Part shown: piece after piece, positions 1 through 64,000 of the stretch
How positions within the stretch are numbered: position 1 is the stretch's first letter
Layout of the letters: every line of letters starts with the position of its first letter
Assembly: GCA_963755715.1 (NCBI GenBank)
Contig: CAVWLW010000051.1
Location: 1 to 64,000, forward strand
Direction of reading: 5' to 3'
DNA from: an uncultured delta proteobacterium
Lineage (GTDB): Bacteria; Desulfobacterota; Binatia; UBA9968
DNA: 64,000 nt
The notes under the pieces: model-generated
Database searches by the model: none
What the model saw: the letters and a program-made list of their open reading frames with translations, nothing else
What the model was told of the DNA's origin: nothing
Program-made: the position numbers and the translations under genes

Positions 1-160
1 AACCATTGTCGATGCCTCGAGGCTGGGCAACCACCTGCCAAGAGAATTTCTGAGCGTCACGCCTTTGTGCACGCTCACTGGGTGCCGCCCCATTCCTTAG
101 GTGAATACCAACAAAGTTGTCGAGGCGGCGGATCGGATCTGAATTGTAAAGCACTCATGT

Positions 161-535
161 TTACGCTTGAAGTGCCTCGATTGCATCGTCGTGGGAGCCG
201 TAAGAGGGAAAAATCAACGAAAACCCGGATGTGTCGAACACTTCTCTGACTGGATCCGGGATACGGTTCAGGGTGTTGTAGGGAATCGTTTTCTTAAACC
301 CGCACAACACTAGCTTGCCGTTCGTGCTATTGAGACGCTTGCCCGCAAGGGCGAACACGCGCAGGCCTGCGCTGCTGATATAATCGAGTTGCGAAAGATC
401 GATGACGAGGCGGCGGTCACCCGATTCTATTCGGCCGAGAATTGTATCCTCAAACGTCTTCGCGGTGGTCGAGTCCAGTCTTCCGGATAGGTTTAGAGTA
501 ACAATGTCCGCCGTCGTGCGCTCGGTAATTTCCAT
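161..535 (-). CDS. STAS-domain anti-sigma-factor antagonist
   Basis: LSGRLD...LVIDLSQLDYISSAGLRVF signature with phosphorylatable Ser. Start placed at MEITERT; an alternative ATG is at 553. Confidence 0.9.
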   Translation of the reverse strand: MEITERTTADIVTLNLSGRLDSTTAKTFEDTILGRIESGDRRLVIDLSQLDYISSAGLRVFALAGKRLNSTNGKLVLCGFKKTIPYNTLNRIPDPVREVFDTSGFSLIFPSYGSHDDAIEALQA

Positions 536-908
536 AATTTGATTCTTTATCATCAGCAGAGGATTTTTCCAGCCCTGGTGCGATATTCTGATCGATGTAT
601 GGCGTCTCCATTAGGTCTATTCCTAAATTTTGAGAAACCGAGTGAAGGTGTTCGCCCGATCATCCGGGTGAGGCAGGGTCCGCGACGGTGAGCGAATGCG
701 GCCGCGTTTTTCCCTGCGCGTTCGGTTCGGGGTCACACTTCTACGACAGAACTATCTTGAAACTTTGCCGCGCGGGAAATGATGAAATCAGTTGCCTTCG
801 AGCATGACCCGATGCAGACGAAGTGGCTCAGGACATGTCTGCGCCTGTCATCGTCGGAGAATTTCAAATACGCTTGGCTAGATTTAGCGTCGCTGATCGC
901 GCCGTTCG

Positions 909-1112
909 TTATCGATTCTGCCGCCATTCGGCCTGCCACAAACGATCCAATTCGCTGGCCACCGCCAGCGGCGGTGCGCCGATCAAAGTTGATCTGCGCT
1001 GGCGATAAACTTTCCCGTACACCACGCCCTGCGCCGCCGAGTAAAGCAACACTGTGTTGTTGTCGGCGCAATCGTGATCCTTGCAGGCGCGCGCCAGCAG
1101 ATACTCGGTGCC
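909..1112 (-). pseudogene. 5'-truncated Ivy-family (inhibitor of vertebrate lysozyme) remnant
   Basis: GTEYLLARACKDHDCADNNTVLLYS matches the Ivy CKPHDC loop. The signal peptide and N-terminal half are absent. Confidence 0.7.
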
Positions 1113-1113
1113 G

Positions 1114-1212
1114 TGCGGCCAATTAAGCTTCGTTTCGGATCTCGCCCGGCAGTTTCGAGAGATCGGCATACCGGCCGACCGGATTATCACCGAAGAGTTC
1201 GAGTTTCGATAA
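1114..1212 (+). pseudogene. 3' remnant of an FNR/ferric-reductase-like NAD(P)-binding oxidoreductase
   Basis: Hand translation CGQLSFVSDLARQFREIGIPADRIITEEFEFR* resembles the FNR-family C-terminus (CG...G.P.+RI..E.F). No start codon. Confidence 0.65.
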
Positions 1213-1252
1213 CCGTCGTAATTACTGCGAACACGGTACAGAAAGAGCGGAG

Positions 1253-1588
1253 CTACCGCAGGCTGTCCAGCGCCTCATCTTTGGAATTTAGTATAGAAAA
1301 AATGGAATAAAAGCCCACGATGTCAAAGACCTGCTTGACCGGTTCCTGTACGGAGCAAAGGACAACTTTACCCCCCGCGGGAGTTAATCGCTTGGACGCG
1401 ACGAGAAAAACCCTGAGTCCCGCGCTGCTGACATAGTCCAGCCGGGAGAGGTCGATAACGATCCGTCTCTCTCCTCCGTCGATTAGCGCAAGGACTTTTT
1501 CTTCAAACATCTTCGAGCTGACGGCGTCGAGCCGTCCTTCGAGACCGAGAACGAGAAAACCGTCTTTTCTCTCTTCGTGGATGTCCAT
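1253..1588 (-). CDS. STAS-domain anti-sigma-factor antagonist
   Basis: LEGRLDA...IDLSRLDYVSSAGLRVFL; start lies just past the RsbW stop. Confidence 0.93.
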   Translation of the reverse strand: MDIHEERKDGFLVLGLEGRLDAVSSKMFEEKVLALIDGGERRIVIDLSRLDYVSSAGLRVFLVASKRLTPAGGKVVLCSVQEPVKQVFDIVGFYSIFSILNSKDEALDSLR

Positions 1589-1590
1589 GG

Positions 1591-2013
1591 TCACGCCCCT
1601 TTTACCTTCAATCTCATAACCAGAATGTTTCTGTCGTTCTGCCTTCGATATTCTAATTCATCGATTAATTTGCGCACGAGATGAATTCCCAAACCCCCTA
1701 TCGGACGCTCTCCCAGCAGTTGCTTCGTGTCGGGCTCAGGGGCGTTGAGTGGATTGAACGGCCTCCCGTCATCTTCTACTTCAACGGTCCATTTTTCTTG
1801 GTCCAGCGAGAGACGAATGACAATGATATGCTCTTTGGCGTCGTCATAGGCGTAAGAGATAATGTTGGTCAGAATCTCGTCCAACGCGAGTTTCATGGTG
1901 TATATGATTTGCGGCTCGATTTGATGGCGTCGCCCGAAATCGTCGACTATGCGCGCGAGCCGCTCAATCTCGGAGAGCTGGTTTTTGAGCTCGACAGCGA
2001 TGACTTCACTCAT
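1591..2013 (-). CDS. RsbW/SpoIIAB-like anti-sigma Ser/Thr kinase (HATPase_c_2)
   Basis: LALDEILTNIISYAY, EDDGRPFNP, GGLGIHLV motifs; ATGA overlap with the upstream phosphatase. Confidence 0.93.
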   Translation of the reverse strand: MSEVIAVELKNQLSEIERLARIVDDFGRRHQIEPQIIYTMKLALDEILTNIISYAYDDAKEHIIVIRLSLDQEKWTVEVEDDGRPFNPLNAPEPDTKQLLGERPIGGLGIHLVRKLIDELEYRRQNDRNILVMRLKVKGA

Positions 2014-3545
2014 GACTGCGCCGCGCTCAGCAAGAATTTCAAGGCCAAGATGGTAATATCGTCCGATTGGGGAGCGCCAGCAGAATGGCGTCTCACTTGA
2101 TCCACCGCGCCGCGGATGATTTCCGTCGCCGAAGAACCGTTCGCCTGCTGCAGAAACTCCTCCAAACGAGGCTCGGAAAACTGATTTTCTCCCTCATCCA
2201 TCGCTTCGGTCACGCCGTCCGTGTAAAGAAAAAGTCCATCCCCCGCCCGAAGCATGATTTTCTCCGACCGATAGGTCACATCCTCCGTAAAACCCAGCGC
2301 CATCCCGCCGGTATTCCTCAAAGGCCGAGTTTCAGCATGGCTGACAAAGTAGGGAAGATTGTGGCCGCCATTGCTGTATTCCACCTCTCCCGTGCGAATG
2401 TCCAAAATGGCGCAAAAAACGGTGACGAACATGCATGATTCATTGCCGCGACACAACTCGCGATTCAACAAAAATAAGATTTCATCCGGCCGGCTCACTC
2501 TAACGGCTGTAGTCCTAAACAGGGTTGTGGTCACGGCCATAAACAAAGATGCTGGAACCCCTTTGCCGGATACATCGCCGATGGCGAAACAGAGGCGGTT
2601 GTCATCGATGAAAAAGAAATCATAAAAGTCTCCCCCCACTTCCCGTGCCGGAACCAGCGTCGCATAAAGGTCAAACTCGGGCCTGAGCGGAAACGGAGGA
2701 AATAGCTTCGGCACCATGCTCATCTGGATCTCGCGGGCAATTTTCAGCTCGCTTTCAATCCGTTCTTTGGCTGCCGTGGTCTCCTTCAGTTCTCTGACGG
2801 ACTGCCTTAGAGCGTGCTCCATGGTGATGAAGGACTCGGCCAGTTCCCCCACCTCATCACGGGATTTTTTGGGCAAGCCGTCGATGTCCGATGGCCCGGT
2901 CACCGGTTCGGAAAAGTCCTGAGTCGCCAATTTTCCAGCATGAGCCGCGAGTTGCTTGAGCGGTTGAGAGATCCGGTTCACTAACGCATAAGCAACTAGC
3001 ACGCTCAATAAAAAAATCGCAAACATGAGCCCCTGCTGAGTCGCTACAGCAGACCAAATGCGCGAACGGATCAATGACCGGTCCATGCCCACATGCACAT
3101 ATCCTGCGACGCCCGCCAGTATCGGGTAGCTGATATCCAGGAAGTCTCCCATTCCTTCAACGCGCAAGTTGTTCGTAAGAGATCCGCCGTTAAAGCTATG
3201 AGTTCTAGTTTGTCTTTGTAGCTCCAGCACATCCCCCGGAACGGCGGGAACAAAGGTATGAGATACGGGCTCGCCTTGGCCGTCGAAGACGATCACATAG
3301 GAGACTCCCTCGATCTCGGTGAACTGGTCCACCACGGACTGGATCGTCGACACATCCGCATTCAATAACAGTTCCACGCTCGAATCGGCGATGCTCTTGG
3401 CAATCGCCACGCCTTTGCTTTGATACTCTTGGGTAAGGTTCCGGTAGAGGTTCCAGCCCGATAGAATCGAGGTGGCGCAGGCAATGATGCCGAACAAAAC
3501 AACGATGAGGACGAGGGTCTTGGTAAAGAGACTCGCCCGGGTCAT
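2010..3545 (-). CDS. Membrane HAMP-SpoIIE/RsbU PP2C phosphatase
   Basis: Two TM segments, periplasmic domain, HAMP (DEVGELAESF), VGGDFYD, GDVSGKG, YTDGVTEA, SDDIT; ATGA overlap at 3542-3545. Confidence 0.93.
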   Translation of the reverse strand: MTRASLFTKTLVLIVVLFGIIACATSILSGWNLYRNLTQEYQSKGVAIAKSIADSSVELLLNADVSTIQSVVDQFTEIEGVSYVIVFDGQGEPVSHTFVPAVPGDVLELQRQTRTHSFNGGSLTNNLRVEGMGDFLDISYPILAGVAGYVHVGMDRSLIRSRIWSAVATQQGLMFAIFLLSVLVAYALVNRISQPLKQLAAHAGKLATQDFSEPVTGPSDIDGLPKKSRDEVGELAESFITMEHALRQSVRELKETTAAKERIESELKIAREIQMSMVPKLFPPFPLRPEFDLYATLVPAREVGGDFYDFFFIDDNRLCFAIGDVSGKGVPASLFMAVTTTLFRTTAVRVSRPDEILFLLNRELCRGNESCMFVTVFCAILDIRTGEVEYSNGGHNLPYFVSHAETRPLRNTGGMALGFTEDVTYRSEKIMLRAGDGLFLYTDGVTEAMDEGENQFSEPRLEEFLQQANGSSATEIIRGAVDQVRRHSAGAPQSDDITILALKFLLSAAQS

Positions 3546-4774
3546 TTCTTCCACCCCCGCCAATCCGACAGCGGAACAAACCTGTCCCCTTTCATTGTGG
3601 TGTAATAGACCCTGTCCAGCCCCTGATGCTTATGCGGTCCGAAAGTAACCGGCGCATCGATTCCCAAATCGGCACTTTTGATGCTTTCGACGATTCCTTT
3701 GATGCGGCTTTTTGTTAGACCTGGTCCCATTCGTTTTAAGACTTCAACGAGAAGTTTTGCGTTAAGAAAACCCTCGAAACCGACATAGCTTTCGGCTAGC
3801 GGTGCATATCCCACATCGGTAAGCTCCCGAGGCGGGAGCGGTTGGTATTTATCCATCAGCTGCCGATATTCCCGCACCGCCGGCAGAGCGGTATCCTGGG
3901 GACTGGGCACCACCTGCGAATTGACGAGATCTTTATTATAGTCATGGCCCGTGGTCCGACTGCTTTGAAGCAATAGCTCAGCCATGGGATAACTGCCTGC
4001 AAAAGAAACATTCGCGATCGGAATCTGCATCCCCGCGTCCCGAGCATCTCTGATAAACGCGGCGCAGCCCGCGTAAGCACCTATGGAAATAATCACATCG
4101 GGCGACACTTTGCGGATGATATCAACCTGTTCTTTGAAACTCTGATGGTATTCTGCTCCTCTCCGATAGGTCGCCTCGCCGACCATTTTTAGACCGAACT
4201 TCGCCAGAGCTTTCTTGACGCCGTCCCATCCGCTTCTGCCATAGGCATCGGCTTGATAGAAAACTGCGATTCTACTTCTGCCGGTGGAGACAAAGTGATC
4301 GACCAACCCCTGGGTTTCATCGCGATACGAAGCCCGCAAATTAAAAACAAATTCGCCGTAGGGAGGCTGCCTGAGCGACTCGGCTCCGGTAAACGGAGAA
4401 AAGAGATAGACGAACTTTTCTTTGTAGCTCTTTAAGAGGGGCAGGATCCGCGTCACTGTCGGGGTCCCGACATAATTGAAAAGTAGAAAAGCGTTGTCCT
4501 GCTCAATGAGTTTTATGGTGTTTCGAATGGCAGGGATGGGGTTATAGCCGTCATCGTAGGCCTTGATGATGATCTTCTGGCCGTGAATTCCTCCCGTGCG
4601 ATTGACATGCTCGAGATAGGCGGTCGAACCCCGGTAAAGCTCGATGCCGAGGCCTTTTGAGGGTCCGCTAAATGCCGCGGACATGCCGATCACGATGTCT
4701 TCAGCAAGAAGTCTCTCGGGAAGAAACAAGAGAAGGATCAAAAAAATGATGGGCCGAATTCGATCGTCGCTCAT
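3542..4774 (-). CDS. Periplasmic substrate-binding protein, LivJ/Peripla_BP_6 family
   Basis: Signal peptide; IGMSAAFSGP, YDDGYNP, VGTPT, FNLRASY motifs. Confidence 0.88.
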   Translation of the reverse strand: MSDDRIRPIIFLILLLFLPERLLAEDIVIGMSAAFSGPSKGLGIELYRGSTAYLEHVNRTGGIHGQKIIIKAYDDGYNPIPAIRNTIKLIEQDNAFLLFNYVGTPTVTRILPLLKSYKEKFVYLFSPFTGAESLRQPPYGEFVFNLRASYRDETQGLVDHFVSTGRSRIAVFYQADAYGRSGWDGVKKALAKFGLKMVGEATYRRGAEYHQSFKEQVDIIRKVSPDVIISIGAYAGCAAFIRDARDAGMQIPIANVSFAGSYPMAELLLQSSRTTGHDYNKDLVNSQVVPSPQDTALPAVREYRQLMDKYQPLPPRELTDVGYAPLAESYVGFEGFLNAKLLVEVLKRMGPGLTKSRIKGIVESIKSADLGIDAPVTFGPHKHQGLDRVYYTTMKGDRFVPLSDWRGWKK

Positions 4775-4784
4775 GCGCGGCCAA

Positions 4785-6530
4785 CTAAATTGACTGGAGC
4801 GCTGGTAGTCTCATGACGAATTCGGCACCGCCACTATCTTGGTTGCATTCGAGGCTGCCGCCGAGCCACCCGAGCGTTCTGTTGTAGAGATCAAGGCGGC
4901 GTTTGCCGAACGCAGCCGGATCCATCCGTTCCCGGCTTGAAAGTCGAATCTCCACCTGGCCCGACGCCACACGCGTGGCAATATTGATGCGTTTCACGCC
5001 GACCCCCGCCATTCCTTCCAGCAAGTTGGTCAATAGGTCGTCAAGTCGCTCCGCTCCTATGTTTGCGTTCGTTTCCTGCGGTGCGGGCGTGAATTCGAAA
5101 TCGATATTTCTCAGTCGCGAATGCGTGTCCAACCGGCGCGTGAGGGCCTGTAGAAAAGCTTGGTCATCGTCGACCGCTTCCATCAAATCGTTGGATTGCG
5201 CTGATTGAGCTCCCTTGGCCCGTTTCAACAGCTCCGCGATCACTTCGTTTGCGGCTTTCGGTTGCTCCGTCCGGAGAAATTGTAGGCCGTGCACGAGGCT
5301 CAGGAAGTCCAGGAGCCGTCGCTGGGCTCGGTCAACGAGGTGGAAGTTCAGGATTTGCTGCACATGCTCTGCGGCAAGGATCAGTCTCAGTGACCTGGCG
5401 ACCTGCACCCCCTTGAGCACTACGGTCCATTCGGGTACGGCGCTAGTGTTGAACGCTTCCGCCATGCGGCGAAAGTCGGACAGGATGCCGTCGATCCGGT
5501 CAATATCCAAGGCCGCAAGAATGCGCCCGGCCGCGCTCTCCTCCTCGAGCAAGGATAGATAGTAGGAGATTGTGTACAGGCGGCCGGAAAAGATTGTCAA
5601 CAGCGCTGTCGTTTCTTCCAGCAGTTCATCCACGTAGATCTTGAGAGCGCTGATGCGTTCGGCGTCCAAGAGCGGGACATCGGTCAGATCGGAGGCCTCG
5701 GCTTCCATCATCCGGAACTTTTCCCGCATGCTTTGCGCCGAAATACAGTAACCGTGGCCGGGACAGCAGACTGCCATTTCGGATGTTTCGAGAAGCCAAT
5801 TCACCTTGTGCAAGCTTTGCAATAGATCGGCATGGTTCCAACCGTTGAGGCCACACACCCCGGGATTGGAGGCAAAGGGCAAATCCCCAAGAATAAGTAA
5901 CGATCCAACTCGCAGCGATATGCTGCAAGGCGAATGCCCGGGGGTATGATAGATCTCAAGCCGATTGCCGTCACCGAGTAACAGCCATTGGCGTTGCAGC
6001 GTTGCGCCATCGGGCATTGCGATTGGCTCTGTATGTAATTCGATTCGTCGACCATCTTCCAGTTCGAGTGCTGATGGCTCGGATTCAGGGCTTGAGCGAA
6101 ATAAGATTCCCTCGAATGGCGCGGCGCATATGCCGGGGTTCCCTAGGTAAAGATAAGCAACCGTCAAGTTGGGGTCTCGGTTTTTCATCGCTTCGACTCC
6201 CGCCTGGTGGGCGAAGCGCTTGATTTCTATTCCCGTCGGAAGCTCGAGACCGCCTGCCTCCTGCGAGTGGTCTTGATGGCAATGAGTAAGGAAGACGAGA
6301 ACGGGGCGCGGCGCTAGCGCCAAGGCATCGGTTAGAACTCGGCTTATCTGCCGCGTTTGCTCCCGGTTGGCGCCGGGATCGACGACGACCAGCGCGTCTC
6401 GGGCAGAGAAGATGAAACAATTTGAGGAAATACAGTTGGTCTTGGGGATGATCGGAAAGATTTCGACGGAATCGGCACCAGGTACTCGTTGCCAGATGTT
6501 TGCTTCGATCTTAATGCTAGAGTCGCCCAT
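4785..6530 (-). CDS. Metallo-beta-lactamase-fold hydrolase fused to a degenerate HATPase-like C-terminal domain
   Basis: THCHQDH, HTPGHS, GD, PGHG metal motifs; C-terminal LLTNLLE...LGGSLEC...GGAEFVMRLP resembles a histidine-kinase tail. Confidence 0.8.
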   Translation of the reverse strand: MGDSSIKIEANIWQRVPGADSVEIFPIIPKTNCISSNCFIFSARDALVVVDPGANREQTRQISRVLTDALALAPRPVLVFLTHCHQDHSQEAGGLELPTGIEIKRFAHQAGVEAMKNRDPNLTVAYLYLGNPGICAAPFEGILFRSSPESEPSALELEDGRRIELHTEPIAMPDGATLQRQWLLLGDGNRLEIYHTPGHSPCSISLRVGSLLILGDLPFASNPGVCGLNGWNHADLLQSLHKVNWLLETSEMAVCCPGHGYCISAQSMREKFRMMEAEASDLTDVPLLDAERISALKIYVDELLEETTALLTIFSGRLYTISYYLSLLEEESAAGRILAALDIDRIDGILSDFRRMAEAFNTSAVPEWTVVLKGVQVARSLRLILAAEHVQQILNFHLVDRAQRRLLDFLSLVHGLQFLRTEQPKAANEVIAELLKRAKGAQSAQSNDLMEAVDDDQAFLQALTRRLDTHSRLRNIDFEFTPAPQETNANIGAERLDDLLTNLLEGMAGVGVKRINIATRVASGQVEIRLSSRERMDPAAFGKRRLDLYNRTLGWLGGSLECNQDSGGAEFVMRLPALQSI

Positions 6531-6554
6531 AGCGCTGGTTTTCTCTTGACGGGG

Positions 6555-6869
6555 TCACGAGTTCACATCAATGAATGATGTGAAACCCGCTAGATTTAAG
6601 AGACTATGGATTTGTTGCGGGACGTTTAGGAGTCGCAGGCGTTCGCCGCGTTTTTGCAGCGCCTTGGCGGCTAGCAGGAAGACGCGCATGCCGGCACTGC
6701 TTAGGTACGAAACCTGTGCCAGATCGAGCTGCACCGCTCCGCTTGAGCTTTCAACCGCTCGCAGCAACGGTTCCTGTAGAGAGGCGGCCGTAGTGCTATC
6801 CACCGGCCCGACAGCGCGGAGAACTACAGTCGACTCCAAATGCTCAAGCGTGACTTTCAGCTCTTCCAT
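6555..6869 (-). CDS. STAS-domain anti-sigma-factor antagonist
   Basis: LDLAQVSYLSSAGMRVFL; AGGGG RBS before ATG at 6869. Confidence 0.9.
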   Translation of the reverse strand: MEELKVTLEHLESTVVLRAVGPVDSTTAASLQEPLLRAVESSSGAVQLDLAQVSYLSSAGMRVFLLAAKALQKRGERLRLLNVPQQIHSLLNLAGFTSFIDVNS

Positions 6870-7120
6870 CACTTGTCCCCTAGTTATTATTGGGAATTGG
6901 ATGTTATCGAAATCGGCAGCAGATATCCAGGTCTGTCCGTAAGCCAAGGCCGAGGTGACATAACGATTTGTTATCGGATGCCCTTCGCCCAAAATGGGTT
7001 GACCGATAATTCAACAGTCCTGGTGGTGGTTGAGCGGATGACGGATCTGCTCGCGGCGTCCCCGGCGCGGAGTTGAAAGGGGATTGGGAGAATGAAAGCC
7101 AGCAGCAAAAGCAACGGTAA

Positions 7121-7300
7121 CTATTTTTTTTTGGCGCGCAGCTGTTCGATCAGCACCGTGATTTCCTCCAGGCGCGTTTTCACTTCGGCCTCCGCTTTTC
7201 GCAGTTCTTCGGGCGCTGCGCCTTTATCGACCGCATCCTCGAAGGCCGTCACGGCAACGCCAAACACTTTCAGCACGCGTCGCGTTTCATCGGTGGGCAT
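7121..7300 (-). CDS. 59-aa helical hypothetical protein (below ORF-track cutoff)
   Basis: AGGAGG RBS, then MPTDETRRVLKVFGVAVTAFEDAVDKGAAPEELRKAEAEVKTRLEEITVLIEQLRAKKK*. Confidence 0.8.
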   Translation of the reverse strand: MPTDETRRVLKVFGVAVTAFEDAVDKGAAPEELRKAEAEVKTRLEEITVLIEQLRAKKK

Positions 7301-7322
7301 GGCTCCTCCTTGATGTTAAAAA

Positions 7323-7425
7323 AATGCAAAATTCAAAGTGCAAATTGACAAATGAAAAATGATCGGACGGGGCTCCCGGACAGCTCTCGGTCTCAATTTG
7401 CATTTTGCACTTTTCATTTTGCATT
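7323..7425. repeat. Imperfect inverted repeat built from AAAATGC-like heptamers
   Basis: AATGCAAAATTCAAAGTGCAAATTGA ... TCAATTTGCATTTTGCACTTTTCATTTTGCATT around a GC-rich spacer. Confidence 0.8.
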
Positions 7426-7452
7426 GGGCTCAAGACCAAACCCAAAAGCTGA

Positions 7453-9246
7453 TTATAGCGAAATCCCCAGTTCGTTTAATTTTTCATCCGGAATAAATCC
7501 GTTGTCATCCCATCCTCTTGCTCGGTAATAGCCGCCAATCATCTGGCGAAGTTCGTTGGCGCTTAAGCCAACACCCTGGGCGACGCCGGTGGGCAGGGTT
7601 TCGCTGAGCAGCCGCTCGGGCAGCCAGTCGTCCGCGGCGCGCCAGCCCTCGCGCAGGTTGAAAAGTTTCTTTAAGTTGTGGATGCGCTCGCCGATGCGTT
7701 TTAGCTCAGCGCCGGAACAGTCCCAGCCGGTGACTTTGCTGAGCAGCGCTGCGCCCTCGCCATAAAAATCGCTGAAGCACTTGCGCAGGAACTTGCAGAC
7801 GATCAGCGAGTCGAGCACGGCGGCGTAATCCTCGGAAGCGGCGACGATGGCGCCCCTGCCGGGGTCCGCTTGCAGACGATCGACGTCGCCGGAAAAGTCG
7901 GCTTCGTAGGCGCCGGAGCGATTGTGGCAGGCGCCGCGCGGGCTAACCGCTAGACCCAACGCCATGGTTTTCAAGCTGCGCGGCTCGTAGCCGGGCAGCT
8001 CCAATCCCTTGACGTGCATCGCCCAATATTCGCTGGCGTTGCCGACTTCAATGGCGGCCCGCCGCGAACCTTCCGCCAACAACGCGCCCAGGCCGCGCCG
8101 TTCCGCGATCGCGGGAATGATCGCGAGCAGATCATCCGCTTGTCCGAAGCGAAGCTTTTGGGTTTGCGGCAACAATCCTCTCTCGCTGCATTCCATCGCC
8201 CAGGCCACGGTGCCGCCGGCGCTGATCGTGTCCATGCCATAATGGTCGCAGAGTTGAGCGGCGCGCAGCACCGCATCAGGATTCTCAATACCGCAGAGCG
8301 GCCCCAGGGCGAACAGAGTTTCATACTCTAGGCGCTGTTCTTCGCCGTTGAGGGTCTTAAATAGCCGCTCACATTGGATCGTGCAGGCGGCGCAACCATG
8401 GCGGCGGCTGAAATTATTTTCCGTCAAGGTTTCCCCGCTCAGGGCTGTGGCTTGATCGAAGGTCGATTGCTGAAAATTGCGCGTCGGCAAAACCCCGAGT
8501 CGATCGAAAACTGCGAGATTGGCGACGGTGCCGATCTTGCGATATTTGTCGGTGAGCGAGCTCAAGCTTCGCTCGCGTAACGCTTCGGCGATCCCGTCGA
8601 CGCCCGTCGGATCGGCCACCGTGGTGGTACGATCGCCCCACAACGCGATGGCTTTCAGATTCTTCGATCCCATGACCGCACCGACACCGCCGCGGCCGGC
8701 ATGGCGCCCCTCGTTGCTGATCGTGGCGAAGCGTACTAAATTTTCGCCGGCTTTGCCGATGGCGGCAACGCGCGCCGCGGGTGCGGTGAGTTCGGTTCGG
8801 ATCGCGGCTTCAGTGTCGCCGGGGCTCCTACCGCGCAGGTGTTCGGCGCTGAGGATCTCCACTTTGTCATCGCAGATAAAAATGTAAGCCATGGCGGCGG
8901 CTTGACCGGTGATGATGAGCGCATCGACACCGAGCCGCTTAAGCTCAAGAGCGAAGTGACTGGAAGAAAGCGAATCGGCGATAAATCCGGTGAGGGGAGA
9001 CTTGGTGACGACCGCATACTTCGCGGTCGTGGTCAGCCCGGTGCCAACCAGCGGCGCGCTGGTGAAGATCAATGGATTGGCAGCGGAGAAGGGATCGACT
9101 GCCGGCGGGGCAAATTCGTAGAGCAAGCTCGTGCCGAGACCGATGCCGCCCAGAAACGCTCGAAGACGCGCCTCGTCGAGATCAACCCACGAGCTTCGCC
9201 CGGTACTCAGATCGATATGGAGCAGGCGGCCGTGAAATCCGTACAT
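7453..9246 (-). CDS. aor: Aldehyde:ferredoxin oxidoreductase (AOR/WOR family, tungstopterin)
   Basis: GRGGVGAVMGSKNLKAI, GCAACTIQC, EYET, DHYGMDTIS, RGACH. Confidence 0.93.
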   Translation of the reverse strand: MYGFHGRLLHIDLSTGRSSWVDLDEARLRAFLGGIGLGTSLLYEFAPPAVDPFSAANPLIFTSAPLVGTGLTTTAKYAVVTKSPLTGFIADSLSSSHFALELKRLGVDALIITGQAAAMAYIFICDDKVEILSAEHLRGRSPGDTEAAIRTELTAPAARVAAIGKAGENLVRFATISNEGRHAGRGGVGAVMGSKNLKAIALWGDRTTTVADPTGVDGIAEALRERSLSSLTDKYRKIGTVANLAVFDRLGVLPTRNFQQSTFDQATALSGETLTENNFSRRHGCAACTIQCERLFKTLNGEEQRLEYETLFALGPLCGIENPDAVLRAAQLCDHYGMDTISAGGTVAWAMECSERGLLPQTQKLRFGQADDLLAIIPAIAERRGLGALLAEGSRRAAIEVGNASEYWAMHVKGLELPGYEPRSLKTMALGLAVSPRGACHNRSGAYEADFSGDVDRLQADPGRGAIVAASEDYAAVLDSLIVCKFLRKCFSDFYGEGAALLSKVTGWDCSGAELKRIGERIHNLKKLFNLREGWRAADDWLPERLLSETLPTGVAQGVGLSANELRQMIGGYYRARGWDDNGFIPDEKLNELGISL

Positions 9247-9249
9247 CTC

Positions 9250-10137
9250 TTAGCCTCCAGCGTCCGCGGAGAGAATGAAAATTTTATCTCCCGAATTGAC
9301 CTTGGCGTCGGGCGCGCGCACGAAGTTCAGGCCGTTGATGTTGCAAGCGTAGCCGGTGATCAGACCTTCGGAGTTGATGACGCGGCCGACGAGAACCGGG
9401 AATTTGTCCGCGAGGGATGAAAAGACCTGCGCGAGAGTCGCTCCTTGCGCCAGATCGAGAGACACGAGTTGGGTTTTGGCCAACATGCGCGCCACGCCGA
9501 AAAGCTCTACGGAAACGGAGAGAGAATGCTTCTTGCGCCAAAGTTGCAGCGCAGAGTCGTAGTCCGCTGGCGAATTCATGTTGAGAAAGCTCATGCCTTC
9601 GGGATCAAGGGTGCGGATTTCATCTTCGTGAACCTTGCGGGTGCGCACCTTGTCGTAGAGAAAAATCGGCCGCAGCTCGCCGCGCTCAAGTTGCTCGTGC
9701 AAGAGCGGTGCGACGCTGCGTCGATAAACAGCATGCAAAGGTTGAAAGCGCTCCTGCCAAAACGGCACGACCACATCGCAGTCCGAGATCTCCGACAGGA
9801 GATGCGAGATCAATGCGAGATCGAGAAAAGGCGCGTCGCAGGAGGTGACGAAACAAACTTCCTTGGTGGCGGCTTTGAGACCGCGGTAAATACCGCTCAC
9901 CGGACCTTGATAGGCAACCTGGTCGCGCACCAGCGCAACCGGCAGAAGCGGTAGCTCTTGTTCGGGTGCCGCCACGACGACGGTTTCGGCAAACACACGC
10001 TTCAGATGCCGAACGATATGAACGATGAGCGGCTCGCCATCGAACGGCAGTAGCGCCTTGGGCCGGCCCATGCGCGAGCTCTTGCCACCCGTCAAAACGA
10101 CGGCGGTCGCATCAGCAATCGTCCGATGATCGTCCAT
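9250..10137 (-). CDS. mobA: MobA (Mo-cofactor guanylyltransferase) fused to a C-terminal MoaD/ThiS sulfur carrier
   Basis: VLTGGKSSRMGRPKALL, CDAPF, NMNSP; ubiquitin-like domain VELFG...ILSADAGG ending in GG. Confidence 0.9.
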   Translation of the reverse strand: MDDHRTIADATAVVLTGGKSSRMGRPKALLPFDGEPLIVHIVRHLKRVFAETVVVAAPEQELPLLPVALVRDQVAYQGPVSGIYRGLKAATKEVCFVTSCDAPFLDLALISHLLSEISDCDVVVPFWQERFQPLHAVYRRSVAPLLHEQLERGELRPIFLYDKVRTRKVHEDEIRTLDPEGMSFLNMNSPADYDSALQLWRKKHSLSVSVELFGVARMLAKTQLVSLDLAQGATLAQVFSSLADKFPVLVGRVINSEGLITGYACNINGLNFVRAPDAKVNSGDKIFILSADAGG

Positions 10138-10207
10138 AATTTCGAGTACGGCACCCTTTGTGAAATACTAGGGTCGCCCGAACTGCAGAGTCAAGACGCC
10201 GAGACGA

Positions 10208-10367
10208 TAGGGCTCAGTTTCAATCTGCCATGAGTCTCAACATGCCAGAAAGATTCCTCGCTACGCGCTCGGAATGACAACTAAAATAAGTCATTTGTCA
10301 TCTCGAACCCTTCGGACAGACTCAGGGTAAACTCCGTGAGAGATCTTTCCCAAATTGAACCACTACC
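10208..10367. repeat. Composite REP/MITE-like palindromic element
   Basis: AGATTCCTCGCTACGCGCTCGGAATGACA (10251-10279) facing TGTCATCTCGAAC...GTGAGAGATCT (10296-10346), with a CCCTTCG...CTCAGGG hairpin nested inside; ends TTCAATCTG / CAAATTGAA. Confidence 0.7.
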
Positions 10368-10428
10368 GAATTTTCGTCCGCTAGTATCTAACCGCGAGCA
10401 GTGTAGAAGGAATTGGCTGCGAGCAGAA

Positions 10429-12582
10429 TCAGTAGCGTCCTCTCGTCACCGTTGGCGGCAGTTCTTCTTTGCCCGCGGCCACGATGCGCACGGCGCAGGC
10501 TTTGTACTCGGGAATCTTCGCCAGCGGGTCCAAGGCGTCGATGGTAAGCAGGTTCGCGGCGGCTTCGGCAAAATGCATGGGCACAAAGACCACCCCCACT
10601 GTCGTCCGCTGTGTCACCCAGGCGCGCAGAACGATAGTGCCGCGGCGTGAAGAGACACGCACGGTCTGGTCGTCTTCGATCTTGAGGCGCGCCGCATCGG
10701 CGGGGTTTATTTCGATGCGCGCGTGCGGATAGAGGTCGTCGAGTTTTGAATGGCGCGTCAGCGTGCCGCCGTGCCAGTGTTCAAGCAGGCGTCCGGTGGT
10801 GAGGATGAACGGATATTCCTCATCCGGCATTTCAACCGAAGGCACGTACTCGATGTCGTAGAATTTGCCGCGGCCGCGAGGGAAGCTTTCGGCGAATAGA
10901 TACGGTGTGCCTGGATGGTTGTCGTCCCACACCGGCGTCTGTAGGCCTTGTTTTTCGATGCGCGAATATTTTACTCCGGCATACTCGGGCACGACGCGCC
11001 CCATCTCTTCAAGCACCTCGGCAGGACTCCGGAATGCCCAGAAAGATGTCTGCTGCCGGCCAAGCTTCTTGTCGATGCGCCCGGCAAGGTCGCAGATGAT
11101 TTCCCAATCGGCGCGCGCTTGGCCGCGCGGCTCCAACGCCTTGCGCACGCGCTGGACGCGGCGGTCGGTGTTGGTGAATGTGCCTTCCTTTTCCGCCCAG
11201 GAAGCGGCGGGCAAGAACACATCGGCGTAGGCGCCGGATTCATTGATGAACAAGTCCTGTGCCACCAGGAACTCCACCTGTTCCATCATGTGGCGTGTGT
11301 GGTTCAGGTTGGGCTCGGACATCATCGGATTCTCGCCCATGATGTGAAGGGCGCGCACGCCGCCCGGCCTGACTTCGCTCATGATTTCGGTCGTCGTCAG
11401 CCCCAGTCTACGGTTAAGTCCGCCCGGCTCGATATTCCATGCCTGCTCGAACTTGCGCGCGGATGCTTCTTCATCGACCCGCTGGTAACCGGGATAGTGC
11501 CAGGGCATGGCGCCGGAATCCGACGCCCCTTGCACGTTGTTTTGCCCGCGTAGCGGATTGAGCCCCGTGCCTTGACGGCCGATGTGGCCGGTGAGCAGCG
11601 CCAGATGAATGAGCGACATCGCGTTGTCGGTGCCGTGGGAGTGCTCGGGAATCCCCAACGCCCAATAGATCGCCGCGTTCTTCGCCTTCGCGTACATACG
11701 CGCTGCCTGAATAATCAGATTACGGTCGACGCCGGAAATTGCCTCGGCATATTCAGGGGTGCATGGTTCGATGGACTTGCGGAAGTCCTCGAAGCCTTCG
11801 GTGCGCCGGTCGATGAAGTCCTGATTATAGAGTTGTTCCTTGATGATGACATGCGCCATGGCGGAGAAGAGGGGTACGTCGGTGCCCGGCTTCTCGGGCA
11901 GCCAGAGCGTCGCCCAGTTGACCATCTCGACGCGCCGAGGATCCACGACGATGAGCTTAGCGCCGTGTTTTTCCACGGCCGCCTTCATTTGCAGCGCGAT
12001 GATCGGATGGGTCTCCGCCGTATTGGAGCCGGTCACGAGAAAAACGTCGCTGTGAATCACCTCGGCGGCGGTGTTGCTCATCGCCGAGGAGCCGAGCGCC
12101 ATTTGCAGCGCGACCACGGAGCCCGCATGGCACAAGCGGGTGCAGTGATCGATGTTATTGCTGCGGAACAGCGCGCGGAAAAGCTTCTGTAGGAGGTAGT
12201 TGTCCTCGTTGGTCGCCTTGGCGCAGCAGTAAACCGCCATGGCGTCAGCGCCGTCACGCTGGTAGATTTCCACCATGCGATCGGCGGTGTAATCGAGAGC
12301 TTCGTTCCACGAGACTTCGCGCCACTCGTCGCGATTGAAGGCTTGCGTGCGCGCGCCCGGCGACTGCTTGGTCTTACGAATGAGCGGCGTCGTCACCCGG
12401 TCCTTGTTGTAGATGAAGTCGTAGCCAAAGCGTCCTTTGACGCATAGGTTGCCGTGATTGACTACCGCATCGAACGGCGATGTGACTTTGTAGACGTAGT
12501 CGTCCTTGATGTGCAGCTCAAGCTTGCATCCCACGCCGCAGTACGGGCAGGTGGTCGGTACGATACGATCGGGCGCGATCAT
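10429..12582 (-). CDS. fdhF: Formate dehydrogenase catalytic subunit (Mo/W-bisPGD, Cys-type)
   Basis: CPYCGVGC...LCVKG [4Fe-4S]; active site HCTRLCHA; LRGQNNVQG; IPEYKACAV. Confidence 0.93.
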
Positions 12583-13282
12583 GGCGACTTCCTCCGGCGC
12601 TTTTTTCCGCCCCTGGTTGCCTGCATGATTTCATCCAACGAAAATCCTTGCTCGAGCAGCGACTCGCGCTTGGACTTGAGCGCGCCGGTGGGGCAGACGC
12701 CGACACACTGGCCGCAGAATACGCAGGTCGTTTCAGGCATGGGCTTGTCAAAGAAGGTGCCGATGCCGGTGTCGAAACCGCGCCCTTTGAAGTTGATCGC
12801 GAAGGTAAACTGCGCGTCCTCGGCGCAGACCTGGACACAGCGCCAGCACAAGATGCACTTGGCATAGTCGCGGATGTACATCGGATTATCATCGAGCACC
12901 GGAACCTCGCGCCGCTCGGCGTCGGGAAAGCGTGCGCGGTCGGCGCGATAGTCGTCGATGAACTTATTAATTTCCGGAGCCTGAGAAAGATCTACGGCGG
13001 AGGCGAGCATTTCGAGAATCGTGCGGCGGCTGCGCTCGGCGCGCGCGCTCGAGGTAGAGACTTTCATGCCTTCGCTCACCCGGCTCAAGCACGCCGGGAG
13101 AAGCGGCTTTACCCCGTCGACTTCAACGACGCAGATGCGGCACAGGCCGTTGGCCGTGCAGTAATCGTGATAGCAAATGGTGGGAACCTGCCGGCCGAGC
13201 TTTCTCCGCGGCTTTGAGGATGGTTGTTCCCGCGGGCACGGTGACGGAATTCGCCGTCGATGGTGAGTGTGACATCGGGCAT
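12579..13282 (-). CDS. FDH-associated FeS subunit ([2Fe-2S] + 2x[4Fe-4S], NuoG/FdsA N-terminus-like); two +1 frameshifts (~13250, ~13201)
   Basis: Reconstructed [36 protein letters not shown]...[10 protein letters not shown]...PAC, then [11 protein letters not shown] and [12 protein letters not shown]. Confidence 0.85.
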
Positions 13283-13332
13283 AAGCAATCTCTGCGGTTA
13301 ATCGGTGCCTGGGTCAAGCACCCGGAATACCG

Positions 13333-13411
13333 CACCACGAAGGACACGAAGAACACGAAGTTCGGAGTTTGAATTATCCAAAATCTCCGTGTCCTTCGTG
13401 CCTTCGTGGTG
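13333..13411. repeat. Inverted repeat made of 9-bp CACGAAG-containing units
   Basis: CACCACGAAGGACACGAAGAACACGAAG ... CTCCGTGTCCTTCGTGCCTTCGTGGTG. Confidence 0.85.
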
Positions 13412-13415
13412 AATC

Positions 13416-15139
13416 TTATTTCCTTGCATCAAACATCTCCGGCCATAGCTTGATCGCGCTCAGGACCGCCGTCGCCGCCGTCTGGCCGAGGCCGCACAGG
13501 GAGGCGTCGATCATCGTGCCGCCCACATCCGATAAACGTTCGCGGTCGCCGGCAACGGGACGCCCGGCCGCCGCACGGTCGAGAATTTCGTACTGTCGTC
13601 GCGCGCCGAGCTGGCAGGGGTAGCATTTGCCGCAACTTTCGTCGGCAAAGAAATGCGCCAGCCGCTTCAGCATGTCGCGCATGTCCGCGCTATCGTCGAA
13701 GATCATGACTGAGCCGGACCCGAGCGGCAAGCCTGCGGCGCTCAGGTTCTCGAACGACAGAATCACGTCCAGGTCTTTTTCGACGGCGAATGCGCCTGCG
13801 GCGCCGCCCATGAGCACCGCTTGAAGCGTGCGCCCTGGTTTTAGTCCGCCGGCGAGATCGAACAATAAATGGCGTAAGCTGACGCCAAACGGCACCTCGT
13901 ACAGACCGGGCCTCTGGATCTGGCCTGACACGCAGAACAACTTCGGACCCGGTGAGCGTTCCGTTCCGATCTTTCGATACTCTGCGGCGCCGCGTTCCAT
14001 GATCAGCGGAACGTTGCAGAATGTCTCCACGTTGTTGATCACGGTGGGCTTGCCGAATAAGCCGTGAGTGGTGGGGAAGGGAGGTTTGATGCGCGGGAAG
14101 CCGCGCTTGCCTTCGATGGATTCCAACAGCGCGGTTTCTTCGCCGCAGATATACGCGCCTGCGCCCAGCCGCATTTCGATATCGAAGTCCAATCCGGAGC
14201 CGAAAATATTTCCGCCGATGGCGCCGGCCCGCCGCGCCTCGGCCACCGCTTCGCTCATGACTTTGAAGGCGTAAGGATATTCTCCGCGCACGTAAATGTA
14301 ACCCTGGCTCGCGCCCACGGCATGGGCCGCGATAATCATCCCTTCGATGGTGCGGTGCGGGTCTTCCTCCATGAGAATGCGATCTTTGAAGGTGCCGGGC
14401 TCGGATTCGTCGGCGTTGCACACGATGTACTTGGGTTGGCCCGTAGCCTTGGCCGCTCCCTCCCACTTGATGCCGGTGGGAAATGCCGCGCCGCCGCGGC
14501 CGACCAACCCCGCAGTCTTCAGCTCCGCCACCACATCTTGCGGCGTCATCGTCAAGGCTTTTTTCAGTCCAGCGTAACCGCCGCCACTGCTGTAATTGGC
14601 AAAGGAGGTGGGTGACCTTGACCGCAGTTGCCGGTAAGGATGCGGATGTCGCCGCCGACGAAGCTGATCGGTCTCTTTTCACCGGGCGCGCAAATCTCCG
14701 CTGCTCGGCCGGGATCGCCATGTCCCAGAGCGATTTCGCCAACAAGGAGTGCCGGCGCGTGATCGCACAAACCCAAACAGGGAGCATGCTCGACGGTGAA
14801 CTCACCGTCGGAGCTGACTTCGCCCGGCGCAACTTTAAGATGGCGGCACAGGGCGTTCGCCAATTCATCGCTACCCGCCAGGGCGCAGACGGGCGCGTTG
14901 CACACACGCGCCACGGTTCGGCCCAACGGCTCGCGGGAGAGCATCTCGTAGAAATCGATGACGCCATGCACGTCGGCGAGGGGTACACCCAAGATGCGGC
15001 CCACCTCGGTCGCAACGGCTTCGGGAATCCAGCCGTGAAATTGCTGTGCGGCGTGCAAGGCCGGCAAGAGCGCAGCGCGGCCTTGCGGCGCCAACTCGGC
15101 GAGGATCGAGCGCAGCGGATCGAGTTCGCTGTCAGTCAT
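13416..15139 (-). CDS. Fused NuoE-NuoF-like NADH diaphorase subunit of FDH (one -1 frameshift at ~14610)
   Basis: NuoE VCNAPVC...PCLGLC; adding one base in a C run gives [22 protein letters not shown] into [36 protein letters not shown]. Confidence 0.85.
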
Positions 15140-15352
15140 CTGATGTTCCAGGCGTCGGTGTCGGTTTATTTCTATCGTTGCCTGTTTTTATTAAGGAGCG
15201 ACCTGGTTGATTACAGTTCGATAGCAATCGTGCCCTACCTGAAAGCAGTCTGCAAGGCATCATTTACAGTGAATAAACGTGAAGACGGGATACGGCTCGA
15301 CAGCGCTAGAGCGCATCGGTCTGTGAGCGCCGCCGTTGTCGGGTGTTTTCGG

Positions 15353-16147
15353 TCAAGGATGGTACGGATTATCGAGCGCGGCTTGCTTCATCTGCAAGTG
15401 CAGATCGACCATTGTCAGCGCGCAGTATTCCATCGAATAGCCGGCGCGAAATTCGACGCATTCCTGGAGCGCGCGCGTGAGCACGGTGCGGTTAAAAGCG
15501 CCGTGGCCCATCGCTTCTTCGCCGTCTTCGCCGAGCTTGTGCGTGTCCATGTCCGCTTCTTCGTGCGTGGAAAAGTAGACCGCGTCCTGCTTGGAAAAAC
15601 CGTAATGGGTGGTGAGCGCGGTGTACCATTGTCCCGACCACATCGAGAGCGACTCTTCGAATACATGGAGTCCCCACAACTCAACGATCGAACCGTCGAT
15701 AAAAATCTTGTGGCAAAAATCATTGATCGCGCGGGCCGCGGGCAGATACGGATCCTCCAACATTTCTTTTTTGTTGAGGCCCATCTTTTCAGCGGTCTGA
15801 AGCAACACCAAAACATGGCCCGGCGCTCTCGGCGAAATCAGTTCGTCGGCGATCTTCGCGCAGAACGGCCCCAAGAGATCGAAGTTCCGAACGAAAAAAG
15901 GCAGGTGGGTGTAATAGGAGACCGCGTTAAGCGCGTTTACTTCCAAGGAGAAATGGCCCCAATTCTTAAAAAACTGGCGCATCACCGGCAGCGGCAGCTT
16001 GCCTTCGCGCAGTTGGGTCATAAATGCGCCTTTGTAAACCTTCTCGTGCGCGTACTTGTAAAGCGTTGAATAGAGATGATCGACGTAAGCCTTGGCTTCC
16101 TGTTCGCTGAGCTTTTCACCCGCCCGGGGTTCTCTTAAGTTACTCAC
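15353..16147 (-). CDS. Heme-oxygenase-like di-iron protein (CADD/PqqC/TenA superfamily)
   Basis: KIADELISPRAPGH, FEE, YFSTHEEAD...MGH ligand pattern; GGAGG RBS; paralog of 52553-53335. Confidence 0.8.
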   Translation of the reverse strand: MSNLREPRAGEKLSEQEAKAYVDHLYSTLYKYAHEKVYKGAFMTQLREGKLPLPVMRQFFKNWGHFSLEVNALNAVSYYTHLPFFVRNFDLLGPFCAKIADELISPRAPGHVLVLLQTAEKMGLNKKEMLEDPYLPAARAINDFCHKIFIDGSIVELWGLHVFEESLSMWSGQWYTALTTHYGFSKQDAVYFSTHEEADMDTHKLGEDGEEAMGHGAFNRTVLTRALQECVEFRAGYSMEYCALTMVDLHLQMKQAALDNPYHP

Positions 16148-16262
16148 GTTGATGATCCTCCCAAAATCGCGTCCTATTTTTTAGCGGTTATCATCGCCCC
16201 CCTGGCAAGTCAAGTTAACTCGCCGATTTGGAAATGGTTTTGCGGCGCGCTAGGATGCGTTC

Positions 16263-16619
16263 ATGGCAACCCAACCGAGTAAACAGTTCGAGACCTTTGC
16301 CAATCCGCGCCCGGAACGCGACTATGAAATTAACATGGAATGTCCCGAGTTCACCTGCGTTTGTCCGCGCACGGGACAGCCGGATTTTGCCACGATCCGA
16401 ATCCATTACGTTCCCGATCAACTCTGTGTCGAGCTTAAATCGTTGAAGCTCTATTTGTGGTCCTATCGCGACGAAGGCGCTTTCCACGAAGCCGTGATCA
16501 ACAAGATTCTCGACGATCTCGTTCAAGCGTGCCAACCGCGCAAAATGACCGTCGTCGGCGATTTCAATATTCGCGGCGGCATTCATACGACGATCACGGC
16601 GAGCTACGCGCAATCCTGA
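16263..16619 (+). CDS. queF: preQ1 synthase (7-cyano-7-deazaguanine reductase)
   Basis: [30 protein letters not shown]. Confidence 0.95.
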
Positions 16620-16680
16620 GTTTCCTTCGTCTCGAAGGCAGCGTGCACCCGTTGGCGCGGAAGATCGCGCGCCGCGTCCA

Positions 16681-16700
16681 TGTGCATAAGCTGTGCAAAA
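16681..16700. promoter_or_regulatory. Tandem DnaA-box matches upstream of dnaB
   Basis: TGTGCATAA-GC-TGTGCAAAA; both reverse complements fit TTWTNCACA. Confidence 0.55.
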
Positions 16701-16821
16701 GCTGTTGCTCCGCTTGTGGAAGCGCCGCGTTCGGAATGAGGATCACCAATGATGATCGGCCGATGAAAATATTTTTCTTTGCCGTTGGCAAAAGTTTTTT
16801 CTCTATTGAAGAAAAAATTTC

Positions 16822-16849
16822 TTGCATTTTGATCGCGATCGGTTACATT
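16822..16849 (+). promoter_or_regulatory. Putative sigma70 promoter for dnaB
   Basis: TTGCAT-N16-TACATT preceded by an A/T tract. Confidence 0.4.
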
Positions 16850-16921
16850 TTCACACTCACAATCTGACTGAAGTGATCATGCCCGATTCATTTATCTTCG
16901 ATTTAAAAAGTTGTCCAAGCC

Positions 16922-18295
16922 ATGGCCGCGTTGGAAGATAACCTGCGCAAGGTGCCGCCGCAGAATCTCGAAGCCGAATCTTCGGTGCTGGGCGGGATCT
17001 TGCTGGAGAACGAAGCGGTCAATCAGGTCTTGGAGCTTTTACGGCCTGAGGATTTTTACCGCGAATCGCATCGAAAGATCTTTCGCTCGATGATCGAGAT
17101 TACCGACCGCAGCGAACCGGTCGATCTCATCACGCTGAGTGAGTTCCTAAAAAGCAAAAACGAATTGGAAGCGGTCGGCGGCACCGCTTACCTGGCGGCC
17201 TTGGCCGATTTCGTCCCCACCGCCGCGAATATTTCGTATTACGCCCGCATCGTGCGCGAAAAGGCCATTCTTCGCAGCTTGATCAGCACCGCAACGGAAA
17301 TTGCGACGCGGGGTTACGAGGAGCAGGGCAGCGTCGAAGAATTTCTCGATAGCGCGGAAAAAGTCATCTTCGATATCTCCGAAAAGAAAATCAAAGCTTC
17401 TTTTGTCGCTGTCGGCGACATGATTACTGACACGCTCAAAACGATCGACAAGCTTTATCAGCGTAAAGAGATGGTCACGGGCGTGCCCACCGGCTACGAG
17501 GATCTCGATAAGATCACCGCCGGACTTCAACCCGCGGAGCTCATCATTGTCGCCGGTCGCCCCGGCATGGGCAAAACCGCATTCGCTCTCAATATCGCGG
17601 CCAACGCCGCCTACACCGGCGTCGGCGCAGCTATTTTTTCACTGGAAATGGCCAAGGAGCAATTGGTCTTGCGCATGCTCTGCTCGGAAGCACGGGTCAA
17701 CAGCTCGAAGGTGCGCTCGGGCTATCTGGGCGAGCGCGACTTTCCGCAGCTCGCCAAGGCCGCAGGACGACTCCACGAGGCGCCGATTTATATCGACGAT
17801 ACGCCGGCAATTTCCGTTCTGGAATTGCGCGCCAAGGCGCGTCGTCTGCTGCGCGACAGGTCCAAGAAAGTCGGCTTGATCGTCGTCGATTATCTGCAGC
17901 TCATGCGCGGCATGGGCAACGCGAACAACCGCGAGCAGGAAATCTCCGAAATCTCACGATCCCTAAAGGCGCTCGCCAAAGAATTGAACGTTCCCGTGAT
18001 CGCGTTATCGCAGCTCAACCGCAAGGTCGAAGATCGGACCGGCAGAAAGCCGCAGATGTCGGACCTTCGTGAATCCGGCGCCATTGAACAAGATGCAGAT
18101 GTGATCATGTTCATTTATCGAGAAGAGCTTTATGACAAAAACAACCAGGATGTGAAGGGTAAGGCGGAGGTCATCGTCGAGAAACAGCGTAACGGCCCCA
18201 CCGGAACGATCAACCTCACTTTCCTGGGCGAGTACACGCGCTTCGAGAACTACACGGAACGGGATATGAGTTTCGACGAAGCGGACGAAGCCTAG
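16922..18295 (+). CDS. dnaB: Replicative DNA helicase
   Basis: PPQNLEAE, GRPGMGKT, VDYLQLM, DLRESGAIEQDAD, KQRNGPTG. Confidence 0.98.
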   Translation: MAALEDNLRKVPPQNLEAESSVLGGILLENEAVNQVLELLRPEDFYRESHRKIFRSMIEITDRSEPVDLITLSEFLKSKNELEAVGGTAYLAALADFVPTAANISYYARIVREKAILRSLISTATEIATRGYEEQGSVEEFLDSAEKVIFDISEKKIKASFVAVGDMITDTLKTIDKLYQRKEMVTGVPTGYEDLDKITAGLQPAELIIVAGRPGMGKTAFALNIAANAAYTGVGAAIFSLEMAKEQLVLRMLCSEARVNSSKVRSGYLGERDFPQLAKAAGRLHEAPIYIDDTPAISVLELRAKARRLLRDRSKKVGLIVVDYLQLMRGMGNANNREQEISEISRSLKALAKELNVPVIALSQLNRKVEDRTGRKPQMSDLRESGAIEQDADVIMFIYREELYDKNNQDVKGKAEVIVEKQRNGPTGTINLTFLGEYTRFENYTERDMSFDEADEA

Positions 18296-18399
18296 ATGAA
18301 CCAGCGCGACGCCGATTGCTTCCAAAATCATTTCACAGCCGATGAATTCCACCTTGTAGTCCAAGTGTCTTTCTGCTAGCCAGACTAGCCGGAGGGACA

Positions 18400-19273
18400 T
18401 TGACACAAATTAAATTCAGACAACTCGTAGTCCTGATCTGGATGTTGGGCTTGCTCTCTAGTCTGTGGGGTAACGCCCATGGCGGAGAGGTAAATTCTAA
18501 GCCGCCACCAGTGCTCTTGGCCAACGAACTTCGGCCAGAGATTGATCCTGCCAATTATTTGATCAGCGAAAAATTCGACGGCGTGCGCGCTCATTTGGGA
18601 TGGCAAGTCACTGCGTTTTCGCAGCGGGCGGAGTGTCCATGCGCCCGCGTGGTTTGTTGGCAAACTGCCTGCGCAGGCCTTGGACGGCGAGCTTTGGTTG
18701 GCGCGCGGACGTTTCGACGCGCTGTCGGGTATCGTCCGCAAGACCGAGCCACAAGACGCCGAATGGCGCCAGATCAAGTATATGATTTTCGAGTTGCCCG
18801 CCGCGCCCGGCATTTTCGCCGAACGCGCGCAGCGCATCAAGGAAATGGTCTTGAGCATGCGCTGGCCGCAGTTGATCGCGGTGGAACAGTTTCGCGTGGC
18901 TGACCGCGCCGTGCTCAAACGCAAGCTCGATGAAGTGGTGCGCGGCGGCGGCGAAGGGCTGATGCTGCATTTGGCTGACGCCGCTTACGTTACCGGGCGG
19001 AGCGATGTGCTACTCAAGCTCAAGCCGTTGCAAGACACCGAGGCGGTGGTGATCGAGCACCTTCCTGGCAAGGGCAAATATCAGGGGATGCTCGGCGCTT
19101 TGCGCGTGCAAATGCCCGATGGGAAAAAATTTATGATCGGCACCGGCTTCACCGACGCAGCGCGCCAGCATCCGCCGCCGGTGGGCACGACGATCACATA
19201 TACTTATCGCGGCTTCAGCAAGACCGGTTTGCCGCGGTTTGCGAGTTATCTACGAGTGCGCGAAGAATTCTGA
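18400..19273 (+). CDS. Minimal ATP-dependent DNA ligase with N-terminal signal-like sequence (LigE type); +1 frameshift at ~18591
   Basis: SEKFDGVRA-(I)WDG, LDGELW, GGEGLML, LLKLK, GKGKYQGMLGAL, GLPRFASY. Confidence 0.85.
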
Positions 19274-19289
19274 AATCGCGAGCTTGGGT

Positions 19290-19676
19290 TTATTGTCGTT
19301 TATTCGATTCTTTTTCATACCAGTCTTCGTGCAGCGACCAACCTTCGCAGCTCAAACAAGCGGTCCAACGCCACTGATGGCCGCAGCCGGGGCAGCGCCC
19401 GCGGGTGCTGAAAGTGTTCCAGCACGTGCCGCAGCCGTCATCGAAGTATTCAGGATAATCGCAGGGCGCGCAAAACCAGCGGTGCGACGGTTTCGGTCGC
19501 CATTTGCATAGGGGACAGCGAATGCGGCCGAAGGCGGGCGACTGATCGGCACGACGGCTTGCTTTCGCAATAATTTTCTTCGAGGCGGCATTCTCTTGCA
19601 AAAGAAAAAACGCAGAGGGGCTAGCAGACAGCGGCCAAGCTATTGCCGTTCGCGTGCAAATTAAATTTGAAGCCAT
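19290..19676 (-). CDS. Cys/Trp-rich putative zinc-binding hypothetical protein
   Basis: CPLC, CAPC, GCGTCWNTF, CPGC, CLSC, HEDWY. Confidence 0.7.
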   Translation of the reverse strand: MASNLICTRTAIAWPLSASPSAFFLLQENAASKKIIAKASRRADQSPAFGRIRCPLCKWRPKPSHRWFCAPCDYPEYFDDGCGTCWNTFSTRGRCPGCGHQWRWTACLSCEGWSLHEDWYEKESNKRQ

Positions 19677-19722
19677 GACAAAGCAACATCCCTCGCTCAA
19701 CTACTGAATCCGAAAATTGCCG

Positions 19723-20202
19723 CTAAGCTTTCGGCTCCCGGCATCTTACAAAATTCACCATCTTCAGGCTCATTACCACTTCGCGTTTCTGGTTGAGAAC
19801 TTCGATAAAGGTGCGGACGATGCCGCGGTCGGGGCGGGATTCGGAGCGACGCGCTTCCAAAACCGTCGCGCGCACCGACAATTCATCGCCGGGAAAAACC
19901 GGCTTGTTCCAGCGCAGCTCGTCGCCGCCGGGCGAGCCGAGATTCGCAACTTGCGACAGATAGATTTCGGTGTAGATACGCATCATCAACGCCGCGGTAT
20001 GCCAGCCGCTGGCGATCACGCCGCCGTAAATACTATTTTTCGCGGCTTCTTTATCGACGTGATAAGAGAGCGGCACATAGCGCTTGCCGAATTCGATTAC
20101 TTCTTTTTCGTCGACCGCGATGGAACCGAATTCGTGAACGGCGCCGGGCACGTAGTCTTCGAAGTAACGGTCGTCAGGCGTTGATTTGAAATGACTTGTC
20201 AC
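19723..20202 (-). CDS. MaoC-family dehydratase
   Basis: RYFEDYVPG, GVIASGWHTA, LRWNKPVFPGD. Confidence 0.9.
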   Translation of the reverse strand: MTSHFKSTPDDRYFEDYVPGAVHEFGSIAVDEKEVIEFGKRYVPLSYHVDKEAAKNSIYGGVIASGWHTAALMMRIYTEIYLSQVANLGSPGGDELRWNKPVFPGDELSVRATVLEARRSESRPDRGIVRTFIEVLNQKREVVMSLKMVNFVRCREPKA

Positions 20203-20226
20203 GTGCTTTTCGAATAAAGGATTTGC

Positions 20227-20856
20227 TCAATCGCGTGTGCGCGCGGCGAGAATTCGTTGGGTTTTGGCGACGACGTCATCCGCGCCCAAAAGATCGCTAA
20301 TGATCGCTGCGGAGTCGGCGCCGGCCTGCCATACTTGTGTTACGTTCTGCTCGTTGATTCCGCCGATGGCGACGATGGGCAGCTTCACCGCAGCGCGAAT
20401 TTTGCCGAGCATTTCCACGCCGCGAGCCGCGTAGCCGGTATTTTTCGTCGTCGTGCCGAACATCGGACCGAAGCCGATGTAATCGGCGCCTTTTCGCTCG
20501 GCGTCTCGGGCTTGTTCGATGTCGTGCGTGGAAACTCCGACGATCTTTTGTCCGACAAGTTTTCTGCCGGCGGCGAGGGGGAGATCGTCTTGTCCGAGGT
20601 GAACGCCGTCGGCGTCACAGGCGAGGGCGACATCGACGCGATCATTGATGATTAACTTGCATCCATGGGCGCGCGTTTCAGCGCGCGCGAAGCGAGCCAG
20701 CTCCAGAAAATCCCTTGGCGTCATGGTTTTTACGCGCAGTTGGACAATGGCGGCGCCGCCGGCGAGCAGTTGGCGCAGCGCGTCCTCCGCGGCTCGGCCT
20801 TGGGTCTGTTCCGGATCGAGAATGGCGTAGAGCGGCGGCAAAACGAGCGAGGACAT
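20227..20856 (-). CDS. thiE: Thiamine-phosphate synthase
   Basis: QLRVK, INDRVD, GVHLGQDD, GVSTH, VAIGGI. Confidence 0.95.
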   Translation of the reverse strand: MSSLVLPPLYAILDPEQTQGRAAEDALRQLLAGGAAIVQLRVKTMTPRDFLELARFARAETRAHGCKLIINDRVDVALACDADGVHLGQDDLPLAAGRKLVGQKIVGVSTHDIEQARDAERKGADYIGFGPMFGTTTKNTGYAARGVEMLGKIRAAVKLPIVAIGGINEQNVTQVWQAGADSAAIISDLLGADDVVAKTQRILAARTRD

Positions 20857-20862
20857 GAAATT

Positions 20863-22308
20863 TTAAGAGGGTTCTTTTTTGAGCTCGATGCGCAGATCGG
20901 TGATTTTTTTTCGCAGCGTGTTGCGATTGATGCCGAGAATCTGCGCGGCGCGAATTTGATTGCCGTTGGTTTTCTTGAGCGTGAGATCGATCAGCGGCCG
21001 TTCGACCCGTTCGATGACGAGCGAGTAGAGATTGTCCACGTCGACGCCTTCGGTCCGGCGAAAATAGTCTTCGAGCTTGTGGCGAATGATCTCTTCCAGC
21101 GAAAGCTGATCGACTTCCAGGGTCGTTGTCGCGGGTTTGTTTTGCAGCGTGAAATCCTTCGGGAACAAGATCGGACCCGAGGACAGCACGGCGGCGCGGA
21201 TCAAAGTATTTTCCAGCTCGCGCACATTGCCGGGCCAAGTATGGCTTTCGAGGAGCTTTTGCGCCTCCGGCGAAACCCCGGAGATTTGAATGGCCATCTC
21301 GCGGTTGATCTTGTCGATGAAATAGCCGATCAAAAGCGCGATATCGCCGCGCCGCTCACGTAGCGGCGGCAGATAAATCGGGATGACTTTGAGCCGGAAA
21401 TAGAGATCCTCGCGAAAGCGTTTTTCTTTGACCGTCTTATCCAGGTCTTGATTGGTGGCGGCCAGAATCCGCACGTCGGCTTTCAAGACGTCCCGGCCGC
21501 CGACCCGGCTGTATTCGTGATCCTGCAAGACCCGCAATAATTTGGTTTGTAGCTCCAACGGAATATCGCCGACTTCGTCCAGGAACAGCGTGCCGCCTTC
21601 GGCCAGTTCGAACTTGCCGAGGCGGCGATCGAGGGCGCCGGTGAATGCGCCTTTTTCATGGCCGAACAGTTCGCTTTCGAGCAAGTCGCGCGGAATCGCG
21701 GCGCAGTTGATTGCCACGAAAGGTTGGTTCCAGCGCGGCGAGTTATAGTGGATCGTTTTGGCAACGAGTTCCTTGCCGGTGCCGCTCTCGCCCAAAATCA
21801 AGATCGTCGCGAGGGTATCGACGACCTGACCGATCGTTTTGTAGACAACTTGCATGCTCGGGCTGGTGCCGATGATATTGACGCCGGGCTCGAAGCGTTT
21901 CTTCACTTCCTCTTTGAGCTCGCGAAAATCACGGCTGAGCTTGCGGCTGTCCATCGCTCGCTTGACCAGCACCAGCACCTCATCGAGGTCAAAAGGTTTG
22001 GTGATGTAGTCGAAGGCGCCGTTCTTCATCGCGCCGATCGCGTTGCGCATGGTGTTCTGGGCCGTCATTAAAATCATCGCCGTGTCGGTGCCGTTCTCTT
22101 TGATCTCTTTCAAGAGATCCAGGCCGTCGACGTCCGGAAGTTTGATGTCCATCAGCGAAATGTCGAAATGGCTATCCGTCAGGAGCCGCCGCGCGCTCGC
22201 GCCGTTGGCCGCGGTTTGCACCCAGTAGCCCTCGGTTTCGAGGGCCTTCTGCAATACGAACCGGAGTGATTCTTCGTCTTCGGTAATGAGAATTTTTCCT
22301 TGGTCCAT
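20863..22308 (-). CDS. ntrC: NtrC-family sigma54-dependent response regulator
   Basis: REC domain, [24 protein letters not shown], Fis-type HTH. Confidence 0.9.
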
Positions 22309-22309
22309 G

Positions 22310-23419
22310 TTAGTCAGCTACCACCAGCGAGACCCTAAAGATGCTGCCCCTTCCTTCGATGCTTTCGACCCGGATCGTGCCGCCATGTTCTTTGATGATG
22401 CGATAGCAAGTGGCCAAACCCAGTCCAGTGCCGTTATTTTTGGTCGTGAAGAACGGCGAGAAGATATGCGCTAGATCTTCTTCGCGAATGCCGCACCCTT
22501 CGTCGGCGAGGTCGACCCAGATGAAGCGATTGGGCGCCGTGCCGTGTTCCCGGACATGATAATCGGTTTCCAGTCGCGTCGTCACTGTGAGGGCGCCGCC
22601 GCCGGCCATCGCCTGAAAGGCATTTTTCACCAGGTTGAGAAAAACTTGGGTGAGTTGAGCGCGATCGCCGCGGATCGGCGGCAGGCTCGGATCAAACCAT
22701 TTTTTCATATGAATCTCGCCAGCGCCAACGGCTTGGCTCTCGAGCAGCAATACGTCTTCCAAAATTTCATGGATGTTGACCGGGCCCAGCGTCAACTGCG
22801 CGGGCCGCGAGAGATCGAGCAATTGCTCGATCAGTTGATTCACTCGGTCCACCTCGCGGATCATGATGCCGGTAAAATCGCGCAGCGAAGAGTTGCCGTC
22901 GGCGGAACGGCGTAAAAATTGCGCCGCTCCCTTGATGCCACCGAGTGGATTGCGAATTTCATGGGCCAAGCCTGCTGCCAAAGTACCCATCAAGGCCAGG
23001 CGATCGGCGCGTTTAAGATCTTCTTCTAGTTCCTTGCGGCGCTTGATGTCGCGCAAAAGCAGTATCGTGCCGACAAAACGGCCATGCCGATCTTGGAGCG
23101 GTGAAACCGTGATGCCGACCGGTGTCTTGCGGCCCCAGCGGTTGATGAAATCGCCTTCGCCACGCGCCCGCTTTTGGCGCGGCGGATACGTGGTCTTGAC
23201 GAGCTCGATCAGCCACGGCTCGCGTTTGAAGATTTGCTCCAACGCTTGACCGACCGCCGCTCCCGAAGAGATGTCGGTGAGCACTTCCGAGGCTTCGTTA
23301 AAGAAAATAACTTTTTGCTCGACGTCGAGAGCGATGACCCCGTCATCCAGATTGGCAAGTATCTGTTCCCAGGATATCTGTCGAGCAGAGCGCCGTTTTG
23401 ACGCGAGCAAAGGCTTCAT
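22310..23419 (-). CDS. ntrB: PAS histidine kinase, NtrB-like
   Basis: LAHEIRNPLGGIKGAAQ, NLVKNA, FFTTK, GTGLGL. Confidence 0.88.
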   Translation of the reverse strand: MKPLLASKRRSARQISWEQILANLDDGVIALDVEQKVIFFNEASEVLTDISSGAAVGQALEQIFKREPWLIELVKTTYPPRQKRARGEGDFINRWGRKTPVGITVSPLQDRHGRFVGTILLLRDIKRRKELEEDLKRADRLALMGTLAAGLAHEIRNPLGGIKGAAQFLRRSADGNSSLRDFTGIMIREVDRVNQLIEQLLDLSRPAQLTLGPVNIHEILEDVLLLESQAVGAGEIHMKKWFDPSLPPIRGDRAQLTQVFLNLVKNAFQAMAGGGALTVTTRLETDYHVREHGTAPNRFIWVDLADEGCGIREEDLAHIFSPFFTTKNNGTGLGLATCYRIIKEHGGTIRVESIEGRGSIFRVSLVVAD

Positions 23420-23541
23420 GAATTTTTACGACGAATCATAGCAAATACCGGCGGTGACGCAATCACACGAGGCGTTCGGGCCTTGCATTGGCAAGGTTGG
23501 CCATGGTATTAATTTTCTTACACTTTAGGAGTTAGTACTTG

Positions 23542-23565
23542 AAGTGGGCTTTGCCCGCTTTTTTT
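23542..23565 (+). promoter_or_regulatory. rimP-leader-like hairpin with U tract (attenuator)
   Basis: AAGTGGGC-TTT-GCCCGCTT-TTTTT just upstream of rimP. Confidence 0.7.
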
Positions 23566-23583
23566 GTTTCTGGGGCCGCAGGT

Positions 23584-24072
23584 ATGGATGCGACCATCTC
23601 CCGCGTTTGGGAACTTGCCGCGCCGTTGGCGGAAACGCAGGGAATGGAGATTATTGATATCGAGCTCAGGCGCGAGGGCACCCGCGCAGGCCGGGTGCTG
23701 CGTTTGTACCTCGATAAAGCGGGCGGACCCAATATGGACGAGCTAAGCCAAGTAAGCCGGGAGCTGAGCGCACTTTTGGATGTTCACGACGTCGTTGACG
23801 GTGTTTATACGCTGGAGGTTTCCTCGCCGGGAATTAATCGGCCGCTCAAGCGGCCCGAACATTTTGTTCCTTTTATCGGCAAGAAGGTTCGAGTGCGCAC
23901 TCGGGAGATGATCCACGGGCGAAGGTCGTTTCTCGGCCCGCTCTTGGAAGTTTCCGCCGATAAGATTACCTTGAGTCAGGATGGCGCGCGCTGCGAAGTT
24001 CCGTTCGCGCTGATTGAAAAGTCGAATTACGAGCACGACTGGAGTGCCGAATATGCAGCAGGATCTAAATAG
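23584..24072 (+). CDS. rimP: Ribosome maturation factor RimP
   Basis: LRLYLDK, YTLEVSSPGINRPL; first gene of the nusA-infB operon. Confidence 0.95.
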   Translation: MDATISRVWELAAPLAETQGMEIIDIELRREGTRAGRVLRLYLDKAGGPNMDELSQVSRELSALLDVHDVVDGVYTLEVSSPGINRPLKRPEHFVPFIGKKVRVRTREMIHGRRSFLGPLLEVSADKITLSQDGARCEVPFALIEKSNYEHDWSAEYAAGSK

Positions 24073-25414
24073 GGTCATCGAACAGGTCAGTAAGGAAAAG
24101 GGCATCGACAAGGCGATTCTCATCAGCGCTTTGGAAAACGCCATGATTTCGGCGGCGAAGAAAAAGTTCGGCCATCTGCGCAAGATCGAAGCGCAATTCA
24201 ATCCTGAGATCGGTGAAGTCGAGCTCTTCGAAGCCAAAACCGTCGTACAAGACATTCAGGACGAGGCCACCGAGATTACGTTGCAGGACGCGAAAGATAA
24301 CCTCGATCCCGATGCTGAGGTCGGCGACGAGCTGCTATGCAAACTCGATTCGAGCCTCTTCGGACGAATCGCCGCGCAGGCCGCCAAACAGAATATCGTC
24401 CAGCGATTGCGCGACGCGGAGCGTGAGATTATCTACAACGAATTCAAAGGACGCGAAGGGCAACTCGTCAACGGCATCGTGCAGCGCTTCGAAAAGCGCA
24501 ACATCATCGTCAATCTCGGCCGCACGGATGCCATTTTACCGGAAAAAGAACAGGTACCGCGAGAACGCTATCGTCAAGGCGATCGGATCCGCGCCTACAT
24601 CGTGAGCGTCGAGATTACCAGCCGCGGGCCGCAAATTGTTCTATCGCGCACGCATCCAGGCATGCTGATTCAACTCTTCGCTCAGGAAGTTCCGGAGATT
24701 TACGAAGGCATCGTCGAAGTCAAGGGCGCCGCGCGCGAACCGGGCGGGCGCGCCAAGATCGCGGTGGTTTCCCATGATCCCGACGTCGATCCCGTGGGCG
24801 CTTGTGTCGGTATGAAAGGCACCCGGGTGCAAGCGGTCGTGCAGGAATTACGCGGCGAGAAAATCGATATCGTGCACTGGCTACCGGATCAGGCGGAGTT
24901 TGTTTGCCGAGCCTTGGCGCCGGCCAAGGTTTCGAAAATTCTTATCGACGACGAAGATCATACGATGGAAGTCATCGTGCCCGACGATCAGCTTTCGCTC
25001 GCGATCGGCAAAAAGGGGCAGAACGTCAGGTTGGCGTCTCGCCTCACGGCGTGGCGCATCGACGTGCGCAGCGAAGCCGAGGCCGAGGAAGAGACACGGC
25101 GGGCGCGCCAATCCATTGGCGCGATACCCGGCATTGGCGATTTCGCCTCGGAGCTGCTCTACCAAGAGGGATTTAAATCGGCGGAAGATGTCGCCGATAG
25201 CCCGCTTGAAGAGATTCTCGACGTCGAGGGCATCAGCAAAGAAAAGGCCGAGGCTTTGCACAGTTCGGCCAAGCAATATGTCGCCGAGAAACGTGCGCGC
25301 GAAGCCGAGGCGGCAGCTGAAGCCGCTGCGGCAGCGGCAGCCGCAGCCGAAGCGGCAGCAAGCGCGGCGAGTGCCCTGGCCGCGACACCGGAGCAGGAGT
25401 CGCCACCCGAATAG
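24053..25414 (+). CDS. nusA: Transcription termination factor NusA
   Basis: FGRIAAQAAKQ, AREPGGRAKIAV, LAIGKKGQNVRLA; Ala-rich tail. Confidence 0.97.
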   Translation: MQQDLNRVIEQVSKEKGIDKAILISALENAMISAAKKKFGHLRKIEAQFNPEIGEVELFEAKTVVQDIQDEATEITLQDAKDNLDPDAEVGDELLCKLDSSLFGRIAAQAAKQNIVQRLRDAEREIIYNEFKGREGQLVNGIVQRFEKRNIIVNLGRTDAILPEKEQVPRERYRQGDRIRAYIVSVEITSRGPQIVLSRTHPGMLIQLFAQEVPEIYEGIVEVKGAAREPGGRAKIAVVSHDPDVDPVGACVGMKGTRVQAVVQELRGEKIDIVHWLPDQAEFVCRALAPAKVSKILIDDEDHTMEVIVPDDQLSLAIGKKGQNVRLASRLTAWRIDVRSEAEAEEETRRARQSIGAIPGIGDFASELLYQEGFKSAEDVADSPLEEILDVEGISKEKAEALHSSAKQYVAEKRAREAEAAAEAAAAAAAAAEAAASAASALAATPEQESPPE

Positions 25415-25416
25415 GC

Positions 25417-25686
25417 GTGTCTAGAAAGGGACACCGACCGCAGCGGACTTGCTTGGGCTGCGGCCAGCGAGATGATCAAGACGAACTGATCCGGCTGAGT
25501 TTGACGGAGCAGGGCCGATTGATCTTAGATCAAGTTCACGGGCGCGGCGGTTACTTACACCGAAACTCAACCTGCTGGCATTCGTTTTTGAAGCGCAAAG
25601 GCCAATATCGCGCGTTCCATGCGGAAGTTGACCGGGCGGCGAAGGAAAAATTGATCGAGCTACTTAAAGATCGAGACTGGGAGTAA
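25417..25686 (+). CDS. ylxR: YlxR/RnpM family RNA-binding protein
   Basis: [15 protein letters not shown]; conserved position between nusA and infB. Confidence 0.88.
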
Positions 25687-25693
25687 AGAGGAG

Positions 25694-28441
25694 ATGGGTA
25701 AGACAAGAGTCCATCTGTTAGCCAAAGAATTAGGAATTGAAACGAAGGATCTCATCGCTCAGCTGGACAGGTTGGGAATGAGAGGTCGTAAAGCCCAGAG
25801 CGCGCTCGAAGACGACGAGGTCGCGCGGGTGCGCGCTGCTTTGGCGGCCCAGGAAAAACCGCAAATTCATGTAGGTGAGGAAAAAATCGTTGCGGACCGA
25901 ATGGTCAAAAGTGAAGTTGAAGGATTAGGCGCGGCGGAAGCGCATGAAACAGTAGTCGAGCGGCGCGTGCGCGCCAATGTTATTCGCCGGCGCGTCAACC
26001 GCACTGAGGTTGCGCCGTCGGAATTAGTAACCGCGCCCGCCGAAGCGGTCAAAGCCCCAGCCATCGAACAGCCTCCTTTAAGCACCGAGCCGGTTGCGCC
26101 GGCGGCACCTGTTGAGGAATTCCCAGTTGAAACGTCATCGGAAATCGAAGCGGCGGAAGAATCCGCCGCACCGACAGGGACGCCGTCGTTAGTTGAGCCA
26201 GCACCGAAAGAAAAAAGAGAAGAAGCCGCCGAGCCGATCGCACCGGCTGTCCCACTTCAAGCCGAGCCCGAGAAAGCAACAGCCGTTCACGCTCTCGCGC
26301 CGACGCCGCAAGAAGCGCCGCGTGGCGCGCGTATCCTCGGCCGCATTGATTTGAAGCAAACCATGCGAATTGAACCAGCGCCGACGCCAGTGCGGCGACC
26401 GCCGGGCGCGCCAGCTGCTCAGCCGGGTGCGCGCGTTGCGGAAGGAGAAAAGCCGCAGGGTGAACAGGCAACCGGTGAAGAGAAGCCGAAAGCCGGGCGA
26501 CACAAACGGCGAGTCGTCAAGAAGCAGGATGTGCTGGAGTTGAGAGAAAAAGAACTGCGCGGCGGTCGGATTCCCAAGAAAAAGCGCGTGCTCCCCGGCA
26601 AAGAAGTCCGCAAAACCGAGATCACGATTCCCCGGGCGAGTAAGCGGGTGATTAAGATTTCCGAAGTGGTCACGGTGGCAGACTTGTCCAGAGAAATGGG
26701 CGTGAAGGCGGGTGAGGTCATCAAAAAGTTGATGGGCATGGGTATGATGGCGACCATCAACCAAGTGCTCGACGCGGATACCGCGACTTTGATCGCGTCC
26801 GAGTTCGATCACCAAGTAGAAAATGTCGCCTTCGATGCCGACAGCGCCTTGGAGTTGGAGCATCAAGTCGAAGAGCAGGAAACTGCGCTGTTGCCGCGCT
26901 CGCCGGTAGTGACGATCATGGGCCACGTCGACCACGGCAAGACCTCCTTGCTCGACGCCATTCGCAGCACGAACGTAACCGCACAGGAGCATGGCGGAAT
27001 CACCCAGCACATCGGCGCGTATCACGTCCAGGTCGATGGCCGCAGCGTAACGTTTCTCGATACGCCGGGCCATGAAGCTTTCACCGCCATGCGCGCTCGC
27101 GGCGCCAAGGTAACCGATATCGTCGTCTTGGTGGTGGCCGCGGACGATGGCGTCATGCCGCAAACCGTCGAGGCGATCAACCACGCGCGCGCTGCCGAGG
27201 TGCCGATCATCGTCGCGGTCAACAAGATGGACCGGCCCGACGCCAATTTGGAAAAAGTAAAGCGCGGACTCTCAGAATACGGCTTGGCCGCCGAAGACTG
27301 GGGCGGCGATACCGTCTTTGCCCCGGTGTCGGCGAAGACCCACGAAGGCATACCGCACCTTTTGGAAATGCTTCTGCTTCAAGCCGACATCTTGGAGCTC
27401 AAAGCCAATCCGGACAAGCTGGCGCGCGGCACCATCGTCGAGGCCAAGCTCGATCGCGGCCGCGGCCCTGTGGCAACCGTCTTGGTCCAGGAGGGCACGC
27501 TGCACGGCGGCGATGCCTTTGTTTGCGGTGTTTATTACGGCAAGGTTCGGGCGCTGATCGATGATCACGGCCGCAAGGTGGAATCGGCGCCGCCGTCGTT
27601 TCCCGTCGAGATTCTCGGCCTTCAAGGCGTGCCGTTGGCGGGCGATTCTTTCGTGGCCGTGGCCGACGAAGCGAAGGCGCGCCAGGTGGCCGAGTATCGC
27701 CACAGCAAACAACGTGAAACGGAGCTCGTGAAATCGAGCAAGGTTTCTTTGGAAGAGCTCTACGATCAGATCAAGACCGGGGACGTGAAGGAGCTTCGCG
27801 TGGTTCTCAAGGGCGACGTGCAGGGTTCCGTCGAGGCCGTGACGGATGCGCTGAGCCGGATGTCGACGAACGAAGTCAAGCTTCGAGTGATTCATGGCTC
27901 GGTCGGCGGCATTACCGAGAGTGATATCCTGTTGGCAGCGGCTTCGAACGCGATCGTCATTGGCTTTAACGTGCGGCCGGAATCGAAGGGCGCGGCGCTG
28001 GCGGCGAAAGAGGGCGTCGACGTAAGATTGTACACGATCATTTACGAAGCGGTTGCCGATGTTCGGGCCGCAATGGAAGGCATGTTGGAGCCGACCTACC
28101 GCGAGCAAACGCAAGCGCGTGTCGAGATTCGTCAGATTTTCAACATCGCCGGCATCGGCACGATCGCCGGTTGCTATGTGACCGAAGGCAAAGTCGCGCG
28201 CGGCAACATGGTGCGTCTGCTGCGCGACCAGGTCGTAGTTCACGAAGGCAAACTGGCGAGCCTCAAGCGTTTCAAGGACGATGTGCGCGAAGTCGCGGCG
28301 GGCTATGAGTGCGGCCTCTCTCTGGAAGGATTTCAAGACATCAAGCAAGGCGACGTTCTCGAGTCGTACGAGCGCATCCCGGTGATACGGCGCATCACAC
28401 CCGCTCCGACAGGGCGTGAAGGGCCGCGCCCCGGCGTCTAA
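25694..28441 (+). CDS. infB: Translation initiation factor IF-2
   Basis: [25 protein letters not shown]. Confidence 0.98.
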
Positions 28442-28480
28442 ACGGCGGGTCGAAGCCGCTTTTCGAATCGCTCTATCTCC

Positions 28481-28768
28481 ATGGTGGTGGGCGTTCTCAA
28501 GCTCAAGCTAATCATTCCCGAAAACCACTCGCTCAAGGGCAAGCGCGGCGTTCTCAAGAGCGTCCAGGCGCGGGTCGCCAACCAATTCAACGTGTCGGTC
28601 ACGGAGTGCGGTGATCACGACCTTTGGCAGAGCGCGATTTTGGGATTTGCCCTTGCCGGCACCAGTCAGCCGATTGTCGAAGCGACTTTAAATAAAGTGG
28701 TTGATTTTGTCGAAGCGCTCGGTTTGGCCCAGTTGAACGGCACCGAAGTGGAATGTTTTCATTGCTAG
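28481..28768 (+). CDS. DUF503 (YlxP) protein
   Basis: HSLKGKRGV, FNVSV, DLWQ; position after infB. Confidence 0.9.
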   Translation: MVVGVLKLKLIIPENHSLKGKRGVLKSVQARVANQFNVSVTECGDHDLWQSAILGFALAGTSQPIVEATLNKVVDFVEALGLAQLNGTEVECFHC

Positions 28769-28829
28769 CTTGCGCGAGTCCGGCCAACTTCAGTGGTTGT
28801 CCTGGATCGTGCGGCCTTCTTTTTTAAGT

Positions 28830-29162
28830 ATGGAGTTTCAACGATCCGATCGCGTCGGCGACTTGCTGCGCGAAATTCTCGCCGAGCTCTTGCGCCGCGA
28901 CATCCGTGACCCACGGGTCCGGTCCGTCAATCTGACGGAAGTGAAAGTGAGCAAGGATCTCAGGCATGCCAAAGTGTTTTTCAATCTTCTCGGTGACGAC
29001 GTCGACAAGAGCGAGGTGTTGGCCGGATTGAAGAGCGCCACGGGATTTATCCGTGCGAAAGTCGGCAAGCAACTCAATCTTCGCTTCGTGCCGGCCATTG
29101 AATTTGTCTACGATGAGACCGAGGAAGAGGCCCGGCGCATCGAAGACCTGTTGAAATCGTAA
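28830..29162 (+). CDS. rbfA: Ribosome-binding factor A
   Basis: RSDRVG, DPR, VSKDLRHAKVF, LRFVP. Confidence 0.95.
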   Translation: MEFQRSDRVGDLLREILAELLRRDIRDPRVRSVNLTEVKVSKDLRHAKVFFNLLGDDVDKSEVLAGLKSATGFIRAKVGKQLNLRFVPAIEFVYDETEEEARRIEDLLKS

Positions 29163-29227
29163 GCGATAGCACCTAAGCATCGTAGACTCAGTTTCGAATC
29201 GGTTCTTCTGGTTTTCCCAAGTTTTTT

Positions 29228-30130
29228 ATGATGACACAAAACGGCATTTTGCTGATCGATAAGCCGGAGGGTCCTTCGTCGGCTCAGGTCGTGCACCAAG
29301 TCAAAAAGATTTTGGGCGCCAAGAAAGTCGGCCATCTCGGCACGCTGGATCCGTTTGCTTCGGGCCTGCTCCTCATCGGCGTCAACGAGGGCACCAAGAT
29401 TGCCGATATTTTCCTCGGCGGCGTGAAAAGTTATCGCGGTGTAATGATGCTCGGCATCGAAACCGACACTCAGGACGGCACGGGAAAGGTCGTGCTGGAA
29501 CGGCCCGTGCCGAACATCAGCAAATCCGAGCTGCGCAGCTTGGAGAAAAAATTCACTGGCGCGCTTCAACAGGTGCCGCCGATGTTCTCGGCTCTCAAGA
29601 AAGACGGGGTGCGGCTGTACCGCTTGGCGCGCCAGGGAAAAGAAATTCCGCGTGAGCCGCGTTCGATCCGGATCGACGCGCTCTGCCTGAAGCCATTGAG
29701 CGATCGCGAGGTCGAAATCGAAGTTACCTGCTCGCGCGGAACTTACGTCCGGACATTGGCGGCTGACATGGGGAAGGAACTCGGTTGTGGCGCCCATCTA
29801 AAAAATCTCCGGCGTGTCGCGTGCGATCATCTCGCGGTCGCGCAGGCGATCGACATCGAGGAGCTGAAAAACAACTTTTCGACGGGATTGGTCCCGCTCC
29901 TCTCCCTCAGCTCGGCGTTGAATCATCTGCGCGCCGTGACATGGCAGAGCCCGCTCGTGACTCGCTTACGGTTGGGACAGCAAGAAGCGCTCGGACAAAT
30001 CGGCAACCGCATGAATGGCGAAGTTTTCGTCCGCGTCCTCGACGCGCGCGGTGAGCTCGCGGCATTGGCGAAATGGAACGAGGATATCCCCGGCGGCCGC
30101 TGGCGGCTATCCCGGGTATTCCATGAATAG
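29228..30130 (+). CDS. truB: tRNA pseudouridine(55) synthase
   Basis: KVGHLGTLDPFASG, PPMFSALK, CSRGTYVR. Confidence 0.95.
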   Translation: MMTQNGILLIDKPEGPSSAQVVHQVKKILGAKKVGHLGTLDPFASGLLLIGVNEGTKIADIFLGGVKSYRGVMMLGIETDTQDGTGKVVLERPVPNISKSELRSLEKKFTGALQQVPPMFSALKKDGVRLYRLARQGKEIPREPRSIRIDALCLKPLSDREVEIEVTCSRGTYVRTLAADMGKELGCGAHLKNLRRVACDHLAVAQAIDIEELKNNFSTGLVPLLSLSSALNHLRAVTWQSPLVTRLRLGQQEALGQIGNRMNGEVFVRVLDARGELAALAKWNEDIPGGRWRLSRVFHE

Positions 30131-30288
30131 GGCGAATTATTGACTGGCCGCGAGCCATCGGATAGGGTTTATGATTACGGCACAAGATTAAGTCGCCGTA
30201 ACGCGCGGCTTTAGTCCGATTGTTGATTCGCATAGGCACCGATCCACTTAAGACGCGCAAGATCAAGAAAGGAAAAACAAGTCAACTC

Positions 30289-32061
30289 ATGAGCCCCTCG
30301 ACAGGTACGATACCCGCAAATCGACATATTCAAAAATGGGTCAAAGACGTTGCCGCCATGTGCCAGCCGGATGAAGTTTTTTGGTGCGACGGCTCGGAGG
30401 ATGAAAAAGAACGTCTCACCAAGATCGCGGTGCACGGTGGCGATCTCATCCCGCTCAATCAAAAGGAACTCCCGGGTTGTTATCTGCATCGCAGCGCGCT
30501 CAACGACGTGGCGCGGACGGAAAATCTTACTTTCGTTTGCACAGATGAGCAGGAGGAAGCGGGCCCCAACAATAATTGGATGGCGCCGGCTGAGTCTTAC
30601 GATAAGCTTTCGAAAATTTACGCCGGCTCGATGCGCGGCCGGACGCTCTATGTGATTCCGTTTCTCATGGGGCCCGCGGGTTCGCGCTTCAGCAAGGTCG
30701 GCGTCCAAGTCACGGACAGCGTCTATGTTGTGCTCAACATGCGCTTAATGACGCGCATGGGCAAGATTGCTCTCGATCACCTCGGCAACTCCGACGACTT
30801 CACCCGCTGCCTTCATTCCAAAGCCGACCTCGATATCGAACGGCGCTTCATTTGTCACTACCCGCAAGACAACACGATCTGGAGCGTCGGTTCAGGCTAT
30901 GGCGGGAATGCGTTGCTAGCGAAAAAATGTCTCGCGCTCCGCATCGCCAGCAAGCTCGGTCAAAAGGAAGGCTGGCTCGCCGAGCATATGCTCATCGTCG
31001 GCGTTGAAAGCCCGGATGGCGAGATCACGTACATCTGCGGCGCTTTTCCTAGCGCTTGCGGCAAGACCAATATGGCCATGCTGGTGCCGCCCGCGAGCAT
31101 GAAGGGTTGGAAGATCCACACGATCGGCGACGATATCTCCTGGCTGCGCGTCGGGGCGGATGGCCGGCTCTGGGCGATTAACCCGGAAGCGGGCTTTTTT
31201 GGCGTGGCCCCGGGAACCGGCTCGAACACCAACTCTAACGGCTTTAAAATGGTGAAAAGAGATACGATTTTCACCAACGTCGCGCTGCGCGATGACGGCA
31301 CGGTCTGGTGGGAAGGCCATGATGATCCTGTTCCTGACAACGCGCAAGATTGGCGCGGCAAGCCATGGGACCCGGAAGGGGGCTATCCTGCGGCGCACCC
31401 CAACGCGCGTTTCACGGTCTCGATAAAACAGAGCCCAACGTATTCACCAGAATGGGAAAAACCTGAAGGCGTGCCGATCAGCGCCATGCTCTTCGGCGCG
31501 CGCCGGCAGAAACTGGTCCCGCTGGTCTATCAATCGTTCAATTGGCAACATGGCACATTCCTGGGTGCTACACTGGCCTCTGAAACCACCGCAGCAGCTA
31601 CCGGTGCGGTGGGCGTCGTGCGGCGCGATCCGATGGCGATGCTGCCGTTCTGTGGCTACAACATGGGCGACTACTGGGGCCATTGGCTATCGATGGGCAA
31701 GCAAGTGACCAATCCGCCGAAAATTTTCCGCATCAATTGGTTCCAGCGCAACGAACGCGGCCGATTTCTCTGGCCGGGATTCGGCGAGAACCTGCGCGTG
31801 CTGCGTTGGGTCATTGAGCGCTCGAAGGGCGGCGGCCAGGCCAATGAGACGCCGATCGGATACGTGCCGCAGGCAACGAGCTTGATCGGCGAAGGCCTCG
31901 ACGTATCCAAGTCCGATGTCGATCAGCTCCTCAGCGTCGACCGCCAGGGCTGGAAAAATAATCTCAAGAGCCAAAGCGATTTTTTCGATACTTTCGGCGA
32001 CCATTTGCCGGCGGCTCTAAGGGAAGAGCACGCTTCGCTGGCGAACCGGCTCAAAGGTTGA
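30289..32061 (+). CDS. pckG: Phosphoenolpyruvate carboxykinase (GTP)
   Basis: GSGYGGNALL, FPSACGKTN, GDDI, NPEAGFFG, DPMAMLPFCGY. Confidence 0.96.
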   Translation: MSPSTGTIPANRHIQKWVKDVAAMCQPDEVFWCDGSEDEKERLTKIAVHGGDLIPLNQKELPGCYLHRSALNDVARTENLTFVCTDEQEEAGPNNNWMAPAESYDKLSKIYAGSMRGRTLYVIPFLMGPAGSRFSKVGVQVTDSVYVVLNMRLMTRMGKIALDHLGNSDDFTRCLHSKADLDIERRFICHYPQDNTIWSVGSGYGGNALLAKKCLALRIASKLGQKEGWLAEHMLIVGVESPDGEITYICGAFPSACGKTNMAMLVPPASMKGWKIHTIGDDISWLRVGADGRLWAINPEAGFFGVAPGTGSNTNSNGFKMVKRDTIFTNVALRDDGTVWWEGHDDPVPDNAQDWRGKPWDPEGGYPAAHPNARFTVSIKQSPTYSPEWEKPEGVPISAMLFGARRQKLVPLVYQSFNWQHGTFLGATLASETTAAATGAVGVVRRDPMAMLPFCGYNMGDYWGHWLSMGKQVTNPPKIFRINWFQRNERGRFLWPGFGENLRVLRWVIERSKGGGQANETPIGYVPQATSLIGEGLDVSKSDVDQLLSVDRQGWKNNLKSQSDFFDTFGDHLPAALREEHASLANRLKG

Positions 32062-32076
32062 ATCAGGGAGATATTT

Positions 32077-32388
32077 ATGGCGCGTGGACATCACGACGTT
32101 GGCGGTCTTCCGGGTGCGGGGCCGATCGATCAAGGCCAGCACGACCTTTCCGACTGGGAGATTCTCGCCGATGCCGTCAATCAGGCGCTCGGCGCCAAAG
32201 GCATAAAGCGCACCGACGAAATGCGCCGCGCCCGCGAAGAAATGGACTCCGCCGCTTATCGCGATATGACTTATTACGAGCGTTGGATCGCCAGCATCGA
32301 AGCCATTCTGATCGAAAAGAAAATTCTCACCGAGGACGAAATCAATCGAAAGCTGGCGCAATTCGAAACCAAGTGGGGCGAGCCGTGA
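32077..32388 (+). CDS. Thiocyanate hydrolase beta-like (NHase-beta N-terminal half)
   Basis: HDVGG, WE, DEMRRARE, YYERW, EKKILTEDE. Confidence 0.85.
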   Translation: MARGHHDVGGLPGAGPIDQGQHDLSDWEILADAVNQALGAKGIKRTDEMRRAREEMDSAAYRDMTYYERWIASIEAILIEKKILTEDEINRKLAQFETKWGEP

Positions 32389-32678
32389 CCGCAGCGGTCG
32401 ACAAATTCAAGCCGGGTGATCGAGTCAAGGTAAAATTTGAAGACCGTCCCGGCCACATCCGAACGCCCTGGTATATTCGCGGCAAGACCGGCTGCGTTGA
32501 GCGCGTTTACGGGGAATTTTTAAATCCCGAATCGCTGGCCTTTGGCCGTGATGGCCTGCCCAAAAAAACCCTTTATCTGATCGCCTTCAATCAGGTCGAT
32601 GTATGGGGCGAATCGGCAAAAACACAGGATAAGGTCTTGGTCGATATCTACGAGCATTGGCTCGAACCGGTCGCATGA
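32385..32678 (+). CDS. Thiocyanate hydrolase alpha-like (NHase-beta C-terminal SH3-like half)
   Basis: FKPGDRV, HIRTPWYIRGKTG, VDIYEHWLEP; GTGA overlap. Confidence 0.85.
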   Translation: MTAAVDKFKPGDRVKVKFEDRPGHIRTPWYIRGKTGCVERVYGEFLNPESLAFGRDGLPKKTLYLIAFNQVDVWGESAKTQDKVLVDIYEHWLEPVA

Positions 32679-32690
32679 GGAGATTTCATC

Positions 32691-33320
32691 GTGAGTGATT
32701 TAACCAGCGACGCCCATGGTCATGAGCACCCGAAACACGAGTTGAGTGACCATGCCAAGCGCATCTATGCGATTCGGGATCTGCTGATCGAAAAAGGTGT
32801 GATCACTGAGAAGGACATTCAATGCCAGATCGACTATCAGGAAGCGCGCTCGCCGGCCAACGGCGCCAAGCTCGTCGCCCGCGCGTGGGTCGATCCGGCT
32901 TTCAAGGCGCGCTTCATTGCCGATCCTAAAGCCGCCTGTGCGGAACTCGGCATCGATGCCACGGCGATCAACGAATTCGTCGTTCTCGAAAACACTGAGA
33001 AGGTGCGCCACATGGTGGTTTGCACTTTATGCTCCTGTTATCCCCGGCCGATATTGGGCAGGCCGCCGGACTGGTACAAAAGCTTCAACTACCGGCAACG
33101 CGCAGTGGTCGATCCGCGCGGGGTGATGCGTGAGTTTGGCTTCGACCCGCCGGACAACGTCGAAGTGCGCGTGCATGACAGCACAGCGGACATCCGTTAT
33201 CTGGTTTTGCCGCTCCGTCCCAAAGGCACGCAGGGTTGGAGCGAAGACGACCTTGCCAAACTGGTCACGCGCGACAGTATGATCGGGGTCATGAACGCCC
33301 TGAGTTCGCTTCCTGAATAG
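32691..33320 (+). CDS. Co-type nitrile hydratase alpha / thiocyanate hydrolase gamma subunit
   Basis: VCTLCSCYPRPILG claw motif; ARAWVDPAFK. Confidence 0.92.
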   Translation: MSDLTSDAHGHEHPKHELSDHAKRIYAIRDLLIEKGVITEKDIQCQIDYQEARSPANGAKLVARAWVDPAFKARFIADPKAACAELGIDATAINEFVVLENTEKVRHMVVCTLCSCYPRPILGRPPDWYKSFNYRQRAVVDPRGVMREFGFDPPDNVEVRVHDSTADIRYLVLPLRPKGTQGWSEDDLAKLVTRDSMIGVMNALSSLPE

Positions 33321-33516
33321 CTCCCTTGTTTCCGCCGAATTCCTCTCAGCGCTAAAATCGTGAAAAAGGGCGAGCGCCGCTGGGTTACAGCCTTGGGCCG
33401 CTGCCTTTTTTTGTTGATTTTTTTGGCTACTGTTCGTACCATTTGCGATACGGCTGGGTCAAAAACATTGGAAATGATTTTAGATCCCTCGCGCGTGAAT
33501 TGAGGAAGTCTCTGTA

Positions 33517-34002
33517 ATGATTCGCCTTAAATATGCGACGACTCTGCGTTGTATTGCTCAGGATCTTGAGCTGCGCGGGCTAAAAACATTCGATATTCGC
33601 CCGAATGAACATGAATATGTCGTGGATTGCGGCTACCAGGAGCCGCCGGCTCCGACTCCGATGACGATTCATTATACGCTCAAAGATCTCGACGAGCTCG
33701 AACAAGTGGGCGCAACCAAGCGCGGCACGGCCGCGCCGGCCAAAGAGTTTCTCAATCAAGTACAAATTTTTCGCAGCATTGGTGGCTATCTCGATAAAAA
33801 TGAGGCCAAGCTGATTCGCATCACGAACAACGCCGCTACGGGCAAAGATTCGATATTCAAAGTCGAATATATCACTCGTGACGGTGAAGCAATGATCGAC
33901 GACCGAGTTGGATCGGCGCTCTACGACATGTGTGTGTCGATGTACAAGCAACGAGGAAAATTGACCGGCACCGGTGGCCGGCGATCACGTTGGCGCGGCT
34001 AG
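33517..34002 (+). CDS. Hypothetical protein
   Basis: 161-aa ORF with GAGG RBS; no recognised motif. Confidence 0.7.
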   Translation: MIRLKYATTLRCIAQDLELRGLKTFDIRPNEHEYVVDCGYQEPPAPTPMTIHYTLKDLDELEQVGATKRGTAAPAKEFLNQVQIFRSIGGYLDKNEAKLIRITNNAATGKDSIFKVEYITRDGEAMIDDRVGSALYDMCVSMYKQRGKLTGTGGRRSRWRG

Positions 34003-34072
34003 ATTTCGACGATTTTCGACAAAGGATAAACGGCTCGGCAGGAATCCTTCTTCTGCCCGGCGGCCTTAAAAC

Positions 34073-34576
34073 TTGGACACAACGCCTGATTACTATTCGT
34101 TACTCGGTCTAAAACGCGGGGCAAGCGCGGAGGAAGTTAAGCGGGCTTACCGCAAGGCGGTGTTTCGTTACCACCCGGACCGCAATCCCGGCGACGACGA
34201 AGCCGCCGGCAAATTTAAACAGGTCTTGGACGCCTACGAGGTCTTATCGGATAACAAGAAGCGGGCTAACTACGATGAAGTCACGCATACCGGTGAAGCC
34301 GAGGAAGAGGAAGTCGAAGAAGAGCAAACCGAGCCGAACGAAGCAAAGTCCGGCGATGGCCAAGCCCACGGCTTTCACTTCACGCAAGATTTCAAGCAAA
34401 AAATCGAACCGGAGCCAAAATGTCCTTCCTGTTCCGCCGTGGGAACCGATCATATCATCTCGCGCAAGGGTGGCGCGGCCTCAGCACGCGGTAAGCAATT
34501 CGTCCTGGCGCCTTTTAGCGTAATTTTCTGCAACGCCTGTGGCCACGTCTATGGCGTGACGCCAAGCGCTTCCTGA
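34073..34576 (+). CDS. J-domain protein with C-terminal zinc ribbon
   Basis: DYYSLLG, YHPDRNP, acidic linker, CPSC...CNAC. Confidence 0.85.
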
Positions 34577-34771
34577 TCGCATCTCACACTCGCCGCTCAG
34601 CATTTTTTCGGAGAAGACATGACGCGGGCGCTCTCCAGTTTGCTTGCGCAGATCGCGTTCGCGCGCAACGACCCCATGCTCGGCAGATAAATCAGCACCC
34701 GGTATGAAACGGCTCGGTGAAATTTTAGCTGCGCTAGACGAAGCGTTGATCCCGTCTGGGTTCTTACCGGT

Positions 34772-35533
34772 TCAATGCATCACGCCGCCGCCTTCGACAA
34801 CCAGCAGTTGGCCGGTAATGAAGTCGCTGTCAGAGCTCGCCAAGAACAACGCCGTGCCGACGATATCGGCGGGAGTTTCGATGCGCCGAAAGGCGCGCTT
34901 GTCGACGCTGCCCTCGCGTCGTTTTAGCACTTCGTCCGATACCGATTCTTCGCTCATGGTCGAGCCCGGCGTCATGCAGTTGACGTTGATGCCCCATTCG
35001 CCCAACTGGCGAGCCATCACGCGCGTCAGCGCAACCACGCCGCCTTTGGCGGTCGTGTAGTGCGGCATGTTGCCGGAGCCGCTAAAGAAAGTGCCCGAGG
35101 CGATATTGATGATCTTGCCGCTCTTTTGCTGTTTCATGATCGGGATCACCGCCTTGCTGCACAAGAATACGCCTTTCAAGTTGACTTCGATGACCCGATC
35201 CCATTCTTCCAGCGCCAGTTCTTCCACCGGGCCCTTCCACAATTTCTGGGTGACGTAAATCGCCGCGTTGTTGAGCAGCACGTCGACGCGGCCATATTTT
35301 TTTACGGTCTCGCGCATCAAACCTTCGACGTTCGGCAAGCTGCGCACATCGGTGTGACGCGCCCACGCCGAGCCACCGCTATCGGCGATCGCTTTGGCCG
35401 TCGCTTCTCCGCCGCCAGCGTCGATGTCGGCAACGACGACGTGAGCGCCTTCTTCGGCGAAGCGCCGAGCGTATGCTTTGCCGATGCCGTGGGCGGCGCC
35501 GGTGATGACGGTGACTTTGTCTTTCAAGCGCAT
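34772..35533 (-). CDS. Short-chain dehydrogenase/reductase
   Basis: TGAAHGIG, NNAA, YTTAK. Confidence 0.92.
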   Translation of the reverse strand: MRLKDKVTVITGAAHGIGKAYARRFAEEGAHVVVADIDAGGGEATAKAIADSGGSAWARHTDVRSLPNVEGLMRETVKKYGRVDVLLNNAAIYVTQKLWKGPVEELALEEWDRVIEVNLKGVFLCSKAVIPIMKQQKSGKIINIASGTFFSGSGNMPHYTTAKGGVVALTRVMARQLGEWGINVNCMTPGSTMSEESVSDEVLKRREGSVDKRAFRRIETPADIVGTALFLASSDSDFITGQLLVVEGGGVMH

Positions 35534-35593
35534 GAGACCTCCATCGCGACGGATCGCCGATGAGCGAACTGAGCAAACCAATTTGCGAGGAGT

Positions 35594-36472
35594 TTAAGTA
35601 AAGCTCGGCGTCCTGCCGTCTAACAAACTTTCCAGCCGCGCCGAAGGAAAACGAAGCCCGACAAAAAAAGTGCCGAACAGGCCGTAAACGGCGCTGGCTT
35701 CGTCGAAGCGCATTTCATAAACGAGCTTTTTAAAAACCAACGGATCGTCGGCAAAAAGATCGACGCCCCATTCCCAGTCATCGAAGCCGATGGATCCGGA
35801 AATGATCTGGGTCACGCGCCCGGCGTAGTGGCGGCCGATCATGCCGTGCTCGCGCATCATTCTTTGCCGCTCGCGAATCGGCTCGCTGTACCAGTTCTTG
35901 GTCTCGCCGCGGAATTTGTTCATCGGGTAAAAGCACAGATAACGGCGCTGGGGAATCTCCGGCCACAAGCGCGCCGCCGCCGCTTGGCGCTGTGTGGCCA
36001 ACTCCGTTTCGACTGCTCTGTTCCATTCCGCCGTGCCGTGCTGAAGTCCCTGCGCCGTCAGGTCGGCGTAGAGTTTTACCGAAGCTTCGTACAGTCCCAG
36101 CTCGACCACGGAGAAATAAGAAGTCGTGGGCTCGATATACTCGTTAAGCTCGGTGCGGGCGACGGTCAACTCGGCATGGTTGATCTCATCGAGCGTCTTA
36201 CGAAAATGGACGATCATCAGATCGCCTTTGTGGCCCAGCAGCGAAAACAGACCGGTGGGCTCTTGCTTGTTTTCTTCCATGGCACCGAACGTTGCTACGG
36301 CGCCGGTCAGAACATGCTTTTTTTCCGAGCCGAGCGCGCGCCAGGCGGTCCAGCGCACGCGGAACATCTGATGCAGGATAAACGATCCGTCGAGAGTCAG
36401 CGGGGTGGGCGGCAAATCGCCGGTTGGCTTGCTCGTCGGTGGGCGCTCCATGGGATTCGATTCGACCATCAT
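35594..36472 (-). CDS. hemQ: Coproheme decarboxylase (HemQ/ChdC, chlorite dismutase family)
   Basis: GHKGDL, FYPMNK, MREHGMIGR, GFDDWEWGVDLF, YEMRFDE. Confidence 0.85.
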   Translation of the reverse strand: MMVESNPMERPPTSKPTGDLPPTPLTLDGSFILHQMFRVRWTAWRALGSEKKHVLTGAVATFGAMEENKQEPTGLFSLLGHKGDLMIVHFRKTLDEINHAELTVARTELNEYIEPTTSYFSVVELGLYEASVKLYADLTAQGLQHGTAEWNRAVETELATQRQAAAARLWPEIPQRRYLCFYPMNKFRGETKNWYSEPIRERQRMMREHGMIGRHYAGRVTQIISGSIGFDDWEWGVDLFADDPLVFKKLVYEMRFDEASAVYGLFGTFFVGLRFPSARLESLLDGRTPSFT

Positions 36473-36473
36473 G

Positions 36474-37115
36474 CTATGTCGGCTGCGGCGAAGATCCGTT
36501 TGGCGCGGGCTGATCGGGTTTGACGCCGCGCATTTTATTTCGCAGCGCTTGGAAACCGCGCTTGGCTAAACGGTAAATCTTGGGCACCAGCCATGCCACC
36601 AGCGCGAGAAAAACCAGCACCAGGATGATCATGACGATCGGGTGATTGAACATCAGCCAGAGACTGCCGAAGACGGTCAAGTCTTCGGTAATGCTCGCGG
36701 CCCAGTTGCTGAACGGCTCCGGGCTTGCATTGATGGCCAGGCGCGCCGTCGCTTTGGTGCCGTGGGCGATGAGTGCGATCGAACCACCGGCTAGCAAGGC
36801 CATCAATTCCAACGCCGGATTCAGGTCGCCGAGCGAGCGCGCCGCCAAGATCGCGCCAGCGGGCACGCGAATAAATGTATGGAGGGCATCCCAGCCGGTA
36901 TCGAGGTACGGCACTTTGTCGGCGAAAAATTCGATGAAGTACATGATGCAGGCGATGGCGATAACACCGGGATGGGACAGCACTTCGAGGTTTTGCGGCA
37001 ACTGGATCATCTCGAGCCGATTGGCGATGCCCAGCGCGGCCACCGTGGCGTAAAGATTGATGCCCGAGGTCCAAGCGGTGCCCATCGCCAGACTTAATGC
37101 TTCAATTGTGCCCAT
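36474..37115 (-). CDS. DUF4126 membrane protein
   Basis: SGINLYA, EFFADKVP, SPEPFSNW...ED. Confidence 0.88.
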   Translation of the reverse strand: MGTIEALSLAMGTAWTSGINLYATVAALGIANRLEMIQLPQNLEVLSHPGVIAIACIMYFIEFFADKVPYLDTGWDALHTFIRVPAGAILAARSLGDLNPALELMALLAGGSIALIAHGTKATARLAINASPEPFSNWAASITEDLTVFGSLWLMFNHPIVMIILVLVFLALVAWLVPKIYRLAKRGFQALRNKMRGVKPDQPAPNGSSPQPT

Positions 37116-37215
37116 AGATTGACTCCGATTCCGGCCGTTGGCGGCCAGGGTATACAGTTTTGACGTTGCCGCGGGTCAAACCATATCACTCGCCGGACGT
37201 TGTCGAAAACAATCG

Positions 37216-38647
37216 CTAAATCTTAAACTTGTCGGCGATCTGCTGCTTGTATTCCTTGGTAAAGGCATTGACCGCCGGGAATTGATCGAGCCATTTAAAC
37301 GGCCGGCAAGCATCGATCAGCACGCGATCGGTGGTATAGCCGCGCGGCGAGCGCTCTTCCGGTGGCAGGGCCGGCTCGCACACCGACGCCCATACGCCTT
37401 TGACGATATCGAGATCCTCACGCACGTGGCAACGCGTGGCGATCGCCCAGATGACGTCCGCGGGATTGGTAATATCGATATCGTCATCGACCACGACGAC
37501 GAACTTGCCGCCGTAGGCGCCGGCGCGCGCTCCGGCAGCGACCAGCAGGGCTTGCTTCGAGTGACCCGGCATAGCGCTGCTTGATGGAAACCACAGTAAA
37601 CGGGCCGGGCTGGCCGCCGTAAACAAAACCCCAAACGCCTTTCACTTCGGGGATGCCGGCCTTTTCGAGCTGTTCCCATAGCGTCGCGGCGCCGAGCGGG
37701 ATCGGCAGATAACTTGATGGCGGTTTGAGCGGCGGCGCGCCGAGCAGAATCGGGTTGTTGCGGTAATACACGCGCTTGACTTCCATAAGCGGCGTCTCGC
37801 CGACGTTTGCTTCGGTAAAATAACCCGGCCATTCGCCGAACGGACCTTCCTTTGGCATCTCTTCGTCTTTCATCGGCAGGATCTCGCCTTCGAGGACGAT
37901 CTCCGCATTCGCCGGAATCGGCAAGCCGGTCGCCGCGCCGCGCACGACCGGCACCGGCGAGCCTTGCAGATAGCCGGCAAACTCGAATTCATTCACGTCC
38001 GGCGGCAAGGGCATCTGCGCGGCAAGAAAAATCGCCGGACCTTGGCACAGAGTGATTGCCACAGGCAATGACTTGCCGGCATCGCGCGCCCGTTCGAAGG
38101 CGAGGCGGCCGTGCTTGCCCATATTCATTTTCACCGAAACGTGATTCTTGTCTTGGACCATGACGCGATAGGTGCCGATGTTGACCGCGCCCGTTTCTGG
38201 ATCTTTAGTAATGATGCCGCAACCGGTGCCGATATATGGACCGCCGTCCAAGTCATGCCAGTTCGGCACGGGAAACTTGTAGAGATCGACGTCGTTTCCC
38301 GCCATTTGGTTTTCCAGCACCGGGCCGCCTTCCAATTGATTGACGGGCACGGGCTTATAAGCCGCGAGTTTTTTGCGCCAGGCATAAAGATAGTCGATGC
38401 CGTTTTCTTCGTTGATGCCCATCGCCGGGCCGGTGCGCTTGCAGGTGCGAAATACGTTGGAGATCACCCGGAAGCCCGCCGGATAATCTTTGAAATTGCT
38501 GAACAGCAAGGCCGGCCCTTCTTTGTCGGCGGCCAGCTCCGTCAGCGCGCCCACTTCCGTTTTCAAGTCCGCGCCATCGATGTGGCGCAGCTCGCCCATC
38601 CCCTCAAGCACGTCGATGTATCCTCTCATGTCAGTGACGTCCGTCAT
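37216..38647 (-). CDS. UbiD-family (prFMN) decarboxylase; +1 frameshift at ~37567
   Basis: DGGPYIGT, NIGTYR, EGPFGEWPGY, then VVVDDDIDI...WAIATR and IDACRP in the shifted frame. Confidence 0.88.
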
Positions 38648-38822
38648 TAAAACCTCCTAAGATGACGCTCATACTAGGTTGGCAGGAAAAGGGAGTCAAC
38701 CAACTGGACCGTGTAAATCATTTTGCGCCAGACACAACCGTGTCGGCTTTGGCGCGATCTCGCGATCCACTCCAGCATTGGCTCCGCTCCGTTGACGGCT
38801 TCCTTGTCATTGCGTATGTTGC

Positions 38823-38837
38823 AAGCAATAATTGCTT
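38823..38837. promoter_or_regulatory. Perfect palindromic operator-like site
   Basis: AAGCAAT-A-ATTGCTT in the divergent ubiD/amidohydrolase intergenic region. Confidence 0.55.
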
Positions 38838-38890
38838 ATCGCCAAAAAATAACCGGCCCCCAAGGCCATTAACGATTCACGGAGGACCTT

Positions 38891-40588
38891 ATGGCATACG
38901 ATCTGATAGTTCGCGGCGGTCGCGTCGTCGATGGCTCCGGACTGCCGTCTTACGTCGCCGATGTCGGCGTCAAGGATGGTAAAATTGCCGAAGTAGGCCG
39001 CCTCAAAGACGGCGCCGCGAGGACGATCGATGCGACGGGGCTGGCGGTCGCACCGGGCTTTATCGATCACCACACCCACTTAGATGCGCAAATGCTATGG
39101 GATCCCTACGGCACCTGTGAGCCGCAGCATGGGATTACATCGGTCGTGATGGGCAACTGCGGTCTTTCGTTGGCGCCGCGTAGAGCGGGGATCGAAGATG
39201 CGATCGTCAAGAGCTTCGTGCGCGTGGAAGCGATGCCGCGGATCGCTTTGGAGCAGGGCGTCAAATGGAACTGGAACAGCTATGGCGAGTATCTCGATAA
39301 CTTCGAGGGCAAAGTCGGGATCAATGTCGGCGGTCTAGTCGGCCATATCGCCGTGCGTCATAATGCCATGGGCGAGGAAGCAGTCGAGCGCAGCGCCACT
39401 GGAGCCGAAGTGCAAAAGATGCGCGGCCTGGTGTTGGAAGCCATGGAAGGCGGCGCGCTGGGAATGTCGACGAACCGCAACGACCGCCATATGCGCGAGG
39501 ACGGCAAGCCGGTGGCCAGTCGTTTGGCGGATGACGAAGAATTTTTTGCCCTGTGCGACGTCTTAGCCGAACGTAATGCCGGCGTGATCGAAACCATTCT
39601 TGGCCGCAACAAGATCGAGCACTTCAAGTGGTACCACGAATTGGCCAAGCGCACGCAGCGGCCGATTCTCTGGCAAAGCTTGCAACACCGCTGGGCCGAG
39701 CCCAATCTCTGGCGCGAACAGCTGGACGCGGTCGAGCCGATCTTCAAGGCCGGCTATCAGGCCTACGGTTTATCGCATACCGTGCCGCTCGTGCGGCATT
39801 TTACGCTTAAGGATTGCCAAATCTTCGACGAATTCCCGACCTGGAAGAATTTGATGTTCCTACCGGTGGAAGTGCGCAAGCAAGCGTTCGCCGATGCCGA
39901 CACCCGGCGAAAACTCCAGGCCGAGCTCAGCGATTCGCGGCCGACCAACTTCCATAAACGCTGGGACATTCCGAAGGTCGAAAAAACATTCAAGCCGGAA
40001 AACCAAAAATACGTCGGCAAGACCATCGCCGAATTAGCCGCGATGCGAAACCAATCGCCATTGGATGCATTCCTCGATCTCGCGCTGGAAGAGGACCTGG
40101 AGACGATTTTTTGGAACGCCAACAACGGCGGAGATTGGAACGCGATGGGCGAGATCTTGCGCAGCCCCTATGTTCTCATCGGCACTTCGGACGCCGGTGC
40201 CCACGTGTTGTTTGGCGCCGACTTTGGCTACGGCACGATTCTGCTCGGCTTGTGGGTGCGCGAGCGCCAGGTGATGACGCTCGAGCAGGCTGTTCATAAA
40301 TTAACTTTCCATCCCGCTTCGATCTTCGGCCTCCAGGGCCGCGGCTTGTTGCGTTCCGGCTATGCGGCAGATATTGCGATCTTTGATCCCAAGACGGTTA
40401 ACGCCGAGGAGCCGGAGTGGGCCAACGATTTTCCAGCCAATACCAAACGAATGGTCCAGCGCTCGGTCGGTATGCACTACACGATCGTTAACGGCACCGT
40501 CATCAATGATGAGGGACGGATGACCGGCGACCTGCCGGGGCAGGTCCTTCGCGGTCCGCTTTATCGCCAGCAGAAAGCCGCGGCGTAA
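38891..40588 (+). CDS. N-acyl-D-amino-acid deacylase-like amidohydrolase
   Basis: PGFIDHHTHLD, VMGNCG, SDAGAH, GYAADI. Confidence 0.9.
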   Translation: MAYDLIVRGGRVVDGSGLPSYVADVGVKDGKIAEVGRLKDGAARTIDATGLAVAPGFIDHHTHLDAQMLWDPYGTCEPQHGITSVVMGNCGLSLAPRRAGIEDAIVKSFVRVEAMPRIALEQGVKWNWNSYGEYLDNFEGKVGINVGGLVGHIAVRHNAMGEEAVERSATGAEVQKMRGLVLEAMEGGALGMSTNRNDRHMREDGKPVASRLADDEEFFALCDVLAERNAGVIETILGRNKIEHFKWYHELAKRTQRPILWQSLQHRWAEPNLWREQLDAVEPIFKAGYQAYGLSHTVPLVRHFTLKDCQIFDEFPTWKNLMFLPVEVRKQAFADADTRRKLQAELSDSRPTNFHKRWDIPKVEKTFKPENQKYVGKTIAELAAMRNQSPLDAFLDLALEEDLETIFWNANNGGDWNAMGEILRSPYVLIGTSDAGAHVLFGADFGYGTILLGLWVRERQVMTLEQAVHKLTFHPASIFGLQGRGLLRSGYAADIAIFDPKTVNAEEPEWANDFPANTKRMVQRSVGMHYTIVNGTVINDEGRMTGDLPGQVLRGPLYRQQKAAA

Positions 40589-40592
40589 CCGG

Positions 40593-40916
40593 ATGGGAGT
40601 CAGTTATATTCCGGTTGCCCGCGCCGGTGAATTAACTCCCGGCGGCATGAAGGAAGTCGACCTCGGCGGACGCCAGGTGCTCTTGGCGTTCGTCGAGGGA
40701 AAATACTTTGCCTTTTCTAGACAATGCCCGCATGAAGAAGCTGATCTAAAAACCGCCGGCCAGCTTCTCGATGGCGGCAAGATTCGCTGCAACAATCATA
40801 GTTATTGTTACGATCTCAGTTCCGGCGAGTGCACGCTGCCCAAAGGCGCGGCGCCGCTGACGGTTTTGCCCGCTGAAGAACGAGGCGAAGAAATCTGTAT
40901 TCGCCTCGAATGGTAA
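40593..40916 (+). CDS. Rieske [2Fe-2S] ferredoxin
   Basis: CPH...CNNH. Confidence 0.85.
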   Translation: MGVSYIPVARAGELTPGGMKEVDLGGRQVLLAFVEGKYFAFSRQCPHEEADLKTAGQLLDGGKIRCNNHSYCYDLSSGECTLPKGAAPLTVLPAEERGEEICIRLEW

Positions 40917-41073
40917 CACCCCCGATTTTCTCCCGTGCGCCGCCGGTCGTTGTAACCGGGTCCACGTACGCGCTCGATGAGTGATTCCTTCCCGACTCTA
41001 GCCAATCCGCGCAAGAAAGGGTAAATTTCCAACGAGTTTCTTTTGAAACGAGCAAGCTCGCCCGATTTACAAC

Positions 41074-41998
41074 ATGCACAAACAAAGATTAAAATTTCCC
41101 GATGGTGCGACGCCCGGCCGCGCCGTGCGGTCGTTAGTGGCCTTTGTGCTCGTGCTCGCATCACTCGTCGTTGGCCGGAGCGCGGAGGGTCAAGACAAGA
41201 GTCTCTTGTGGAAAATCAGCGATGATAAAAACAGCGTCTTTCTCTTGGGCTCGATTCATTATTTACGCAAAAAGAATTATCCTCTGAATCAGGCCATCCT
41301 GGATGCGTTCGACGGCAGTAAAACCCTCGTATTGGAAATCGACCTCAACAGCACGGCCGCCGAAGCAGCCCAGCGCTTAACTCTGGAAAAGGCGGTTTAT
41401 CGGGACGGCACAACTTTGGCGCAGAATGTCGCGCCAGAGACCTATCAACTGGCCGCGCAACGCGCCAAGGAGCTCGGCGTCGACATGCGCATCATGAACC
41501 CGATGAAGCCGTGGTTTGTGGCGCTGACACTGGTGGCGATCAAGCTGCAGTCACTGGGATTGGACGCCAACTCGGGCGTCGATCGCTATCTCGCGCAGCG
41601 CGCAAAAAACAACGGCAAAGCGACCCGTGGACTGGAGACGCTCGAATTCCAAATTGGGTCTATTGGACCAATTGCCGAAAACCGACCAAGAACAGATGCT
41701 GCGCGAAACCGTGCGTGAACTGGATCTGCTGGATAAGAATATCGATGAAATCGTGCAGTCCTGGGCGAAAGGGGACGTCGACCTGTTGGCCAGGCTCTTA
41801 CTGGCAGGCATGAAAGAGTATCCGGAAGTTTATCAAAGGATTGTCGTCGAGCGGAATCGCCGCTGGCTGCCGGAGATTGAAAAATTGATTCATGACGGAA
41901 GCGGCGCGATGCTCGTGGTGGGAGCGGCGCATCTGGTGGGACAGGACGGCGTGATTGAGATGTTGAAAGCGAAGGGTTATCGCGTGGAGCAAAAGTGA
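41074..41998 (+). CDS. TraB/GumN (Tiki) family protein; +1 frameshift at ~41657
   Basis: LLWKI, LLGSIH, GVD, GLET..Q, RNRRW, VVGAAHLVG. Confidence 0.85.
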
Positions 41999-42606
41999 TG
42001 GCGGAGAATAAAAACCATGCCAAGGTTGTGCGCGTCGCCGATTGGATGACTGAAGAAGTCCTCGCGGTCGAGACTTTCGACAGCATCGCGATCGCCCGGC
42101 AGCTCATGGCAAAACATCGCGTGAATCAGCTACCGGTGCTCGACAACAATCACCTGGTCGGGATCGTCACCGACCGCGACATCCGCGACGCCTATCCGAC
42201 GAGCATGATGATCAACCGAGGCGAGGAAATCGATCGGTTTGCCGCCAAGGTGACCGTCGAAGAGGTGATGACGCATGATATCTTCATCGTGCGCCCGGAA
42301 ACTCCGCTGGCGACGGCGGTCGGTTTGCTGCGCCGCCATCGAATCGGCTCTTTGCCGGTGGTGCAGAACAAAAACCTGGTGGGTATCATTACGCGCAGTG
42401 ATATTCTCGATTTTGTCCTGAGCGATGGCGCGAAACGTGCGCGCAAAGGTGGAAAGAAGGGTTCCCGCGGGCGCGCACCGAAGAAAGGTCGGCGGCGGCG
42501 CCAAAGCGCCAAAAGGAAACACTTAGCAAGGAAGCGTCATGCCATCTTTCGACATCGTCAACCGGGTCGATCTCCAAGAAGTCGACAACGCGGTCAACAT
42601 CACTAA
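41998..42606 (+). CDS. CBS-pair protein with basic tail (true stop may lie earlier)
   Basis: LPV...VGIVTDRD and LPVV...VGIITRSD; the 3' end overlaps yajQ by 68 nt. Confidence 0.8.
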   Translation: MAENKNHAKVVRVADWMTEEVLAVETFDSIAIARQLMAKHRVNQLPVLDNNHLVGIVTDRDIRDAYPTSMMINRGEEIDRFAAKVTVEEVMTHDIFIVRPETPLATAVGLLRRHRIGSLPVVQNKNLVGIITRSDILDFVLSDGAKRARKGGKKGSRGRAPKKGRRRRQSAKRKHLARKRHAIFRHRQPGRSPRSRQRGQHH

Positions 42607-43030
42607 AAAAGCGATCCTATCGCGTTACGACTTTCGCAATTCCAAGACCGAAATTACGATCGATAAGAAGGAGAAAAAAATTCGCGTGACGACGGAAGAC
42701 GACATGAAGCTACGCGCCGTGCAGGACACGCTGATTGAAAACCTGGTCAAACGGAAGGTGGACCGCAAGTGCCTGGACGTGAAACCGAGCGAGGCCGCAG
42801 CGCACGGTATGATTCAGCGCGACATCGCGATCAAAGAAGGCGTCGACTCGGATACCGCCCGCAACATCGTGAAGCTGATCAAAGACAAAAAGCTTAAGGT
42901 CCAGGCGGCGATCCAAGAAAGCCAGGTGCGCGTCACCGGCAAGAAGATCGACGATTTACAGGACGTCATTCAATTGCTGCGCGCCAGCCAGATAGCCATT
43001 CCGTTGCAGTTCATCAACATGCAGCGTTGA
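42539..43030 (+). CDS. yajQ: YajQ family nucleotide/c-di-GMP-binding protein
   Basis: MPSFDIV, RYDF, RVTGKKIDDLQ. Confidence 0.95.
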   Translation: MPSFDIVNRVDLQEVDNAVNITKKAILSRYDFRNSKTEITIDKKEKKIRVTTEDDMKLRAVQDTLIENLVKRKVDRKCLDVKPSEAAAHGMIQRDIAIKEGVDSDTARNIVKLIKDKKLKVQAAIQESQVRVTGKKIDDLQDVIQLLRASQIAIPLQFINMQR

Positions 43031-43063
43031 TGCTTGGAATAGTTAACGATGGAGGGACGAGTC

Positions 43064-43459
43064 ATGGAAAAGATCAAAAAGTCCGATGAGGAATGGAAAA
43101 AGGAACTCACCGACGAACAATTTCAAGTTTGCCGTCAGAAGGGCACCGAACGCGCGTTTACCGGCAAATATTGGGATAACCACGAGAAGGGGATGTATCG
43201 CTGCGCTTGTTGCGGTAACGAGCTGTTTACCTCCGACACCAAATTCGATTCCGGCACCGGCTGGCCAAGCTTTTGGCAACCGGTAGCGCCAGAGAACGTC
43301 GAGACCGAAGAGGACAACAGTTTCTTGATGCGGCGCACCGAAGCGATGTGCAGTAAGTGCGGTGCCCATCTCGGCCACGTGTTCGACGACGGCCCGAAGC
43401 CGACCAATCTGCGTTACTGTATCAACTCCGCATCGCTGAAATTTGACAAAGCGAAATAA
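43064..43459 (+). CDS. msrB: Methionine-R-sulfoxide reductase
   Basis: [30 protein letters not shown]. Confidence 0.97.
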
Positions 43460-43473
43460 ACCTAGAAGTAAAA

Positions 43474-43546
43474 GTTCAAAACGTTCAGGTCGTTTAATCA
43501 GTTCAAGCCGGTCAGATGAATATTTAAACGGCTGAACGTTTTGAAC
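43474..43546. repeat. 15-bp perfect inverted repeat of GTTCAA-type units
   Basis: GTTCAAAACGTTCAG (43474-43488) and CTGAACGTTTTGAAC (43532-43546). Confidence 0.8.
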
Positions 43547-43585
43547 GGCTTTAACTATTTGAAATTGAACCCGCAGCAGGAAAAA

Positions 43586-44530
43586 ATGGAATACACAACT
43601 CTGGGACGAACCGGATTGAAAGTGAGCGTGGCCGGGCTTGGCTGCGGCGGGCCGAGCCGGCTCGGGATGCGCAATGATCCGCAGACCGCGAGTAACGCCA
43701 TTGCTCTAGTCAAGCTGGCGATGGATCTTGGCGTCAACTTCATCGACACGGCGCAAACCTACGGCACCGAGCCGATCGTCGGCAGGGCCATTGCCGGTGT
43801 GCCGCGCGATCGCTTGGTGATTTCCACTAAGAAAACCCTGCCGGCGGAAGATCATCCAGATCCCGAAGCGGAAGTGGTCAAGGGACTTGAGCAGAGCCTG
43901 AAATTGATCGGCACCGATTATATCGACATTTATCATCTGCACGGCGTTGAGCCGAAAGATTATGGATTTGCGAAAAACCGGCTGATGCCTGTGATGCGGC
44001 GCTTGAAGGAACAAGGCAAGATTCGCTTTATCGGCGTTACCGAAGGATTCGTTCCCGACCCGTCGCATACCATGCTGCAGGAAAGTCTCAAGGAAAATCT
44101 TTGGGACGTGGTGATGGTCGGGTTCAGTTTGCTCAATCCATCGGCGCGCAAAACGTTATGGCCGCTGACGAAACAATACGGCGTCGGCGTGCTCGACATG
44201 TTCGCGGTGCGGCGCGCCTTGAGCCAGCCTGAGCGTTTAAAGGAAGTGTGCGCCGAATTGGTGCGCAACGGCGCGATTGCCGGCGCGGTGATGAACGAAA
44301 CCGATCCACTGGGATTTTTGCTCACCGAAACCGACGCGTCGTCGTTGCCGGAGGCGGCCTATCGATTTTGCCGGCACGAGCAGGGCGTCGACGTGGTCCT
44401 CACTGGAACAGGAAATGCCGAGCATCTGAAAGAAAACCTCAGCGCCATTTTGAAACCAGCGCTGCCGAAAGCCGCTTTGGAAAAGCTCGAGAAGCTGTTT
44501 GGCGGTTTGGATTATCTAACCGGGAATTAG
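43586..44530 (+). CDS. Aldo/keto reductase
   Basis: LGRTGLKVS, DTAQTYG, DYIDIYHLH. Confidence 0.9.
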   Translation: MEYTTLGRTGLKVSVAGLGCGGPSRLGMRNDPQTASNAIALVKLAMDLGVNFIDTAQTYGTEPIVGRAIAGVPRDRLVISTKKTLPAEDHPDPEAEVVKGLEQSLKLIGTDYIDIYHLHGVEPKDYGFAKNRLMPVMRRLKEQGKIRFIGVTEGFVPDPSHTMLQESLKENLWDVVMVGFSLLNPSARKTLWPLTKQYGVGVLDMFAVRRALSQPERLKEVCAELVRNGAIAGAVMNETDPLGFLLTETDASSLPEAAYRFCRHEQGVDVVLTGTGNAEHLKENLSAILKPALPKAALEKLEKLFGGLDYLTGN

Positions 44531-44556
44531 TGTTGTCTCCAAAGGTCAAAGGCTTG

Positions 44557-45667
44557 TCAGGCGCTTTGAAACAATTTCGAATATTGTTCCCAGGAAGCGG
44601 GAGCGATGCGGGCGGTTTGGAGATTTTCATTTACGTGCGCGACTTGCTTCATGCCGACCAACGCCGTGGCCACGCCCGGTGTCGAGCGGACAAACTGGAG
44701 CGCACGCTGTCCGTCCGTCTGCAAGCCAGCGAAAGTATCGTGAATCAACTCCGGCAGGTTGCGGGTCAATTGTCCTTGCAGCACCGAAGCGCTGCATATG
44801 ACGGCGACGTCCAGCGCCTGAGCCGCTTCGAGCAGAGTCATGGCTTTTTCGCCGACTGGTTGATTGGCGCTCGAAAGGGCCTCGCTCATGCCGAGATTGA
44901 GCGGCAACTGAATTACTTTGAAATGATGATTTTTGCCGCCGGCTTTTTCCGCCAAGCCGACGACTTGCGCCAGCGCGAGGTAGTCCTTGGCCTCGGCCGG
45001 GTTGCGATAGGCGTTCCACGTGGCCGTTCCGTACATGCGGATCTTGCCGGCGGCGACCATTTGCTCCAAGGCTTCAAATGCTTTCACTAACCGCTCGTCG
45101 AACTCTTCGCGGGTGATTTTTCCCAACTGACTTTCGGGGTTGTGCACGTAATAGATATCGACGCATTCGAGGTCGAGATTGCGCAGGCTGCAATCCAGTT
45201 GATTCAATAAATAGCGCGGTGTCATGCAGTGGTAACCGCCGACGATTTCCGGCGCGGCGGCTACGCCCGGCGTCGATAAAAGTCTTGGTAAAATAGCTGC
45301 GTGGATCGCTCGGCGGCGTGCCGTCAAACGGCAGAAAACCACCTTTGGTCGCGATGATCACTTCGTCGCGGCCATAGCCCTTGGCCGTGAGCTCCTTGAG
45401 TGCGGCGCCGATCGATCTTTCGCTTCTCTGACAGCGATAGTTGATCGCGCTGTCGATGACGTTGCAGCCCGATTCGACGGCGCGAACGATCGCTTCTCTG
45501 TATTGTTGGTCGGTGGCGTCGTCATGATTGCCGAGATAAGTGCCGATGCCGATCGACGACATCCACAAGCCTTGGACCTGGTGAAAATGTTCCGGCGGAA
45601 TCTCGCCGTCGAAGCGTTGCCGATAACGCTGCGTACCCGCCGCCGTCGCTGATCCTGGAAGTTTCAT
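44557..45667 (-). CDS. Aldo/keto reductase; +1 frameshift at ~45267
   Basis: SSIGIGTYLG, IDSAINYR, ATKGG, then DIYYVHNPE in the shifted frame. Confidence 0.85.
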
Positions 45668-46143
45668 CGCGGCTCCTTTCCTTTGCCACCGCCGCTGAAA
45701 AGCAGGCCATCGAGGCCCAAAGTTCGGCCTGGGTTCGCCAATATAAAAATCACCATGGCGACAATAAATGTTTGTTGCTGGGCCAGGGCGGCGCCGCCTC
45801 GAGCCATGCCCGGGCCGAAAAAATAGTTGACCAGCATAAACAGGCCGATGATCGCGGCAAAACGGGTGCAGAAACCGAGTAACAAACACGCGCCGACGGC
45901 GATCTCGCCGATCATGACCAGATAGCCGAAGAGTTCGTGGTGCGGCACGACGTAATCGAGCAGGAACTTTTTATACCAAGAATAGAGGTCCAGATTGGCG
46001 AGATCACCGATTTGCCGGCCGATCCAGTCGCCTTTGGGAAAATCGCGCTGAAATTTTCGCACGCCTTGCTGGAGCATGTAGTAGCCCACATAGATCCGCA
46101 GCACGGCGATGTACCAGAGATAAGTGCGTTCCTTAAGATTCAT
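45664..46143 (-). CDS. DoxX/TQO small-subunit-like membrane protein
   Basis: LRIYVG, GEIAVG..LLLG..TR.AA, GLDG. Confidence 0.8.
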   Translation of the reverse strand: MNLKERTYLWYIAVLRIYVGYYMLQQGVRKFQRDFPKGDWIGRQIGDLANLDLYSWYKKFLLDYVVPHHELFGYLVMIGEIAVGACLLLGFCTRFAAIIGLFMLVNYFFGPGMARGGAALAQQQTFIVAMVIFILANPGRTLGLDGLLFSGGGKGKEPR

Positions 46144-46288
46144 CCGTTGTTTCCTAGCGGCGAGACGGATGTTTCGGCGCGTTCTGGCGCTCAGTCAGCG
46201 CCGCGCGAGCTTTATGCTCGTTGCAATCTGTCGGTCAAAAGTTGCGTGGCCAAAAGTCATGACGACTCAAAGGGACGAATACGTAAAG

Positions 46289-47056
46289 TTAGAAAGAGTC
46301 TTTCATTTTCCTAACGGCGGCAAAAACAGAAACCGGGTCGAGACGAGTTGTCGCATTCGCCGCCTTTACGTGGGCCTGAATTTCTTTGCTGTCCCAGCGC
46401 AGAAAGGGGTTGGTTTGTTTCTCCTCTTCGATCGTCGAAGGCACCGTGGAGGTGCCGCGCGTGCGTAAGCCTTGCACGCGCTCGAAGCGCGACACCAGTT
46501 TGGGATTTTTGGGCTCTACTGACATGGCAAAGCGCAGATTGCTCTCGGTGTATTCGTGACCGCAGTAAACTTTTGTATTATCGGGCAGCGTCATGAGCTT
46601 TTTGAGCGAGGACTGCATCTGCTCCGGCGTGCCTTCGAAAAGCCGGCCGCAGCCCGCCGTGAACAGCGTGTCGCCGCAAAACAGATTGTTCTCGAAAAGA
46701 TAGGCGACATGGCCGGTGGTGTGACCGGGAATGAAGAGAACGGCACCCTTTAACTCGCCAATCTGGATCTCATCTCCCTCGTCGACGCCACGGCTCAATC
46801 CGTGAATCCTGCCACTGTCACTCTTGTGACCGTAAACCTCGGCTTGGTGTTTAGCTAAAATTCCCTCGTTTCCGCCGGTGTGATCGCGGTGGTGATGGGT
46901 GTTGAGAATCGCTTGGAGCGGAACCTGCTCCTGGTCGATCCGGGCGAGCACCGGATCAGCCTCAGAAGGATCGATGATCGCGGCATTCTTGGTTTTGTCG
47001 CAAACGATGAGATAGCCGTAATTGTCACGCAGCAGCGGAATTTGAACAATCTTCAT
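46289..47056 (-). CDS. gloB: Hydroxyacylglutathione hydrolase (glyoxalase II)
   Basis: DNYGY, THHHRDHTGG, GDTLF..GCGR, CGHEYT, TNPFLR. Confidence 0.95.
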   Translation of the reverse strand: MKIVQIPLLRDNYGYLIVCDKTKNAAIIDPSEADPVLARIDQEQVPLQAILNTHHHRDHTGGNEGILAKHQAEVYGHKSDSGRIHGLSRGVDEGDEIQIGELKGAVLFIPGHTTGHVAYLFENNLFCGDTLFTAGCGRLFEGTPEQMQSSLKKLMTLPDNTKVYCGHEYTESNLRFAMSVEPKNPKLVSRFERVQGLRTRGTSTVPSTIEEEKQTNPFLRWDSKEIQAHVKAANATTRLDPVSVFAAVRKMKDSF

Positions 47057-47185
47057 ATTTGGTAAATTGAGCGGATGAGAGTTAGGTTACTGTTGGATAG
47101 TAGTCCCAAGCAGGAAAATTTTCAAATCGTCAGGTGATGATTCTCTCTTGACCCCCGGCGCCGGACGTTCTTATAGTGGGCTATC

Positions 47186-48372
47186 ATGATTCGAGCTGGA
47201 GTCGGGCAGTCGCAGAAACAGCTGACCGGACAGGCCGTCGAAGAAGCCGCATGCCAGGCGATGGCGCGAGCGGGGATCTCGCGGGCGGATTTGGCGCTGA
47301 TTTTTTTTACCGCCGAGCACGCGGCGCAAGCGCGCCCGAGCTTGTATCGGCGCTCGCTCGCTCGGTCGGCACAGACTGTGTTTTCGGTTCGAGCGGCGCC
47401 GGCATCGTGACCGACGAAGGCGAGATCGAGGGCAGCAGTGGCGTGGCCGTGCTCGTCATCGCTTCCGACGAAATAATCGGCCGGCCGTTCATTTTCGAAC
47501 CGCTAAAAGGCAACGAAGCCAATCTGGGCGCGACTTTCGGCGAATTCCTCGCCAAGGCCGATGATAAAAATTCGCTGATGATCTTGCTGCCTGATTCCTA
47601 CAACGGCAATCCGCAACCGCTGCTCGCCAGCATGGCAAGCAAAGCGGGCTTTCACCCCGCGATTGGCGCTGGCTCAACGGAAAACGGCGCGGCAGGCGCG
47701 ACCTATCAGCTCTGTGGCGATAAGCTCGCGAGCAACTCCATCGCCGGCGCCTATCTCTCCGGCGATTTCCGGGTACACATCGATATTACCCAAGGATGCC
47801 AGCCGATCGCCGAGCCGATGGTGATCACCAAGGCCGAGGGTAATTTAATTTATGAGATTGACGGCCGACCAGCGCTGGAGGCTTTTGCGCGTGTTCTAAA
47901 AGGGCCGCTCGCCGAAGATATCCGGCGCGCGCTGATGGTGCTGTTTGTCGGAGTTCCCGCAGACCGGCGCGAGAACAGCGTGGCGCCGGGAAAATATCTC
48001 GTGCGCAATATTATCGGTCTTGATCCGGACAAAGGAATTCTCGGCGTGGCCGAAGAAGTCAGCGCCGGCGAGGCGATGATCTTCACGATGCGCGACGGCC
48101 AGCGTGCGCGCGAAGACTTGGGCCAAATGCTCCAGAGGCAAGTGCAAGCGCTCGGCGGGAAAAAGCCTGCGTTCGGACTATATTTCAATTGCTGCGCGCG
48201 CGGCCATTCGCTCTACGGCATCCCCGGCATCGACTCGGCTTATATTCGCCAGGCGCTCGGCGACGTGCCGTTGATCGGCATGTTCGGCGGCTATGAGCTC
48301 GCGCCGCTCGGACGCGCCAATCATCTATTTGCCTATACGGGAGTGTTGGCGTTGATTACGGAATCAGATTGA
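47186..48372 (+). CDS. FIST-domain sensory protein; frameshift at ~47330
   Basis: MIRAGVGQS, TQGCQPI, VRNIIG, YFNCCARG, GMFGGYEL. Confidence 0.85.
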
Positions 48373-48448
48373 CAGACGAAGGGTTCGGGGAGTGACGGGA
48401 CATAACGGTTTTCTACAACACTGCAATGACTTCCAATGAGCTTTGGGG

Positions 48449-50272
48449 TCATCGCCCGATACGCTTGCGCTTATTATTCAGATAGTCGACGACGATGTAA
48501 TTGCCCATCTGATCCGGCGTGGTGTAGAAGACGCGGCCGGTGTTCAGCCGCGATAGCTGATCGATAAATCCCTGCCGGTAAAAATCCGCGCCGAGCATGA
48601 ATGTATTGATCTTGATGCCGCTCTGCGTGCAGCGCTTCACTTCTTTCAGCGTTTCGTGAACGATGCGGCTGTGCAGCAGCGCCGAGCCCCAGCCGCTGTG
48701 CAACCGACCGCCGCGATCAAGCGTCGCCGCCGTCGGCTCGCCGTCGGTGATGAGAATGATCTGGCGATTGGCGCTCCGATTGGAGCCCAGCAACTGGCGC
48801 GCATAGCGCAGCGCTTCTTTGATATCGGTGCCGTGCTCCATGAAGTAAGTCAGCGAAACGATCGACGGCAGATCCTCCGCCTGAATCCGCTTGGCGTTGG
48901 AACGAAACGCGACCAAGTGAAGCGTGTCCTGGGGATATTTGGTTTGGATCAGCCGATGCAGCGCCAAGGCGACTTTCTTGCCGGCGTGCAGGGCATCGTT
49001 CATGAGCATCGAATAGCTCACGTCGATCAGCAGCGCGGTTTCGCTGACGGTCGAGTACTCGACCCGATGCACGGAGAAATCTTCCGGCGCGAGCCGCAGC
49101 GGTTCGCCTTTTTTGCGTTTCTCCAGGGCGTTCAGCAGAGTCTCGCCGATATTGACGTTGAGTGGATCGCCATACTCGTATTGTTTGGTCTCCTCCATGC
49201 GGTCGCCATTGGAGCCGCGGCTCGATGTCGCGTGATTGCCCCAACGACCCTTGTTGAGCATTTGAAAAATTTCCCGCAGCGCCTTGTCGCCGATCTTTCT
49301 CATGCCTTTGGGTGTTAGACGAAGACCGTGATCGGTGCGGAGGATGTAACCTTCGTCTTCTAGCGTTTGCTCCACGCTTTTGAGGTATTTCAAGTGCTCG
49401 TAGGCTTCGTCGCCGAGGATCTCGCGCAATTCTTCGAGATTGAGCTCGGAAGGATCGCCCATGCCGCGCTGGCCCCAGCGCAGAAAGCGCTCGAGACCGC
49501 GTAGCTGGCTCAGGATCTGACCGGCTTCGCCCATGCCCATGCGCTGGGCGCCCTGAAAGCCAAACTGGTTCATCAACTGTTCCAGTTGCTGCATCTGATT
49601 CATCATGTCGCTCAGTTGCTGCAACTGTTCCTGGGTCATGGAGTCGAGATTTTCCAACATGCTCTCGAGATTATTGACCGCGTTGTCCATCATGCTCGGC
49701 AGATTTTTCAGAAAATTCTCGTCTTCCAAAAGCTTCTGCATGCGATCGAGCATGTCCATCAAAGACTGCGGATCCTGGCTGCTCATGTTCTGTTTGCCTT
49801 GCATGCCGCGCTCGGCAATCTGATTTTGCAGCCGGTTTCTCAGCTCTTGATAGCGCTGGTAGGCCTCCCGCATCTTCTCGTTGAGCTCGTCCATGCGATC
49901 GGCAAACTTGCCGGACATGCGCTCCATGAAGTTGCGCATTTGCTCGTGGTAGGCCTCGAGCTTTTCGGCGAGACCATTGAGTTTATCGCTCAGCGCTTTT
50001 TGTTCTTCGGGTGTGAGCTTAAAGGAATCGGGAGAATATTTATTGAGCAGTTCGCGCCGTTTTTCGTCCGCTTCGCGGAGAAAATCGCGCATGCCTTTGA
50101 CCGAGCGCTGGCCGTCTTCCGACGTAAAGCCGCGGCGCATCAGGTCGCGCAGCGCGCGCCGCACGCCTTCTTCTTCGAGCAGATGATCGGAAAGATGCTT
50201 GAGGAGATCGTCCGTCGTGGGGAAAAGAACTTCTTGCGTGCCGTCCCACTCGGTGTAACGATGAATTCTCAT
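48449..50272 (-). CDS. VWA-domain protein with Met/Gln-rich coiled coil
   Basis: RYTEWDGTQ N-terminus, LTPKG, DVSYSM MIDAS, ITDGEPTA. Confidence 0.88.
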   Translation of the reverse strand: MRIHRYTEWDGTQEVLFPTTDDLLKHLSDHLLEEEGVRRALRDLMRRGFTSEDGQRSVKGMRDFLREADEKRRELLNKYSPDSFKLTPEEQKALSDKLNGLAEKLEAYHEQMRNFMERMSGKFADRMDELNEKMREAYQRYQELRNRLQNQIAERGMQGKQNMSSQDPQSLMDMLDRMQKLLEDENFLKNLPSMMDNAVNNLESMLENLDSMTQEQLQQLSDMMNQMQQLEQLMNQFGFQGAQRMGMGEAGQILSQLRGLERFLRWGQRGMGDPSELNLEELREILGDEAYEHLKYLKSVEQTLEDEGYILRTDHGLRLTPKGMRKIGDKALREIFQMLNKGRWGNHATSSRGSNGDRMEETKQYEYGDPLNVNIGETLLNALEKRKKGEPLRLAPEDFSVHRVEYSTVSETALLIDVSYSMLMNDALHAGKKVALALHRLIQTKYPQDTLHLVAFRSNAKRIQAEDLPSIVSLTYFMEHGTDIKEALRYARQLLGSNRSANRQIILITDGEPTAATLDRGGRLHSGWGSALLHSRIVHETLKEVKRCTQSGIKINTFMLGADFYRQGFIDQLSRLNTGRVFYTTPDQMGNYIVVDYLNNKRKRIGR

Positions 50273-50423
50273 TTCGTTTTGACTATAGCGCAGTTTGGTG
50301 GCGTTTCAAACCCTAATTTCTGCTTCAAAGTCCAACTCTCAGTCGTGTTTTGCGCATCCGCGCACCCTTTGGAATTGACTCCGATTTCAGATAGTTAGTA
50401 AGGGATAGGCTGGGTGTTGAAAG

Positions 50424-51533
50424 ATGCATGCTTACGAAATCGTAATCGTCGGTGCGGGATTTGCCGGCGCCGCCACCGCGTATTATCTCACGCGGCGCGG
50501 TGTGCGCGATGTTCTGCTGATCGAGCAAGAAAGCATTCCCGGTTTCCACTCGTCCGGGCGCAACGCGGCGATGATGCGCCAATGCGTGCCGGATCCGGAT
50601 CTGGCAACGCTGACGCGCAACGGCGCAACGTTTTTGCGCCATCTGCCGGATGACTGGCCTGAACCGGTGCAGTTCAAGCAAAACGGCTCGCTGCTTTTGG
50701 GTAGCGGCGCCGGTTGGAGCAAGCTCAAACAAGATGCCGAAAGCGGCCGGCGGCTCGGCATCGACGTCGTATTGTGGACGCCGGATCAAGTGAAGCAACA
50801 CGTGCCGGTGTTGAAGCAGGCCGAGTTCGAAGGTGCAGTTTGGTGCGCTAGCGACGGCATCGTCGATATCCATGCGCTGCTTTCGGGGTATTTAAAGGCA
50901 GCAGTCAGCAAAGGGGCGAGCGTGCGCTACGACTGTCAGGTGCGCGCGGTTCGGCGGGGAAGTAATAACGAGTTTGAAATCGCCACTAACGGTGAATCGA
51001 TAAGGACGAAAACAATTGTCAATGCCAGCGGCGCCTGGGCGAACGTGATTGCGCGGATGGCGGGCGCGCGCGAGCTGCCGTTGCGACCTTGCCGGCGGCA
51101 TCTCTTTGTGTCGCCGCCGCTGGCTTGGGTCGATCCCAGCTGGCCTTTTGTTTGGGACGTCACTCACGACATCTATTTTCGTCCGGAGGGTGAGGGATTA
51201 CTTCTCTGTGCCTGTGATCAGACCGAGCTGGCGCCGGGCGATCCGCCGGTCGACGGAAGCGTTAAGGAATTGCTGGCAGAAAAAATCGAAAGATTTATGC
51301 CCGGCCTTGCCGCCGTCAGCATCAGCCGAGGCTGGGCGGGTTTTCGCACGTTGACTCCCGATGGGCGCTTTATCATCGGTTGGGACCCGGGGGTAAAGAA
51401 TTTCTTCTGGGCCGCCGGTCTCGGCGGGCATGGCATGACGACTAGCTCGGCGGTCGGTGAATTGGCTGCGGATCTTTTGATCGGCGGCTCGAGCAAAAAG
51501 TCAGAGCCTTTTTCACCAGCGAGATTTGCGTAG
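50424..51533 (+). CDS. FAD-dependent oxidoreductase (DAO/glycine oxidase family)
   Basis: IVGAGFAG, SSGRNA, NASGAWA, WAGFRT.TPD, GLGGHG. Confidence 0.9.
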   Translation: MHAYEIVIVGAGFAGAATAYYLTRRGVRDVLLIEQESIPGFHSSGRNAAMMRQCVPDPDLATLTRNGATFLRHLPDDWPEPVQFKQNGSLLLGSGAGWSKLKQDAESGRRLGIDVVLWTPDQVKQHVPVLKQAEFEGAVWCASDGIVDIHALLSGYLKAAVSKGASVRYDCQVRAVRRGSNNEFEIATNGESIRTKTIVNASGAWANVIARMAGARELPLRPCRRHLFVSPPLAWVDPSWPFVWDVTHDIYFRPEGEGLLLCACDQTELAPGDPPVDGSVKELLAEKIERFMPGLAAVSISRGWAGFRTLTPDGRFIIGWDPGVKNFFWAAGLGGHGMTTSSAVGELAADLLIGGSSKKSEPFSPARFA

Positions 51534-51551
51534 GAATGGAGTGACGGAGTA

Positions 51552-52508
51552 ATGAGGTGTTGGAGTGATGCGATCGCGAGTCGCGTGCTGAGCACCGTTT
51601 TAGTCAGTTGGTTTTTGCCTGGCGATTGCAGCATAGCGGCGCAGCCGAACAAGGTGAGAATTTCTTATTCGAGCAGGAGCAATTCCAACACGCCGTTCAT
51701 CATCGCCCTCAACAAAGGCTTCTTTGTCGAAGAAGGTATTGACGTTGAGTTAATTCAAGTCAACCCGCGGCTCGGTGCCACCGCGGTGCTGAACGGTGAC
51801 CTCGACTTCACCACGACCTTCGGCACCACGTTGCGCGGTATTATCAGCGGGTTCCCGATCAAATTCGTCGCCGTTGCGGTGAAGAAGTCCGAGCACTTTT
51901 TGGTCGTGCGCCCCGAGATCAAGGAGATCCGCGATCTAAACGGTAAAAAGCTCGGCGTGTCGACGTTGTTTGGCTCGGATCAGCGCGCCGCCGAAGAAAT
52001 GATCAGAGGCAAGGGATTCGCGCCGAATATGATGAAGCCGATCGCGCTGGGAGAGTCGCCGGTCCGAGCGCAGGCTCTGCGCGCCGGTTTGGTCGAGGCG
52101 ATTTCGATTTCATCGCCATTCGATCTCAGCTTGAAATCCGAAGGCTTTCGCGTCCTGGCGGGCCCGCAAGACGTCCAGATTGCGCTGCCCACGTCGGGCT
52201 TGGCGGTGGCCAACCGCGTGTTGCAGCAGAACCCGCAGCTCGTCAAGCGAGCGGTGCGCGCCTTGATGAAGTCGCATCGTTACGTGTTTGAGAACAAGAA
52301 AGAAGTCGTACCGCAAATGATTCGCTACCTGGAACAGACGCCCGAGGTGGCGGAGCGATCCTACGATCTTCTGGTCACCTCGCTCAGCCGCAACGGCGAG
52401 ATCACCGATCAAGAATGGGACATTCTTACGGAAAAAAAGAAGGCGGTGGAGGATGTGCGCGACTTCTCCATGCTGCGGGAAGCACAGAAAGAACTGAGGA
52501 TTAAATAA
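51552..52508 (+). CDS. NMT1/SsuA-type substrate-binding protein
   Basis: IALNKGFFVEEGIDVEL, DLNGKKLGVS, DFSML. Confidence 0.85.
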   Translation: MRCWSDAIASRVLSTVLVSWFLPGDCSIAAQPNKVRISYSSRSNSNTPFIIALNKGFFVEEGIDVELIQVNPRLGATAVLNGDLDFTTTFGTTLRGIISGFPIKFVAVAVKKSEHFLVVRPEIKEIRDLNGKKLGVSTLFGSDQRAAEEMIRGKGFAPNMMKPIALGESPVRAQALRAGLVEAISISSPFDLSLKSEGFRVLAGPQDVQIALPTSGLAVANRVLQQNPQLVKRAVRALMKSHRYVFENKKEVVPQMIRYLEQTPEVAERSYDLLVTSLSRNGEITDQEWDILTEKKKAVEDVRDFSMLREAQKELRIK

Positions 52509-52552
52509 CGTTTCCGGTTTATAGGAATGGCTTTAACTTTGGAAGGTGAATC

Positions 52553-53335
52553 ATGGCGCTGAAAGTTGAGTTAGGAAGAAAATACTCGGCAGCCGACGCG
52601 AAAGCGATCGTCGATAAACTTTATTCGATAGTGCGCGAACGCTGGGAAGTGAAGGTCAACCAGACGCCGTTTATGCAGCAGTTGATGGCGGGCAAGCTGC
52701 CGCTCAAAGTGCTGCAAACTTTTTTTCGCAACTGGGGCGCGTACACGATCGAGATCAACACGCTCACAGCGTGCACGTATCATCGAAACATTACTTTTTT
52801 CAAAGTAAATCGCGATCTGATGGGGCCGATCGGCGAGAAGATCGCCGATGAGTTCATTCACCCCAAGCCGCCGGGCCATTTTCTCGTCATGCTGCAAACC
52901 GCGCAGGCTTTCGGCCTGACCGAAGAAGAAGTTTTCACGACGCCGATGCTGTCGGAATTTCGCGGCAAGATCGATTTCATGCGCGGCATCGTCTACGAGG
53001 GCACCGCAGCGGAATGGTACTCGGCTGTGACCACGGAAGAGCAGATCGGTCATTGGTCGGCGGCCTGTTACAAGGCGCTGACGACGCATTACGGCTTTGA
53101 CCGCGACAAAGCGACTTACTTCGCGACTCATGTCGAGGCTGATCTTGCCGAACATGAGGAAGGGGTGATGGGCCACGCGAGCTTCAATCGCATGGCGCTG
53201 CAAAGATTGTTGGAAACGGGCGCGGCCGATGAGCGGCCGACTTATGGCCTGGAGTATTGCGCCATGACTTCGGTGGATCTGCATGGCGTGATGTTGCGCT
53301 CGGCGATGGCAGAGGCGGAGCGGGTAATCGTGTAG
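52553..53335 (+). CDS. Heme-oxygenase-like di-iron protein (CADD/PqqC-like)
   Basis: KIADEFIHPKPPGH, TTEE, YFATHVEAD...MGH. Confidence 0.8.
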   Translation: MALKVELGRKYSAADAKAIVDKLYSIVRERWEVKVNQTPFMQQLMAGKLPLKVLQTFFRNWGAYTIEINTLTACTYHRNITFFKVNRDLMGPIGEKIADEFIHPKPPGHFLVMLQTAQAFGLTEEEVFTTPMLSEFRGKIDFMRGIVYEGTAAEWYSAVTTEEQIGHWSAACYKALTTHYGFDRDKATYFATHVEADLAEHEEGVMGHASFNRMALQRLLETGAADERPTYGLEYCAMTSVDLHGVMLRSAMAEAERVIV

Positions 53336-53387
53336 GGGCAAACCCTCCGTAGGTTCGCCCGGATTGCCACTGTAACTGGAGGACATC

Positions 53388-54314
53388 ATGATCGAACAGA
53401 TACGCGGCATCGTTTTGCCGAGTCCTACCGTTTTTCTGGAAGATGGCAGCGTCGATGAAAAATTGATGCGCGAGCTTACCGACTGGTTTGTCGCCTGCGG
53501 CGTGCATGCGTTTTTTGTCTTGGGTTCTTACGGCCAGGGGCCGGCGATGACGCCGGAGGAAAGGAAGAAAGTTGCCGAGATTATCGTTCAGCAAGTGAAA
53601 CATCGCGTGCCGGTGGTTGTTCACGTCGGCGCGGTGGACCCATACACCGCCATCGATCTCGGCAAGCATGCGAAATCCATTGGCGCTGAAGCCATCGGCC
53701 ACGTCGGACCTTACTATTATGCCGACCGCTCCGAGTACGAAATCATCGAGCACTTCAAGATGGTCGATCGCGCGCTCGGCATGCCTATTCTCGTTTACAA
53801 CAACCCGCGCTACTCGGGTTACAATATTCATCCCGCCTTCATGGCGCGCTTGGTCGAGTCGGTGCCGAATATCTTCGGCGCGAAGCTGGCGATGGGCAGC
53901 GTCGACGAAGCGATGGCTTACATGAAGATGGTCAAAGCACCGTTTGCGCCCTATGCTCTCGCGAGCAATTTAGTTTCAGCGATGTCCGTCGGCGTCGCCG
54001 GCACGATTAGCCCGCCGCTGGCGGTGACGCCGGAAATCGGCGTCGAACTGGTCCGCGCCATCGACGCCGGCAAAGCCGAGGAAGCTTTGGCGTTGCAAAG
54101 AAGCGTGATCCGCATCCACGATCTTTTCCTGCGCCTCGCCGGCCCCTTCGGACGAACAATTTACTGCGAAGCCATGCGTCTTCGAGGTTTCGACGTGAAG
54201 ATGTACCCGCGTTGGCCGTCCAAGCCGCTTAGCCGGGATGCGTATGACGAAATGCGCGATCTGTTTACTGAACTGAAGATCATTAATGCGCCTGCCCAAG
54301 CTCGAACAGCGTAA
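53388..54314 (+). CDS. DapA/NAL-family class I aldolase/lyase
   Basis: VLGSYGQG, ERKK, VYNNP, Schiff-base Lys in FGAKL. Confidence 0.85.
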   Translation: MIEQIRGIVLPSPTVFLEDGSVDEKLMRELTDWFVACGVHAFFVLGSYGQGPAMTPEERKKVAEIIVQQVKHRVPVVVHVGAVDPYTAIDLGKHAKSIGAEAIGHVGPYYYADRSEYEIIEHFKMVDRALGMPILVYNNPRYSGYNIHPAFMARLVESVPNIFGAKLAMGSVDEAMAYMKMVKAPFAPYALASNLVSAMSVGVAGTISPPLAVTPEIGVELVRAIDAGKAEEALALQRSVIRIHDLFLRLAGPFGRTIYCEAMRLRGFDVKMYPRWPSKPLSRDAYDEMRDLFTELKIINAPAQARTA

Positions 54315-54337
54315 GTCAAGGAATTCCACACCGAGGA

Positions 54338-55297
54338 TTGCCCTGTCGTATGCAAGCTAGATTCACAACTGTATCATTAGTCGCGCTTTGGAGTTTCTCG
54401 TTGTTTTGTGTTCGAGCTTCAGCAGACGAGCGCGTGCGCATGGCTTTATCCGTGCGAAACGTCGTCTTTCTGCCGTTTTACTACGCCAAAGATACCAAGA
54501 TCTTTGCTAAGCACGGGTTGAACGTCGAGTTGATTCAGATGCGCAGCGATCTGCAGCTTGCCGGATTAGCTTCTGGGGAAATCGATTTCACGCCGTCGGT
54601 CGGTCCCGCCGGCGCCGCCATCGCCAACGGTCTTCCGCTGAAAGCGCTCGCGATTCTTTATCGCGCGCCGTTATTTTCTTTGGTGAGCCCGGCCGGCGTT
54701 TCGAGCGCGAAAGAGCTCGAAGGGAAAACGGTCGCGGTTTCCCGCATCGGTTCGGAAAGCCACCGGTACGGTTCGCTCATACTTGAAAGTGGCGGGGCCG
54801 ACCCCAAGAAAGTAACGTTTATTCAAACTGGCAGCACAACCGTAAGCCTGACTGCGCTCCAACAGGGTTCGGTCAGCGCCGCGGTACTTAGCCCCCCTTT
54901 TACGGGAATCATGGCGGAGAAAGGGTACAAGATCCTCGGGCGAAGCCGATCTCTGCTGGCGGACGCGCCATGGCTCGGTCTGGTTGCCAGTCGGCAAAAA
55001 CTCGAACGCCAGCCCGAGCAGGCAAGAAACATACTGCGCTCCATGCGCGACGTGATCGCCGTGATCAAGCGCGAAAAGCCGGCGGTTGTTTCTTACATCG
55101 AAAAAAACTTCAAAGTGAGCGCGGCCAACGCCAATGAATCCTACGACGACATCATGGGAGTGACCGTGGAGCCCCTGGTGCTACGCGACGAGCAAATTCA
55201 AAAATATCTCGATGGCTCTTTTGCCCGCGGCGAGATTCCCAAGCGCTTGACCGTCGGCGACATGTTCGATTTCTCCATGCTGCGCAACTTGAAGTGA
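54338..55297 (+). CDS. NMT1/SsuA-type substrate-binding protein
   Basis: Signal peptide, FAKHGLNVELI, LEGKTVAVS, FDFSML. Confidence 0.85.
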   Translation: MPCRMQARFTTVSLVALWSFSLFCVRASADERVRMALSVRNVVFLPFYYAKDTKIFAKHGLNVELIQMRSDLQLAGLASGEIDFTPSVGPAGAAIANGLPLKALAILYRAPLFSLVSPAGVSSAKELEGKTVAVSRIGSESHRYGSLILESGGADPKKVTFIQTGSTTVSLTALQQGSVSAAVLSPPFTGIMAEKGYKILGRSRSLLADAPWLGLVASRQKLERQPEQARNILRSMRDVIAVIKREKPAVVSYIEKNFKVSAANANESYDDIMGVTVEPLVLRDEQIQKYLDGSFARGEIPKRLTVGDMFDFSMLRNLK

Positions 55298-55347
55298 GCG
55301 ATGCCAATCGATTCTGACTTTGGTCATGCGATTCTAAGGAGTTTGCG

Positions 55348-56302
55348 ATGAGTGAAGATCAAAGACCGGTGTTATCCCTTGCCGCGGGCTATCACCTGCG
55401 CGCCAAGCCCTTGTGCGACGGCCGGGTTAAAATGAAAAACTTCGAGCTCAGAGCCGTGCCGTTCCAAGAGGATGGCGCCGGGCATGAAGAATTTCTCGCG
55501 GGCAAGTACGATACCGGGGAGTTTTCTCTGGCAAATTACGTTGCGCTGAAGAGCCGCGACGCGCCGTTCATGGCGATTCCGGTGTTTCCCAATCGCAAGT
55601 TTCGCCACTCCTACATTTTCGTGCCGGAAAATTCTCCGCTGAAAGAGCCGGCTCAACTCAAAGGCAAGAAGGTCGGCATTCTCGGCTGGCTCAATACCGC
55701 CGGCCTCTGGGCGCGCGGAATGCTCAGCGACGAATACGGCGTAAAGCCACAAGATATTCATTGGGTCATGCCGCGCAAAATGAAGCTGGATCTCACCCTG
55801 CCGACCGGCACCCGCCTGGATGTGGTGCCTGGCGAGGATTCGCTCGCGGCGCGCATGCTCAAAGGCGAATTCGACGCGATCATCGTGCCGGATTTTCCCG
55901 AAGAAAAGGGATGGCGGCGGTTATTTGCCGATTCGAAAACGGTCGAGCAAGATTTTTTTCGGCGCACCGGTGTTTTCCCGACCAGCCACGCGATTACTTT
56001 TCATTCGTCTTATTTGGAAAAATATCCAGTCGGCGGCGCAAGAAATGTTTAACGCTTGTCTCGAAGCGAAAAATCTCGCCCTGCGCGACGATGCCGACGC
56101 GACCTATTCGAACTTCGCCTGGAACCGGCAGGTTTGGGAAGAGCAGCAGGCGGTTCTCGGCGCCGATCCGTGGAAGTTCGGTATCAAAGGCAACGAGAAG
56201 GCGCTCGACGCATTGATTCGCTATGCCGACGAGCAGGGGTTGCTGGCGAAGAAAATGACCATCGCCGATCTGTTTCTTCAGATCGATGAACCGCAATCGT
56301 AA
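55348..56302 (+). CDS. 4,5-dihydroxyphthalate decarboxylase-like protein; +1 frameshift at ~56028
   Basis: DGRVK, EFSLANY, IPVFPNRKFRHS, LWARGML..EYGV, DPWKFGI..N...L..L..Y..EQG. Confidence 0.82.
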
Positions 56303-56319
56303 AGGGGAACTCAGACAAC

Positions 56320-57789
56320 ATGGCAATTACCACCCATGAGCATCAGGGACACGGCGACCACGGACACGATCATGAAGGCGCCGTCGGGCCGCACACGCAC
56401 CTCACCAGTGTTGGCATCGATATCGGTTCTTCGACTTCCCATCTGATGTTTTCCCAGCTGCTGATCGGTTATCCGTCGGTGCTGCAGCGAAAACCGATCG
56501 TGCTCGAACGCAACGTGATCGCGCGCTCGCCGATTTTGCTCACGCCCTTCAGCGGCGATTGGAACATCGAAGCCGGTCCGCTGAGCGAGCTGGTCGACGA
56601 TACATTCCAAGCCGCGGGATTGACCCGCGACGACATTGACACCGGCGCGGTGATCATCACCGGCGAAGCGGCGCGGCGCGACAACGCCCAGAAGATCGCC
56701 GAGCTGTTTTCCGACGAAGCGGGACGTTTCGTGTGCGCGACCGCAGGACCGAAGCTCGAGACGACCATGGCGGCGCACGGCTCCGGCGCGGTGCAACAGA
56801 GCCGCGAGCAAGGCCTGGTTCTGCTCAACATCGACGTCGGTGGCGGCACGACGAAAATCAGCCTGATCGACAATGGCAAGATCCGCGCAACGACCGCGGT
56901 CAATATCGGCGCGCGACTGGTGGCCCACGACGGCGCGGATGTGATCGTGCGCTTGGAAAAAGGCGGTCGGCGGTTTCTTCAAGATCTTGGGCAGCGGCTG
57001 GATTTCGGCGCGAGAGTTCCCGATGATCTGCGCGCTCAGCTCGCAAGTCGGATGGCGCAAGCGCTCTTCGGTGCGCTGACGACCAGCGCACAACCGTGGG
57101 AGGATTTTTACGTGATACCCGGGTTGGGCGAACTGCCGGCGATCGATGGCATTCTCTTCTCGGGCGGCGTTTCGGAATATATCTACTCGCGCGAGGCCAA
57201 GGTGTTCGGCGACTTGGGTCCGTATTTAGGCCGAGCGATTCGTCGCGAAGCGGAAAGTCGCGGTTTCAATATTCTCGAAGCGGGCGAGGGCATCCGCGCC
57301 ACCGTCATCGGCGCGTCGCAGTACACCGTGCAATTGAGCGGTGAGACGATCTTCATTCCTAAATCAATGAATTTGCCGGTGCGTAATTTACGTGTCTTTG
57401 TCGCCAACGTTGGCTGGGATGCGCCGGTTGCCGATAAGGCCGAGAGCGCGGTGAAAAAAACTCTCGGCGCGCGCGATCCGGAAGTGCGCGGCACGCCGTT
57501 CGTGCTGGCGTTTTCGACGCCGCCGTTTACCGGCTACGGCGCCGTGCAAGACATGGCGCGCGGCATCGACCGCGCGCTGGAGACCTTGCCGGCCGAAGAT
57601 CGCCCGGTGGCGTTGGTTTTTGTGCAGAACATCGGCCAGGTAGTCGGCGGCATGCTCTCGGCGAAATGGAACATGCCTTGCGTCGACGAGGTGAGCTTGT
57701 CCGAGCTCGACTTTATCGACATCGGCGAAGTGGTCGAGAGTGAAGGTTTCGTGCCGGTGGTGATTAAAAGTTTGGCCTTCGGAGTATGA
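56320..57789 (+). CDS. EutA-like ASKHA ATPase (reactivase family) with His-rich N-terminus
   Basis: SVGIDIGSSTSH, IITGEAARRDN, NIDVGGGTTK, FSGGVSEY, IRATVIGASQ, VPVVIKSL. Confidence 0.88.
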   Translation: MAITTHEHQGHGDHGHDHEGAVGPHTHLTSVGIDIGSSTSHLMFSQLLIGYPSVLQRKPIVLERNVIARSPILLTPFSGDWNIEAGPLSELVDDTFQAAGLTRDDIDTGAVIITGEAARRDNAQKIAELFSDEAGRFVCATAGPKLETTMAAHGSGAVQQSREQGLVLLNIDVGGGTTKISLIDNGKIRATTAVNIGARLVAHDGADVIVRLEKGGRRFLQDLGQRLDFGARVPDDLRAQLASRMAQALFGALTTSAQPWEDFYVIPGLGELPAIDGILFSGGVSEYIYSREAKVFGDLGPYLGRAIRREAESRGFNILEAGEGIRATVIGASQYTVQLSGETIFIPKSMNLPVRNLRVFVANVGWDAPVADKAESAVKKTLGARDPEVRGTPFVLAFSTPPFTGYGAVQDMARGIDRALETLPAEDRPVALVFVQNIGQVVGGMLSAKWNMPCVDEVSLSELDFIDIGEVVESEGFVPVVIKSLAFGV

Positions 57790-57790
57790 C

Positions 57791-57967
57791 ATGAAATCGA
57801 ACTTTCGCGATTCGCCGGTTTGGTTCGCACGGATGATGGGCTTGTTGTTTTCTCTCGCGGTGCTTTCGGGCACGACGATGCCGGTGGGCGAGTTTCAGAT
57901 CTTCGAGCAGGCGCCGAAAGAAAAATATCCGCTCGACACAATATTCGCCGCGTGGGCATCAGATTGA
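57791..57967 (+). CDS. Possible 58-aa small ORF or internally deleted gene remnant
   Basis: GGAG then ATG 1 nt after the eutA stop; MKSNFRDSPVWFARMMGLLFSLAVLSGTTMPVGEFQIFEQAPKEKYPLDTIFAAWASD*. Confidence 0.35.
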   Translation: MKSNFRDSPVWFARMMGLLFSLAVLSGTTMPVGEFQIFEQAPKEKYPLDTIFAAWASD

Positions 57968-58153
57968 TATCGATCGCTTGTTGGACAGTGGAAACTTGCA
58001 TGTGATAAGAACCGAAGGAGAATACAGCCGATACATGAAGTTATATAATGAAGTATTAGGAACACTCTAAGAAAATTAATTGCCGAAGCCATTCTGGCCC
58101 AAGGCAAACAACGTAAAAGCTGAAAAACCTGGTTTCGATAGAGGGAAGGATCC

Positions 58154-58867
58154 ATGGGCGCGGCAAATGGCATCGAAAAAATGTGGGAAGAGTTAGTCGG
58201 TTTGTGTAATGCGCAATTTAGTTCGGCGCCGTTCAAACGCCTGCTCAGCGCAAAGTTCACCCAGGCGCGTGCGCAGCAGTATTCCATTCAAATGGCCTAC
58301 TACGTGCAAAATCGGCGCGATTGTTGGGGTTACGTCCAGGGCTCGGCGCCGTTCGAAATCAAGAAGCTGATCTGGCAGCACGAAGAAGACGAGCTGATCG
58401 GTCAAAAAGCGCAAGGCAAGGTCGACCACATCACATTGGCGGTGAAAGAAGGCGAAGTGTTCGGCCTAAGCGCGGAGGCATTCGAGCGGACCGCGCGTCT
58501 CGAAGGCGGCGAGGTTTGTTTCAGCGCGTGGATTCGTCTGGCGCAGCGCTCCTGGTTGGAGGCTATCGCCGCATCGGCGATACTCGAAATGCGCAATTCC
58601 GGCGAGTTGATCGAAGGCGGCTCCTTATCGCAGCGCATCGGCGCCATGTTCGAGCGCGATCTCAGTATTCCCATGAAAAAGCAGATTAACAACGCCGAGC
58701 ACGTGGTCATGGACGTAGAACATGCTCATCTGTTGATGCAGGTGGCGCGCACATACGCCACGACGGACTCGACCCGCCAGGCGATCCTGCGCGGCGCCAA
58801 AGAGAGTCTGATGATCGACCGGGTCTATCGCGGCCATCTCGCGGAAATAGTCGAGGCGCTGCCGTAG
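58154..58867 (+). CDS. Heme-oxygenase-like di-iron protein, second subfamily (copy 1)
   Basis: NRRDCWGYVQG, WQHEEDEL...DH, LE.RN, EHVVMDVEH. Confidence 0.8.
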   Translation: MGAANGIEKMWEELVGLCNAQFSSAPFKRLLSAKFTQARAQQYSIQMAYYVQNRRDCWGYVQGSAPFEIKKLIWQHEEDELIGQKAQGKVDHITLAVKEGEVFGLSAEAFERTARLEGGEVCFSAWIRLAQRSWLEAIAASAILEMRNSGELIEGGSLSQRIGAMFERDLSIPMKKQINNAEHVVMDVEHAHLLMQVARTYATTDSTRQAILRGAKESLMIDRVYRGHLAEIVEALP

Positions 58868-58907
58868 GCACCGCGATTTTCCGCGGACAAACGGAGGAAT
58901 AATATCT

Positions 58908-59612
58908 ATGGATATCGTAAACGATTTGCTGAAAACGCTGGACCAGATGGTCAACGATCAGTTCGACAGCGTGGAGTTCAAGAATTTTCTTGCCGTGCCC
59001 TTGACGCTGGAGCGCGGGCGCTTTTACGTCATTCAAAATGCGCTTTATACCAGCAATCGGCGCGACTGCTGGGGCTACGTCCAGGGCGGCGCGCCACTGG
59101 AAGTCAAACGCGTCATTTGGCAACACGAAAGCGACGAGCTGATCAACGATCCACGCGCGGGGATGGATCATTACGCCCTCACGGTCAAACAGGGCGAAGT
59201 CATCGGTCTCAAACCTGAAGATTTCGCGAAGGCCGAGATCCCATCGATGGTGCGCGCATGCTTTTATGCCTGGCACCATATCGCTATGCACAACCATTGG
59301 CTGACGGCTTACACGGCGTCGCACATGCTCGAACGGCGCAACAACGGCAAGATCGTCCAAAACGGCGGCATGTCGTACCGGGTCGGCAAGAAATTCGAAA
59401 ACGAGCTTGGGATCAATTTAAAGAAGATGATCTCACTCGACGTTCACGTGGTCGCCGATACCGAGCACTCGGAAAATATTTCCGAGATGTTCGAGCGCTA
59501 TGTCAAAACTGGCGAAGACCGCGACCTGGTTCTAAAAGGTGCACAGGATTCGATGGCGATCGATCGCGCCTATCGCGGCGCGCTCGGTTACTACATGGAG
59601 CAGATTAACTAG
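58908..59612 (+). CDS. Heme-oxygenase-like di-iron protein, second subfamily (copy 2)
   Basis: NRRDCWGYVQG, WQHESDEL...DH, LERRN, VHVVADTEH. Confidence 0.8.
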   Translation: MDIVNDLLKTLDQMVNDQFDSVEFKNFLAVPLTLERGRFYVIQNALYTSNRRDCWGYVQGGAPLEVKRVIWQHESDELINDPRAGMDHYALTVKQGEVIGLKPEDFAKAEIPSMVRACFYAWHHIAMHNHWLTAYTASHMLERRNNGKIVQNGGMSYRVGKKFENELGINLKKMISLDVHVVADTEHSENISEMFERYVKTGEDRDLVLKGAQDSMAIDRAYRGALGYYMEQIN

Positions 59613-59687
59613 ACGCTTGCCGATACGGATGATGGAACTTTTTGCATTTCAAAATAGCTTCAATCGCGAGTTAGGAGGACATAAAAC

Positions 59688-60779
59688 ATGATGAAGAATT
59701 TAAATCTCAACGAGGCATCGGCTTATTCACGAAAGAGTCCGTACGACATCTATCAGGAGTGGGAAGGAATTCCGGTATACAAAGATTTCATTATTCCGGA
59801 CCTGCTGAAGTTGGAGCTCGGCGATTGGACGCGCACCGGCGGCAAGGCGGCCTTTGCCAACATGGACGGCGCCGGCGGCACTTGCGATACGGTGATCGAG
59901 GAAATCGCGCCCGGCGGACAGCTCAAACCGGTTCGACACATGTATGAAAAGGCGATTTTCATTCTCGAGGGCCAGGGCGCGACGACGATCTGGAATGAAG
60001 GCGGCAAGAAGCACACGCTCGAGTGGCAGAAGGGAAGTCTTTTTTCCACGCCGCTCAACACTTGGCATCAACATTTCAATGCTCAAGGTAGTGCGCCGGT
60101 GCGGATGATTTCTTTGACCGACGCGCCGGTGATTATCAATCGCTATCGCAACCTCGACTACATTTTTAATAATAGTTTTATTTTCTCCGATCGTTACAGC
60201 GGCGGTGCCGATGAATGGGGCAAGGGCGGGCGATACGTCCCCGAAGTAAAAAAAGGGCGCGTCTGGGAATCGAACTTCATCGCCGATTTGTGGGGATTTC
60301 AACCCATCGAGTACAAAGAACGAGGCGGCGATAACCGGACCACGCTCTTCGAGTTCGTCGATAATACCATGAGCGCGCATCTGTCAGAGTTCCCGGTCGG
60401 CAAATACAAAAAAGCCCACCGTCACGGCGCAGGAGCGCATATCGTGATGCTCACCGGCGCCGGGTATTCTTTTCTTTGGCCGGAGGGCGAATACGGCACC
60501 AAGAAACGCGTCGAGTGGGGGCGCATGAGCATGTTCGTGCCGCCGATGCAGTGGTGGCACCAACATTTTAATCCTGGAGCCGAGCCGGCGCGTTATCTCG
60601 CGCTCAAGCCTTGGGGTTTTAAGTTCAACGTCGAGGATCTCAAGGACACTGGGGAAGACGTGAAGAGTGGCGGTGCGCAGATCGAATACCAGGATCAAAA
60701 TCCGGAGATTCACAAGGTATTTCTTTCCGAATGCGCGCGGCGCGGCGCCGAAGCGCGCATGCCGATGTTCGGCACCTGA
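59688..60779 (+). CDS. Bicupin protein (gentisate-dioxygenase-like fold)
   Basis: RHMYE...GQG...WHQHFN and AHRHGAG...WWHQHFN; AGGAGG RBS. Confidence 0.85.
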   Translation: MMKNLNLNEASAYSRKSPYDIYQEWEGIPVYKDFIIPDLLKLELGDWTRTGGKAAFANMDGAGGTCDTVIEEIAPGGQLKPVRHMYEKAIFILEGQGATTIWNEGGKKHTLEWQKGSLFSTPLNTWHQHFNAQGSAPVRMISLTDAPVIINRYRNLDYIFNNSFIFSDRYSGGADEWGKGGRYVPEVKKGRVWESNFIADLWGFQPIEYKERGGDNRTTLFEFVDNTMSAHLSEFPVGKYKKAHRHGAGAHIVMLTGAGYSFLWPEGEYGTKKRVEWGRMSMFVPPMQWWHQHFNPGAEPARYLALKPWGFKFNVEDLKDTGEDVKSGGAQIEYQDQNPEIHKVFLSECARRGAEARMPMFGT

Positions 60780-60818
60780 GCCTTCGTCAAGTTTTCATAA
60801 TGGTCGCAGTCTAGCGGG

Positions 60819-60844
60819 AGCCGGTGGCAATTGTGTCACCGGCT
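60819..60844 (+). terminator. Stem-loop after the bicupin gene (possible terminator)
   Basis: AGCCGGTGGCA-ATTG-TGTCACCGGCT; no clear U tract. Confidence 0.4.
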
Positions 60845-61040
60845 TCGCTGTCTTGCCTCACGCACCATATTATGAACTTCATGGCGGTCATTGGGAGCGA
60901 CATCGAGGGTACCGGTAAGCATCTGGATAGGGTCCCCCGCATAGCACATCCGCGAGAGGGTAGAGATTTTCCTAGCCAATTTAACGCGCTTTTGCTATCA
61001 TAAACCGGTTATAAAACGGTCGCTCACGTCAAAGACTCAA

Positions 61041-61412
61041 ATGCAATCACCGAAACCAACATCGGCGAACGCGGGTTTCACGCTACTTGAGCTCATCGTC
61101 GTCGTAGCTGTGTTAGGTATTCTTGCGGCTATAGCGATCCAGCAGTTCTCGCTCTTTCGCAGCCGTGCCGTGGATGCGTCCATGCGTTCGGATCTCAAGA
61201 ATGGGGCGCTGGCGATGGAAAGTTACTACGGAGAATTTTTGGACTATCCGACGACTCTGAGCGCGATGCAAGTCGTCGGTTATCGAAAAACCAACGGCGT
61301 GACAATGACGATTAACGTGACCTCGCCATCGACCTTCACCTTGAACGCGGCAATGCCGAACGGCACCCAGCCGAGCTTCACTTTCGACAGTACCACTGGT
61401 TTGATCAATTGA
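61041..61412 (+). CDS. Type IVa pilin-like protein
   Basis: Class III signal AG|FTLLELIVVVAVLGILAAIAI with E5. Confidence 0.88.
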   Translation: MQSPKPTSANAGFTLLELIVVVAVLGILAAIAIQQFSLFRSRAVDASMRSDLKNGALAMESYYGEFLDYPTTLSAMQVVGYRKTNGVTMTINVTSPSTFTLNAAMPNGTQPSFTFDSTTGLIN

Positions 61413-61539
61413 CCGGGATGGTCGGGATCCTCGTTGGAAGCCGGCAAAGACAATTGCGGCCTTCAACCGCAGGTTAAACTTTTAGAACTAGGGCGGCGCA
61501 TCAAATTCACGGCTTTCATTCTGCCAATCTCTCCTCGAG

Positions 61540-62277
61540 CTATTTCGGCGTGCGCAGGAAAAATGTCTGGCCAGTCACGAATTTCGTGGCGTCGGAAAGT
61601 AAATAACGCACGAGACCGACGATTTCGAATTTGTGGGTGAGGCCGTCCATCAGCGGTGGAATTTCTTCGCGCTTTTGAAACTGTTCCTCGGTATAACCGA
61701 TTCGCGACATCGGCGTGTCGGTGGCGCCGGGGCAGACGCAGTTGACCGTGATATTGTTGGGCGCCAGTTCAACCGCGAGCGATTTGGTGAAAGCGATTAC
61801 GCCGGCTTTCGACGCCGCATAATGGGCGGAGCGCGGCGCGCCGGCGACCCCTCGGCCTGAAGCGATACTGAGTATGCGGCCCTCTTTTCTCGGCATCATG
61901 TGTTTCGCCGCGGCTTGAGCGCAGAGAAACACTCCCTTCAGATTGATTCTCATCAGCCGGTCCCAGACTTCCTCCGGCATGTCGATCACCGGAATGCGAT
62001 CCATGATACCGGCGCCGCAAAACGCGTAATCGATCTGACCGTATTTAGCGATAGCCTGGCGCATCATCTCGGCGACGCTCTCGGGATCGCCGACATCGAC
62101 TTTGACGGCGATGGCGGCGCCCTTGTTGTCGCGAATCTCCGCCGCGACTTTTTCCGCGGCTTCCTTCGCGTAGTCGGCAACCACAACGTTTACGCCATCC
62201 GTGGCCAAGCCCCTGCAAATATCGGAGCAAATTCCCCCGGCGCCGCCGGTGACAACGATAGTTTTACTCATATTCAA
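61540..62277 (-). CDS. Short-chain dehydrogenase/reductase
   Basis: TGGAGGI, YAASK, VCPG.TDT. Confidence 0.9.
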   Translation of the reverse strand: MNMSKTIVVTGGAGGICSDICRGLATDGVNVVVADYAKEAAEKVAAEIRDNKGAAIAVKVDVGDPESVAEMMRQAIAKYGQIDYAFCGAGIMDRIPVIDMPEEVWDRLMRINLKGVFLCAQAAAKHMMPRKEGRILSIASGRGVAGAPRSAHYAASKAGVIAFTKSLAVELAPNNITVNCVCPGATDTPMSRIGYTEEQFQKREEIPPLMDGLTHKFEIVGLVRYLLSDATKFVTGQTFFLRTPK

Positions 62278-62430
62278 ATACTCCTTAAAAAATGATTTTT
62301 TACTGACGCGCTCACCGGCGTTTAGCGCCGGTCAAACTTTTGCGGGGCGGGTGGTTACGATCATAATTTTTCCGCCAAGCCAATGCCACCCCGACAGTCG
62401 CTGAATGTCTCCAAAGCGTATCGACCTCGC

Positions 62431-63339
62431 TTAATTGATTTTAGCTGCTTCAGTCGGCGCCGCTGACCACCCAGCTTGCTCCGGGCGAATAATCCGCGCG
62501 AGGATTTCCAAGCCGTTCACCAGGCGCGGGCCGGGGCGGCTGAAGTAAGCGCTGCCGTTGAGCGCGTAGACATTGCCTGTTTTCACCGCCGGCAGATCAT
62601 TCCAGCCGTTGAGGTTTCGCAGCGGCGTGGATTCTTTGACAGCGCGGCGCACATCAAAGCCGCAGGGCATCAGCAAGATCACGTCTGGCTTTGCATCGAG
62701 AACGCTTTGCCACTCGATCTTGAACGATGGTTCGCCTTTGCGTCCCAGCGGATCGAAGCCTCCGGCGAGTGTGACTAGCTCAGGTACCCAGTGGCCGGCA
62801 ACGTAGAGCGGCTCAAACCATTCGAGACAAACGACGCGCGGGCGATATTCGGGTTCGCGGATGCCGACTTCGTCTATGCGTCGACGCAGATCCTGGACTA
62901 AATCGTCGGCGGCCGTTTCGCGGCCGGTGGCGGCGCCGACGCGCGAAATGTCTTCGAGGACATCGGACAAGGAGTGCGGATTGAGCGATAGAATCGCGGG
63001 CATGCGCGGCAGCCGTTGCGCAGCTTTGACAACGTCATCGTAGTCGAGGGCACACACGTCGCAAAGTCCTTGTGTCAGGATGACGTCGGGACCGGATGCG
63101 AGGAAAGCGGCTTCGTCGATCGAGTACAAGCCTCTGCCTGCTTGAAGCAATTCGCCGACTCTGCGATCGATCTCCGGGCAGGACAATTGACTCGAATCAA
63201 TGACACTGCGAACGACGACAGGCTTTTGCTTTGCCTCGTGGGGATAGTCGCACTCGTGGGTCACGCCGACGATCTGATCGCCGAGGCCGAGCAAATAAGC
63301 GATCTCCGTCGCGCCGGGCAGCAAGGAACAGATTCGCAT
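62431..63339 (-). CDS. BtuF/FecB-like cobalamin/iron-binding protein
   Basis: MRICSLLPGATEI, VTHECDYP, TQGLCDVC, FSRPGPRL; no signal peptide. Confidence 0.85.
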   Translation of the reverse strand: MRICSLLPGATEIAYLLGLGDQIVGVTHECDYPHEAKQKPVVVRSVIDSSQLSCPEIDRRVGELLQAGRGLYSIDEAAFLASGPDVILTQGLCDVCALDYDDVVKAAQRLPRMPAILSLNPHSLSDVLEDISRVGAATGRETAADDLVQDLRRRIDEVGIREPEYRPRVVCLEWFEPLYVAGHWVPELVTLAGGFDPLGRKGEPSFKIEWQSVLDAKPDVILLMPCGFDVRRAVKESTPLRNLNGWNDLPAVKTGNVYALNGSAYFSRPGPRLVNGLEILARIIRPEQAGWSAAPTEAAKIN

Positions 63340-63461
63340 GCGTGTATGATTAGCTTAAGTCCGTTGATTATGCCACTGCGTGATCTCGATGCGTCAGCCT
63401 TTCCGCTCGTGGAAATTCTTTGGCTAATGGGAAGATCCGCGCGAATGCGCGGGGCTACGGC

Positions 63462-64000
63462 TCAATCCACGCTCGTCAGCGGTTTTAGTTCGCGCCTGCC
63501 CACGCGCGCCACGCCACTTGCCGTGACGATCACATGCTCGCCGATTTGTACGACGCGGTTTTCCCTCATCACGTCTTGCACGGCATTTCGCTTCATGCGG
63601 AGGGCGGGTTTGAAGTCAAAAGTCATCCCGGGCGCGATGATAATATCGGATTCTCCTCTGGAATTGGCTGGACCGAGCCGGGGACGAGAAAGGTTGGCGA
63701 TGCCGCTTGAATGGAGCACGACGCCGGAGCGGTCTTCGGCGTCGGATTTTTCGACCAGCGCCGCGTAATAGTCTACCAGCTCGCCGCAGGTGGTTTTGCC
63801 AGGCACAATAGAAGCGACGCAGTCGTGGAACAGTTTGATCGCCGTCGCCATCGCGGCTCGATAATATTCGTAGCCGGGAGTTTTGGTTCCGCCGACGAAG
63901 ATCGAGTGATTGACCTGAGCCCGGTAGCCTTGCGCCGTAGCGTCGATTTCCTCGCTGATGATTTGCCCCTCTTTCAGCGGGTCGTCGGTCGGCGCTCCCA
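63462..64000 (-). CDS. M24 (pita-bread fold) peptidase/creatinase-like protein, 5' end outside the window
   Basis: Open frame to the window edge: LKEGQIISEEI...GYRAQ...IFVG, PG, LHSSG, PGMTF..KP, GEHVIVT..G. Confidence 0.75.
   Translation of the reverse strand, partial: GAPTDDPLKEGQIISEEIDATAQGYRAQVNHSIFVGGTKTPGYEYYRAAMATAIKLFHDCVASIVPGKTTCGELVDYYAALVEKSDAEDRSGVVLHSSGIANLSRPRLGPANSRGESDIIIAPGMTFDFKPALRMKRNAVQDVMRENRVVQIGEHVIVTASGVARVGRRELKPLTSVD

Follow-up and report, generated by a model that had tools for sequence, protein, structure and literature searches.

Heme-oxygenase-like dimetal proteins (HDOs) number more than 10,000, of which about a dozen have been characterised, mostly in biosynthesis, and those covered in the available parts of a review belong to biosynthesis, for the most part with fatty or amino acids as substrates (PMC13108848). 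EutA (PF06277) is the ATP-dependent reactivating factor of ethanolamine ammonia-lyase (PMC5821096). The lumichrome pathway employs a cupin and TPP decarboxylases, and the available text of its description mentions neither "ethanolamine" nor "nickel" (PMC12746152); the likeness of that pathway to the locus presented here is an analogy, drawn from the description and not from a comparison of proteins.

The window, i.e., the whole 64,000-nt stretch of DNA analysed, contains a modular gene cluster of a Ca. Binatia soil bacterium in which members of these families stand together. Judged from its genes, the cluster would serve the O2-dependent catabolism of a carboxylated (hetero)aromatic acid, with an EutA-like helper loading metal, a reading that we moderately favour. 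The EutA-like ATPase is the strongest novelty of the cluster. The author of the earlier note knew of no characterised pathway with this combination of genes. Literature searches, which covered main texts and few subscription journals, likewise brought up no such pathway, nor any paper dealing with the whole cluster or with an EutA-cupin pair; an Atlas search returned only unnamed clusters of cupin and HDO genes, and the text of the Binatota genome paper (PMC8262859) lacks the terms cupin, ethanolamine, nickel, phthalate, paralog and substrate-binding.

Organisation of the Cluster

The nine genes are co-oriented on the + strand, in the order and of the families claimed previously (Table 1). The spacing, given as mostly 17–75 nt, holds for the other gaps but not between the EutA-like gene and HDO2, where 364 nt split the cluster. 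The last 200 nt of this gap have 41.5% GC against about 56% regionally, and it may hold an internal promoter for HDO2-HDO3-bicupin; the promoter scan called no consensus promoter within it and performed at chance level (6 found vs. 6.6 expected). The terminal stem-loop of the earlier note is real (z = −4.3, none of 200 shuffles equally stable) and occurs once in the genome, but it lacks a U-run and was not called as a terminator; it suggests a transcript end or stabiliser and not a classical intrinsic terminator.

Table 1. Features of the cluster and its surroundings (window positions).
Feature	Position	Strand	Basis
FAD-dependent amine-oxidase-like gene	50424..51533	+	NCBIfam matches below cut-off
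SBP1, NMT1/SsuA-type binding protein	51552..52508	+	PF09084, E 9e-25
HDO1, heme-oxygenase-like dimetal protein	52553..53335	+	PF14518
DapA/NAL-family class I aldolase	53388..54314	+	PF00701, E 6e-51
SBP2, NMT1/SsuA-type binding protein	54350..55297	+	PF09084, E 1e-18
PhtD-like decarboxylase, split by one extra base near 56029	55348..56302	+	homology of intact G001 orthologue
EutA-like ASKHA ATPase, His-rich N-tail	56320..57789	+	PF06277, E 1e-109
AT-richer gap, 364 nt	57790..58153	.	gap measurement, GC content
HDO2	58154..58867	+	PF14518, alignment
HDO3	58908..59612	+	structure model and alignment
Bicupin	59688..60779	+	alignment of 60, structure model
GC-rich hairpin without U-run	60813..60849	+	folding vs. 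shuffles, terminator scan

A co-oriented FAD oxidoreductase gene, omitted in the earlier note, lies 18 nt upstream. It adjoins the cluster in the genus loci and is missing from L076, a rearranged version of the cluster elsewhere on the chromosome, and from 6/6 loci of a second family (f3); possibly co-transcribed, it is probably a mere chromosomal neighbour. The cluster contains no permease or reductase gene. In one RNA run, scattered contigs cover HDO1, DapA, EutA, HDO2, HDO3 and the cupin, including a contig that spans the HDO3-cupin junction; since assembled contigs cannot show transcription, this coverage is not counted as evidence.

The Three HDOs

All three HDOs retain the set of three histidines and three carboxylates: E100, H109, E162, H193, D197 and H201 or H208 in HDO1 (the third histidine is ambiguous; five ligands and H208 are invariant in 19/19 alignment rows), E80, H92, E145, H183, D187 and H190 in HDO2, and E77, H88, E142, H180, D184 and H187 in HDO3. 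The seven-helix fold comes from the model for HDO3 (pLDDT 94; best Foldseek match CADD, TM 0.77; BesC, TM 0.71) and from profiles only for HDO1, whose nearest PDB sequence is CADD (E 5e-11), and HDO2. HDO1–3 are putative dimetal, O2-activating enzymes. Fold and ligands are those of CADD/NePabS, UndA, BesC, SznF, FlcD and AetD as given in the available part of the review (PMC13108848), whereas the cluster HDOs are set apart by 16% identity, lack the sacrificial tyrosine of CADD, show an arginine-rich conservation pattern, stand in a catabolic-looking context and reach about 28 copies in one genome. HDO3 is the most conserved gene of the cluster: 20 of the 24 genus genomes hold an orthologue of at least 79%. 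Its conserved arginines are R51, R52, R158, R220 and R223; the retention of five arginines in both HDO2 and HDO3 fits a carboxylate substrate. A search with the HDO2/3 profile at E 1e-30 gave no match in 150 further genomes of the phylum, and no relatives of HDO1 or HDO3 were found on plasmids. Some database copies of these HDOs are auto-named PqqC; the fold matches PqqC at TM 0.81, and there is no NCBIfam PqqC match at E 0.01.

A CADD-type self-sacrificing pABA synthase was considered and rejected, as profile alignments place Met (HDO1) or Phe (HDO2/3) at the site of Tyr27 and the curated CADD model gives 31 bits against a cut-off of 200. The same two results weigh against a broader alternative, a pathway for biosynthesis or cofactor salvage whose HDOs would tailor an amino acid, like SznF, BesC and AetD, or make an aromatic precursor, like CADD. 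It draws on CADD and NePabS being the closest solved HDOs and on SznF, which carries HDO and cupin in one chain according to the accessible review text (PMC13108848); yet the cluster has no ligase, NRPS or exporter, its neighbours being uptake proteins, decarboxylases and aldolases, and we regard this alternative as improbable. Of the two roles in the earlier wording, "catabolic or tailoring", the tailoring role is the less likely.

Binding Proteins, Aldolase and Decarboxylase

SBP1, whose start is signal-peptide-like, is missing at its position in several relatives. The longest ORF of SBP2 begins with TTG at 54338, and ATG at 54350 is, by its sequence, the likelier start. The aldolase retains the catalytic Tyr136 and the Schiff-base Lys166, reads GSYGQ where the DHDPS/NAL family motif is GTTGE, lies below every NCBIfam cut-off, including those of dapA and nanA, and has YagE as its best PDB match.

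The PhtD-like gene appears in the window as two ORFs (55348–56052 and 55820–56302) with one extra base at about 56028–56030, whereas most relatives carry it as one uninterrupted ORF. Because this base is missing from the contigs of 3/3 DNA runs from three studies, it is probably an assembly error; the closest relative, G001, lacks it too. The protein has a binding-protein fold without a signal peptide, and the intact G001 orthologue matches 4,5-dihydroxyphthalate decarboxylase (PDB 9JP7) over its full length (E 9e-43). The cluster protein differs in being about 32% identical to proteins annotated as 4,5-dihydroxyphthalate decarboxylase, phthalate dioxygenase is absent from the cluster, and the genome holds 30 PhtD-like genes.

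The Bicupin

The bicupin (model pLDDT 92) is, as modelled, a distant relative of gentisate/salicylate 1,2-dioxygenases, with which it shares the bicupin fold, the top VIA matches (Z 21.0 for 3BU7 and 20.8 for 2PHD) and the H-x-H plus distal His metal motif. It differs from them in being 12–18% identical (18% to gentisate dioxygenase), with seed storage proteins and oxalate decarboxylase scoring nearly as high (19.5–19.6), and in carrying its four invariant histidines (H244, H246, H291 and H293, alignment of 60) in the C-terminal domain; it does not reach the gentisate 1,2-dioxygenase cut-off (TIGR02272, 31 vs. 442 bits). The family attains up to 60 copies in one 4.5-Mb genome.

An EutA-like ATPase without EutB and Its Bicupin Partner

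The ATPase resembles EutA along its whole length (about 33% identity to the enterobacterial protein) and in its intact ASKHA motifs, D34, G36, the D172-K179 core, G282, G283 and E286 being invariant in 75/75 sequences, but it forms a separate branch of the tree and lies below the NCBIfam EutA equivalog cut-off (best 295 vs. 598 bits). The term "orphan" used for it earlier proved apt: EutB was found neither in its own genome nor in 40 relatives (0/41, 22 of them at least 90% complete), while an E. coli positive control was detected. Unlike EutA, the branch has bicupin partners and is present in 41/41 genomes of the order at 2–10 copies per genome. The N-tail contains 8 His among the first 27 residues, and such His-rich tails occur in 26 of the 67 EutA-like proteins parsed vs. 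0/3 canonical EutA checked. Since nickel transporters or NikR also lie near EutA-like genes in several lineages, as on a plasmid of Phyllobacterium zundukense where HoxN and NikR flank the EutA-bicupin region, the branch suggests a metal loader or reactivase, possibly for nickel; the Binatia loci fetched showed no NicO-type genes alongside. A search for solved structures of the EutA family found none, the matches being short and to MreB, FtsA or Ppx, and no relatives were found in viral contigs.

Of 80 cross-phylum loci, 44 have a bicupin directly next to the EutA-like gene. The two also co-occur in random draws of 300 genomes from each of two other orders: the EutA-like branch and the bicupin family occur in the identical 5/301 genomes of the first, and the high-scoring EutA-like branch and the bicupin family in the identical 2/301 of the second, where the weaker EutA matches have EutB adjacent (5/5 tested). 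Distances of adjacent pairs correlate (rho 0.78, 48 pairs, 0/2000 permutations), although co-inheritance alone makes adjacent genes co-diverge. For a paralogous adjacent pair of the host genome, and not the window's own genes, complex prediction gave 0.51 vs. 0.00 for the best control (at least 83% of contacts shared between runs; partner pLDDT 75 or above), in a range, up to 0.60, that holds 18 of the 157 solved pairs passing and both false passes; this lends a predicted complex weak support. In 5 alphaproteobacterial genomes tested, the pair occurs without the cluster's HDO family, the HDO2/3 profile finding nothing there, and in Proteobacteria it lies among Rieske oxygenases, PhtD-like genes, class II aldolases and Tct transporters. 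The EutA-like gene of the window is part of this wider EutA-bicupin system. In its own sub-branch the cupin is not adjacent; two loci (L048 and L079) lack the cupin and keep EutA-HDO3, and in two others (L042 and L043) the neighbour of EutA is an amidohydrolase.

ASKHA proteins also include kinases and hydantoinase A subunits. The EutA-like protein could accordingly be a catabolic enzyme in itself, an ASKHA kinase or ATP-dependent hydrolase subunit phosphorylating an intermediate as one part of a two-part enzyme with the bicupin. Its invariant ATP motifs and a weak Pfam match to hydantoinase A-type ASKHA would agree with this, and the strict co-occurrence and the weakly supported complex are just as compatible with an enzyme of two subunits. 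The full-length homology, however, is to a reactivase (PF06277, E 1e-109), and the His-rich tails, the nearby nickel genes and the loss of the EutA-like gene from clusters whose enzymes remain all speak against it, so that we hold it unlikely and keep to the metal loader or reactivase.

Conservation and Modularity

The expectation that the genes co-occur in other genomes was borne out insofar as the cluster recurs, but the exact gene order is found in only 6 of 21 genus loci, and each of SBP1, DapA, PhtD, EutA, HDO2 and the cupin is missing from the cluster in some relatives. The steadiest unit is HDO2-HDO3-bicupin, common to two families and accompanied by the PhtD-like decarboxylase in one and by UbiD in 5/6 loci of family f3. 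The cluster has no EutA in 3 genomes of the genus or in 6/6 f3 loci; its paralogs elsewhere in the genome could act in trans. The cluster is real but modular, not one fixed unit.

A more radical view is that two or three unrelated mini-operons (HDO1-DapA-SBP-PhtD; EutA; HDO2-HDO3-cupin) came to lie side by side at a landing site for paralogs. Chance placement is conceivable because these families, all multicopy, are very numerous in Binatia: the host genome has about 425 binding proteins, 38 bicupins against 6 EutA-like genes, 28 HDOs and 30 PhtD-like genes. The internal gap and the gene losses would also agree, and synteny within the genus reflects plain inheritance at one chromosomal site. 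Against this, L076 reunites, in another order and in one genome, orthologues of HDO1 (70% identity), DapA (55%), PhtD (51%) and EutA (63%), together with an HDO3-type gene, cupins and a hydrolase that we take to be FAH-like. Across the host genome, moreover, bicupins lie within 3 kb of 5/6 EutA-like genes (random mean 0.23) and 6/16 HDO2/3 genes (random mean 0.58); proximity of EutA to HDO2/3 (80/1000) and of bicupins to binding proteins (125/1000) was not above chance. We therefore consider a landing site rather unlikely and retain the modular cluster.

Proposed Pathway

The earlier proposal of an undescribed O2-dependent (hetero)aromatic pathway stands in that folds, ligands and recurring neighbours (decarboxylase and aldolase; in other lineages Rieske oxygenases and an FAH-like hydrolase) fit it, but not as a single nine-gene unit. 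We infer the substrate class, the order of steps, each reaction, and the helper's client and metal as follows. The binding proteins would capture a carboxylated (hetero)aromatic acid, which the three dimetal HDOs would oxidise with O2, either hydroxylating it or oxidatively cleaving a C-C bond; the PhtD-like enzyme, or UbiD in the other family, would strip one carboxyl group, the bicupin would open the ring, and the DapA-like aldolase would cleave the product to pyruvate and an aldehyde. The EutA-like ATPase would be a helper that, at the cost of ATP, inserts or exchanges the metal of the bicupin family (possibly that of HDO3 in the window's sub-branch), by analogy with EutA, which removes spent cofactor from ethanolamine ammonia-lyase. 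Several observations count against this reading: the cluster has neither reductase nor permease gene, the reviewed HDOs are biosynthetic, the bicupin matches other cupins almost as well as gentisate dioxygenase, some loci lack the cupin or EutA or do not have them adjacent, and bicupins outnumber EutA-like genes in the host genome. It is tempting to go further, with considerable doubt, and to regard the widespread EutA-like branch as ATP-driven Ni (or Co) insertases or reactivases for ring-cleaving bicupin oxygenases, one Binatia sub-branch having been redeployed to HDO aromatic catabolism.

Implications

The database label "ethanolamine-utilisation" misleads for these ATPases in all 41 genomes of the order searched, since EutB was found in none of them. 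Should the branch maintain the metal sites of cupins, it would represent an ASKHA ATPase with a metal-loading role, of which no prior account was found, and would explain the expansion of the bicupin family; were the Ni/Co insertase reading true, metallochaperones would gain a new type, another metal-dependent enzyme family would come to light, and HDOs would acquire a part in catabolism. The EutA-bicupin pair is present in cultured strains of Phyllobacterium and Sinorhizobium, making these readings testable there. Because these Binatia are widespread across soil runs and carry many such modules, the pathway may contribute to the mineralisation of aromatic acids in soil.

Cluster layout and conservation

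All nine co-oriented genes described in the earlier note are present in the window and belong to the families it named: SBP1, HDO1, DapA-like, SBP2, PhtD-like, EutA-like, HDO2, HDO3 and bicupin, where SBP denotes an NMT1/SsuA-type binding protein and HDO a heme-oxygenase-like dimetal protein. The spacing of 17-75 nt holds for most gaps, but 364 nt separate the EutA-like gene from HDO2, and the stem-loop said to end the cluster is a real hairpin (z -4.3), although without a U-run. The PhtD-like reading frame is broken by a single extra base, absent from contigs of 3/3 DNA runs (three studies) and from the closest relative; since other genes of the source assembly G000 are also split (e.g., 12 of 51 UbiD-like genes), this base is read as a probable assembly error.

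Features of the window and of two fetched loci (L059, L071)
Feature	Location	Strand	Remark
HDO1 paralog	15353-16147	-	~45% identity; adjoins queF and dnaB
FAD oxidoreductase gene	18 nt upstream of cluster	+	
Nine-gene cluster	51552..60779	+	
Extra base in PhtD-like gene	near 56029		
Hairpin	60813-60849		
Type IV pilin-like gene	61041-61412		lone; downstream of cluster in most genus loci
L059	G000:C63:43000-62500		HDO2/3-type genes (~five) in alternation with genes for binding proteins, then amidohydrolases
L071 fusion	L071:2309-4819		single ORF joining PhtD-like and EutA-like frames; could be an assembly artefact

Co-occurrence in other genomes was borne out in part: the exact nine-gene order recurs in 6 of the 21 genus loci fetched, 9 of these 21 being interrupted by contig ends, whereas elsewhere members are lost individually. 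Several of the six (L034, L037, L038, L040, L044 and L163) contain split genes. One chromosomal site is common to all genus loci having enough flank, so that synteny at this level reflects inheritance and is not independent evidence. Missing are DapA in L035 and L166, PhtD in L041, HDO2 in L041, L048 and L049, the cupin in L048 and also L079, the EutA-like gene in L164, L165 and L166, and SBP1 in seven genus loci; the most constant gene is HDO3, found in 20 of 24 genus genomes at no less than 79% identity.

In another family the HDO2-HDO3 pair occurs in 9 of 11 genomes. Six loci were fetched there, and in five a bicupin 78-79% identical to that of the window is accompanied by upstream genes for UbiD and a TctC-like binding protein; all six hold a second, distant bicupin, and within the fetched stretches none of the six has a EutA-like gene. 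HDO2, HDO3 and the bicupin are thus kept across families with either PhtD or UbiD beside them, and constitute the core of the cluster, to which an exchangeable decarboxylase is added. The left half is tied to this core in one genome, where a rearranged copy elsewhere on the chromosome (L076) combines best-hit orthologues of PhtD, EutA, DapA and HDO1 with an HDO3-type gene, two cupins and a FAH-like gene. The cluster enzymes can persist after EutA loss, a point against the favoured reading of the cluster.

Predicted enzymes

HDO2 and HDO3 retain the ligand set E-H / E / H-D-H, and alignments reveal an equivalent set in HDO1; these sets correspond to the 3H/3C motif described for HDOs in PMC13108848. 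CADD is the best structural match of the HDO3 model (pLDDT 94). A self-sacrificing pABA synthase of the CADD type was ruled out for the HDOs, because Met or Phe replaces CADD Tyr27. The HDO2/3 arginines R51, R52, R158, R220 and R223, retained in 27-29 of 30 alignment rows, many of them close orthologues, may bind carboxylates. For the bicupin model (pLDDT 92), gentisate and salicylate dioxygenases came first (Z 21.0, rmsd 3.7, 265 aligned; Z 20.8), storage proteins and oxalate decarboxylase being only slightly behind, and Foldseek ranked MncA and oxalate decarboxylase top; four C-terminal histidines are invariant (60/60 aligned). The PhtD-like protein matches PDB 9JP7, and the DapA-like aldolase retains its Lys and Tyr.

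EutA-like ATPase and its pairing with bicupins

Canonical EutA clears damaged B12 from EutBC, according to PMC5821096. The orphan status proposed for the EutA-like ATPase was upheld: all 41 genomes searched contain EutA-like genes, with 2-10 copies per genome, and EutB was found in none of the 41. In a quick tree with long outgroup branches, whose members were picked for their similarity to the EutA-like protein of the window, 106 EutA-like proteins split from 4 canonical EutA. A point against a bicupin partner is that the window's sub-branch (18 proteins, SH-aLRT 100) has an HDO as its steady neighbour; a cupin is directly adjacent in L076 only, and the two most basal members adjoin an amidohydrolase. 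A sub-branch with acidic N-tails and no cupin lies beside TPR and large membrane-protein genes (L053, L084, L102, L110, L121).

The best 80 of 527 EutA-like genome hits come from several phyla; 44 of them have a bicupin as immediate neighbour, and 57 have one somewhere in the locus. In an unbiased draw of 301 genomes from the order of an alphaproteobacterial seed, EutA-like gene and bicupin occur in the identical five (four besides the seed), two of which also carry EutB, distant from the pair. In the order of a betaproteobacterial seed, the 2 of 301 genomes exceeding 600 bits for the EutA-like protein are the only two with the bicupin (one besides the seed), and among six weaker EutA hits EutB adjoins all five tested. 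The four plasmid records with EutA-like genes at ~40% are the four with bicupins at ~40%, three being related Sinorhizobium. Distances across 48 adjacent pairs correlate (rho 0.78), which co-inheritance alone could produce. Complex prediction for a paralogous adjacent pair of G000 (L051) gave 0.51 against 0.00 for the best control, with contact agreement of at least 83% and partner pLDDT of at least 75; this lends weak support. Of the solved pairs, 116 of 157 reach the mark, as do 2 of 215 mismatched pairs, but passes at 0.60 or below comprise only 18 solved pairs and both mismatches.

At least four His within 20 residues of a tail are found in 26 of 67 EutA-like proteins with parsable ends, many as long poly-His C-termini, in contrast to three canonical EutA checked, which have no His-rich tail. 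Genes for a HoxN/NixA transporter and NikR directly border the pair in Phyllobacterium; a NicO-type family occurs in 5 of 80 loci, all related Betaproteobacteria (one member scanned, above cut-off), accompanied in L145 by NikR and CobW; and HupE/UreJ lies in the locus of one of four randomly drawn genomes (scan of 45 proteins, of which 44 came from the 64 unlabelled ORFs). The neighbour scan covered 104 of 123 candidates. The independent cases number roughly three to four, all outside Binatia, so that nickel, as the metal connected with the pair, is a lead and not a result. Pairs of EutA-like genes belonging to different sub-branches are often close neighbours (L086, L095, L123, L144, L150, L151, L181, L183), and in several of them only one partner carries a long poly-His tail; such a doublet is possibly a two-protein loader.

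Family expansion and overall reading

The gene families of the cluster are heavily expanded in the 7.4 Mb G000 assembly, whose own-profile counts (E 1e-10, approximate) reach ~425 binding proteins, 38 bicupins, 30 PhtD-like, 51 UbiD-like, 6 EutA-like, 16 HDO2/3-type and 12 HDO1-type proteins. DNA near-identical to the window was found mainly in soil runs. NMT1-type binding proteins are in very large excess over the 113 ABC permease domain matches, and most of their genes in fetched loci have no adjoining transporter; from 566 Pfam candidates 150 were scored, all 150 above cut-off. Bicupin matches at E 1e-40 number 60 in G025 (4.5 Mb) and 36 in G027 (3.5 Mb), two other genomes searched, where they often form tandem arrays with amidohydrolases (e.g., L176). 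Amidohydro_2 proteins, often paired, adjoin HDOs and bicupins in L058, L059, L062 and L176, and lie within 3 kb of 5 of the 16 HDO2/3 genes in G000 (random mean 1.2); these neighbours might be amidohydrolase-related dinuclear oxygenases.

Among the papers listed in literature searches none deals with the cluster, which is real, modular and made of known folds. On balance, and with slightly better than even confidence, its most likely function would be to degrade a carboxylated (hetero)aromatic acid with the help of O2.
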